Shown here: positions 1-43,311 of the stretch, piece by piece
How the letters are laid out: the number at the start of each line of letters is the position of its first letter
How positions within the stretch are numbered: the first letter of the stretch is position 1
Virus record (IMG/VR): IMGVR_UViG_3300033514_000249
Span: 1 to 43,311 of that record
Reading direction: 5' to 3' (one strand)
Source: a virus
Lineage: Duplodnaviria; Caudoviricetes
DNA: 43,311 bases
Notes under the pieces: model-generated
What the model saw: the letters and a program-made list of their open reading frames with translations, nothing else
The model's database searches: none
Told to the model about the DNA's origin: nothing
Program-made: the position numbers and the translations under genes

Positions 1-48
1 ACAACACTTGCAATGTTGAGACCGGGGGTTTGATGCCCCCTACCTACA
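1..48 (+). tRNA. tRNA-Ala(TGC), 5'-truncated by the window edge
   Basis: Anticodon arm caaca-CT TGC AA-tgttg, T arm ggggg-tttgatg-ccccc, 3' acceptor strand tacctac+a. Confidence 0.8.
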
Positions 49-55
49 CTTTTAT

Positions 56-142
56 ACCGTCGTGTCAGAGTTAGGTCAATCGGAACAGGCTCATATCCTG
101 TGGCTTTAATTAGCCTCACTGGTTCAAATCCAGTCGACGGTA
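56..142 (+). tRNA. tRNA with CAT anticodon (Met/Ile2) and a long variable arm
   Basis: Acceptor accgtcg/cgacggt, anticodon arm acagg-CT CAT AT-cctgt, variable hairpin ggct-ttaatt-agcc, T arm actgg-ttcaaat-ccagt, A73, no CCA. Confidence 0.8.
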
Positions 143-149
143 CTAAAAT

Positions 150-229
150 ACCCCTATATCCAAAGTTGTTTCCTAAACAATTATATGTAATTGGAGATGA
201 AAATGCAAGTTCGAATCTTGTTGGGGGTA
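150..229 (+). ncRNA. Non-canonical tRNA-like RNA with CCT (Arg) anticodon loop and rearranged arm order
   Basis: Acceptor accccta/tgggggt, U8A9, T arm gcaag-ttcgaat-cttgt. Hairpin gttgt-TT CCT AA-acaat directly follows the acceptor strand, and D-loop-like GTAATTGGAG lies 3' of it. Confidence 0.65.
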
Positions 230-243
230 CAAATGAAAAATAT

Positions 244-323
244 GCCCGCTTAACCCGTTCAGGTTTCTACCCTGTTATCGGTAATTGGAGTTGTAAATGT
301 GAATTCGAATCTCATAGTGGGTT
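244..323 (+). ncRNA. Non-canonical tRNA-like RNA with TCT (Arg) anticodon loop and rearranged arm order
   Basis: Acceptor gcccgct/agtgggt, U8A9, T arm gtgaa-ttcgaat-ctcat (one mismatch). Hairpin cagg-TT TCT AC-cctg precedes GTAATTGGAG. Same length and layout as 150-229. Confidence 0.65.
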
Positions 324-329
324 CAAAAT

Positions 330-411
330 GGCTTTGTGTTGTAATTGGTAGCCAACCTAGTTTAAGAAGCTAGTGCCGCAAGGTGTGGGGGTTCGAATCC
401 CCCCAAAGTCA
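330..411 (+). tRNA. tRNA-Leu(AAG)
   Basis: Acceptor ggctttg/caaagtc, anticodon arm ctagt-TT AAG AA-gctag, long variable arm gcc-gcaa-ggt, T loop ttcgaat, A73. Confidence 0.85.
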
Positions 412-491
412 CATTAAATTAAAGATGTAAGGAGACCGTTTTAGAATTTTTTATAGAACTTAGGTAGGGAATCATAAAAAAATTCAATAAT

Positions 492-566
492 GTAGGTGTA
501 GCACAACGGTTAGTGCGCCTGGTTACCAACCAGGGGACGAGGTTTCGACTACCTCTACCTACTCCA
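492..566 (+). tRNA. tRNA-Gly(ACC)
   Basis: Acceptor gtaggtg/tacctac, anticodon arm cctgg-TT ACC AA-ccagg, U73, encoded CCA. Near-paralog of tRNA-Gly(TCC). Confidence 0.9.
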
Positions 567-568
567 AA

Positions 569-678
569 TTAAAGAATACTTAGATGGTATTCGGAACAAA
601 GGAAATACCCTTATTTCTTGCGATAGATGGTCTTAAAACGACCTAACGATACAAAAGGGCATTGATAGTATTCTTTAA
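569..678 (+). ncRNA. Structured inter-tRNA RNA of unknown type
   Basis: 12-bp closing stem ttaaagaatact/agtattctttaa enclosing ccctt/aaggg and ggtc-ttaaaac-gacc stems. Confidence 0.45.
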
Positions 679-684
679 TGAAAT

Positions 685-759
685 GCAGGTGTAGCACAAC
701 GGCTAGTGCGTAAGTTTTCCAAACTTAGGATGAGGTTTCGACTACCTCTACCTGCTCCA
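685..759 (+). tRNA. tRNA-Gly(TCC)
   Basis: Acceptor gcaggtg/tacctgc, anticodon arm taagt-TT TCC AA-actta, U73, CCA. Confidence 0.92.
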
Positions 760-762
760 TAT

Positions 763-836
763 GGTGAATGTAGCTCAATCGGAAGAGCGCAAGATTGTGG
801 TTCTTGAGGCAGCGGGATCGTAACCCGTCTTTCACC
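763..836 (+). tRNA. tRNA-His(GTG)
   Basis: G-1/C73, anticodon arm caaga-TT GTG GT-tcttg, D stem gctc/gagc. Confidence 0.9.
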
Positions 837-844
837 CAAAATAT

Positions 845-917
845 TCCCTTATAGTTTAGTTGATAAAACATAATCTTGGTATGATTAAGAGCATGAGTTT
901 GAGTCTCATTAAGGGAT
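845..917 (+). tRNA. tRNA-Thr(GGT), slightly degenerate
   Basis: Acceptor tccctta/taaggga, anticodon arm taatc-TT GGT AT-gatta. D loop has GA instead of GG; T loop tttgagt. Confidence 0.75.
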
Positions 918-927
918 CAAAATAAAT

Positions 928-1000
928 GCCACTGTAGCTCAATTGGAAGAGTTTCTGAATACGGATCAGATAGTTGCGGGTTCGAATCCTGTCAGTGGTT
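928..1000 (+). tRNA. tRNA-Arg(ACG)
   Basis: Acceptor gccactg/cagtggt, anticodon arm tctga-AT ACG GA-tcaga, T loop ttcgaat. Confidence 0.9.
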
Positions 1001-1006
1001 CAAAAT

Positions 1007-1081
1007 GGAGGAGTAGCCGAATGGTTAAGAGGCAACAGGTTTAGGTCCTGAAATTTGTGGGTTCGACTCCCACCTTCTTCA
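1007..1081 (+). tRNA. tRNA-Leu(TAG) with a short variable loop
   Basis: Acceptor ggaggag/cttcttc, Leu-type large D loop, cagg-TT TAG GT-cctg, only ~5-nt variable region, A73. Confidence 0.8.
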
Positions 1082-1172
1082 CGTTGAAAACATTATTTTT
1101 ATTGATATTATTAAATATTTGGAAGTTTTGTATTATTGTATTTTTATATATAATAAAAAATAATAGTATAAT

Positions 1173-1859
1173 ATGGCAAGAAAAGAAAAAGAATATCATT
1201 TTATTTATAAAACAACAAATATAATAAATAATAAATATTATATAGGAATGCATTCTACTAATAATTTAGAAGATGGTTATGTTGGTAGTGGTAAAAGATT
1301 ATGGTATTCTATTAATAAATATGGGAAAGATAATTTTAAAGTAGAAATAATAGAATTTTTAGATAATATGAAATTATTAAAAGAAAAAGAAAGGGAATAT
1401 GTAAATGAAAATTTACTTAAAGATAAAAAATGTATGAATATTAAACTTGGTGGTGAAGGTGGTTTTACAAGTAATGAAGCTAAAAAAGGTAGAATTGCAA
1501 CTGATAAAATATTATATGAAAAATATGGTGAAAATTTTCATACTATTGTAACTAAAAAATATCATGATTCATTAACAAAAGAAGATAAAGAAATTTTTTG
1601 TAATAAAGTTAAAGATGGTCAATTAAAAGTTGGTTTCAATTATAATACATTTGAGGGAAAGAAACATTCAGATGAATCTATTGAAAAAATGAAACTAACA
1701 CATAAATTAAATAATCATCAACAAGGAGAAAAAAATTCTAATTATGGAAAATGTTGGATTTATAATAATGAATTAAAACAGAATAAAAAAATTAAAAAAG
1801 AAGAATTAGAAAATTATTTAATCCAAGGTTGGTCAAGTGGTAGAAAAATGAAATTTTAG
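1173..1859 (+). CDS. GIY-YIG (Seg-like) homing endonuclease with NUMOD3 motif
   Basis: FIYKTTNIINNKYYIGMH...YVGSG GIY-YIG core; FEGKKHSDESIEKMK NUMOD3; free-standing within the tRNA array. Confidence 0.88.
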   Translation: MARKEKEYHFIYKTTNIINNKYYIGMHSTNNLEDGYVGSGKRLWYSINKYGKDNFKVEIIEFLDNMKLLKEKEREYVNENLLKDKKCMNIKLGGEGGFTSNEAKKGRIATDKILYEKYGENFHTIVTKKYHDSLTKEDKEIFCNKVKDGQLKVGFNYNTFEGKKHSDESIEKMKLTHKLNNHQQGEKNSNYGKCWIYNNELKQNKKIKKEELENYLIQGWSSGRKMKF

Positions 1860-1898
1860 ACACTATAAACTTATTTTAATTTTTTATATATAAGAAAT

Positions 1899-2039
1899 AT
1901 GAAAACAAAACCTTTTATAAATCCAGTTATTGAAAAATTAATGGATGGTACAGAAGAAGAAAAGAAAATACTTGATAAAGCTATGGATGGTGAACCATTC
2001 TATGTTGGTGGAAGAAAGTATAAGATTGTTAATATGTAA
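1899..2039 (+). CDS. Small hypothetical protein (46 aa, MKTKPFINPV...), not in the supplied ORF track
   Basis: ATG-TAA ORF directly downstream of a TTTTATATATA motif. Confidence 0.55.
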   Translation: MKTKPFINPVIEKLMDGTEEEKKILDKAMDGEPFYVGGRKYKIVNM

Positions 2040-2049
2040 AAAAAATATT

Positions 2050-2315
2050 GGTTCCATAGCTCAGTTGGATAGAGCAACAGTTTTCTGAAATAGCGGGCTT
2101 TTAAGAGGAAACTTTTAAAATGTAAGTAGTCAAATTCGGTGAAACCTTAACGTAAAGACGAAGGCAATACCGAGCCAAGCCTTGAAAAAGGAAGGTGTAA
2201 CGACTTGACGGCTACCACCTAAATAGAAATATATGGTGAAGGTAAAGTCTGAGGAGTGGGGAAACTCACACAAACTTGAAACTGTTGGTCATGTGTTCGA
2301 ATCACATTGGAATCA
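2050..2315 (+). tRNA. tRNA-Arg(TCT) interrupted by a group I intron (exons 2050-2086 and 2279-2315)
   Basis: Acceptor ggttcca/tggaatc, D loop agttggata (A20). Splicing restores acagt-TT TCT AA-actgt. Confidence 0.85.
2087..2278 (+). ncRNA. ORF-less group I intron (IC3-like, 192 nt)
   Basis: 5' exon ends in U and intron ends in G. Core elements aaattcggtgaaacc (P), ggcaataccgagccaagc (Q), cgacttgacggc (R), aaggtaaagtct (S); GNRA-capped hairpins. Confidence 0.88.
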
Positions 2316-2409
2316 CAAATAATCTGGTAGAATACTGCGTGTGAGAAAGTCTTTTATTGTGGCGTAAGTCTTAGACCACGAACAGATATTAAAAATTAAT
2401 ATTTTTTAG

Positions 2410-3348
2410 ATGGAAAAATGTGATATATGTGGAAAAGAAGTAAAAAACATTCTTGGAATGTCACTTCATTTAAGAATGCATAAGATTAATTTAAAGGATT
2501 ATTATATTCAGTATAAAGGATTAGAGATTCCAAAGTGTCGTTGGTGTGAAGATCATGTTGAAATTCGTAAAGGAATAATATTTAATAAAACTTGTGGGAA
2601 AGAAGAATGTATATCTATGCAAAGTAGGTCATTAAAACACAAACCAGAAACCATTAAATTATTATCAGAACTTCAGAAAAAATGGTTAAGGGAACATATT
2701 GATGAACATTCTTGGAAAAAACTTAATAGAAAATCACCACCTTGTGAACATTTAAAAGAAAAATTAAGAGAAAGTGGTTTAACATTTTATGAAGAACATA
2801 TGCCAATAGTAATTAATAATTATGCAATTGATATAGCATTTCCATATAAAAAAATAGGATTAGAAGTAAATGGTAATCAACATTATAAAAGAAAAATGTT
2901 AACAAAATTTGATGATTATCATGAAGAGAAACAATTGGCACCATATTATCAAGAAAGAAAGGAAAAGATAGAAAAAGAAGGATGGATTTTAATTGATATA
3001 CATTATTCACTTGTTTGGAAACCAAAATTTGTTGATAATTTAATAAAACAATTAAAAGAACAATTAAAAACCCGTAAGGATTTTAATTTAGATCTTGATT
3101 TTTCATTTGAAAAAGAAAAAGAAATTAAACATTGTAAGAAGTGTGGTAAAGAATTAGGAATTGATAATAGAAAAAAAATGTGTCCTGATTGTGCAGCTGA
3201 AGAAAGACGTGTAACAGAAAGACCACCATATAAGGAATTAATGGCGGAGATTGATAAATATGGTTATACTGAAACTGGTAGAAGACATGATGGTGTTTCT
3301 GATAATACAATTAGAAATTGGGTAAAAATGTATAGAAAGAATATGTAA
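2410..3348 (+). CDS. Putative homing endonuclease: Zn fingers, Vsr/DUF559-like nuclease and C-terminal HTH
   Basis: CxxC..H..H N-terminus, IDIAFPYKKIGLEVNGNQHY nuclease motif, CKKC..CPDC, GVSDNTIRNW HTH. Confidence 0.7.
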   Translation: MEKCDICGKEVKNILGMSLHLRMHKINLKDYYIQYKGLEIPKCRWCEDHVEIRKGIIFNKTCGKEECISMQSRSLKHKPETIKLLSELQKKWLREHIDEHSWKKLNRKSPPCEHLKEKLRESGLTFYEEHMPIVINNYAIDIAFPYKKIGLEVNGNQHYKRKMLTKFDDYHEEKQLAPYYQERKEKIEKEGWILIDIHYSLVWKPKFVDNLIKQLKEQLKTRKDFNLDLDFSFEKEKEIKHCKKCGKELGIDNRKKMCPDCAAEERRVTERPPYKELMAEIDKYGYTETGRRHDGVSDNTIRNWVKMYRKNM

Positions 3349-3363
3349 GTAAGTGATAATCAC

Positions 3364-3436
3364 TGATCTATGGTGTAATTGGCAACACGTCGGGTTTTGG
3401 TCCCGAAGACTTTAGGTTCGAGCCCTAATAGATCAA
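3364..3436 (+). tRNA. tRNA-Gln(TTG)
   Basis: Acceptor tgatcta/tagatca (U1-A72), anticodon arm tcggg-TT TTG GT-cccga. Confidence 0.9.
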
Positions 3437-3514
3437 CAGTAGTTTAACACGCCTCTCGAAGAAGCGCATTTGTTAGGCAGCCCACCCCTCAGAAATGATA
3501 CACAGGTGGGATTT

Positions 3515-3601
3515 CGGGATGTGGTGTAGTTGGTAGCATACGTGGTTTGGGACCATGTGGGAACGTAAAAGTCATCGCAGGTTCGAGTCCTGCCATCCCG
3601 A
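3515..3601 (+). tRNA. tRNA-Pro(TGG) with a ~19-nt variable region
   Basis: Acceptor cgggatg/catcccg, anticodon arm cgtgg-TT TGG GA-ccatg, variable region tgggaacgtaaaagtcatc, T arm gcagg-ttcgagt-cctgc. Confidence 0.85.
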
Positions 3602-3690
3602 CATTTTCAAAATATACTTTAAACTATTATTTTTATTTAATATATAAGTGTATAGCTTGAAAGAGTTGAATAAAAATAATTAAATTAAAA

Positions 3691-3891
3691 ATGAGTCAAT
3701 TAACAGGAGTGTGTAAATTTTTCAACACCCAGAAAGGGTTTGGATTTATCAAAGAAAGTGGAACAGAGAATGAATATTTTGTGCATATAACAGGATGTGT
3801 AGATGAAATAAGAGAAAATGATCAAGTTGCATTTGAATTAAAAGAAGGTAAAAAAGGACTTATATCAACAAATGTAAGATTAGTTAATTAA
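3691..3891 (+). CDS. cspA: Cold-shock domain protein
   Basis: KFFNTQKGFGFI (RNP1) and YFVHIT (RNP2); 66 aa. Confidence 0.92.
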   Translation: MSQLTGVCKFFNTQKGFGFIKESGTENEYFVHITGCVDEIRENDQVAFELKEGKKGLISTNVRLVN

Positions 3892-3902
3892 AAACCAATA
3901 TG

Positions 3903-4271
3903 TTAAGGTAGATTAAAAGCAGGATTATAAACAAATTTTTTAACAGAATCAATATAACTTATCCAACCAATATCAATATCTTTATTAAGGTCAGATTTAA
4001 TACTTTTAAGTATATTAAGCATATTAAGTACTTGGGGTGCTTCTGCTTTGTCTATTACTGGTTTAAGTGTATTATTTTTAGATTTCATAACTAAATCAAC
4101 TTTAGTCATAAGGTCTTTAATTTCTTGTGGTTTATTTACATAATAATTTTCTTCATCAAGATTAATATTTTTAAGAAATTGTAATTTATTTTTAACAATA
4201 TCATTATGAGATGGGAATAGTTTAAATCCTTCATTGGATTCAAATTCTTCAAATGATGTTACATGTTTCAT
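3903..4271 (-). CDS. Hypothetical protein with CTS-like leader
   Basis: Starts MKHVTSFEEFESNEG; TTAATATATA upstream at 4292-4301. Confidence 0.7.
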   Translation of the reverse strand: MKHVTSFEEFESNEGFKLFPSHNDIVKNKLQFLKNINLDEENYYVNKPQEIKDLMTKVDLVMKSKNNTLKPVIDKAEAPQVLNMLNILKSIKSDLNKDIDIGWISYIDSVKKFVYNPAFNLP

Positions 4272-4318
4272 AATAATATATATTTTTCTTGTATATATTA
4301 AAAATAATTATATAATAA

Positions 4319-4350
4319 GTTGTTTTATAATAAAATTATATATATCTTTG
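4319..4350 (+). promoter_or_regulatory. Bacteroidota-type -33/-7 promoter
   Basis: GTTG-N20-TATCTTTG upstream of the ORF at 4375. Confidence 0.6.
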
Positions 4351-4374
4351 TGTATAAATTAAATACATATACAT

Positions 4375-4794
4375 ATGATAAAATTAGATTTTTCAGAATT
4401 ACAAGATAATGGTTTCAGGATTAATCAGTTAAGATTAGCACATACTTCAAAATATAAGACCAAGAATTTTTTTAGAAATAAAAAAGTTTTCACTGATGCT
4501 GGTGATATAATGGGAGAAAGGAATTTTGCTGTTGAATACTTAATTGAAAACACTGAGATATATTACACATTTCATTTGATTTTTAAGTATATTGCCATTT
4601 TAGCAATAGTAGTATTATTTGGTATTTTTTTTATTAATAAAAACTTCAATGCGGAAATGGTTACATTTGGAATATCTTTGATGGCTTATTTTATGGCAAG
4701 AAAGAAGAAAGAAGATTTTGTAATGTCTAATTTAGGTATTGGACTGGTTGAGAGTATGTATAACTTTGATATAAAAAACAAATTTAATTTATAA
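4375..4794 (+). CDS. Hypothetical membrane protein (2 TM)
   Basis: Hydrophobic segments YIAILAIVVLFGIFFI and MVTFGISLMAYFMA. Confidence 0.65.
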   Translation: MIKLDFSELQDNGFRINQLRLAHTSKYKTKNFFRNKKVFTDAGDIMGERNFAVEYLIENTEIYYTFHLIFKYIAILAIVVLFGIFFINKNFNAEMVTFGISLMAYFMARKKKEDFVMSNLGIGLVESMYNFDIKNKFNL

Positions 4795-4829
4795 AAAAAT
4801 CCCCATAATGTAAATTATGGGGATTTTTT
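4793..4829. terminator. Bidirectional intrinsic terminator
   Basis: aaaaaaatccccataat-gtaa-attatggggatttttt between convergent genes. Confidence 0.85.
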
Positions 4830-4844
4830 ATTTTATATAGGGAA

Positions 4845-5240
4845 TTAACCATTTTTACCACCACCTGTATGAGCAGAAAGTCCAACTGAACCAACTTCAT
4901 ATTTATTTTCTTTAGGATTCTTAAATAACTTTAAGTTACCACCTTTTTTATCATTTAATACTGCTAAAGTTTTTTGTAGAAGTTCAGCTTTATCTTCTAA
5001 TGATAAAGATAATACTTCTTCTTTTCTTGCTGGAAAATTAGTCAAAGACCTAGAAAATAAGCTAACTAAAAGATCTCCTGCTTTTTTATCATCTTTAGGA
5101 TTTTTAGCAAAGAAATTTTCTATACTTTTCTTACGTGGGTCAAGTACATTGGTTATAAATTCACCAACACCTTCATTAACTTCTTCAGTTTCTTTAACTG
5201 AGAATTGTTCAAATGTCATCACATGTTTTAAATTTTCCAT
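4845..5240 (-). CDS. Hypothetical protein with CTS-like leader; tandem paralog of 5269-5637
   Basis: Shares MENLKHVMTFEQ..NEG and C-terminal VGL.AHTGGGK.G with its neighbour. Confidence 0.75.
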   Translation of the reverse strand: MENLKHVMTFEQFSVKETEEVNEGVGEFITNVLDPRKKSIENFFAKNPKDDKKAGDLLVSLFSRSLTNFPARKEEVLSLSLEDKAELLQKTLAVLNDKKGGNLKLFKNPKENKYEVGSVGLSAHTGGGKNG

Positions 5241-5268
5241 ATTAATATTATTTTTATTTTATAATTAA

Positions 5269-5637
5269 TTATCCTTTTTTACCACCACCTGTATGTGCTG
5301 CAAGACCTACACCACCAACTGTATATTCACCTTTAGTATTTTTAAATAATTTTAAAACACCAATTTTTGAATCACCTAGTTTTTCTGATGCCTGTGTTAA
5401 AATACCAACTTTAGTTTCTAATGGTAATTCTAATATTTCTGTTTTTAATGGTGGTATTTTAGCAAATGTTGATGCAAATGCACTTGATAAAAGTTTATTA
5501 GCTTTGTTGTTATCTGTTGGATTTTTAAGGAAATTATCAATATCAGTTTTTACACTGGTAAATAATCCTTCATTAACTGTATCATTTTCATTAACTGAAT
5601 ATTGTTCAAATGTCATAACATGTTTTAAATTTTCCAT
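5269..5637 (-). CDS. Hypothetical protein with CTS-like leader; tandem paralog of 4845-5240
   Basis: Same leader and C-terminus as 4845-5240; TTAATATATA at 5682-5691. Confidence 0.75.
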   Translation of the reverse strand: MENLKHVMTFEQYSVNENDTVNEGLFTSVKTDIDNFLKNPTDNNKANKLLSSAFASTFAKIPPLKTEILELPLETKVGILTQASEKLGDSKIGVLKLFKNTKGEYTVGGVGLAAHTGGGKKG

Positions 5638-5716
5638 CTTATTTAAATAAATTTTTAATTAAAACTAAGTTTAATTAAAAGTATATATTAAATAAAAAAA
5701 CTCATTTTTTGAAATT

Positions 5717-6064
5717 ATGAAAGAAATAAAAATTTATATTGCATCACCCTATACAAAAGGTGATACTGCGATGAATGTTAGATTTCAAATGGATATTGCA
5801 GACCAATTAATAGAATTAGGTTTTTATCCTTTTACACCACTATATTTTCATTTTCAACATATGTTTAAACCAAGACATTATACAGACTGGATGAAAATGG
5901 ACTTTGTTTGGTTAGCTCAATGTGATTGTGTGATTAGATTCTATCCTGTACAAAATGGTGAACTATTAGGTAGTCATGGTGCAGATTTAGAAGAACAGGA
6001 AGCAAAGAGATTGGGAATACCAGTATTTTATTCAATTGAAGAAGTAGTGAATTATTACAAATAA
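5717..6064 (+). CDS. DUF4406/DUF1937-like protein (nucleoside 2-deoxyribosyltransferase fold)
   Basis: KIYIASPYT...WMKMD..WLAQCD...SHGADLEEQEAKRLGIPV. Confidence 0.75.
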   Translation: MKEIKIYIASPYTKGDTAMNVRFQMDIADQLIELGFYPFTPLYFHFQHMFKPRHYTDWMKMDFVWLAQCDCVIRFYPVQNGELLGSHGADLEEQEAKRLGIPVFYSIEEVVNYYK

Positions 6065-6093
6065 AAAAGGGGGAATAATTTCCCCCTTTTTTT
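6063..6093. terminator. Bidirectional intrinsic terminator
   Basis: A-run, gggggaa / ttccccc stem, T-run, between convergent genes. Confidence 0.85.
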
Positions 6094-6652
6094 ACAAAAC
6101 AATTTTATTTTCCTTTATTCTTTTCTCCATTTTCTTTTTAATGACAAGGAGTTTTTTAAGTCTTTCACTTCCATATTTTTCAAAACAGATAGGACCAATA
6201 CCCATTTTAATAGAACCTTCTGTGGTTAGGGTTTTGGCACAGCAACCACAAGTACCTAAGTGATGAAATTCCATTGTATTAGGGAATTCTTTATCCTTTT
6301 CAAACTGGTTCAATAACCATTTAACACCTTTAACAGCACCACCATCTTCAGTAAGATAGGATTTTTTAGAATGAAGATACTTATTTTCTTCAATTTTAAT
6401 ACAACCTAAGAATTCATACCCAAAACTATTTCTTACTGAAATGTAGAGGATATTTTCATCATATTTAGGGTTAGGAATTGGTTTACCATAACCCATTTTA
6501 AGAGTTTTAGCCATTGGTTTGACTTTATACTCATAAGAAATACCACTTAATGATTTAAGGATAAATTTTCCTTTTCCACCAAAGAAATACATTTGTATTT
6601 CATCTTTTCCTAAAAGTCTAATTCCAGTACTTTTCATTCTGATTTTATACAT
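6092..6652 (-). CDS. DUF6011-like Zn-binding phage protein
   Basis: HLGTCGCCAKTLTTEGSIKMGIGPIC motif; TATCTTTG upstream at 6677-6684. Confidence 0.7.
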   Translation of the reverse strand: MYKIRMKSTGIRLLGKDEIQMYFFGGKGKFILKSLSGISYEYKVKPMAKTLKMGYGKPIPNPKYDENILYISVRNSFGYEFLGCIKIEENKYLHSKKSYLTEDGGAVKGVKWLLNQFEKDKEFPNTMEFHHLGTCGCCAKTLTTEGSIKMGIGPICFEKYGSERLKKLLVIKKKMEKRIKENKIVL

Positions 6653-6723
6653 AGGTGTAAGTATTAATTATTTCTACAAAGATAAGATTAAAAAATGAAT
6701 TAAAAAAATTAATATATAAGAAT

Positions 6724-8361
6724 ATGAAAAAAGTGAAAAATTATGATGATTATTTATTAGATTTATTAGTAGAATCTATTACATCTGAAGCACCATTGTT
6801 ATTTTCAGAGAGATTTAATAATTTACTTAGACAAATAAAACATCCAATAAGTGATTATTTTTTGACAAATTATCTTAAACCAGGATATAAATTTACATAT
6901 GTTGATTTGGATGATAGTGGTATAGACAAAGTATCTTTCATTACTACTACTAAAGCAGTTGAAGTAATATCAGATTGGAATGGTACAGATAAAGAAAAAT
7001 TTAGTGAATTAAATAGTAATACTAACATGGTTTTTAATAATCTTATGTATAATAGTAATTTAAAAAATCTGATGTATTCTAAATTTAGATCAACTACATC
7101 AATTGGTAAATTAATTGGTAAATTATTTCCTAAACAATTTAAACCAGCTCTTGAAAAAGATAAAGATGGTAAACCAACTAATTTAGGTGAAGATATACAA
7201 TCATTTGTAGATAAATTTAAATCATTAAGGGATGTTACTCAATTAAAGTTAGTACATGGTGATGATATTGTTAAATGGTATCTTAGAGATAATTATATAA
7301 ATGGAGAAGATACAGATGGTACATTAGGTAGTTCCTGTATGAGATATGATAGATGTCAACAATTTGTTCAATTTTATGTAGATAATAAAGATAAAGTTTC
7401 TTTATTAATATTACCTACCAAAAATGAAAATGGTGAAGATAAAATAAAAGGAAGAGCTCTTGTATGGAAATTAAGTGTTCCAGAAGAAAGAACATTCATG
7501 GATAGAATTTATACTGTTAATGTTTATGATGAAGAATTATTTAAAAGTTATGCTAAAGATAAGGGATGGTTATATAAAGCACATCAAAATAGCGGTGTAG
7601 AAGAAATAGTTGATACTAAAGATGATACAAAATCTTATTTAGATATGGAAGTAGATGGTATTGTAAATAGTACTACTGATTATTACCCATATATGGATAC
7701 ATTAAAATATTATAATGAAAATGATGGTATTTTAGCAAGTGATGATAATAGATTTAGTGGAGAAGAACATTATGAATTAAGTAGTACAGGTGGACATCGT
7801 AGTGAAGTTGAAAGTAATGAAAATAGAGTTTGGGTTGAATTTTATGAAGAATATTTTGATGAAGATGATTTAGACTGGTGTGAATTAGGAGAAGAATATC
7901 GTACACATGATGATGCTGTTTGGTTAAATTTTTATGAACAAAGTGCTACACAGGAATATGTAGATTCGCATATGACTGAATGTGATTATGTTAAAGGATA
8001 TGGTTATGACCGTTATAGAAAAGATGGTGATTATATTGAAATATATGGTAGTAATGAAACAGCTGCTAATGATTATGCTGAAAATAATTTATCTTATAGT
8101 GGATATCATAATGATTATTTACCGGAAGGTGAAGATGTATTTTCAGAATATCATCAAGATTATATCTATAGACAAGAAGCAGTGGAAGTATATATTACTG
8201 AATCTGCATCTGAAACAGATTGGAGAGCAGAAGATGATGGTAGTTGGTGGGAATGGGATCATGATGGAGAAAAATATGATGAAAATGTTAAAAAAGAAGA
8301 ATTAGAAGAATATCACGGACTTAATGATGAAGAAGATGTAGAAGAAGACATAGAAGAATAA
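6724..8361 (+). CDS. Large hypothetical protein (SCMRY/GRALVW/FMDRIY family) with acidic repetitive C-terminus
   Basis: 545-aa ORF, leader MKKVKNYDDYLLDLLVES, conserved-looking core motifs, TTAATATATA at 6709-6718. Confidence 0.75.
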   Translation: MKKVKNYDDYLLDLLVESITSEAPLLFSERFNNLLRQIKHPISDYFLTNYLKPGYKFTYVDLDDSGIDKVSFITTTKAVEVISDWNGTDKEKFSELNSNTNMVFNNLMYNSNLKNLMYSKFRSTTSIGKLIGKLFPKQFKPALEKDKDGKPTNLGEDIQSFVDKFKSLRDVTQLKLVHGDDIVKWYLRDNYINGEDTDGTLGSSCMRYDRCQQFVQFYVDNKDKVSLLILPTKNENGEDKIKGRALVWKLSVPEERTFMDRIYTVNVYDEELFKSYAKDKGWLYKAHQNSGVEEIVDTKDDTKSYLDMEVDGIVNSTTDYYPYMDTLKYYNENDGILASDDNRFSGEEHYELSSTGGHRSEVESNENRVWVEFYEEYFDEDDLDWCELGEEYRTHDDAVWLNFYEQSATQEYVDSHMTECDYVKGYGYDRYRKDGDYIEIYGSNETAANDYAENNLSYSGYHNDYLPEGEDVFSEYHQDYIYRQEAVEVYITESASETDWRAEDDGSWWEWDHDGEKYDENVKKEELEEYHGLNDEEDVEEDIEE

Positions 8362-8389
8362 AAAAAGGGGAAAATTACTTCCCCTTTTT
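8360..8389. terminator. Bidirectional intrinsic terminator
   Basis: aaaaaggggaa-aattac-ttccccttttt between convergent genes. Confidence 0.8.
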
Positions 8390-8392
8390 CTT

Positions 8393-9283
8393 TTAAAATA
8401 TTAGACTACCTTCATTATCCCAACGACAATATAGTTTTCCATTTTCTCTTAAAATAACATATTTAAGTGAATCAACATTATTTTTACTCATACAATCATC
8501 ATCCATTACAGTTGACATTCCTTCAATTGAATATACCTTACCACCAAAAGGAAGAACATAAAGACATTCACCGGAACCTTCAATATAATATTTAATTGAA
8601 TTTAAAGTTACATCAGAACAAGCATGTTCATTAACCCATTTAGTTTGTGCTAAATCATCTTTACTTGAACTATATAACTTTCTGAAAGTTACTTGGTCAG
8701 GTTTCAACTGAACTAATTTGGTTATTAATTTATGAGGATTTACATTTTCATAGTCAGAAGTCATATTAAGACTTAATCTGATATTAAAACCATTTTCTTT
8801 TAGAAAAGAAATAAGTCCATCTAATTTGAATTGAAGGTTTTCTTTAACACCAATGATTTCCATATTCCTTACATCATCAAATACATTAGATACAGAAAGA
8901 CTGATAGTATTAACACCCAATTCTTTAAGAAGATTAATATTAAACCAATCTGCCTTTTTAGCACCATGTTTATCAACTATATACTGAAATGTTTCAAGCA
9001 TTACACCTGAAGTTTGGAGTTCTACATTAGGGAATGGTTGACCCATTTCATTAAAAATTTCTACTAAATTAGTTAAAAACTTTCTATTTTGAAGAGCTTC
9101 ACCTGTACCTGTAAGAATACAAGTATTAATATTATTCATTATTGCCCATTTAATCCTTTTGGTTATCTGTACTTTATCAAAAGTATCACAATAAGGATTA
9201 TCATGCATCTTACTAACACAAAATTTACAATCATTTACACAACCTTTGGTTGGAACTACAATAGAAATTGTTTGGATATTCAT
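8393..9283 (-). CDS. Radical SAM protein (start revised to MNIQTIS)
   Basis: CVNDCKFC (CxxxCxxC) and LTGTGEAL. The annotated upstream start overlaps a TATCTTTG promoter at 9308-9315. Confidence 0.85.
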   Translation of the reverse strand: MNIQTISIVVPTKGCVNDCKFCVSKMHDNPYCDTFDKVQITKRIKWAIMNNINTCILTGTGEALQNRKFLTNLVEIFNEMGQPFPNVELQTSGVMLETFQYIVDKHGAKKADWFNINLLKELGVNTISLSVSNVFDDVRNMEIIGVKENLQFKLDGLISFLKENGFNIRLSLNMTSDYENVNPHKLITKLVQLKPDQVTFRKLYSSSKDDLAQTKWVNEHACSDVTLNSIKYYIEGSGECLYVLPFGGKVYSIEGMSTVMDDDCMSKNNVDSLKYVILRENGKLYCRWDNEGSLIF

Positions 9284-9325
9284 AATAGATTTGTTTTGAT
9301 TAGAGTACAAAGATAAATAAAAATA

Positions 9326-10027
9326 TTAATATATCCATTTTTTTTTTTTTTTTTTTTCTTTAGTTAGTGCATAATCTTCAAGTGATTTAATTTTAAAATG
9401 TTTAATTTTTAAAATTTTCATTGTTCTTTCTAATAACGTTTTGTTAATTCTATCTATCTGTTTCCATCCCTTAACTTCTAATCCATTAGCTCTTAACATA
9501 GTTCTGGTTGTTTCATACATAGTAGCAGTGGGTATTTTTTCAAATATTTTTAATTTACAATGTACATAAGAATCTGGTAAACTTTCATATAAATCATTAC
9601 CATCATAAAATAAACCACTTGATGTTAAATCAACTTTAGATAATAAATTATAAAATCCTTCAACATGGTCATTAAATTTCCAATGTAAACCTGTATATGG
9701 TCTTATTAATTGAACAATCTTATCATTCTTATTAATATAAGTCTTTGGTTTAAATATACATTCAATACCCTTATACATATCATAAACATCTGGTTTAACT
9801 AAATCTACTAGTTTATAACCATGCATTTCCAATACAATAGTCATTACTTTTAATGATTGAGATAAACCCATTACATCAATATCTTTAATATTTTCTACTT
9901 TACCACCTGATACAATATCCCTAATAGCACCACCAAATATAACACAGAAATCATTTCTATTAAATAATTCATCTGAATTAAATTCTAAGTATTCATCTAA
10001 CTTACTTTTAATTAATTCTTTTTTCAT
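9326..10027 (-). CDS. Nucleotidyltransferase with poly(A) polymerase/CCA-adding-type head domain
   Basis: IFGGAIRDIV...KDIDV catalytic signature; the usual RRD motif is degenerate (KVDLT). Confidence 0.65.
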   Translation of the reverse strand: MKKELIKSKLDEYLEFNSDELFNRNDFCVIFGGAIRDIVSGGKVENIKDIDVMGLSQSLKVMTIVLEMHGYKLVDLVKPDVYDMYKGIECIFKPKTYINKNDKIVQLIRPYTGLHWKFNDHVEGFYNLLSKVDLTSSGLFYDGNDLYESLPDSYVHCKLKIFEKIPTATMYETTRTMLRANGLEVKGWKQIDRINKTLLERTMKILKIKHFKIKSLEDYALTKEKKKKKKWIY

Positions 10028-10737
10028 TTAACATAGTTTAAAAACCATCTCTGAAACATATTAGGTAATATGGTATGGTCTGAGAAACCATATAAGCCAC
10101 AACTAAAGAAGTCATGACATTCGATTACAAATGTATTAAAATAATTAACACCCACATCTAAAGTATATGCAATAGGTGCATCTTTATATTTTAATATCAT
10201 TCCTTTAATAGTATCCACACTTGGAAATCTTGTAAAGTCACCTGAATAATTATGTAGTCCAACTAATTTTCCTTTATAGATAAATGCTCTCCATTCACTT
10301 TGAATATCAACATATTGTGACATTTGATAATTTCCTGGTAGAATGATAGTATTTTCATTTACATCAATAATTTCAGAAAATTCTTTTATTTTATCATTAC
10401 TTTTAATAAACCATTTTCCTCTTAAAGTATTGATATCTTTTTCAGTACCATTCATTATATTTCTATATGTGGAATTAAATAATACTTCTGGTACATTAAT
10501 AGGTTTAGGTGTTTTTTCATAAAAGTATTGTAGAAATGCTGTTACAAATTCAACACTTCCAATAGGTATATATGCATTCATATGTGATTTAAAACAATCA
10601 TCTTTAAATTCAATTGTTTTATATTTCATATAGTTCTTATCATCATGTAACCAATTCTGATACCTTATTGATTCTAATAAGGTGAAGGAGAAATCATGTT
10701 TGATTTCCCCATCAATCTTTTGTATTAAAAATTTCAT
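10024..10737 (-). CDS. ATP-grasp domain protein (DUF4343/R2K-like)
   Basis: WFIKS..K, SEWRAFIYKGK, AYTLDVG, VIECHDFFSCGLYG. Confidence 0.8.
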   Translation of the reverse strand: MKFLIQKIDGEIKHDFSFTLLESIRYQNWLHDDKNYMKYKTIEFKDDCFKSHMNAYIPIGSVEFVTAFLQYFYEKTPKPINVPEVLFNSTYRNIMNGTEKDINTLRGKWFIKSNDKIKEFSEIIDVNENTIILPGNYQMSQYVDIQSEWRAFIYKGKLVGLHNYSGDFTRFPSVDTIKGMILKYKDAPIAYTLDVGVNYFNTFVIECHDFFSCGLYGFSDHTILPNMFQRWFLNYVK

Positions 10738-10748
10738 ATGTTTATATT

Positions 10749-11378
10749 TTAAAATATTCCTAAGAATTTACTTCTTTTTTTAGGTTCTTCTTCTTTAACT
10801 GTTTTAACTTCTTTTAATTCATCTTGAATATTTTTTTCCCGGTTAAGAAGTTCATCTTCCATTTGTTTTAATTCCTTTTCTTTTTCAAGTAAAATTGCTT
10901 CTTGGTCAATGAGTTCTTTCTTTTTAAGAAGTTCTTTCTCTCTAGTTTTTAAAAGTTCTTCTTTCCTTTTCAGTTCATCTTTTTTATCAAGAAGACTTTT
11001 CAATTTTTTAAGTTTTTTTGATCTACTATCATTTGAAAGTGTTAATGTTAAATCATCAATTTCTTTCAGATAATTCCAAAAATCTTTAGTCATAAGACCT
11101 TGCATTGGTGTATTCTGAACTTCAAGTACAAGAAATTGACCAACATTAGGTACACCTGTTTCAATCTTTTTAGTAAGTTTATCAACAGTCCATAAAGTAT
11201 TTTCAAGAGTACCTAATGTGTAGAATCTACCACCCCATAGACGTTGCCAAGAATAATGATATTTCTTATCTGGTATGTTTGATTTTAACTCATTTTCAAT
11301 AAAATGTTTAAATTTTTCATTTACACTAGAATCATTATTACTGACTATCAAAAAATGTTTTTCTTTTGGATTTGGCAT
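10749..11378 (-). CDS. Hypothetical coiled-coil protein
   Basis: K/E/L-rich heptad C-terminal half; host-type promoter upstream. Confidence 0.65.
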   Translation of the reverse strand: MPNPKEKHFLIVSNNDSSVNEKFKHFIENELKSNIPDKKYHYSWQRLWGGRFYTLGTLENTLWTVDKLTKKIETGVPNVGQFLVLEVQNTPMQGLMTKDFWNYLKEIDDLTLTLSNDSRSKKLKKLKSLLDKKDELKRKEELLKTREKELLKKKELIDQEAILLEKEKELKQMEDELLNREKNIQDELKEVKTVKEEEPKKRSKFLGIF

Positions 11379-11403
11379 ATCATTAAGTTTTAATATTCAA
11401 CCA

Positions 11404-11434
11404 CAAAGATAATAATAATTATTGTCTTTCCAAA
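11404..11434 (-). promoter_or_regulatory. Bacteroidota-type -33/-7 promoter
   Basis: TTTG-N19-TATCTTTG on the minus strand. Confidence 0.65.
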
Positions 11435-11805
11435 AATTTCTTATAGTTTTCTATCAAAGATTTAATATTTCTTCCTCCAACAGTATTCTGTGAATGAACC
11501 AAATAATCAGGTGGTGCTAAATTATTATCAATACAATAATCAACTAACCATTGTGCACAGTGATAACCAGTCTTTTCATTATATTTACTATAATCAATAA
11601 CACCATTTATAGGAGTTTCATAGTGAATATCTGCTAAGTCATGATCAAAGCTTATGGTATTAGGCATACCATTTTGAGTTATACATGAAACAAATTCATT
11701 ATAACTTCTAACAATATCCCATTTGGCTTTATTGTAAATTGGATTTCCTGTGTAGAAGAAAGAATCTCCAGGAAATCTTTCATCATCTAAGTATAGGTTG
11801 TACAT
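11419..11805 (-). CDS. Cyclic-phosphate-processing receiver domain protein
   Basis: LYLDDER...ISFDHDL...TGYHCAQWL...VHSQNTVG signature. Confidence 0.8.
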   Translation of the reverse strand: MYNLYLDDERFPGDSFFYTGNPIYNKAKWDIVRSYNEFVSCITQNGMPNTISFDHDLADIHYETPINGVIDYSKYNEKTGYHCAQWLVDYCIDNNLAPPDYLVHSQNTVGGRNIKSLIENYKKFLERQ

Positions 11806-12199
11806 TTTCTTTAATTTTTTTAATTTTTTTAATTCTTCTATCTAATAAGATAGATTCAATTACTTCTACATATAATGGTGGAATCTTTATTTTTAATATA
11901 TTATTCAAATGTTCGGTATTACAATCAATAAATTTAATCCATTTTAAAGGATCCCCACCTTTTATACCATAAGTACCCCAAAGTAAATTATTTTTTTTCT
12001 TTTCAAATGAATCATCTTCATATAAAAATAATGGAATGAAATCATACATACCACCAACTGGATATCCATATCTAATATATTCATGACCACCATCCACAAA
12101 ATATTCTTCATGTGATTGATAGTCATGAACATCCCTTGATATTATAATAGTACCATCAGGTGTTTGTAATGCATTTTGAATAATGTTATTCATTTCCAA
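11783..12199 (-). CDS. Hypothetical phage protein
   Basis: QNALQTPDGTIIISRDVHDY..VDGGHEYIR; C-terminal RRIKKIKKI. Confidence 0.7.
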   Translation of the reverse strand: MEMNNIIQNALQTPDGTIIISRDVHDYQSHEEYFVDGGHEYIRYGYPVGGMYDFIPLFLYEDDSFEKKKNNLLWGTYGIKGGDPLKWIKFIDCNTEHLNNILKIKIPPLYVEVIESILLDRRIKKIKKIKENVQPILR

Positions 12200-12416
12200 A
12201 TATTTTTTTAATTACTTCAAATTGTTCTTCAATAGAATAACCATGTTCAACCCCAATTATAAATTGTTTTAATAATTTATCCATTGTCATATCCATAGAT
12301 TTTAAAGATTCATTTAATACAAGATGAACTTCTTCTTCAGTCATCCAATCTTCTCTTATAATATCTAAGAAAAGATTCTGGATTCTATCTTCTATGTTTG
12401 GTAATTCTACACTCAT
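12186..12416 (-). CDS. Hypothetical protein
   Basis: Tightly packed in the operon. Confidence 0.6.
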   Translation of the reverse strand: MSVELPNIEDRIQNLFLDIIREDWMTEEEVHLVLNESLKSMDMTMDKLLKQFIIGVEHGYSIEEQFEVIKKIFGNE

Positions 12417-12622
12417 TTTATCTTATATTTTTTCATTAACCACATCATAAAAACAAAAAACAATCCCATAAATCCCCAAAGAAATAAAAATGCTTCATCA
12501 GATATATCCTTACTTCCTTTATCTTTTTTTAACTTCTTGTTATATATAATTGCAGCAATTAATCCTACAATAAACCAAAAAATCCATATCATAATTTTAA
12601 TAAGTTTGTTGTACTTGAGCAA
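12413..12622 (-). CDS. Small membrane protein (2 TM; true start may be MIWIF)
   Basis: Two hydrophobic segments. Confidence 0.55.
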   Translation of the reverse strand: MLKYNKLIKIMIWIFWFIVGLIAAIIYNKKLKKDKGSKDISDEAFLFLWGFMGLFFVFMMWLMKKYKIK

Positions 12623-13136
12623 AACTTAATTCAAGTGGTGTTGAACGACCAAAGATTTTAACATCCAATTTAAGTTTTCTTTTATCATTATTAATTTCTT
12701 GAACAGTTCCATTAAATCCAAGAAATGGTCCATCTACAATTTTAATAGATTCACCTATATTGAACTTTTCCATTGACTTTTCATCAGCATTCGCTAAATC
12801 ATCCATTTGTCCTAATATCCTTGTTACTTCATCCGGTCTTAATGCAGTAGGTGTTTTATCACCAAGAAATCCAACTACAAAGTTAATGATTTTATTTAAA
12901 CCACCTAATTCACCAATAATACTTGGATCAGTTTCAATTAAGATATAACCAGGATAGTGATTCCTTTCATTACCAACTTTCTTTCCTTTTCTCATATGGA
13001 ATACCTTTTCCATAGGAATGACAATTTGTTTAACTTTATCACCAAATCCTAAGTTTCTAATTTCACTTTCAAGTTGTTCTTTAACTTTCTTTTCTTTACC
13101 AGCAACTGCTCTAATTACATACCATTTTGTATCCAT
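12597..13136 (-). CDS. nusG: Transcription termination/antitermination factor NusG
   Basis: KWYVIRAVAGKEKKV, YPGYILI, KOW IVDGPFLGFNGTV, IFGRSTPLEL. Confidence 0.93.
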   Translation of the reverse strand: MDTKWYVIRAVAGKEKKVKEQLESEIRNLGFGDKVKQIVIPMEKVFHMRKGKKVGNERNHYPGYILIETDPSIIGELGGLNKIINFVVGFLGDKTPTALRPDEVTRILGQMDDLANADEKSMEKFNIGESIKIVDGPFLGFNGTVQEINNDKRKLKLDVKIFGRSTPLELSFAQVQQTY

Positions 13137-13357
13137 ATTTTATTTATTATTTTATTTATTTTTAATTTTCTTTGTTTTTCTATACTATCAGTAATAAGAT
13201 TATCAATATAATTTTCTATTCCTTTATAATCATATACATTAATACTATAAGGTCTACTATGTGTTAACCATAAAAATCCAAACCATAATTTATCTACTCT
13301 CCAATTTTCACCAAATGGTGATGTATATTCATATACATATCTATATTTAGATTTCAC
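13115..13357 (-). CDS. Hypothetical protein
   Basis: Operonic; C-terminal RKLKINKI. Confidence 0.6.
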   Translation of the reverse strand: MKSKYRYVYEYTSPFGENWRVDKLWFGFLWLTHSRPYSINVYDYKGIENYIDNLITDSIEKQRKLKINKIINKIWIQNGM

Positions 13358-13629
13358 TATTCATTTATTTTTTCTGAGTAATCAAAATCAAATTTATCTA
13401 ATTTTTCTCTTATTTCCTTATAAGTATCAGTTTGTCTAATAAGAAAAGGAATTACAAAAAGTGGTGATAATATCCACATAATTACTGACCTAATTAACCA
13501 AGGTAGAAAATAATATATTCTACCTAATTTACTTAATACTTCCCAATCTTCTTTTATATGATTAGTATAAAATTCTGAAAGGAATTCATAAAATAGTTTT
13601 TTCATATTTTTATTTTTTATTTTTTTCAT
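13357..13629 (-). CDS. Hypothetical membrane protein
   Basis: Hydrophobic stretch YFLPWLIRSVIMWILSPLFVIPFLI. Confidence 0.6.
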   Translation of the reverse strand: MKKIKNKNMKKLFYEFLSEFYTNHIKEDWEVLSKLGRIYYFLPWLIRSVIMWILSPLFVIPFLIRQTDTYKEIREKLDKFDFDYSEKINE

Positions 13630-13694
13630 TAATTATATCATCAGAAGTCTTTCCACATTTTATACATGGACTACCATCTGATTTAAATTTATGT

Positions 13695-13958
13695 TTACAT
13701 TTTTTCATTTTTTAATTTTTTAATTTTTTCTTTTCTTAAATATATATTTGCTTCTTCAATATAATGTTTAAGGTGTATTTTATCTTTATCAATAATAAAA
13801 TTTTCAAGTGTTAAGTTTGCTGCTCTATAATCTTTACCATTTCTTATTAATTCTTTATTTATTTCATCAGTTTTTTTAAGTAATAGTTGATATGCCTTTT
13901 CAATTAATGGTGATGTTTCAACATTCCATAATTCTTTATTCTCTTTACTTAAATCCAT
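13695..13958 (-). CDS. Hypothetical protein
   Basis: Operonic; C-terminal RKEKIKKL. Confidence 0.6.
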   Translation of the reverse strand: MDLSKENKELWNVETSPLIEKAYQLLLKKTDEINKELIRNGKDYRAANLTLENFIIDKDKIHLKHYIEEANIYLRKEKIKKLKNEKM

Positions 13959-14326
13959 AATTTATTTATTGACTTTTCACTTTCAATTAATTTTCTTCTT
14001 GTTTCTTTTCTAACTTCATCCATTCTATCATCAAAATCTTTCCATTCTTCCGGACTAATTTTTCTTGTTATTGAATCATCAACAAACTTTGTTTCTATTT
14101 TCATAATTTTATTATTCTTATTTTTTGATGTTTTTAAAATCATTTTAATAAGTTCATCCTTTGACAAATCCAAAAGATTTCCAAGATAATCTTCACCAAA
14201 TTCCATCCTATCAACACAAATTCCTATACTTTTATTCCCGGTACAACCTTTATGTGTTCTAACATATGGATTACTATCATGAAAGAATGTATTACACCCA
14301 TAACAAAAATGTCCTTTGCTTATCAT
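13949..14326 (-). CDS. Hypothetical protein (Cys/His-rich N-terminus)
   Basis: CYGC..H..C..C; overlapping stop and start with its neighbours. Confidence 0.55.
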   Translation of the reverse strand: MISKGHFCYGCNTFFHDSNPYVRTHKGCTGNKSIGICVDRMEFGEDYLGNLLDLSKDELIKMILKTSKNKNNKIMKIETKFVDDSITRKISPEEWKDFDDRMDEVRKETRRKLIESEKSINKLWI

Positions 14327-14559
14327 ATTTTTAATTTTATAGTTAATAAATCACCTTTTAATTCAAAATCATATAAGTTCTTACTATTTGGATTATTATC
14401 TAAACTAAGTAGTGAACTTCTTTTAATATTATCTACTATTTCCTCATAAAATTGATTATCAAATAGATAAAATTGGGCAGTCTTAATAGTTCCATCTACA
14501 TAGATGATATCTTCAATATAACCAATAATTTGATTTTTATATTTTAAAGGGGATTTCAA
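14323..14559 (-). CDS. Hypothetical protein
   Basis: ATGA overlap with the downstream gene. Confidence 0.55.
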   Translation of the reverse strand: MKSPLKYKNQIIGYIEDIIYVDGTIKTAQFYLFDNQFYEEIVDNIKRSSLLSLDNNPNSKNLYDFELKGDLLTIKLKI

Positions 14560-14599
14560 TATTATTATATTTAATAAATTTATAAAAGTTTAAATTATT

Positions 14600-14751
14600 G
14601 TTCTTAGTAGGGGAAGAACTTTGCGCAGACCGAATGAAATTATCATAAGTCTAGTCCTTCCCTCTTACCTAAACACCATCATTAGCTTTGCATTTTATAT
14701 GATGGTAGTGGGGTTTTCACCCATCTTTGAAACGAAGTTCTAACGAACCTC
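14600..14751 (-). ncRNA. Structured intergenic RNA of unknown family
   Basis: GC-elevated, ORF-free. Stems gaggttc/gaacttc, gggt-GAAA-accc, accatcat/atgatggt, agggaag/cttcccct and agac/gtct. Confidence 0.55.
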
Positions 14752-14753
14752 AT

Positions 14754-14996
14754 TTATAGTATAATTTTTTTATAGTTAGACATTTCTTTATTCCATTCAT
14801 AATCACTTGGATTGAATGTAATAACTTCTATATCTAAATTATGTAAGAAATAATCACCAGCATCTCTTGCATTATCTTCACTTAATAATTGATAAATGTG
14901 TTCTTCTGATGTTCCTTCATCAGTAAAGAAATCATTTATTTTTATTTCATCATCTGAAATAGTAAACTTCATTGAATTAATAATAACTTCTCTCAT
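14754..14996 (-). CDS. Hypothetical protein
   Basis: ORF in the minus-strand operon. Confidence 0.55.
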   Translation of the reverse strand: MREVIINSMKFTISDDEIKINDFFTDEGTSEEHIYQLLSEDNARDAGDYFLHNLDIEVITFNPSDYEWNKEMSNYKKIIL

Positions 14997-15007
14997 ATAT
15001 TTATATA

Positions 15008-15259
15008 TTAAACTTTAACTTTAAGATAATTCAAATACCATCTTGTAACATCTTCTTTTTCAGGAAACCACCCATTATTTTCTTCAATGTGGTACTTACA
15101 AAAATCATTTAATGTAAGTTTGTATTTATCCACATCAATTCCTTTACAATCACAATAATTATCAACATAATTTTCATAGTTGATACTACCTGATTCATGG
15201 AGTTCATAAGTTAATTCAACTCCTAAATCATACAAAAAATCTACTAATGTGTTGTTCAT
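15008..15259 (-). CDS. Hypothetical protein
   Basis: ORF in the minus-strand operon. Confidence 0.55.
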   Translation of the reverse strand: MNNTLVDFLYDLGVELTYELHESGSINYENYVDNYCDCKGIDVDKYKLTLNDFCKYHIEENNGWFPEKEDVTRWYLNYLKVKV

Positions 15260-15278
15260 GGTTAATGTTATTATTTTT

Positions 15279-17012
15279 TTATTTATAAAAATTTATAAGT
15301 GTTTCTCTGTTACTAAATCCTCTACTTCTTGGGCTCATAATTACAATTGGTGCACCCTGTGCTGCTTTATAAACTGATGTTCTCATTTTATTTACAGCAA
15401 AATCAACTTCATTTTCCCAACCATTCAAATCATATTTATAAACTTCTTCCATTTTAGGAAAATAATCTATATTTAAAGATTTATCATTATAATCATCTAC
15501 CAACTGTTTTTTAGTTTTTCTATCTCTGATTAAAGATGCACAGATACCAGACTGTACCCAATAATCAATTGGATCTTCATTTGCATCAGGTAATTCAGCA
15601 GCAGGTTTAAATCTACCATCAAAAATTTCATTAGGGATAATTTCTCTACCTTCTGATTCATTGATATATTTTGCTAACTGGAATAATTCAACTTTTGTTA
15701 AATCACCAATAATTGCATGAACACCAATTGAACCAATGTCATGAAAAGATGCCCATCCTAATACAATTTCAGTATGATTACCAGTTGCAACAATACCTGA
15801 CTTAAACTGATGTGATGCAGCCAATCCTTGTACTGTTCTTAACACTGCTTGTACTGATGCTTTTCCAGTATCAGATAATGTTTCATTAAAACTATTTGTA
15901 TGAACTTCAATAATTTTCTGATAAATATCTTCAATTGGATTAGTGAAATAACTAATACCTAAGTTATCACTTAATTCTTTTACAAATTTCAATGATTTAG
16001 TATTCAATGATGATGGATTAGTAATTAATACCGTATTATCTTTACCCATTGCTTTCTGAACTAAATAAGCTACAATTGCTGAATCTAATCCACCGGAAAT
16101 ATGTACTTGTCCTTTTTTAATCCCCATTAAACCAAAGTATTCTTTCTGTTCAAATACAATAGCTTCAATTATTTCTCTATATTTTTCTTTTTCATAAAAT
16201 TCAATTGGTGTAGTATCATTTAAATTAAAAGTAGTAGAAGTTTCAACAAATTGTGGAAGTGCACATATCATTTCACCATTCTTATTAAATGACATTGAAC
16301 CACCATCAAAAATAACAATGTTCTTTAAGATATCACCAACACCAAGTGCATTCACTGTAATTACATCAACATTATTATCTTTAGCAATTGAAGAAAATAA
16401 ATTATATCTTTTCTTCTGTTTATTGTAATAAAAATAAGACTGATTTGGGATAATTAAAAGTTCTGCACCCATTTGAACCATTTCTTGTGGGATATTTCTA
16501 CTATGGTCAAGATACCAAGAATCTTCACAAATAGGAATACCTATAAAAATATTAACATTTTTACTTGGAACATTAAGGTTAAATATTTTAGTTTCAGTAC
16601 CAGCACTAAAATATTTCTTATCTTCATGATGGTCTGTTGATGCTAAAATTTGTTTATCATAAAATTCAATATGGTCAGTGGAAATAACTGCAACAGAATT
16701 CTTTAAGATAGGAAATCCATTTCTATGTACACCACAAAATCTAACAACACCTACAATTACAATACCAAGATGGTTATTTTCAATCATAGTATTCTGAATA
16801 TCAAAAATCTTATTGAATTGGTCTTTTACAAAATCAATTCTATCCCATAAAGAACCACACATATAACCGGATATTGCAGTTTCTGGAAATACTGAGATTA
16901 ATGTATCATTAATTATATCAGTTTTAATACAATTAAGAATTTTATTGGTGTTTCCAACAATATCACCAGTGATAACTTTTATCTGATTAACAGATATATT
17001 GATGTTTGACAT
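15279..17012 (-). CDS. nadE: Glutamine-dependent NAD+ synthetase
   Basis: Nitrilase domain (FPE, YDK, ICED) plus synthetase domain (SGGLDS, ATGNHTE, GDLTK, KPAAEL). Confidence 0.92.
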   Translation of the reverse strand: MSNINISVNQIKVITGDIVGNTNKILNCIKTDIINDTLISVFPETAISGYMCGSLWDRIDFVKDQFNKIFDIQNTMIENNHLGIVIVGVVRFCGVHRNGFPILKNSVAVISTDHIEFYDKQILASTDHHEDKKYFSAGTETKIFNLNVPSKNVNIFIGIPICEDSWYLDHSRNIPQEMVQMGAELLIIPNQSYFYYNKQKKRYNLFSSIAKDNNVDVITVNALGVGDILKNIVIFDGGSMSFNKNGEMICALPQFVETSTTFNLNDTTPIEFYEKEKYREIIEAIVFEQKEYFGLMGIKKGQVHISGGLDSAIVAYLVQKAMGKDNTVLITNPSSLNTKSLKFVKELSDNLGISYFTNPIEDIYQKIIEVHTNSFNETLSDTGKASVQAVLRTVQGLAASHQFKSGIVATGNHTEIVLGWASFHDIGSIGVHAIIGDLTKVELFQLAKYINESEGREIIPNEIFDGRFKPAAELPDANEDPIDYWVQSGICASLIRDRKTKKQLVDDYNDKSLNIDYFPKMEEVYKYDLNGWENEVDFAVNKMRTSVYKAAQGAPIVIMSPRSRGFSNRETLINFYK

Positions 17013-17036
17013 AAGTATATTTTAATTATTAATACA

Positions 17037-17068
17037 CAAAGATAATACTTATTTTAATTATTTACAAA
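17037..17068 (-). promoter_or_regulatory. Bacteroidota-type -33/-7 promoter of nadE
   Basis: TTTG-N20-TATCTTTG. Confidence 0.7.
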
Positions 17069-17070
17069 TA

Positions 17071-17418
17071 TTATTTCTTTTTTATATACTTAAACCAAGA
17101 AAAAGATTTTCTTTTTTTAAGATAAAATAAATCATATTCATTTGTATATGCTTCTCTTTCAAAAGATAAATTCATATAAGCATCAACATTAATAAATAAT
17201 CTAATAACCCATTCTATTAGATACCATAAATAAAAGAAAAGAATAAACATTTCCAATTGTTGTTTCCAATGAATTTTTTCATGATTAATAATAAAACTAT
17301 TATTTATATGTTTTTCTTTAATATAAATACCAAAAGGTGCAAGTGTTATACCAGCTGCATTTCCAAATGTTATAAATGTAACAAACCAATTCATTTTCTT
17401 AACTTTAGGTTCAAACAT
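17071..17418 (-). CDS. HExxH-containing small membrane-associated protein
   Basis: GITLAPFG..INHEKIHWKQQLE..YLWY..SFEREAY. Confidence 0.7.
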   Translation of the reverse strand: MFEPKVKKMNWFVTFITFGNAAGITLAPFGIYIKEKHINNSFIINHEKIHWKQQLEMFILFFYLWYLIEWVIRLFINVDAYMNLSFEREAYTNEYDLFYLKKRKSFSWFKYIKKK

Positions 17419-17425
17419 AATAAAA

Positions 17426-17923
17426 TTATTTTTTTCTTGCTTTTATTTCAGCATCACTTGCAATATCATGAGCATCATTATAAGTTAAATTTTTATTTTT
17501 CATATCATTTCTTTCTGTTAGTTCATGAACAATAGTAGCATATTTATCTTTATCATTCATATCTTTATCAATCCAAACTTCATCTTCCGGAATATAATTT
17601 GGATAAATATATGCATGACCACCCATTGTCATATCAATATCAAAGTTATCTCTAACAAAAGTACCATCTACTGAATAAATTTTTATTTTATCTTTAGTAG
17701 TGGTTATTAATTTCTTATCAAAATCTTGTGATTGTTTATAGGTAATTGTTTTACCTCTTTTATTTGCTTTCTTATCTTTATCAGATAAAGGGGATTTGTC
17801 AATAATTTTATCAGTATCTTTATACTTAATATTTTCTATTTTACCACCTGTCTTATCTTTGAATTCTTTTAAATCAAATTCTTCTTTTGATTCATTTATA
17901 AATTGACTAAACCTTTTTATCAT
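17426..17923 (-). CDS. Hypothetical protein with CTS-like leader; possible zincin-like HExxE motif
   Basis: MIKRFSQFINES; GGH..YIPEDEVWID..IVHELTER..AH. Confidence 0.7.
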   Translation of the reverse strand: MIKRFSQFINESKEEFDLKEFKDKTGGKIENIKYKDTDKIIDKSPLSDKDKKANKRGKTITYKQSQDFDKKLITTTKDKIKIYSVDGTFVRDNFDIDMTMGGHAYIYPNYIPEDEVWIDKDMNDKDKYATIVHELTERNDMKNKNLTYNDAHDIASDAEIKARKK

Positions 17924-17940
17924 CTATTAAGTTATTATTT

Positions 17941-18315
17941 TTAATAATCTTCATCTTGCATACGTTCATCATCTATTGCTTGTTTAACTTCCCATATTGC
18001 ATCATCTAATGATAAAACACTATATCCTTTTGATTTTTTATTATAAAAAACTAAATGTTTATTATTTTCATTTTGATCATCAGCATATTTTTGGGCATCT
18101 GGTTTATTTAAAAATACTTTATTAATTTCAGTAGTACCATATATATGAGCTACCCATAAATCTGTATAAGGACTTAAACCATTATCAGTTTTAGGTCTAC
18201 TTTGTGGAGCAGGTTGAACATCAGGTCTTTTAGAAGTAACATTTTTATTATTACCTATTTCATCACCTTCTCTAATTCCTTCATTTAATTCTTCAAATCT
18301 TTTTAAGTTTTTCAT
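17941..18315 (-). CDS. Hypothetical protein with CTS-like leader
   Basis: MKNLKRFEELNEG. Confidence 0.7.
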   Translation of the reverse strand: MKNLKRFEELNEGIREGDEIGNNKNVTSKRPDVQPAPQSRPKTDNGLSPYTDLWVAHIYGTTEINKVFLNKPDAQKYADDQNENNKHLVFYNKKSKGYSVLSLDDAIWEVKQAIDDERMQDEDY

Positions 18316-19004
18316 ATTATATCACATAATTTTTTAAAAATATTTTCATCATATCTTATTCTTAATAATTGTATATTATTTTCTCTACAAAAATCTGTCT
18401 TAATTTTATCTCTTTCTTTTATTTTACTTAATGTATCTTCACCTCCCCAATATTTAACAGGATTATAATGTTGTTCTCCATCAAATTCTATACAAGTATT
18501 TAATTTTGGTAAATAAAAATCAAATTTTAAAGGTTTTAAGTATTCACAGCTTTTAAAAGTTTTTTGAATTTCATAATTAATATTTTTACTATCTAATATT
18601 TTTTTAATTTTTATTTCACCTTTACTATCATTACATTTTGGACAACCAGAACCATCCAAATGTGCGTTTGGTGTTTGTTCAAACATACCATGTGTTTTAC
18701 ATATAATTTTAATTTTTGTAAATGAATTTATATAATCACTTAATGAATAATCATATATATTATTATGTACTTTACTTGCTTTTTTATTAAATTCATCAGT
18801 TGTTACATCTTTATTTGCACATTTTAAACATCCACAACCACTTAAATGACTATTTGGTATTTGTTCAAATTCACCGTGTATAGGACATATAATTTTAACT
18901 TTATTATTAACACCATTATAATTAAATAATGAATAATCATAAAAATTATTATGTATAATTTTTAATTTTTCTATAATTATTTCTTGTGTGTATTTTTCAG
19001 CCAT
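18312..19004 (-). CDS. Putative homing endonuclease (tandem DUF723-like Zn repeats plus Vsr/DUF559-like nuclease)
   Basis: Two YDYS..KIIC..HG.FEQ.PN.HL.G.GC.KC repeats; SKGE, FDFYLP, IEFDGEQHY. Confidence 0.8.
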   Translation of the reverse strand: MAEKYTQEIIIEKLKIIHNNFYDYSLFNYNGVNNKVKIICPIHGEFEQIPNSHLSGCGCLKCANKDVTTDEFNKKASKVHNNIYDYSLSDYINSFTKIKIICKTHGMFEQTPNAHLDGSGCPKCNDSKGEIKIKKILDSKNINYEIQKTFKSCEYLKPLKFDFYLPKLNTCIEFDGEQHYNPVKYWGGEDTLSKIKERDKIKTDFCRENNIQLLRIRYDENIFKKLCDII

Positions 19005-19909
19005 TATTTTCCAAATTTATTTTTAATTAAATTTAAAAATATCCAGGCTTCTTCGTCATTTCTTAAAATTTTAGTACAAATTGGTAAAGTCCAAGGTGAT
19101 ACATTTTTAATAGTATAAACATCGGGTTTTCCATCCAACCCAACTTTTTCTCCCAGCCAGAGAAAAATTAGGTGATTCTTCCAATCTGAAACCTGTAATT
19201 CTGCACGGGTTCCATCACCTGCAACCTTATCATATTTAATTAAGTTACTATCACAGAAATTTAAAATATGTAAATCTGGTAATTTAATTTCTTTATTAAT
19301 TTCATCTACCCATTGATTCCAATCTTCATCACCTTTAGATGCATTTAATTCACCTTTTTTCCATTTACTGAACATATTTGAAAATGTAGTATCTGCTTCT
19401 CTTTCTGGTTCATTATTTAATGGATTAATAATTAAAGGTTTACCAAATTTAGATGTATTAATTTTTTTATCAAGTCCAATATTTTTAATATCTTCACCTC
19501 TTACTACACATTCTTCACCAAAGAATTTTTCAACATCTTGTCTCCAATTGTTAGGATCACTACTAAAATCTATTCCACCACCAAGATAGAGTGCGTTAAC
19601 ATGGTCAATACCAGTAAGGTCAGTAGGGTCTAATACTTTAAGACCTTCTAACATTTTAGGTAACATTCTTTCTCTATTTTTAATAAGAAATCTTATTGCT
19701 ACTTCAGTAAGCCAATTAGATAATTTAAGTTTAATAGGATCTAAGAAACCTTCATTAAGTGATTCTTTAGCATAGCTCATTTTTTTAAGAACTACTTCTA
19801 AGTCTTTTCTTTCTTTAAATGGAAGAAATAATAATGCTTCTAATTCACTCATTGCATTATCTTCAAATCTTTCATTTACAAAATTATCCCAAGGTTTAAT
19901 TGTTTTCAT
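19004..19909 (-). CDS. Nucleoside 2-deoxyribosyltransferase-like protein; paralog of 22044-22964
   Basis: LYLGGGID..NWR..NPL..D..LNFCD..GTRAEL; leader MKTIKPWDNFVNE. Confidence 0.6.
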   Translation of the reverse strand: MKTIKPWDNFVNERFEDNAMSELEALLFLPFKERKDLEVVLKKMSYAKESLNEGFLDPIKLKLSNWLTEVAIRFLIKNRERMLPKMLEGLKVLDPTDLTGIDHVNALYLGGGIDFSSDPNNWRQDVEKFFGEECVVRGEDIKNIGLDKKINTSKFGKPLIINPLNNEPEREADTTFSNMFSKWKKGELNASKGDEDWNQWVDEINKEIKLPDLHILNFCDSNLIKYDKVAGDGTRAELQVSDWKNHLIFLWLGEKVGLDGKPDVYTIKNVSPWTLPICTKILRNDEEAWIFLNLIKNKFGK

Positions 19910-20025
19910 ATTATAATTTGTTTGTTTTTTATATTTACTTATATATTAAAAATATATCTTTTATTTTTTAATAATTGACTTTTGATATTTAATATATAAA
20001 AGTATAAAATTATTAAACTTAAAAA

Positions 20026-21279
20026 ATGTTAAAAGCAATTAAAATAAGATTATATCCAGATAAAGACCAAGTAATTTACATCAATAAATTACTTGGTTCT
20101 TGTAGATTTGCTTATAATCAATGCCTTTCATATAAAATAGAAGAATATATAAAAACTAAAAAATCAATTAGTTTTGGGGAATTAGGTAAATATTTATTAC
20201 AGATAAAAACTGATAATTCATTTTTAAAAGAAGTTCATTCAAAAGTTCTTCAACAAACTTTAATAAATCTCCAAGGAGCATATACCAATTTTTTTAAAAA
20301 TAAAAAAGGATTTCCAAAATTTAAATCAAGAAAAGATAATAATCAATCTTGTAGATTTCCAGTGGATGCAATAATGGGAATAGAAGGAAACAGAATTAAT
20401 ATCATTAAAGTTTTAAAAGATATTCATTTTAAATGTTCAGTAAAGGATGAAGTTTATTTAAATAAATATCAGAATTTAATAAAATCCGGAACTTTAACTA
20501 AAACAAAATCAAATAAATATTATTTTTCTATATTGATTGATAGAAATGATACTAAAATTTTACCAACATCAACTAATATAATAGGAATAGATTTGGGAAT
20601 AAAAGATTTCATAATTACTTCAGAAGGAGTTAGTTATGAAAACATTAAAGTGAAAAGAAATAATGAAAAAAAGTTAATTAAATTAAATAGACAACTAAGT
20701 AAAAAAACAAATGGATCAAAAAATAAAGAAAAACAAAGAATAAAACTTGCAAAATTTCATGAAAAATTAAACAATCAAAAAGATTATTATTTACATTCAA
20801 TAGTGAATCAATTACTTAATGAAAACCAAGTGGTAGTAATTGAGGATTTAAATGTAAGTGGAATGATGAAAAACCATAAATTAGCTAAATCAATTCAAGA
20901 ATTATCAATAGGAAGATTTAATCAAATTTTAGAATATAAAGCTGATTGGTATGGTAAAGACATCATTGAAATAGATAGATGGTTTCCTTCAAGTAAATTA
21001 TGTTCTGTATGTGGATATAAAAATGATAAATTAACTTTATCTGACAGAGAATGGGTTTGTCCAAAGTGTCGTACAAAACATAACAGGGATTTAAATGCTG
21101 CAATTAATATAGAAAAAGAAGGAAAAAGAATTTTATTAATAAGTAAAAATAAAATAGGGTTGAGTTCACCCGAATATACGCTTGTGGAGAGTAGCTCTAT
21201 GGACGACCGTCAAGAAATTGACCTAAGAAGTACCTACTCAATGAAGCAAGAAAAGAATATCATTAATGATATTTATTAA
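20026..21279 (+). CDS. tnpB: TnpB RNA-guided endonuclease (IS200/IS605 OrfB)
   Basis: KAIKIRLYP..GSCRFAYN; RuvC GIDLG, IEDL, RDLNAAIN; Zn ribbon CSVC..CPKC. Confidence 0.93.
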   Translation: MLKAIKIRLYPDKDQVIYINKLLGSCRFAYNQCLSYKIEEYIKTKKSISFGELGKYLLQIKTDNSFLKEVHSKVLQQTLINLQGAYTNFFKNKKGFPKFKSRKDNNQSCRFPVDAIMGIEGNRINIIKVLKDIHFKCSVKDEVYLNKYQNLIKSGTLTKTKSNKYYFSILIDRNDTKILPTSTNIIGIDLGIKDFIITSEGVSYENIKVKRNNEKKLIKLNRQLSKKTNGSKNKEKQRIKLAKFHEKLNNQKDYYLHSIVNQLLNENQVVVIEDLNVSGMMKNHKLAKSIQELSIGRFNQILEYKADWYGKDIIEIDRWFPSSKLCSVCGYKNDKLTLSDREWVCPKCRTKHNRDLNAAINIEKEGKRILLISKNKIGLSSPEYTLVESSSMDDRQEIDLRSTYSMKQEKNIINDIY

Positions 21280-21653
21280 TCATCATTTAATGATAGAATT
21301 ATATATTTATTATTCATTTCATCTTTTGTTATAAGTGGTCTGGTATTAGTTCCAAAAAAATCAATACCATTCTTTACACATTCTTCTCTGATTGATTTAT
21401 GTAGTGCATATTGGATTAAAATATATGCTTTATTATCTCTTAATTCAGGTGTAACAAATACAAATTCCCATCTATCTTGATGAATAGTTACAAACACTTG
21501 TTTTAATTGTGGACATTCTTCATTAATTTTCTTTTTTGCCCACTTAGATAATTCATAATATTTTTTTATACTAAAAGGTATAATAACATTTAGTATAATT
21601 TGTTCATCATTTTCCATAGATTCAAACATTTTATATGTTAAAATTTTTGTCAT
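21276..21653 (-). CDS. Hypothetical protein with CTS-like leader
   Basis: MTKILTYKMFES. Confidence 0.65.
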   Translation of the reverse strand: MTKILTYKMFESMENDEQIILNVIIPFSIKKYYELSKWAKKKINEECPQLKQVFVTIHQDRWEFVFVTPELRDNKAYILIQYALHKSIREECVKNGIDFFGTNTRPLITKDEMNNKYIILSLNDD

Positions 21654-21655
21654 TT

Positions 21656-22042
21656 TTATTTTCTTAATTTATCATCAATAACAACTTCATCTTCACTTAT
21701 ATTACCACTTACTGATAGATGTACTTTATCTAATAAATCATCTATAAATTTCTTATATCCATTTTTATAAAGATACACAAAATTTTTAAGATTTTCACCC
21801 ATTTCTTCTTCATCATCAAAATCTTCAATAGACATATTTAAAAATCCAGTATAATCTTCACTATTATAATCTAATTGATAATCTTTAGATACATATTTAA
21901 TGATTTCTATTGCACTGGATAATTTATTAAGTAAATCATCTAATACTTTATTTCTAGCACTTAATATTTCTGACTCTGATTTAGGTAACATTTTATCTCT
22001 GATACTACCTTCATTTATTTCTTCAAATCTTTTTAGTTTCAT
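21656..22042 (-). CDS. Hypothetical protein with CTS-like leader and SIRDKM module (start revised)
   Basis: MKLKRFEEINEGSIRDKMLPKSESEI; ATG immediately after the upstream stop. Confidence 0.7.
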   Translation of the reverse strand: MKLKRFEEINEGSIRDKMLPKSESEILSARNKVLDDLLNKLSSAIEIIKYVSKDYQLDYNSEDYTGFLNMSIEDFDDEEEMGENLKNFVYLYKNGYKKFIDDLLDKVHLSVSGNISEDEVVIDDKLRK

Positions 22043-22043
22043 A

Positions 22044-22964
22044 TTATTTATTAAATTTTTTAATAGTATCAATTAATAATTGAACTTCTTTATCACCTCT
22101 AACAATTTTAGTTACTGAACCAATAGTCCAAGGGGAAATATTTTTAGTTTTAAGTCTTATTTTTTCACTATCAAACATATCACTATCTACCCACATAAAG
22201 ATATTTTGTTTTCTATTCATTGATAATTGTAATTCACCTTTTGTACCTGCACCAGCTGTACCATCCCAATGAACAAAATTTGTATCACAAACATTAAATG
22301 CTCTTAAATCAAATGCAACTACATTAGTATTAAAATAAGATTGTAACTTATTAAATTTTTCTGAATCTTTATTAAAAGGTTCATCAAATTCACCACCTTT
22401 AAATGCTTTATAAGCATCTTTAAAATCAGTATTATCTCTAATAACTTCATTTCTTAATGGATTAAATAAAATTGGCATCTTATATTTATCTTTAGTCTTC
22501 TGACTTAATTTTCCACTTAAACTTAATTCAATTGCTTCTTTTGAATACATCACATGTGGATTTGGTTCTTGTTCACTGAATTGATCTTCAAACCAATATC
22601 TCCAGTTTTGTTCTATGTTAGTAGCTGCATCAATACCACCACCAAGATAGATAATTTCACATTTTTTAATATCTGAAAAATCAGTTGGGTCAAATACATT
22701 TATAACTTTTATCTTTGCATCTAAATGTTTTTCAGTACTTTCAATTAAGTATCTGATTGCTTGTTTAGATAACCATTGGTCAAATTTATATTTGATATTA
22801 TCCCATAATCCTTCTGTAACAGGTTGTTTTTTAATCAAGGTTGCTTTTAATTCTTTAATGGCTGATAATGGCATATTAGATGTTAAAAGTTCATCAAATA
22901 AATCTTTGTCTGTAAAATATAGACCTTCATTAAGGAATTTATCATATTTAATTATATTATTCAT
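22044..22964 (-). CDS. Nucleoside 2-deoxyribosyltransferase-like protein; paralog of 19004-19909
   Basis: IYLGGGID..NWR..FNPLRNE..D..FNVCD..GTKGEL..ISPWT; leader MNNIIKYDKFLNEG. Confidence 0.6.
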   Translation of the reverse strand: MNNIIKYDKFLNEGLYFTDKDLFDELLTSNMPLSAIKELKATLIKKQPVTEGLWDNIKYKFDQWLSKQAIRYLIESTEKHLDAKIKVINVFDPTDFSDIKKCEIIYLGGGIDAATNIEQNWRYWFEDQFSEQEPNPHVMYSKEAIELSLSGKLSQKTKDKYKMPILFNPLRNEVIRDNTDFKDAYKAFKGGEFDEPFNKDSEKFNKLQSYFNTNVVAFDLRAFNVCDTNFVHWDGTAGAGTKGELQLSMNRKQNIFMWVDSDMFDSEKIRLKTKNISPWTIGSVTKIVRGDKEVQLLIDTIKKFNK

Positions 22965-23055
22965 AAAATAAAATGTTTATTTTTCAGTATATATAAAAAT
23001 AATAAAATAATAAATATAATATATCATAATCTCGCACCTTTTTTATTTTTCCTTT

Positions 23056-23065
23056 TTAATATATA
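23056..23065 (+). promoter_or_regulatory. Representative phage (late-type) promoter motif TT(A/T)ATATATA; about 20 copies in the window
   Basis: Plus strand at 1142, 1882, 3637, 6709, 19989, 23056, 23875, 29012, 31000, 37145. Minus strand at 4292, 5682, 19940, 22988, 28970, 32663, 35970, 37084, 39814, 42444. Each lies shortly upstream of a start codon. Confidence 0.65.
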
Positions 23066-23070
23066 GAAAT

Positions 23071-23871
23071 ATGAAAACTTTTAATCAATTTACAAATGAA
23101 TCTATAAGGGATAAAATGATTCCTAAATCAGAAAAAGATATTGATAATGCAATGAGTGAATTAATCAAATATTGTAATTATAAACCTGAATATAAAGATA
23201 ATATAATAAGAGCATCATTAATAGAAACTAGTAAAAACGCAAATAGTGAATATGATTATAGTGATTTATTTTTTCTTAGACTTTATATAAAGAATAACTT
23301 CAATATTGATAATATAACAGAATATAGTGATATGGGTAGATTTTCAAGAATTATGAAAGATATGTTACCTAAATTAATGAAACAATATGGTATTGGTAAA
23401 ACTAATGAATCTATAAGGGATAAAATGATCCCTAAATCAAAAGAAGAAATTGATAGAATTATTGGACAACTTACACCAACTGAAAAATTTATAAAAGGTT
23501 ATAAAGAAAACTATAAGTGGTTAATGGAATTAGCAATGAAGGAAGGTGTAACAGAAGAAGAAATATGGGAATTATTAATAAAATTTAAAACATTTAATAC
23601 AGATAAATTACATTTTGGTTGTATGATTGGGTCTCCTAAAATTGTTCAAAAGGCAATAGATATAATTCCTAATCTTACAACAAGATTAAAAGAAGTGTAT
23701 TATCATGCATTAGATTTAGCTATTCATAATAATAATGTAGAATGTGTAGATTTACTAATAAAAATTAATAGAAAATATTATAATTTAATTGATATTAAAA
23801 ATAAAGCACAAAAAATGGATAAGAATGATATAATTAAATTAGTAGATGGATATTTAAAAACAAATAATTAA
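23071..23871 (+). CDS. Protein with two NESIRDKMIPKS modules and ankyrin-like C-terminus
   Basis: MKTFNQFTNESIRDKMIPKS, internal TNESIRDKMIPKS, ALDLAIHNNNVECVDLLI. Confidence 0.75.
   Translation: MKTFNQFTNESIRDKMIPKSEKDIDNAMSELIKYCNYKPEYKDNIIRASLIETSKNANSEYDYSDLFFLRLYIKNNFNIDNITEYSDMGRFSRIMKDMLPKLMKQYGIGKTNESIRDKMIPKSKEEIDRIIGQLTPTEKFIKGYKENYKWLMELAMKEGVTEEEIWELLIKFKTFNTDKLHFGCMIGSPKIVQKAIDIIPNLTTRLKEVYYHALDLAIHNNNVECVDLLIKINRKYYNLIDIKNKAQKMDKNDIIKLVDGYLKTNN
23095..23439 (+). repeat. 36-bp dispersed repeat (23095-23130, 23404-23439; third copy on the minus strand at 38882-38917)
   Basis: aatgaatctataagggataaaatgat(t/c)cctaaatca; copies 1 and 3 are identical, copy 2 has one mismatch. Confidence 0.85.
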
Positions 23872-23907
23872 AAATTAATATATAATAAAAAAATAAATAA
23901 TATTTCA

Positions 23908-24726
23908 ATGATAATTAATTACAATAAATTTAAAAGTCACATTCAAGAAAATACTAAATTCAAAACACACCATGTAACATCAGTGTTAAATGAATTAGTA
24001 GATTATAATGAGATTAGAAAATATAATAATATGTTTGACTATACTCAATTAGATCCTGCTGCAACAGAAGAAGATATTATGCAACTTACTGAAAAAGCTA
24101 GAATGATTGAACCAGCATCTATTTGTATATTACCTAAAATGGTAGCATTTGGTAAAGAACAATTAAAAGATACTGACATAATGGTTTGTACTGTTATATC
24201 TTTCCCTGGTGGTGATAATTCATTACAAGATAAATTAACTGAAACTAAACAAGCAATTGCTGATGGTGCAGATGAAATTGATATGGTATTAGATTATAAA
24301 AAATTAAAAGCAAATTGGGAAGGTGATTCAGTAGATGAAGAAACAAGACAATATTTACTTGAAGATATTTCACAATTAGCAGAAGAATGTCATAAAAGTG
24401 ATATTACATTAAAGGTAATTGTAGAGAGTGGATTATTAGATATTCAACAAACTATATTATGTACTGAACTTTGTTTAGAAGCTGGTGCTGATTTTATTAA
24501 AACTTCAACAGGTAAAGTTGCAGTTGGTGCTGAACTTGATAAAGTAAAAGCAATGAAAAATACAATCGGTGAATTTGGTGGTACTATGTTTATTAAAGCA
24601 TCCGGTGGAATCAGAACAATTGAAGATGTTAAAAAGTTTGCTCCTTATGTTGATAGATTTGGTGTTGGTTGGGGTGCAGTTGATAGTATGAATGGTATAA
24701 GTGGACAAGCAAAAAGTAATTATTAA
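23908..24726 (+). CDS. deoC: Deoxyribose-phosphate aldolase with N-terminal extension
   Basis: DYTQL, CTVISFP, GADEIDMV, LKVIVE, ADFIKTSTG, IKASGGIRT. Confidence 0.93.
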   Translation: MIINYNKFKSHIQENTKFKTHHVTSVLNELVDYNEIRKYNNMFDYTQLDPAATEEDIMQLTEKARMIEPASICILPKMVAFGKEQLKDTDIMVCTVISFPGGDNSLQDKLTETKQAIADGADEIDMVLDYKKLKANWEGDSVDEETRQYLLEDISQLAEECHKSDITLKVIVESGLLDIQQTILCTELCLEAGADFIKTSTGKVAVGAELDKVKAMKNTIGEFGGTMFIKASGGIRTIEDVKKFAPYVDRFGVGWGAVDSMNGISGQAKSNY

Positions 24727-24729
24727 AAT

Positions 24730-24948
24730 ATGAAATTAAAAAGATTTAATGAGGAATATGAAGGTTATGATGATGAAAATATGAATTTGAGTCCAGAAGA
24801 AAAAGAAATTAAAAAATATAAAGATTGTATTAATGATATAGAATACATATTAACTCATATTAAAAAACAACCATATGATTATGGTGAAGCTGCTGATGAA
24901 GCTCTTAGTGAAATTAAAAATTTAATTAATGAAGTTAAAAGAAAATAA
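24730..24948 (+). CDS. Hypothetical protein with CTS-like leader
   Basis: MKLKRFNEE. Confidence 0.65.
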   Translation: MKLKRFNEEYEGYDDENMNLSPEEKEIKKYKDCINDIEYILTHIKKQPYDYGEAADEALSEIKNLINEVKRK

Positions 24949-24957
24949 TTATTAAAA

Positions 24958-25131
24958 ATGAAAAATTGGGAAGAATATTTTGGAAAGTTTGAAGATGTAG
25001 ATATAAATGAAGCATTTGAAGAACAAGACAACACACCATTAGAAGATTTATTAAGAGAATATGAAGTATTTAATCCAGAAGCTTTTATTAATTACCTTGA
25101 TGAAAATGGATACAAAATAATTAAGAAATAA
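24958..25131 (+). CDS. Small acidic protein (57 aa, MKNWEEYF...), not in the supplied ORF track
   Basis: ATG-TAA ORF filling the gap between 24948 and 25133. Confidence 0.6.
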   Translation: MKNWEEYFGKFEDVDINEAFEEQDNTPLEDLLREYEVFNPEAFINYLDENGYKIIKK

Positions 25132-25132
25132 T

Positions 25133-25486
25133 ATGATAACTAAATTTAAACAATTCGTAAATGAAAATTATAAAATCTTTGAGTTTAATGAAATAACTAA
25201 AGATGATATTATCACTATTGATAAATTAGCAGAAATGATATTAAGACCATTAAAAGGTAATATGACACCGGAAGTTGAACAACAAATGTTAAAATATAAC
25301 ATTGAAAAACTTAATCAAATATTAAATGAAGGTGATCCTACATATGGAAAAGGAAATTCAGGTGTTATCAAATTTTTTAATAAACAACTTAGAAACACAG
25401 TTGCAATAAAATCATGGGGTCCCGGTACATTTATATTAAATCCAAAGGAAGTAGATTTTATAAAGAATAAAGAATATGCATATTAA
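25133..25486 (+). CDS. Hypothetical protein with CTS-like leader
   Basis: MITKFKQFVNEN. Confidence 0.7.
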   Translation: MITKFKQFVNENYKIFEFNEITKDDIITIDKLAEMILRPLKGNMTPEVEQQMLKYNIEKLNQILNEGDPTYGKGNSGVIKFFNKQLRNTVAIKSWGPGTFILNPKEVDFIKNKEYAY

Positions 25487-25863
25487 TACACAAACCAATG
25501 TGTATCGTGGATAACAATATGACTATTAATATTTTTACCAAAAAATCCATCTTTTGCAAATTCATTTAAATTATTTTTTAATTGTTTAAGAAAAATATAT
25601 CTTGTACTATCACATGCAAAATTATAAATAATATTATTATTTTGATTTTGTTTATTTATATGAGATGGAATAGTTAATCTATGAATAGTGTATTTTATAT
25701 TATTACTTTTTTCAAATGTAAACCCATCTTTACAAATGTAGAATACTGAATTTGGAAATTCATGTACAAGTTTATCTACATAAACTAATGACAATTGTAT
25801 CCCACTTGTATTGATGAGTTCTAATTTTAAACACATTTTTAATCTATCTATTTCCGGTTTCAT
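25483..25863 (-). CDS. Hypothetical protein; distant paralog of 25868-26260
   Basis: Shared KDGF.....N, F..D..RY..LK..KN.L.E and terminal W.(V/I). Confidence 0.65.
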   Translation of the reverse strand: MKPEIDRLKMCLKLELINTSGIQLSLVYVDKLVHEFPNSVFYICKDGFTFEKSNNIKYTIHRLTIPSHINKQNQNNNIIYNFACDSTRYIFLKQLKNNLNEFAKDGFFGKNINSHIVIHDTHWFVY

Positions 25864-25867
25864 GATT

Positions 25868-26260
25868 TTAAAAAATTATCCACACTTTGTTAGTAAAAGA
25901 AATTTTTGCATTATCACTATCATTATACCCCTTCCAATGTTCCGATTTAGACCATTCTAATAGACAATTTTTCATTGTTTTTAAATATTTGTATCTTTCA
26001 TCATCTGAAACAAACATTAGTCTATCACTCTGTAAATTAGTTGCAGGGAAATTAGTAGGTAATGTTAAAATTTTAGTTTTATAAAGGGTAAGTTTATTAC
26101 CTTTAGAAATCATAAATCCATCTTTAGATAAGAATGATTTCTTATCTTTATAATTATCAAAAAAATGTTTATTTAAGAGTACTAATACTACCTTTAAGAC
26201 CTTATCTTCTGATAAGTCAAATCTTAATATTAACTTTGGTGGTTTTGTGTATCCTATCAT
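25868..26260 (-). CDS. Hypothetical protein; distant paralog of 25483-25863
   Basis: Same shared motifs as 25483-25863. Confidence 0.65.
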   Translation of the reverse strand: MIGYTKPPKLILRFDLSEDKVLKVVLVLLNKHFFDNYKDKKSFLSKDGFMISKGNKLTLYKTKILTLPTNFPATNLQSDRLMFVSDDERYKYLKTMKNCLLEWSKSEHWKGYNDSDNAKISFTNKVWIIF

Positions 26261-26266
26261 TTTAAA

Positions 26267-26860
26267 TTAATTAATATATTTTTCAAAATGTTCTTTAAAA
26301 ATTGATGAAATATTAACATAAACAGTATCATTTACTGGGTATGGGAAAATATTTTGATACCTTACTTTATCTACATCTACTTGATTAAAATAAAATAATT
26401 TATCATATGTACAATATGTATCACTACTTGATGGGTTATTAATTATTATACTAACAAAATATCTATCATCATTTGGGTTAATTTTAGGTATTTGTCCATC
26501 ATAAACATATTTATATCTCCAACAAACATAATCACCTTTTTTCATCCAAGTATAAGTACTTCTGTTATTAACAGAATCAGTAGAAAATGGAAATTGAAAT
26601 TTCTTAAAACTTAAACTATCAATTTTTTGAATTAATTTTGTTCTGTTATTGATAAGACTATCAATATCATTAGTAATCTTAAATACAACACCATCAATAT
26701 CATGGGTATATTCTTCGATAAAATAATTTCTTACTTTAACAACAGTATCAAGAGGGGTGATTTCATCTAATGGTGCAGATAGAGTAGTAATAACATCATC
26801 ATTTTTCTGACAAGATATTAAACAAATTGAAAAAATAAAAAGTAAAATAAATGTTTTCAT
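26267..26860 (-). CDS. Predicted lipoprotein (start revised to MKTFILLF)
   Basis: Signal peptide II MKTFILLFIFSICLIS-CQKNDD; the annotated upstream start overlaps the promoter. Confidence 0.7.
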   Translation of the reverse strand: MKTFILLFIFSICLISCQKNDDVITTLSAPLDEITPLDTVVKVRNYFIEEYTHDIDGVVFKITNDIDSLINNRTKLIQKIDSLSFKKFQFPFSTDSVNNRSTYTWMKKGDYVCWRYKYVYDGQIPKINPNDDRYFVSIIINNPSSSDTYCTYDKLFYFNQVDVDKVRYQNIFPYPVNDTVYVNISSIFKEHFEKYIN

Positions 26861-26885
26861 ATGAATAGATTTAATTAATAATGTA

Positions 26886-26917
26886 CAAAGATACATATAA
26901 TATTTTGAAAAAACAAA
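26886..26917 (-). promoter_or_regulatory. Bacteroidota-type -33/-7 promoter
   Basis: TTTG-N20-TATCTTTG. Confidence 0.7.
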
Positions 26918-26923
26918 TTATTT

Positions 26924-27496
26924 TTACTTTTTTCTACTTTCAGTAAGCATTCTTCTTATTAATTCTTCTATGGTTACATTTTTTAAGTCTATATCATCAA
27001 CAATAAAAGCATCTTCTAATACTTCTTTAATTACTCTTACATCAATACTTCTTTTAATTCTTATAGGTTTATCAAGTATAGGTGAATCTTCATCATCTTC
27101 AATTTCTTTTTCTTTAGGTGTTTCTTTTTTACCTTTAAATAATCCACCTGTTTTACTTCTACTGAATTCTTCTTTTAATGTTTTAATAATACTTTCTATA
27201 TTAATTTCATTAAATGTAAATGTAAAGTCATATTCTGGTTCACCAATTGGAAATGCATAAATTGATATATTATCATCTAACATTTTAATTCCAACACTTA
27301 AATCCTTTTTATTACCAGTTTTAAGTATAATTTCATGTCCTCTATCATATTCAATTTTAAATTCTTCTGGTATATCAGGCATTATTTCTTCTTTGATTCT
27401 TTTATATAATTTATCCATAAAAGAAACTTTTTCTGGTTGAGGAAATTTTATATCATCCCATTCATATAACTTTTTAAAATCTTTAAAACTTTTCAT
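26924..27496 (-). CDS. Hypothetical protein with CTS-like leader
   Basis: MKSFKDFKKLYE. Confidence 0.7.
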   Translation of the reverse strand: MKSFKDFKKLYEWDDIKFPQPEKVSFMDKLYKRIKEEIMPDIPEEFKIEYDRGHEIILKTGNKKDLSVGIKMLDDNISIYAFPIGEPEYDFTFTFNEINIESIIKTLKEEFSRSKTGGLFKGKKETPKEKEIEDDEDSPILDKPIRIKRSIDVRVIKEVLEDAFIVDDIDLKNVTIEELIRRMLTESRKK

Positions 27497-28154
27497 AATC
27501 TTTTAATAATTTAATAATTTTTTTATTCTTTAATTTAATAGCATAATCTAATGCTTCTTCATTATATGCACCCTTTCTTAATAAAGTATCAACTATATTT
27601 GGTCTGCCTAATCCAATTGCGTATAATAACATATTAGTACTTGGATGAACATCATTATCTAATATTAAATGAACTATTGGATTAGAACCAATTGATATTG
27701 CGTATCTTAATTCATCATCTTCTGGTTCTAATCCTAATGAAATTAAATATTCAACAACTTCATAACTACCTGTTCTAACTGCAGATGAAAGTATATCACT
27801 CCTAAGAAGTTCAACATTATCTTTATTTATAAATAATTTAACCATTTCATAATTACCTGTTCTAATTAATCCATTAACCATAAAATCATCAAATACAAAA
27901 TATTCTGATAATGATTTAACAAGTTCTAAATTATTATTTTGAATAGCACCATTTAACATCTTTTCATTTTTATCACCTTTATATATTTCATCTTTTTCTT
28001 CTTCTGTATAAAATTCACCCATATCATAATCTTCTATCTTATCTAATCTTTCAGAAAATCTTAATTTATCTAATGATTTTTTAACATCCTCTTTAGATTT
28101 AGGTGTCATTAAATCTCTAATACTTTCATTTATAAATTGGTTATATGTTTTCAT
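27483..28154 (-). CDS. Ankyrin-repeat protein with CTS-like leader and SIRDLM module
   Basis: MKTYNQFINESIRDLMTPKS; repeats AIQNNNLELVKSL, AVRTGSYEVVEYLISLG, AIGLGRPNIVDTLLRKGA. Confidence 0.8.
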   Translation of the reverse strand: MKTYNQFINESIRDLMTPKSKEDVKKSLDKLRFSERLDKIEDYDMGEFYTEEEKDEIYKGDKNEKMLNGAIQNNNLELVKSLSEYFVFDDFMVNGLIRTGNYEMVKLFINKDNVELLRSDILSSAVRTGSYEVVEYLISLGLEPEDDELRYAISIGSNPIVHLILDNDVHPSTNMLLYAIGLGRPNIVDTLLRKGAYNEEALDYAIKLKNKKIIKLLKDYEKF

Positions 28155-28156
28155 TC

Positions 28157-28948
28157 TTAATTAGTTTTTTTCCAAATATAGTAATCTTCACCATATTTAT
28201 TCACATAAGTAAAACTTGATACTTTTGTTATTAAATCTAAAATTTGTTTTTCTTGTACCAATGAATCAACTGCTTCTTTTAATTTTGATTTTTCCATTAA
28301 AGTATGAGGTTTAATTCTTATTCCCATATAATCAATTTGTTCTGGTATTTGTGTAAATACACCACTTACTATTTTCTTTACAATATTTTCTTTCATTTTC
28401 ATTATCTGATGTTTAGAAATTATCATAGCATCAAAAGAAACCCTATTATTCTTTAATACATCTGCTTGAAAATCAGTAATACTATATACACAATATTTAG
28501 AATTCTTACTATCAACATATTCCGGTTTAGTTTTGAAAAAAGAAGCAATAATATCCTTATCTTCTTCTGAATATTCTAAATCAGCAAATAAGTATTCTGC
28601 TGTAATATCATCACCTTCTAATACAATTGCAGATTCATTTAAAAATTGACTAAATCTTATCACAGTGTTTTCTGATAATTTTTTTGTTTCTACTTCTGAC
28701 TTTTTATCTAATATAATTTTCTTTAACATAATCTTAACAAATCCAGGATAATCTTCTTCATCTGTGAAATACCTTCTTCCTGCATAATTTATATCATTTA
28801 AAAATGTTTTAAATGATTTTTTAATACTTATATATCTTTCAATATCATATATATTTACACCTTCACTTATATATCTTTCAATTAATGTATCTATTGCTTT
28901 GTAAATATCATCTTTTGCTTGTCTTTCTAATTCTCTACTTAATGGCAT
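28157..28948 (-). CDS. Hypothetical protein with an internal CTS-like motif
   Basis: Internal VIRFSQFLNES; TTAATATATA at 28970-28979. Confidence 0.7.
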   Translation of the reverse strand: MPLSRELERQAKDDIYKAIDTLIERYISEGVNIYDIERYISIKKSFKTFLNDINYAGRRYFTDEEDYPGFVKIMLKKIILDKKSEVETKKLSENTVIRFSQFLNESAIVLEGDDITAEYLFADLEYSEEDKDIIASFFKTKPEYVDSKNSKYCVYSITDFQADVLKNNRVSFDAMIISKHQIMKMKENIVKKIVSGVFTQIPEQIDYMGIRIKPHTLMEKSKLKEAVDSLVQEKQILDLITKVSSFTYVNKYGEDYYIWKKTN

Positions 28949-29044
28949 AAAACAAAATATATTTTTAATTATATATTAAAAATTAATATTACAATTTTAT
29001 CATATCTTATATTTTATATATAATAAAAAATAAAGTTAAGCATT

Positions 29045-29521
29045 ATGTCATTCTTCGAAAAATTTTTAGATTTTATACAACCAACAAAGGCTCAATTAAG
29101 AAGTATGTTAGTTGGTTCTGTTGGTATTATTGGTTCTGTATATTTTATTGGTGTTAAAGTAGCTGGTTATCAAGCGACTTTTACTGAAACTAATCAAATA
29201 ACTAAAGAAAATATAGTTATGATTAAAGAAATTAAAAGTAATATAGATAATTTAAGACTTGAAAATAAAGAAAATATAGATGCACTATACCTTGATATCT
29301 TAGATATGAATGCTAGAAATAATTCTTTTATGAATACAAAATTTAATCTCCTTATTGATTATGGTAATAGTAATAAAGGTTTATTAAAGGATATGTTAAA
29401 AGTTCAAGATGAACAACAAAAACTTTATGAAGATCAAAAACTAAAAAATAAAGATTATTTAAATCCTCCTTATAAATCTGATACTACAAAACTTAGTATT
29501 GGTGTAAAAAAAGCAAATTAA
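29045..29521 (+). CDS. Single-TM coiled-coil membrane protein
   Basis: MLVGSVGIIGSVYFIGV followed by a coiled coil. Confidence 0.6.
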   Translation: MSFFEKFLDFIQPTKAQLRSMLVGSVGIIGSVYFIGVKVAGYQATFTETNQITKENIVMIKEIKSNIDNLRLENKENIDALYLDILDMNARNNSFMNTKFNLLIDYGNSNKGLLKDMLKVQDEQQKLYEDQKLKNKDYLNPPYKSDTTKLSIGVKKAN

Positions 29522-29575
29522 TTAAATAAACTTTACTTTTTTTTCTATCTATAAATTAAAAATGATTTTTAATTA

Positions 29576-30997
29576 ATGGACGATAGGGAAAAAAGACAAA
29601 GAATCAATGAACTAAGAACTCTTATTGATAATAAAAAGAAAGAAAAAGATTTTGCTAAAGCAATGCAACTTGGTCTTAAGTTAACACTTAATGGAACTTA
29701 TGGTGCGTTTGCTAATAAATATTTTGTCTGTTCAAATGCAGACATTGCCAATGCCATCACTGCACATGGTAGAGATATCAACCAATTTATGATGGAAAAT
29801 ATTGAAGAATATTTCTATAATGAATGGCACCTTGATAAAAAAGCTCATGATAATTTAGGTATAGAATATTTTGGTAAATACAATGGTAAATATGCAGCTT
29901 ATACTTTGGATTTCAGAAAATTAGGTTGGGATCATGATTCATTAGAAAGTTTAATGAAACATAAAAATATCAGTATTCATCAGTTAAAAGAAAATATATT
30001 TGAACATGATGATATTGAAGTTCTTTATCAATATGATATATGGGATTTTTCAAATGTTAAAGCACTTGATGAAAATCCAATATGGGGTGAACTTGAAGGA
30101 AGGAAAAAATATGAAGGTAAGAATCAAGTAGTAGTCTATGGTGATACTGATTCATTATATGTTACTATGTTACCACTTATGAATTCTGTTGGATTTGATA
30201 AACCACTTGATGATTTATGGGGAAAGAGATTCATTCTTCATGTTGATGAAGTTTGTATTAAACCTAAATTCAATGAACTATTATATAAATATGCTGAACA
30301 ATTTGGTGTAGTTAGTTTACATGACTTTGAACTTGAAACAATCAGTAAATCTGCATTATTCCTAAAGAAAAAACACTACTTAAATAATATAGTATATGAA
30401 GATGGTGTTCACTATGAATCACTTTCATATTTCTACCCAAAAGGTATTGAAATTATACGTTCTTCCACTCCACCATTTGTTAGAAAAAATATTTATAGAG
30501 TTATTAATTATCTATTTGCAAACCCTGGTAATATTAATATTCATGAAGTTCTTAAAATTGTAAAAGAATTAAGAAGAGAATTTGAAATGGCTGATATTGA
30601 AGATATTAGTATGACAACTTCTTGTTCTAATTATGCATCTAAATGTTTAGATGATACAGTTACATTGAATTGTGTAAAGGGTGCTCACTTTGGGGTTAAA
30701 GCTGCAGCTTTTCATAATCATCTTTTAAATAAGAATTCAGATTTTAAGACTAAATATGATATGATAAAATCAGGAAGGATAAAATATTATTATTGTAAAC
30801 ATCCACAAGGTGATGTGTTTGCTTATCTTAGAAGTTTTCATCCTACTGAAATAGTTGAAAAAGAAAGAGTAATAATTGATATTGATACCCAATTTGATAA
30901 ATCATTTTTGGTAATTGTAAATAAATTTATTGAAGTTCTTGGACTACAACCTATTAATAAAAGATTATCTGTATTAACATCATTATTTAATTTTTAA
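29576..30997 (+). CDS. Family B DNA polymerase, C-terminal subunit (split enzyme)
   Basis: Motif B KLTLNGTYG, motif C YGDTDS, KKHY, KGIEIIRSSTP; no exonuclease domain or motif A. Confidence 0.88.
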   Translation: MDDREKRQRINELRTLIDNKKKEKDFAKAMQLGLKLTLNGTYGAFANKYFVCSNADIANAITAHGRDINQFMMENIEEYFYNEWHLDKKAHDNLGIEYFGKYNGKYAAYTLDFRKLGWDHDSLESLMKHKNISIHQLKENIFEHDDIEVLYQYDIWDFSNVKALDENPIWGELEGRKKYEGKNQVVVYGDTDSLYVTMLPLMNSVGFDKPLDDLWGKRFILHVDEVCIKPKFNELLYKYAEQFGVVSLHDFELETISKSALFLKKKHYLNNIVYEDGVHYESLSYFYPKGIEIIRSSTPPFVRKNIYRVINYLFANPGNINIHEVLKIVKELRREFEMADIEDISMTTSCSNYASKCLDDTVTLNCVKGAHFGVKAAAFHNHLLNKNSDFKTKYDMIKSGRIKYYYCKHPQGDVFAYLRSFHPTEIVEKERVIIDIDTQFDKSFLVIVNKFIEVLGLQPINKRLSVLTSLFNF

Positions 30998-31453
30998 ATT
31001 TAATATATACTAAAAAATAGTATTTTAATAATGATAATTAAATTTAATGAATTTCTTAATGAATCTTTTGATAATAGAAAGAATACTCTTATAGTTATTC
31101 AATCACCAGAAGAATATCATAAAATTACAAATGATTTTATTAAGTGGGGGTATGAATATTTTATGGAAGGTGATTGGGATGAAGAAGAATTAGAAGATGA
31201 TGGTAATTATCCTTTTATAATAACTACTTATAAATTTGATGGTTTTTATATTGATTTAATGGATAATGATAATATTGAAGATTCTGAGTTTGAATATAAT
31301 TTTTATCATAGTATAGATGATTTTTATTCAGATGTAAATTGTGTTATTTTTCTTAAAAAGAAAGGTGTTATTAAACCGGATTATAGACCAAGAAGAAAAT
31401 TAATAGAAAATTTAAATGAATCATTTGATATTAAAAAAGAAGTTGTTATTCAT

Positions 31454-32810
31454 ATGAACTACCAACTACACTAAAGATGTAGTGGTTTCAAGGTTCACAA
31501 CCTCTTCTACTGAAGACGACTCCCCTTGTTTTTGTTTTATATCCGACTCAATCCCTGAACCAGATAATATTTTTAATCCTTGATTTAATATATTTAAACT
31601 TGCATTTAAATCTCTATTATGATTTGTATTACAAGAAGGACAAGTCCATTCTCTGTCTTTTAAAGTCAAGTCATCTTTAATGTAATTACAGATGTTACAC
31701 ATTTTACTAGATGGAAAAAATCTATCAATCATTATAACTGTTTTATCATTCCAGTTTGATTTATATTCTAACATAGAATATAACTCACCCAATCCAACAT
31801 CAGCAAAAGACAAAGCCAATTTATGGTTTTTCATTAGATTTTTCACAGCAAGGTCTTCAATACAAATAATATCGTGGTTTTTGACTATTTCTGTAGTAAC
31901 TTTGTGTAAGTAATCCCTTCTAACATTGGTTATTCTTTCATGTATTATAGCAAGTTTTTGTTTGTAAATTAATCTATTTTTACTTCCCTTTGATTTTTTG
32001 GAAAATTGTCTTTGATTATATTTTAATTTTTTAATGTTTTTTCTTAAAGTTTTAATATTTTCATATACCTTACCATCTGAAAGTATTGCTAAATCTTTTA
32101 ATCCAGTATCAATTCCAACATTAGAATTGGTTTTTTCATATTGTTGGTGTTGAACTTCACAAGTCATAGAAATATAATACTTATTAGTAACAGTTTTTGA
32201 AATAGTACCAAACATTATTTTACCTTCAATTTCTCGGTGTAATTTAATTTTAATTCCTTGTTTAAACTTTGGTATCCATAATTGTTCTTCTTCAATTGTT
32301 ATTGACTGAGGAATTGTAAATGATTGTTTAGTATATTTATTTTTAAACTTCGGAAATTTTGATTGTCTTCTAAAAAATCTATTGTATGAAATGTCTAAAT
32401 GTTTTAATGTAGATTGTAATGATTGACTATTTATTTCTTTTAACCAAATATAATTCTCATCCTTTTTTAATTGTGTTAAGTTATTTGCATTGTCATGATA
32501 ATTTAAAGTATTTTTATTATTTAAATATTCATCCTTTCTTTCATTTAAATAATGATTAAATATGAATCTACAAGCACCAAAATGTTTTGATAATAACACT
32601 TGTTGATCCTTTGTTGGATCAATTCTAAACTTATATGACTTAAATATTGTTTTCATTATAAGTATATATTAAACTTTAAAAGTCATTTTTTATCAAAAAT
32701 AATTTTTTTAGTAAAAAATATTAAAACTTTTAATTATTTTCAAAATATAAAGTGTAATTGAAATTCATCCACACAAACTAAAGATTTGTGGGTTTTCTTT
32801 CAACTAAAAG
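31454..32810 (-). mobile_element. IS200/IS605-family (tnpB-only, IS1341-like) element, 1357 bp
   Basis: Related subterminal hairpins (ccacaaatctttagtttgtgtgg and ccactacatctttagtgtagttgg), right end ...GTTCAT, TTTAT just outside the left end, no target duplication. Confidence 0.85.
31466..32656 (-). CDS. tnpB: TnpB RNA-guided endonuclease
   Basis: KSYKFRIDP..FGACRFIFN; RuvC GIDTG, IEDL, RDLNASLN; Zn ribbon CNIC..CPSC. Confidence 0.93.
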   Translation of the reverse strand: MKTIFKSYKFRIDPTKDQQVLLSKHFGACRFIFNHYLNERKDEYLNNKNTLNYHDNANNLTQLKKDENYIWLKEINSQSLQSTLKHLDISYNRFFRRQSKFPKFKNKYTKQSFTIPQSITIEEEQLWIPKFKQGIKIKLHREIEGKIMFGTISKTVTNKYYISMTCEVQHQQYEKTNSNVGIDTGLKDLAILSDGKVYENIKTLRKNIKKLKYNQRQFSKKSKGSKNRLIYKQKLAIIHERITNVRRDYLHKVTTEIVKNHDIICIEDLAVKNLMKNHKLALSFADVGLGELYSMLEYKSNWNDKTVIMIDRFFPSSKMCNICNYIKDDLTLKDREWTCPSCNTNHNRDLNASLNILNQGLKILSGSGIESDIKQKQGESSSVEEVVNLETTTSLV

Positions 32811-33116
32811 ATAAATAAGGTAGAAGAATACCATCAAATAAAAGAATATTTAGATGAATGGGGATATAAAGATGATGGTGGTATAAGTGATGAAGATTTA
32901 GAAGATGCTATGTATTACCCACTTATAATTGCATTTTATTACTCTACTAAAGGTGAATATATGATTTATATTGATGATCCTTATCAAGAACGATTTGAAG
33001 AAGGTGAAGAAGAACATTATTATAATGTGTATAATTCAGTTGATGAATTTTTATCAGATATAAAATGTGTTAATTATGTTAAAAATAAATGTGTCTTAGT
33101 TCCAAACTATAAACCA

Positions 33117-33151
33117 AAAAAAAGAGGATAATTTTCATTATCCTCTTTTTT
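33117..33151. terminator. Bidirectional intrinsic terminator
   Basis: aaaaaagaggataat-tttc-attatcctctttttt. Confidence 0.85.
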
Positions 33152-33165
33152 ATTTTAAAAATATT

Positions 33166-33453
33166 TTAGAAATTTTTTACTGACCTTGATATTAAATTAG
33201 CACCATTAGGGAGTTCACTCATATCATAAATACCAGGGATTGATGGGAATATATTAATTCCTGATTTATAATAAGTACTTCCACCTTTAAGTGTACTGGT
33301 CCAATAATATTGTTTATTTGTTATATTAAGTTTAGAATTATCTACAAGTGCAGCATTTAATAATTTATGCATTTCATCTAAAGTAGGTTCTTTTTCACAA
33401 GAAACCATAAACAATGAAGTAAAAATAACTAATAAGAAGATAATTTTTTTCAT
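33166..33453 (-). CDS. Predicted small lipoprotein
   Basis: MKKIIFLLVIFTSLFMVS-CEKE. Confidence 0.7.
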   Translation of the reverse strand: MKKIIFLLVIFTSLFMVSCEKEPTLDEMHKLLNAALVDNSKLNITNKQYYWTSTLKGGSTYYKSGINIFPSIPGIYDMSELPNGANLISRSVKNF

Positions 33454-33482
33454 ATTTTATTTGTTTTTAATTAATAATGACA

Positions 33483-33514
33483 CAAAGATAGATACTATTT
33501 TTGAATCTACCAAA
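33483..33514 (-). promoter_or_regulatory. Bacteroidota-type -33/-7 promoter
   Basis: TTTG-N20-TATCTTTG. Confidence 0.7.
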
Positions 33515-33563
33515 TAATTTAACAAATATTTAACAAAAAAAATTAAACTTTTTCTTTTTCCTA

Positions 33564-34004
33564 TTATCTTGTATGTAAAGTTTCTGAATAACCATCTTCT
33601 AACCAAAGAGTTACAACTTCTTCATGTCCAGAAAAAGTAATAATACCTCTTTCACTAATTTGAAAATTACCTGGTTCATATATTGAAACTATAAAAACTG
33701 GTACATCATTTTTAAATACTACATAACCAAATTCATATCTTTCTGATGCCATTTCACATTTATAATTATCACCATTAAACATTATTCCTGCTGAATCTTT
33801 TGGTTTATATTTATTATATGTATAAAATTTGACTATGGTTTCATCACCATTTTCAAAATATTCTTTTTTACAATTAATGAACTTAACATCTGATGGTAAA
33901 TCACCCATTTTAAATTTATTAATAGAATAATCTTTACCTTCTACTGGTTCTGTAATAATATTGAATGATTCATTCATTTCATTAACTTTTTTAATTTTTG
34001 CCAT
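33564..34004 (-). CDS. Hypothetical protein with CTS-like leader
   Basis: MAKIKKVNEMNES. Confidence 0.7.
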   Translation of the reverse strand: MAKIKKVNEMNESFNIITEPVEGKDYSINKFKMGDLPSDVKFINCKKEYFENGDETIVKFYTYNKYKPKDSAGIMFNGDNYKCEMASERYEFGYVVFKNDVPVFIVSIYEPGNFQISERGIITFSGHEEVVTLWLEDGYSETLHTR

Positions 34005-34009
34005 ATTTT

Positions 34010-34144
34010 TTATTTATTTTTAATTTTACAATTACAATTACCATCCTTACAATTATCTTTAGGAATAAGTGCCTTAAATACTTGATATATAGCATATAAT
34101 ATTGCTGATCCAAATAAAATTAAAGCACCTACTTCTTGTTCCAT
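34010..34144 (-). CDS. 44-aa TM peptide with Cys-rich tail (resembles FeoB-associated Cys-rich peptides), not in the supplied ORF track
   Basis: MEQEVGALILFGSAILYAIYQVFKALIPKDNCKDGNCNCKIKNK; starts right after the gltX stop. Confidence 0.55.
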   Translation of the reverse strand: MEQEVGALILFGSAILYAIYQVFKALIPKDNCKDGNCNCKIKNK

Positions 34145-35938
34145 TTATTTTAATTCTTTTAATTCTGATTCCATTTCAGATATTCTAATTCCTAGTTCAC
34201 CAACCTTTTTCTTTTCACCTTCTACAACAGCAGCAGGTGCTCTATCAACAAAATTCTTATTAGATAATTTACCTTCAGTACTCTTTAAAGAAGCTTTAGC
34301 TAAATCAATTTCTTTCATTAATTGAGTAATTCTTTGTTGAGTTGGTCCATCAATAGTTTTTTCACTTGTTGTAGGAACACTAACTACAAATTCTTCTAAA
34401 TCAGATAACCTATTTAAAGTTTCTTCCTTACCAATCATTTCCATAATTCCAAATAATGAACCACCATTACCAAGTCCAGTTAATACCAATCTTACAAATG
34501 GTGTAATATCAGAATATTTAAGTTTATTATCTTCAACATATTTTTCAAATGTTGCATGAATCTTATTTTCTTTCCAAGGATTTATATCAGCTAATTTTTC
34601 ACAAAATCCAAGAATAATATCAGGTGTCTTAACACTCCATTTCTTCATTGTCTTTTCATCAAAATCAGTTGGTCTTTCAAATAAATAATTAACAGCATCA
34701 TATAATTCCTTAATGAAATTTACTTTACCTTTATTTTCATCAATAACCTTATAAATAAAATCATCACTTTTCTTAATACCCCTTTTTGCTAAAACTTCTT
34801 TAAAAGATTCCATTAACTTTTCAGTTGGGGTATTCTTTAAATGTTGTCCATTAAACCATGCAGCTTTTACCGGGTTAAATTTACCACCTGCTTTATTTAT
34901 CCTTTTAAGGTCAAAATCTTTAATCAATTCTTCCATAGTGTAAATCTCCTTCTCTGTCCCAGGATTCCATCCAATGAACGCTAAAAGGTTAATAACGGCC
35001 TCTGGTGTGTAACCAGCTTCCCTATATCCCATTGCAGTTTTTGAAGTATCTTTTGGGTCTGTCCAATTTAAAGGAAATACCGGAAAACCATATTTATCAC
35101 CATCTCTTTTACTTAATTTACCACTTGGTCCAAGAATTAATGGAAGGTGAGCAAATTGTGGTGCAGTCCAATCAAAACATTCATATAAATATACATGTAA
35201 TGGTGCTGATGGAAGCCATTCTTCACCTCTGATAACATGTGTAATTTTCATTAAATGGTCATCAACAATATTTGCTAAGTGATAAGTAGGAAGTTCATCT
35301 TTCTTCTTCCAAATAACTTTATCATCTAATGTATTAGTATTAACAGATACTTTTCCTCTGATAATATCATCAACTTCAATTGTAACTGGTTTATCAGGAT
35401 ATTTAATTCTAATAACCCAATCTTTATTTTCATCTAATAATCTATCAACTTCTGCATCATCCAATGTTAATGAATTCTTCATATCATTTCTTGTTTCAAA
35501 AGAATATGAAAAATTAGGAAGGTTTTCTCTTACTGCTTCTAATTCTTCAGAAGTATCAAATGCATAGTATGCTTTACCATTATCAATTAATTCTTGTACA
35601 TATTTTGTGTAAATATCTTTTCTTTCAGATTGTTTATAAGGACCATAAGGACCACCTTTAGATGGACTTTCATCAAATTCAATTCCAATCCAATCAAATG
35701 CTTCTTGAATATATTGTTCTGCACCCGGAACAAATCTTGTTGAATCAGTATCTTCTATTCTTAAAATTAATTTACCATCATGCTTTTTAGCAAATAGGTA
35801 ATTGTAGAGTGCAGTTCTTACACCACCAATATGTAACGCCCCTGTAGGTGAAGGCGCAAAACGCAGACGGGGTGGGGTTTTTAAACTTTCATTAAGTTTA
35901 CTTGATGCAAAATCATTGTAATTTTTAAGAATTTTCAT
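34145..35938 (-). CDS. gltX: Glutamate--tRNA ligase with CTS-like leader and ValRS-type C-terminal coiled coil
   Basis: RFAPSPTG.LHIGG, LRIEDTD, THVIRGEEW, KLSKRDG; tail KLSNKNFVDRAPAAVVEGEKKK. Confidence 0.93.
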   Translation of the reverse strand: MKILKNYNDFASSKLNESLKTPPRLRFAPSPTGALHIGGVRTALYNYLFAKKHDGKLILRIEDTDSTRFVPGAEQYIQEAFDWIGIEFDESPSKGGPYGPYKQSERKDIYTKYVQELIDNGKAYYAFDTSEELEAVRENLPNFSYSFETRNDMKNSLTLDDAEVDRLLDENKDWVIRIKYPDKPVTIEVDDIIRGKVSVNTNTLDDKVIWKKKDELPTYHLANIVDDHLMKITHVIRGEEWLPSAPLHVYLYECFDWTAPQFAHLPLILGPSGKLSKRDGDKYGFPVFPLNWTDPKDTSKTAMGYREAGYTPEAVINLLAFIGWNPGTEKEIYTMEELIKDFDLKRINKAGGKFNPVKAAWFNGQHLKNTPTEKLMESFKEVLAKRGIKKSDDFIYKVIDENKGKVNFIKELYDAVNYLFERPTDFDEKTMKKWSVKTPDIILGFCEKLADINPWKENKIHATFEKYVEDNKLKYSDITPFVRLVLTGLGNGGSLFGIMEMIGKEETLNRLSDLEEFVVSVPTTSEKTIDGPTQQRITQLMKEIDLAKASLKSTEGKLSNKNFVDRAPAAVVEGEKKKVGELGIRISEMESELKELK

Positions 35939-36008
35939 ATAATATTTTTATTTTTTAATAGGTTACAAATATATATAAAAATTTCTAATTAAAAAATTAA
36001 TTATTGAT

Positions 36009-36221
36009 TTAAATTTTAACAGCTCTTGTGGTAGGAATTTTAGTACCATCGACTACATAATAAGTATTGACTTTACCTGAACAATTACATCCGGGTGTTG
36101 CATCTACTCTAATAGTTTTTTGGAAATTAAATGTTTCATTAACTCTAAATAATTTATTTTCACTTGATAAATAATTATAGAGCATTTTAATTTTTCCGGA
36201 TTTGCCAATAATTTCTTCCAT
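36009..36221 (-). CDS. Hypothetical protein (start revised to MEEIIG)
   Basis: ATG 1 nt after the upstream stop; GCNC motif. Confidence 0.55.
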   Translation of the reverse strand: MEEIIGKSGKIKMLYNYLSSENKLFRVNETFNFQKTIRVDATPGCNCSGKVNTYYVVDGTKIPTTRAVKI

Positions 36222-36222
36222 A

Positions 36223-37062
36223 TTATAATTCTTCCATTGGATATTCACTATCAAATGACATTATTAATTTTAGAGTTTCTGTATTTATATCATAGGAATT
36301 AAAACCATTTTTTCCTTCAAATTCTTTCAATCTTTTATTTAATTCATTCCATTCTTCTAATGATACACCACCCCAAGCATTTTCCCAAAAAGTAATTACT
36401 ATTTCATTTTGATATTCTTTTGGATAAATTTGGTTTGAATCATCCCATATATCTCTTACACCTTCACCCACACAAGATACTACATGTATTAATCCTTTTC
36501 TATCAACAAATAGAGTTTTAAGATCATCATCTATATAACAAAACCCATTTGTTTTAATTTTCTCTTGTTCTTCTTTTGTGAACAAATCATCAATATTCAA
36601 TTTATATTGTTTAATTTTACTAATAATATATAGATATGGTTTTCCTTCTAAAGATTTTAAAACTTCTTCTTTAGATTTTCCAGTCATTTTATCCCTAACA
36701 GATTCATTTGTTTGTAATAATTTTTGAATTAGTTTGGTTGATTCATAATGTGGATAATATTTAATACAAAGTAATACTTCATTATTATTGATATTAGCAC
36801 CATTTTCAATTAAATATTTTGTCATTTCTGTTTGATTGAATCTAATAGCTGTTCTTAATGCTTCTTCATTATGATTATGAATATCAATACGCGTATCTAA
36901 TAATATTTTAACTATATCAATCTGACCTTTACTAATAGCAACCAAAAAAATTTTTTTTAGTTCATGATATTGCATACCACTTATAGAATTTTTAATATCT
37001 TCTTCTGATTTAGGTGTCATTAAATCCCTAACAGATTCATTAAAAGATTTTAGGTATTTCAT
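36223..37062 (-). CDS. Ankyrin-repeat protein with two NESVRD(L/K)M modules
   Basis: MKYLKSFNESVRDLMTPKS, AISKGQIDIVKILL, ALRTAIRFNQTEMTKYLIENGA, internal TNESVRDKMTGKS. Confidence 0.8.
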   Translation of the reverse strand: MKYLKSFNESVRDLMTPKSEEDIKNSISGMQYHELKKIFLVAISKGQIDIVKILLDTRIDIHNHNEEALRTAIRFNQTEMTKYLIENGANINNNEVLLCIKYYPHYESTKLIQKLLQTNESVRDKMTGKSKEEVLKSLEGKPYLYIISKIKQYKLNIDDLFTKEEQEKIKTNGFCYIDDDLKTLFVDRKGLIHVVSCVGEGVRDIWDDSNQIYPKEYQNEIVITFWENAWGGVSLEEWNELNKRLKEFEGKNGFNSYDINTETLKLIMSFDSEYPMEEL

Positions 37063-37177
37063 TTATTTATTAGTATTTTTAACTATATATTAAAAATTAA
37101 AAAAATCTTTTTTAATAAATATGACTATAAATGATAATTAAAAATTAATATATAATTAAAAATAAAATAAACTTATA

Positions 37178-37378
37178 ATGTCAAAAAATAGAGAAATAAT
37201 AGATAATTTAACTAAAAAAAATCCACATTTATTTAAAGATATTATTATAGATGGTGGATATAATGATTATTTTCCAACATTTGAAGAATTTTTTGGAAAA
37301 GATATAAAACCAAATGATACTATTAAAAATTCAGATGAATTAGTTTATGCCAATGAATCCAATAAAAATTCCAAATAA
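37178..37378 (+). CDS. Small hypothetical protein
   Basis: Downstream of TTAATATATA at 37145-37154. Confidence 0.5.
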   Translation: MSKNREIIDNLTKKNPHLFKDIIIDGGYNDYFPTFEEFFGKDIKPNDTIKNSDELVYANESNKNSK

Positions 37379-37940
37379 TTTCATAAATAATTCTTATCAA
37401 GAATTGTATGATTATTGTGTGGAATTTATTAAACAAGATAAAGAATTAATATTTAAAATAAAACCATCAAATATATTATCAATATTAGATCAAATTGATA
37501 GTAATTATAAAAAATCAGATGATAGTAAAAAGAATTTTTTATATTTTTTATATAAATATGTTAAAAATAATGACATTAGTAATCCATTAAATTATAGTGA
37601 TGGTGGTAAACCAAAATTAGGATTTGAATTTTTAAATAAATAATCAAATTTTGGATATGGGATTTTTCATTGTCATCTATCTGAAATTAATCAAAGCATT
37701 CTCATATGGTATCCAATAATATTGAATAAAGGTTGGTACATACAATTAAATTATTTACCATATCATCCAACTAATTTTGAATATGAAAATATTGTGAAAA
37801 ATATTTATTATAAAAATGATAGTGGATTTCATTATAATGAAAGTGATATATTTTTTAATTTGAAAAATTTGTTACCAAATGATTTATATGAAAATAAAAT
37901 CTTAAATTTTAATGAATTTATTAAAAAATTAATTATTTAA
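37347..37940 (+). pseudogene. ORF interrupted by one in-frame TAA (37641-37643); possible RelE/YafQ-like nuclease
   Basis: The frame continues past the stop as SNFGYGIFHCHLSEINQSILIWYP into the 37722 ORF. Confidence 0.55.
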
Positions 37941-38274
37941 TTGGTTTAACTTGATTGAGCTTGTTCAACCCATAGAAATAATCAACAACACGACATTTAA
38001 CCACACCAAGTTTTTGGGAATTTATACTTGACCCACTTGTTCTTTCTAATAAAGCAGTTAACCATAATATATCACCTCTTTTAATATCTTTAACAACAAC
38101 AGATGTATCTAATGTGAAAGCTTCTTCAATTTTAGTTAATTCTTTTTCATCAGTAATTAATCCGGTTACTTGAAGAATAGTAATAGGTTCTTTAATTTCT
38201 TCATAAGTACCATCATCTAATTTAGATAAGGCAACAATATCATTGGATAGGTCTTTAAATTTTTTAATTTTCAT
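37933..38274 (-). CDS. Hypothetical protein
   Basis: MKIKKFKDL leader; operonic. Confidence 0.65.
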   Translation of the reverse strand: MKIKKFKDLSNDIVALSKLDDGTYEEIKEPITILQVTGLITDEKELTKIEEAFTLDTSVVVKDIKRGDILWLTALLERTSGSSINSQKLGVVKCRVVDYFYGLNKLNQVKPIK

Positions 38275-38275
38275 A

Positions 38276-38470
38276 TTATACTTCTATATTTTTAGATACT
38301 TCTTGTAATGCATGTTTCACTTCATCTGGATCAAGATGGGTTAATGCACTTTTAATAATAAAATCTAATTGTCCAGAAAAATGTTTATATCTTTCTTTTG
38401 ATGTAAATATTGTTTCATTATCATTCATATTATCAATATCAAAAAATTCATTTACTCTTTTAATTTTCAT
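38276..38470 (-). CDS. Hypothetical protein with CTS-like leader
   Basis: MKIKRVNEF. Confidence 0.6.
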   Translation of the reverse strand: MKIKRVNEFFDIDNMNDNETIFTSKERYKHFSGQLDFIIKSALTHLDPDEVKHALQEVSKNIEV

Positions 38471-38488
38471 TTTATTAGTTATTATTTT

Positions 38489-38938
38489 TTAAACATTCAT
38501 TCTTAAATATTTTTCTTTAAATATTCCATCATAATCTTCTTCTGTTAAATCATTAAAATTACCCATTCTAATAGTTTTATTATTCCAAGTAATTGTAAAA
38601 TGATAATGACTTATAATTTCCCATATAACATTATATTTTGATTCTAAATCTAAAGTTAAGAATAAATCTAATAATTCTTTTTTATCATATTCATTATAAT
38701 TCATATCAATAATATATCTTAATTTTTTTTCAGGTGATAAACTATCTATTATTTGTTTAATGTCTTCTGACATTATTTTATTTTCTTCATCTGTAAATAC
38801 ATCTTTTAAGTTATATCTTTTTATTTTAATAAATTTTTTATCTGGTGATAAAATAGCTAAAGATTTTTTTATTTCTTCTTTTGATTTAGGAATCATTTTA
38901 TCCCTTATAGATTCATTAAAAGATTTTAGATATTTCAT
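38489..38938 (-). CDS. Hypothetical protein with CTS-like leader and SIRDKM module
   Basis: MKYLKSFNESIRDKMIPKSKEEI; LSP(D/E)KK repeats. Confidence 0.7.
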   Translation of the reverse strand: MKYLKSFNESIRDKMIPKSKEEIKKSLAILSPDKKFIKIKRYNLKDVFTDEENKIMSEDIKQIIDSLSPEKKLRYIIDMNYNEYDKKELLDLFLTLDLESKYNVIWEIISHYHFTITWNNKTIRMGNFNDLTEEDYDGIFKEKYLRMNV

Positions 38939-39327
38939 TAGTTAAATGGTGTATTTTTCTTAATAATAACAAAATTTTGTTGTTCAATAGATTTTTTATA
39001 ATACTTTTCTAATTTCCCAATTACTTCATTCTTTTCAATTTCATCCATATGATAAACTACATCCCCATTTATTGAAATTTTTAATTCTGTTCCGTTATAA
39101 CTGAATAAGATAATATCTTTATTAGACATATGTAATCTTAATTCAATATTTTCACCAACTACACCAACTATTTTAATTGGTCTTAAATATCTTTCTTTTA
39201 CTTTTTGATACATAAAAGATAATCTATCAACTAATTCAGATACAAAGACATCATCTTTACCTTCAATAGCATATTGAATATTAAAATCTTCACTTTCAAA
39301 TAAAAACTTTTTAAAATTATTAACCAT
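38938..39327 (-). CDS. Hypothetical protein with CTS-like leader
   Basis: MVNNFKKFLFES. Confidence 0.7.
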   Translation of the reverse strand: MVNNFKKFLFESEDFNIQYAIEGKDDVFVSELVDRLSFMYQKVKERYLRPIKIVGVVGENIELRLHMSNKDIILFSYNGTELKISINGDVVYHMDEIEKNEVIGKLEKYYKKSIEQQNFVIIKKNTPFN

Positions 39328-39793
39328 TTAATTTACTTCTTTTTTCTTCATATTTCTTAATTAATGAATTGTAATTATTTTTAACTCTTTCAAATATTCT
39401 AATATCAGAGAAACTTTTCTTTTCATATTTTTTAAAATAATCTTTTACTACTCTTCTTCCTTTATATAAATGATTTTTACTAGTCATATTTTCTAATTTT
39501 TTATAAGATTCTTCATAATCATTATCAATTTCAAATACATAAGATTCTGCTACTATATTATTATCAATAATAACACCAGGTCTTTTAGTAGATGCAATTG
39601 CTTCTCTAACTGTTAATCCATTTTCCCAAGCTGATTGTAATTCTTCTTCATGGTCTTGTATAAATGCTTCACCATATCCTGTTGGATGATTGAAATCATG
39701 TTTAATTGCACCAATAACATCTTTTAGGAATTGTTCAAGTGAATCCTTTGGTTCAGTTTTTTCTTCATTGATGAAGTCTTTAAATCTTTTCAT
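39320..39793 (-). CDS. Hypothetical protein with CTS-like leader
   Basis: MKRFKDFINEE. Confidence 0.7.
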   Translation of the reverse strand: MKRFKDFINEEKTEPKDSLEQFLKDVIGAIKHDFNHPTGYGEAFIQDHEEELQSAWENGLTVREAIASTKRPGVIIDNNIVAESYVFEIDNDYEESYKKLENMTSKNHLYKGRRVVKDYFKKYEKKSFSDIRIFERVKNNYNSLIKKYEEKRSKLNG

Positions 39794-39820
39794 TTATATA
39801 ATATATTTTTTATTATATAT

Positions 39821-39855
39821 AAAAAAAGGATATTAATTTTTTATTAATATCCTTT
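39821..39855 (-). terminator. Intrinsic terminator
   Basis: aaaggatattaat...attaatatccttt hairpin followed by a U-tract on the minus strand. Confidence 0.6.
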
Positions 39856-39874
39856 ATTATTTAAAAATAATATA

Positions 39875-40915
39875 CTATTCATTTTTTCTCATTTCTTCTT
39901 CTCTTTCTTCTTCATCAATAACATCTTTCACATAATTTTTTATCTTAATATACTTATTATATTTTTCTATGGTACTTCTTTCAGACTTAACTAATTCATC
40001 AAGTTCTTCTTTTAGTTTATAAACTTTTTCAACTTCATAATCCATACTATCATATTTTTCTAAGTCTTTAATCCATTTTTCAATTGTATCTTCATAACTA
40101 AATAATTCTTCTTCCATCATTGGAATATTTTGATTTATGGTTTTTAATTCTTCATAACTATTTTTAATAGTAGATAAGTTATCTAATAGTGTAGATACAG
40201 ATGCATAGATATCTTTGTTACCAATATTTTTTTCTATTGTATCTGATATACTTTTCAATTCATCTTTATCTATTTCATTAGTAGATTTTATTTGATATTC
40301 AGATAATTCTTTTTCTAATGTATCAATAAGTTTTAAGTATTTTTCTGCTTCTTCTAAATACTTATTTTTTTCTAATGCAATATCATGATGATAATTAAAT
40401 TTATTTGCTTTCCTTATTAAGTATTTCAACTTATCTGAGTGTTTTTCTAATTTATCAATTAAATAAGATTCATTAGTTGGTGTTTTTGTAATACTTAATT
40501 TACCCATATATTTTTCAAATTCAAGTTTTACATTTCTTAAATATTCTAAATCATCCGGATTATTTAATTCTGAATCAAGTTGTTTAATAAGGTCATCAAT
40601 CTCTTTTAAAAAACCAATTGATTTTTTTCTTAAATTTTTTAATTCAATATGTCTTTTACCAAAATATAAAAGTACACCACCAATAAATAATGTTACATAT
40701 ATAATTTCTAATGTTTTGATTATATTATCAATAAGTATTGCTCTATCAATATTATGTTGTATATAATCAATCTTAACTTTATTTGATGATGCCATTACAT
40801 TTTGGGGTACAATACCCAAGTTAACCAACAATATAAATGCGGCTAACCAATTTTTTAAACTTTCATTCATTGATTCTGTGTTATTAAATTCCTTATATTC
40901 AATTAAATATTTCAT
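39875..40915 (-). CDS. Membrane-anchored coiled-coil protein with CTS-like leader
   Basis: MKYLIEYKEF..NES; hydrophobic segments WLAAFILLVNLGIV and IIYVTLFIGGVLLYFG; long coiled coil. Confidence 0.7.
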   Translation of the reverse strand: MKYLIEYKEFNNTESMNESLKNWLAAFILLVNLGIVPQNVMASSNKVKIDYIQHNIDRAILIDNIIKTLEIIYVTLFIGGVLLYFGKRHIELKNLRKKSIGFLKEIDDLIKQLDSELNNPDDLEYLRNVKLEFEKYMGKLSITKTPTNESYLIDKLEKHSDKLKYLIRKANKFNYHHDIALEKNKYLEEAEKYLKLIDTLEKELSEYQIKSTNEIDKDELKSISDTIEKNIGNKDIYASVSTLLDNLSTIKNSYEELKTINQNIPMMEEELFSYEDTIEKWIKDLEKYDSMDYEVEKVYKLKEELDELVKSERSTIEKYNKYIKIKNYVKDVIDEEEREEEMRKNE

Positions 40916-41334
40916 ATTTTTTTAATTGATAATATTTTAATTTCTGCTCTTTGTCTATCATCCATACTATGAACTGACCTATACGAATAATATTTAATAC
41001 TTTCAATACATTCTTTTACATAGTTAAAAACATTATCTTCAGTATCATAATCACCATCATGGTATTCATTATACTTTACTTCAAATGTTTCATTTTCATA
41101 TTTACAATTTGTTTGTGTTAATTTTACATCACTATTTACAAGTGGATTATTAAGACTATATTTATCTAATCTTACATAATCCCCCCATCCCATATTGGTT
41201 TTTTGTAATGCAGATAACAAAATTCCTTTTGAATCAATGTCTATTGAACCAACTTCAAATAACACATTTATTTTAAATGTATCATATTTTTCATTTTTAT
41301 CTTCATTCACAAATTCATTAAATTTAGTTTTCAT
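40912..41334 (-). CDS. Hypothetical protein with CTS-like leader
   Basis: MKTKFNEFVNE. Confidence 0.7.
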   Translation of the reverse strand: MKTKFNEFVNEDKNEKYDTFKINVLFEVGSIDIDSKGILLSALQKTNMGWGDYVRLDKYSLNNPLVNSDVKLTQTNCKYENETFEVKYNEYHDGDYDTEDNVFNYVKECIESIKYYSYRSVHSMDDRQRAEIKILSIKKI

Positions 41335-41343
41335 ATTATTACA

Positions 41344-42438
41344 TTATTTTATTTCATCTATATATTTATATAATGATTTTAAATATTCTCTTCTTTTATA
41401 TTCTGGATTTATCATTAAATAAACAATATAACAGAAATATAACATCTTATTAATTATCATATTTTGGTCTACAACACCACCAACATATCTAAATTCAACA
41501 TATCCTTCTTTTTTAATTTTAGAAATATTGAATCCAAAATGTTTAAATCCATATTTCTTCATAGTTTGAAGAATAATTTTCTCCATATACTTTTCAGTAT
41601 TTTCTATATTGGATAAATCAATTTTAGACTTATCAAGTTCCAACTGATTAAAAATACTATCAGTAAAATTAGTGTTCATTCTCCAAATCATATCTTTAAA
41701 TACAAATGGAATACCATCTTTCTTAACATCTTTTAATAGAACCATTCCTTTTACAATATTCCAATTTGATCCTTTATCAAATCCAATATTAATATGTAAT
41801 CCTGTTTTCTTTGTAAACTTCCAATACTTTTGTTTATTAAAATCTTCAAAGAAATCATTTAAAAAATGTACTGCATTATTTAATCCTTGAATATAAGTTT
41901 TTTGTTTGATTTCAATTCCTCTATCTAAGGTTAAATCAAGAACAAAATCTAAAGTATTATTATGTTTTTTATAAAATACTGGTAGATGTTGTATTACTTT
42001 CTTTTTTAAATAAACTAAATAATGATTTTCATAATAATCGGTTGACCTTTCATCTTCAACTCTTTCATAAATATCTTGAAAGATTGTATTTGCATAATAT
42101 ACAATAATAGATTCTAATTTATCAGTATATTGTTCCCATTCTAATGTAGTATCTATTGTTTCTTCATCATCATTAAAATCAACAAGATTAGTAAGTTCTT
42201 CAATAAAAAATACTTTTTCTGAATAATCTATTTTTTGGTCTTTTAAAATCATAGATAGTTTATCCCTTAATTCATCAATTAAATCTTGTTCATGAATGAT
42301 AGCATCAACTTTAGGATCTGTTGTTTCTAATTCTAATTCAAATGCAATTGTAAACTTATCAGATATGTCTGATGAAGTAATTAAATTTAAGTCCTTGCGG
42401 TTAAATTCTAAAAGGAAATTAGAAAAATTAGTTATCAT
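41344..42438 (-). CDS. Putative amidoligase (COOH-NH2 ligase) with CTS-like leader
   Basis: TIAFELELE, D.TL..GIE, KTGLHINIG, GYVEFRYVG; MITNFSNFLLE. Confidence 0.75.
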   Translation of the reverse strand: MITNFSNFLLEFNRKDLNLITSSDISDKFTIAFELELETTDPKVDAIIHEQDLIDELRDKLSMILKDQKIDYSEKVFFIEELTNLVDFNDDEETIDTTLEWEQYTDKLESIIVYYANTIFQDIYERVEDERSTDYYENHYLVYLKKKVIQHLPVFYKKHNNTLDFVLDLTLDRGIEIKQKTYIQGLNNAVHFLNDFFEDFNKQKYWKFTKKTGLHINIGFDKGSNWNIVKGMVLLKDVKKDGIPFVFKDMIWRMNTNFTDSIFNQLELDKSKIDLSNIENTEKYMEKIILQTMKKYGFKHFGFNISKIKKEGYVEFRYVGGVVDQNMIINKMLYFCYIVYLMINPEYKRREYLKSLYKYIDEIK

Positions 42439-42455
42439 TCTTCTATATATTAAAA

Positions 42456-42803
42456 TTAATATTTAACTACTAAACAAGACTTATTATACTTCTTTGCTAA
42501 ACTTATACTATGTGCAGTGCCTTTAGAAACTTCATCCCATATAGCCACTACTGCATCAGAATTTTTAATAATATCTTCATTCCTTAAAAATCCTGCTTTC
42601 TTACCATATTTATCCCAATCAGGAATGAAGATAAGTGTTTCAATACCATTTTCTTTTGCCCATTTTTCACCTAAAGAATCAGCTCCTTTGGCACCACCAG
42701 ATACAATACAAGTGATTGGTTTTCTTAAATGTATAGCATTTAATTTAGATTTTAATAAATCATAATCATTAAATCCCCTTGAACCTACTACTGCTAATTT
42801 CAT
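42456..42803 (-). CDS. SLOG-superfamily protein (YspA/DUF2493-like)
   Basis: MKLAVVGSRGF, IVSGGAKGAD, WDKYGKKAGFLRN, WD..SKGT. Confidence 0.85.
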   Translation of the reverse strand: MKLAVVGSRGFNDYDLLKSKLNAIHLRKPITCIVSGGAKGADSLGEKWAKENGIETLIFIPDWDKYGKKAGFLRNEDIIKNSDAVVAIWDEVSKGTAHSISLAKKYNKSCLVVKY

Positions 42804-42804
42804 T

Positions 42805-43191
42805 TTAATATCCAATTAAATTTAAATACTTTTCAATAACAATGTCATGATTAAATGCAAATTTATAATTATCTAAATCAAGAATATTACACCAAACAAC
42901 ATCTTCAACTTCATCTGGTTCACAATTTTCATTTGTTAATTCAGGTAGTTTATCACAAGATATAACACAACCATATCTTAGTGCAATATTCTGTCTGTTT
43001 TCACTTGGATGTGTATTAACAAACCAAGGATGAACTAAATTATTAACAATAATTGATTGTTCAGGTAGATAAACACCAGTTTCTTCCCACACTTCTCTAT
43101 AAGAAGCATCAGTTCCATCTTCATCTCTATCGAGATATCCACTGGGTATATTATATAGACCTTTTGCATCAGGTGCACCCTTCCCTCTTTG
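42805..43191 (-). CDS. Nudix hydrolase, 5'-truncated
   Basis: The frame is open upstream of the annotated start: PSGYLDRDEDGTDASYREVWEETG, a complete Nudix box. Confidence 0.85.
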   Translation of the reverse strand, partial: QRGKGAPDAKGLYNIPSGYLDRDEDGTDASYREVWEETGVYLPEQSIIVNNLVHPWFVNTHPSENRQNIALRYGCVISCDKLPELTNENCEPDEVEDVVWCNILDLDNYKFAFNHDIVIEKYLNLIGY

Positions 43192-43311
43192 TCGATCACC
43201 CAGGCCCGCAATCTGGCGCGCGGACTGTATCCCGTGCGGTTGGAGACGGAAGGGTTGGAAATGGCCGTGCGCGAGTTGGCGTCGAACCTCGGGCAGCGCT
43301 TCGGAATCCCA
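43192..43311 (+). other. GC-rich foreign fragment encoding part of a sensor histidine kinase; likely chimeric contig end
   Basis: Abrupt composition shift; translates SITQARNLARGLYPVRLETEGLEMAVRELASNLGQRFGIP. Confidence 0.7.

Follow-up and report, generated by a model that had tools for sequence, protein, structure and literature searches.

The cloverleaf order of arms is, to our knowledge, treated as universal for mature tRNA, and the exceptions we know of either lose or resize arms or are spliced back. Among RNAs that resemble tRNA, YrlA has a closed acceptor and Ro60 as its partner, and the tRNA-like structure of TYMV has a pseudoknotted acceptor. Passages of one study class the plant-virus tRNA mimics as circular and non-circular tRNA matches (PMC11472068). 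In circularly permuted tRNA genes, as sections of PMC3978253 describe them, the 3′ half comes first and splicing restores the cloverleaf. Allo-tRNAs and selC* are described in parts of Mukai et al. (2017, PMC5389517) as having an 8/4 or 9/3 branch, normal arm order, and mostly Ser or Ala identity. Finally, passages of PMC10085705 state that no natural non-circular permutation had been known earlier and that the tRNA examples were only circular and processed to the standard form.

We analyzed a 43,311-base virus record, hereafter the window. Around the locus of interest, ARAGORN and Rfam delineate a plus-strand tRNA array at positions 1–1082 that carries Met, two unusual units, Leu, Gly, Gly, His, Thr, Arg(ACG), and Leu. 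The array runs on a single strand throughout, its 5′ end is lost at the window start, and the units lie between the Met and Leu tRNAs. A first-pass annotation of this DNA had placed two 80-nt tRNA-like units at 150–229 and 244–323, with the anticodon arm ahead of the D loop. Parsing confirmed both positions, and the arm order was borne out in both units and is conserved across the family described below. As that annotation anticipated, tRNA finders pass over the units: ARAGORN called 10 tRNAs in the window, and neither unit was among them. It had also counted a match to an Rfam family as a refutation; at E ≤ 5 over positions 1–6000, there were 18 Rfam matches, with 11 neighboring tRNAs matching RF00005 and none of the 18 on the units.

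Several other features of the window deserve mention. ARAGORN calls Leu(AAG) at 330–412 and Gly(ACC) at 492–566. In both, the anticodon starts with A34, a feature that bacteria seldom show except in Arg tRNA. Two ORFs lie within the tRNA array, one at 1173–1859 that matches homing-endonuclease PHROGs and one at 2410–3348 with no Pfam or PHROG match. A family scan of 32 of the window's 65 ORFs recognized a class I Glu/Gln synthetase, a family B DNA polymerase fragment, an NAD synthase, and NusG, and found no ArgRS and no Ro60 family among the ORFs scanned. The phage-encoded synthetase (34145–35938, 597 aa) has an added C-terminal match to the ValRS tRNA-binding arm, while the 473-aa polymerase piece (29576–30997) is below whole-polymerase length and is possibly a split gene. 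Two IS605 OrfB/TnpB-like genes are found at 20026–21279 and 31466–32656.

Each unit consists of a 7-bp acceptor, U8-A9, a 5-bp stem with a 7-nt loop, the D-loop motif TAATTGGA (188–195 in unit 1 and 282–289 in unit 2), a 9-nt linker, and a T arm. Unit 1 (150–229, plus strand, 80 nt) reads as an arm-swapped tRNA-Arg(CCU) with discriminator A229 and without an encoded CCA. Its segment A (150–158) holds the acceptor 5′ strand (150–156, pairing with 222–228), U8, and A9. The 5′ strand of an extra helix, P2, spans 158–160 and pairs with 196–198, which correspond to columns 9–11 and 47–49 of the family alignment (97.4% of cells paired). Segment C (161–182) contains the D-stem 3′ strand equivalent (nucleotides 23–25 at 161–163), nucleotide 26, the anticodon arm (stem 165–169/177–181, loop 170–176, CCT at 172–174), and nucleotide 44. 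Segment B (185–195) supplies the D-stem 5′ strand equivalent (nucleotides 10–12 at 185–187), followed by U13, A14, A15, G18, G19, and A20 (195). The 3′ part (196–229) comprises the P2 3′ strand (196–198), a variable-region equivalent ending in U48 (204), the T arm (205–221), the acceptor 3′ strand (222–228), and the discriminator (229), all on the plus strand.

Unit 2 (244–323, plus strand, 80 nt) repeats this layout as an arm-swapped tRNA-Arg(UCU) with discriminator U323, again without an encoded CCA. Here, segment A (244–252) holds the acceptor 5′ strand (244–250, pairing with 316–322), U8, and A9; segment C (255–276) holds the D-stem 3′ strand equivalent (255–257) and the anticodon arm (259–275, TCT at 266–268); and segment B (279–289) holds the D-stem 5′ strand equivalent (279–281) and the D loop (282–289), with A20 at 289. 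The remainder (290–323, all plus strand) begins with the P2 3′ strand (290–292, pairing with 252–254) and a linker to U48 (298) and ends with the T arm (299–315), the acceptor 3′ strand, and the discriminator. Neither copy is flawless, as unit 2 has an A-C mismatch at 53–61 and U-U at 27–43, and unit 1 has A-A at 25–10. They score 81.8 bits (unit 1) and 77 bits (unit 2) with model R1, which was built partly from these same two units.

To find relatives, we used a pattern that combined the D-loop and T-loop motifs at the short spacing of the window units and left out the anticodon. This returned 26 viral loci, several of them identical copies, and all 26 had the swapped layout and an Arg anticodon. 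We then ran nine more pattern scans with changes to position 20, to linker length, and to the 15/48 pair. A structural descriptor applied to the resulting 885 loci (2.86 Mb) recovered 440 distinct units, compared with zero in three base-shuffled copies. The family therefore has at least 440 distinct units in viral, metagenome, and genome contigs, mostly of phage origin. This number is a sample. For the short-linker pattern alone, IMG/VR is estimated to contain ~930 matching stretches; of 120 short-linker loci fetched, 100 had a unit. In three other scans, most loci were without a unit (91 of 120, 56 of 75, and 73 of 90). Among 203 descriptor matches, seven proved to be misparsed ordinary tRNAs and were removed, and one was without a clean D loop. 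RF00005 matched relatives of the window units weakly, reaching 29.7–44.8 bits on 16 relatives in 20 loci.

The first-pass annotation had suggested checking whether the anticodons are restricted to YCT, an idea that the family rejects. The 440 units carry TCT (133), TAT (110), GAT (71), ACG (57), TCG (29), CAT (18), CCT (17), GCG (3), CCG (1), and CCA (1), proportions that were shaped by the search patterns and are not natural abundances. All six Arg anticodons are thus represented along with the Ile anticodons GAT and TAT, CAT, and a single CCA, and no isotype beyond these appeared among the matches listed for patterns with position 20 free or non-A. Because all patterns demanded G12-U13-A14 and G18G19, units with D loops of another type might be missed. 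The one unit with neither an Arg nor an Ile anticodon (L788:264+) has CCA (Trp), G20, and G73. Other outliers include swapped Arg(UCU) genes of just 73–74 nt that encode their CCA and lie on large contigs of bacteria (L936, L937, and L938) and a short tRNA-like unit (L417:11991–12057, minus strand) with an Arg(UCU) loop and T arm, in which the D loop is not recognizable.

The segment order emerges from covariation in the 80-nt form, of which 90 representatives sharing <85% identity (mean 63%) were compared. The top 20 covarying column pairs all belong to one 23-pair structure, and the remaining three pairs of that structure are nearly invariant. Because the acceptor, anticodon, and T stems were descriptor requirements (98% of acceptor and T-stem cells are paired), two helices alone count as independent evidence. 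In these, column pairs 10–48 and 13–37, which lie outside the descriptor requirements, are paired in 90 of 90 representatives with all four Watson-Crick types. Overall, 96.4% of cells are paired vs. 62.4% when shuffled. The first of the two helices, columns 12–14 with 36–38, is the main one, and it had been overlooked in the first-pass annotation despite being present; it is the D stem, whose two strands have traded places along the sequence. At 13–37 (n = 65), the pairs are GC 48, AU 9, CG 6, GU 1, and UA 1, and 14–36 is mismatched in 21 of 65. The second helix is the one that the annotation did see, between the strand following the acceptor and the strand following the D loop. Of its proposed pairs, 9–49, 10–48, and 11–47 hold, with 10–48 covarying (n = 65: GC 41, AU 20, UA 2, CG 1, and GU 1), but a fourth, U8-G50, shows no covariation. 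We rejected U8-G50 as a P2 pair: it never varies, in part owing to the search patterns, and carries no information; A14 is more likely the partner of U8. A local D hairpin 3′ of the anticodon arm was likewise rejected, since it shows no covariation and columns 37–49 pair in only 10 of 90.

The strand adjacent to the D loop corresponds to nucleotides 10–12, and its partner, 23–25, lies upstream, directly 5′ of nucleotide 26 and the anticodon stem. It follows that the order is A (1–9), C (22–44), B (10–21), and D (45–76), a non-circular segment swap (A-C-B-D) that rotating the parent sequence cannot reach. Covariation also puts the D-stem strands on both sides of the anticodon arm, which is not the cloverleaf arm order, and for this reason, we do not class the swapped units as canonical tRNA. 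The anticodon arm itself is conventional across the family, with a 5-bp stem, 7-nt loop, U33, and a purine at 37. In the 440-unit set, the G15-C48 total (83) and pairing at 23–12 and 24–11 were fixed by the patterns or the descriptor and are not independent evidence.

P2 is an optional element. The 80-nt form has 3 bp of it, a long-linker form with mostly Ile anticodons has 2 bp, and the short forms, where seven nucleotides (8, 9, and 22–26) lead from acceptor to anticodon stem, lack it. In 138 of 440 units, the linker after G18G19 is just 5–7 nt (20, 21, and 45–48), which is insufficient for P2. Single-sequence folding did not favor the two core helices, giving −9.7 and −13.3 kcal/mol for the swapped structure against minimum free energies of −19.0 and −19.3; mean pair probabilities were 0.14 for P2 and 0.22 for the D stem, and the T stem was also low at 0.41. 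Some units carry additional elements, namely a class II-like variable-arm hairpin directly 5′ of nucleotide 48 (L522:10719–10809+, L443:7346–7434−, and L494:8216–8305+) or, in three swapped Arg units (L051:253+, L061:253+, and L106:260+), an 11–18-nt insert 3′ of the anticodon stem. The first four bases of these inserts complement the post-D-loop linker, possibly forming an extra long-range helix. Taken as a comparative prediction, the swapped secondary structure is supported to a degree that leaves us with very little doubt.

The 15–48 pair is part of the L-shaped core of tRNA. Nine units with G15 were found before any pattern asked for G15/C48, and eight of these nine have C48, compared with 0 of 184 units with A15. 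The U8/A14, R15/Y48, and G18G19 combinations are all retained at the sequence level, with U8, A14, and G18G19 being search-pattern elements rather than independent evidence. It is likely that the normal L shape is kept. The backbone links 9–10, 21–22, and 44–45 would be replaced by 9–22, 21–45, and a connection of 2 to 4 nt from 44 to 10. Because all three relinks fall at the core junction, the acceptor end, elbow, position 20, and anticodon would keep their places for synthetase, EF-Tu, and ribosome. The covarying secondary structure could also be drawn as a different three-dimensional fold in which P2, the D stem, and the anticodon stem stack in one long helix and the D loop is bulged out. 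However, 15–48 covaries; U8, A14, G18, G19, and the T loop are retained; and the short-linker forms do without P2 and have segment lengths equal to the canonical numbering. We consider the long-helix fold very improbable.

Restoring the canonical order makes the units legible to existing tools. With segments B and C swapped back, ARAGORN reported the right anticodon in 437 of 440 units vs. 7 of 440 in native order. This test is lenient, with 134 of 136 units still passing when segment B came from a different unit and random-cut controls (n = 58) averaging 8 of 136 with a maximum of 128 of 136, and so it demonstrates segment order, not pairing. That swapped-back segments give normal tRNAs, together with an RNA ligase gene near one carrier's unit, would suit a permuted gene that yields a canonical tRNA once its transcript has been cleaved and rejoined, like the circularly permuted genes of algae and an archaeon. 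Yet such processing needs three cuts and three joins, the extra sequence between nucleotides 44 and 10 is just 2–4 nt in 427 of 440 units, and selection on P2 pairing exists solely in the swapped connectivity. The known cases, as far as passages of PMC3978253 describe them, use BHB splicing and come from eukaryotes and archaea. Re-ligation strikes us as an even slimmer prospect than the long helix. Under the retained L shape, the swapped RNA would instead be excised from the transcript of the tRNA array and receive its CCA tail as its neighbors do, without re-splicing. One RNA run, with 5% of words present, was uninformative here, as contigs fell only on ordinary tRNAs of other organisms and none on 150–323.

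The nucleotides read by synthetases follow the anticodon. Entries in Table 1 of Giege and Eriani (2023, PMC9976931) list A20, C35, U/G36, and A/G/U73 as the bacterial Arg identity set and include A73, C4-G69, and U20 among Ile determinants. Both window units carry the Arg set. Across the family, A20 is found in 240 of 240 Arg units vs. 6 of 199 Ile/CAU units, in patterns of which three left position 20 free, three excluded A, four required A, and none specified the anticodon. When position 20 was free and linkers were short, A20 was present in 63 of 63 Arg vs. 1 of 36 Ile/CAU units. The discriminator of Arg units is A in 84, G in 87, U in 68, and C in 1 (A/G/U73 in 239 of 240), and Ile/CAU units have U20 in 184 of 199 and A73 in 199 of 199. 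Canonical tRNAs from the same loci, for which 723 of 1156 calls were parsable, have A20 in 60 of 63 Arg tRNAs and 51 of 660 others. The CAU units, with C4-G69 in 14 of 18, are nearer to Ile than to Met by the Table 1 entries in PMC9976931. The Ile set used for comparison also includes A35/U36, U12-A23, and C29-G41. The Escherichia coli Ile determinants are partly absent, as C29-G41 occurs in 1 of 31 and C4-G69 in 14 of 32, and the 23–12 pair, which the descriptor constrained, is nearly always C-G vs. the Ile determinant U12-A23. Both isotypes are present in all four layout subtypes, suggesting that anticodon and position 20 switched together repeatedly.

An encoded CCA is present at similar rates in swapped units (159 of 440) and canonical tRNAs (265 of 723). 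Because identity nucleotides track the anticodon and the CCA rate is that of canonical neighbors, selection appears to target synthetase recognition, and the host arginyl- (or isoleucyl-) tRNA synthetase would charge the swapped units. These signals bear on two further explanations. The strongest of them (A20/U20, discriminator, and CCA) concern the synthetase only, and irregular tRNAs that are charged without decoding exist, according to parts of PMC5389517. This leaves room for units that ArgRS or IleRS would charge for a role away from the ribosome, either donating the aminoacyl group to a transferase or sensing charging. No recurring partner gene was noticed among the neighbors inspected, which were tRNAs, HNH nuclease, RNA ligase, nucleotidyltransferase, and hypothetical genes, and both the variety at the wobble position and the filling of gaps in tRNA sets would be superfluous for such a role, which we rate as improbable. 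As for functionless remnants of decayed or duplicated tRNAs, the few mismatches in the window copies are what one might expect of them. The first-pass annotation had thought decay unlikely, a judgment strengthened by the 440 distinct units with compensatory changes, their absence from shuffled sequence, and identity nucleotides that follow the anticodon. Decay is refuted for the family, and we give it almost no probability overall, although single copies could still be inactive.

If charged, the units may decode. Their 7-nt anticodon loops are identical to those of canonical phage Arg/Ile tRNAs, and all six Arg anticodons are in use, which fits decoding. Swapped and canonical Arg genes occur together in 38 locus groups, where the swapped Arg anticodon was also present in canonical form in 11 of 46 cases vs. 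17.3 expected (p = 0.006 by a permutation that ignores relatedness among phages). None of the seven complete cultured phages with a swapped Arg gene has a canonical gene for that anticodon, and allowing introns revealed no further canonical Arg gene in cultured phages. Vibrio phage PG07 has 19 other tRNAs but no Arg tRNA except the swapped unit; TC6 and Atu_ph04 have no further tRNA at all; and Panino and Boevelstad gain UCU from it alongside a canonical ACG. By contrast, Ile units show no complementarity (9 of 16 vs. 9.1 expected), and the phage Jay2Jay likewise counts against it. The window phage also speaks against simple replacement. At 2050–2316 (plus strand), a group I intron (RF00028, 76.2 bits) interrupts a canonical tRNA. 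ARAGORN labels this tRNA Gln(CUG), but by a junction scan it is best read as Arg(UCU) with A20 and a junction at 2086/2279, duplicating the anticodon of unit 2. Codon use in 28 window ORFs (AGA 218, AGG 32, and CGN 20) marks this phage as AGA-rich, and the two units would supply AGA/AGG decoding.

Coexistence of this kind is frequent. Swapped Arg units have a canonical twin in 11 of 46 cases compared with 4 of 98 for canonical-canonical duplicates, which raises the alternative of a non-decoding, L-shaped decoy for Arg/Ile-specific tRNA nucleases or modifying toxins, or of a sink for ArgRS or IleRS. Loops that exactly copy canonical ones are what bait requires, some small phages carry the unit without any other tRNA (TC6), and tRNA-targeting defenses are widespread, as sections of PMC12409363 and PMC13462974 report. 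Still, a decoy should accompany the tRNA that it protects, whereas Arg sharing is below chance and the partner is absent in seven of seven complete phages. Moreover, a loop decoy has no need for A20, a discriminator, and CCA that track the anticodon. We find the decoy unlikely, and on these patterns of sequence the balance leans toward decoding. The observations fit a working isoacceptor that would sometimes replace and sometimes back up a canonical tRNA. Our best reading, and in our estimation a probable one, is that the swapped units are charged, decoding Arg/Ile tRNAs with a rewired core.

Why the rewired form is kept is a separate matter. The first-pass annotation had raised the evasion of anticodon nucleases, which at the level of the loop finds no support in loops that are those of canonical phage Arg/Ile tRNAs; because the loops are the same, escape from loop-only nucleases would be left unexplained. 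A backup isoacceptor could instead be poorly recognized by host tRNA-destroying or -modifying factors that read the tRNA body. We hold defense evasion of this kind as a tentative explanation, somewhat more doubtful than not. Passages of PMC13462974 report that Cash nucleases cut the T loop broadly, and the T loop that they cut is unchanged in swapped units. The restriction to Arg and Ile admits one idea of its own. ArgRS and IleRS are class Ia enzymes that bind tRNA from the side of the D loop, at a distance from the re-routed strands, and this docking might permit the swap in these isotypes, though other class Ia isotypes were not found. As to origin, we can only speculate that a tandem duplication of nucleotides 10–44 was followed by two deletions.

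The family is widely but unevenly distributed. Eight cultured phages carry a unit, with hosts in Pseudomonas (two), Vibrio, Maribacter, Agrobacterium, Stenotrophomonas, Salmonella, and Streptomyces; these carriers include Pseudomonas phage TC6/PA11, Vibrio phage PG07, Maribacter phage Panino, and Streptomyces phage Jay2Jay. In all eight records, the swapped unit is without tRNA annotation, and ARAGORN finds zero tRNAs in two phages that carry one. Phage tRNA inventories, therefore, systematically underestimate Arg and Ile genes. One unit is matched across most of its length by 298 Vibrio phage records, and an Ile unit is matched by 78 records, almost all of them from Streptomyces phages. Presence in cellular genomes is patchy, with a unit in 17 of 90 GTDB pattern loci. 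Among genomes related to one bacterial carrier (G001), 5 of 41 have a unit, all Arg(UCU); around the chromosomal copy in that carrier, 3 of 13 ORFs match PHROGs, all of unknown function.

The first-pass annotation knew of no described class with this connectivity, and neither did we find a description of arm-swapped tRNAs in the literature searched, a search in which most subscription journals were out of reach. We conclude that the class is real, conserved, and undescribed within that literature. Taking everything together, we lean, with modest confidence, toward regarding the swapped units as widespread working tRNAs with a non-circularly permuted backbone, the first natural tRNAs that would be L-shaped without a cloverleaf. 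They are nearly confined to Arg and Ile and occur in phages of Proteobacteria, Bacteroidota, and Actinomycetota and on some bacterial chromosomes, where they perhaps serve as isoacceptors poorly handled by host tRNA-targeting defenses. If this is true, then translation requires the L shape, not the cloverleaf, and the swapped units would be the second natural non-circular RNA permutation in the literature found, with the hammerhead ribozyme being the first. The class also offers a new tRNA scaffold and poses the question of why Arg and Ile alone are involved.

Set beside described systems, the swapped units are closest to canonical tRNA-Arg and tRNA-Ile (RF00005). They share the 7/5 acceptor branch, U8, A14, R15/Y48, G18G19, T loop, 5-bp anticodon stem with 7-nt loop, location in tRNA arrays, a similar rate of encoded CCA, and identity nucleotides (A20, C35, and U or G36 for Arg; A73 and U20 for Ile). 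The difference lies in segments 10–21 and 22–44, which stand in standard order in canonical tRNA; because they are exchanged in swapped units, the D arm is no hairpin, and many members add a 2–3-bp helix. Allo-tRNAs, selC*, and E-loop irregular tRNAs are likewise non-canonical tRNAs of bacteria and phages that came from metagenomes, and Ile UAU and Arg GCG anticodons are frequent in allo-tRNAs (parts of PMC5389517 and PMC7609411). Unlike allo-tRNAs, which have a long variable arm, swapped units have a 7/5 branch, an identity that follows the anticodon, and a variable-arm hairpin in few members only.

The YrlA Y RNAs (RF02553) and the TYMV and BMV tRNA-like structures also arrive at a tRNA-like shape by a different backbone path, but these sit inside larger RNAs, whereas swapped units are free-standing and tRNA-sized, with an open acceptor, a discriminator, and often CCA. 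The open acceptor end and the lack of an RF02553 match on the window units set them apart from YrlA. Separately, phage Jay2Jay has a Ro gene ~8 kb from its swapped unit. Circularly permuted tRNA genes, reported from algae and an archaeon (Soma 2014, PMC3978253, in part), share out-of-order parts that finders miss. The swapped genes, carried by phages and bacteria, instead keep acceptor strands at both ends as usual and exchange the inner segments; in all units, the acceptor 5′ strand comes first and the 3′ strand last, rather than the 3′ half leading. The nearest parallel in kind is the group of non-circularly permuted hammerhead ribozymes (Eckert et al. 2023, PMC10085705), whose reordering, in the passages that describe it, goes beyond any circular permutation while functional nucleotides are thought to stay in their three-dimensional places, as they would in swapped units judging by covariation and identity nucleotides. 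The hammerhead is a ribozyme, and the swapped units are tRNA-like with a predicted function.
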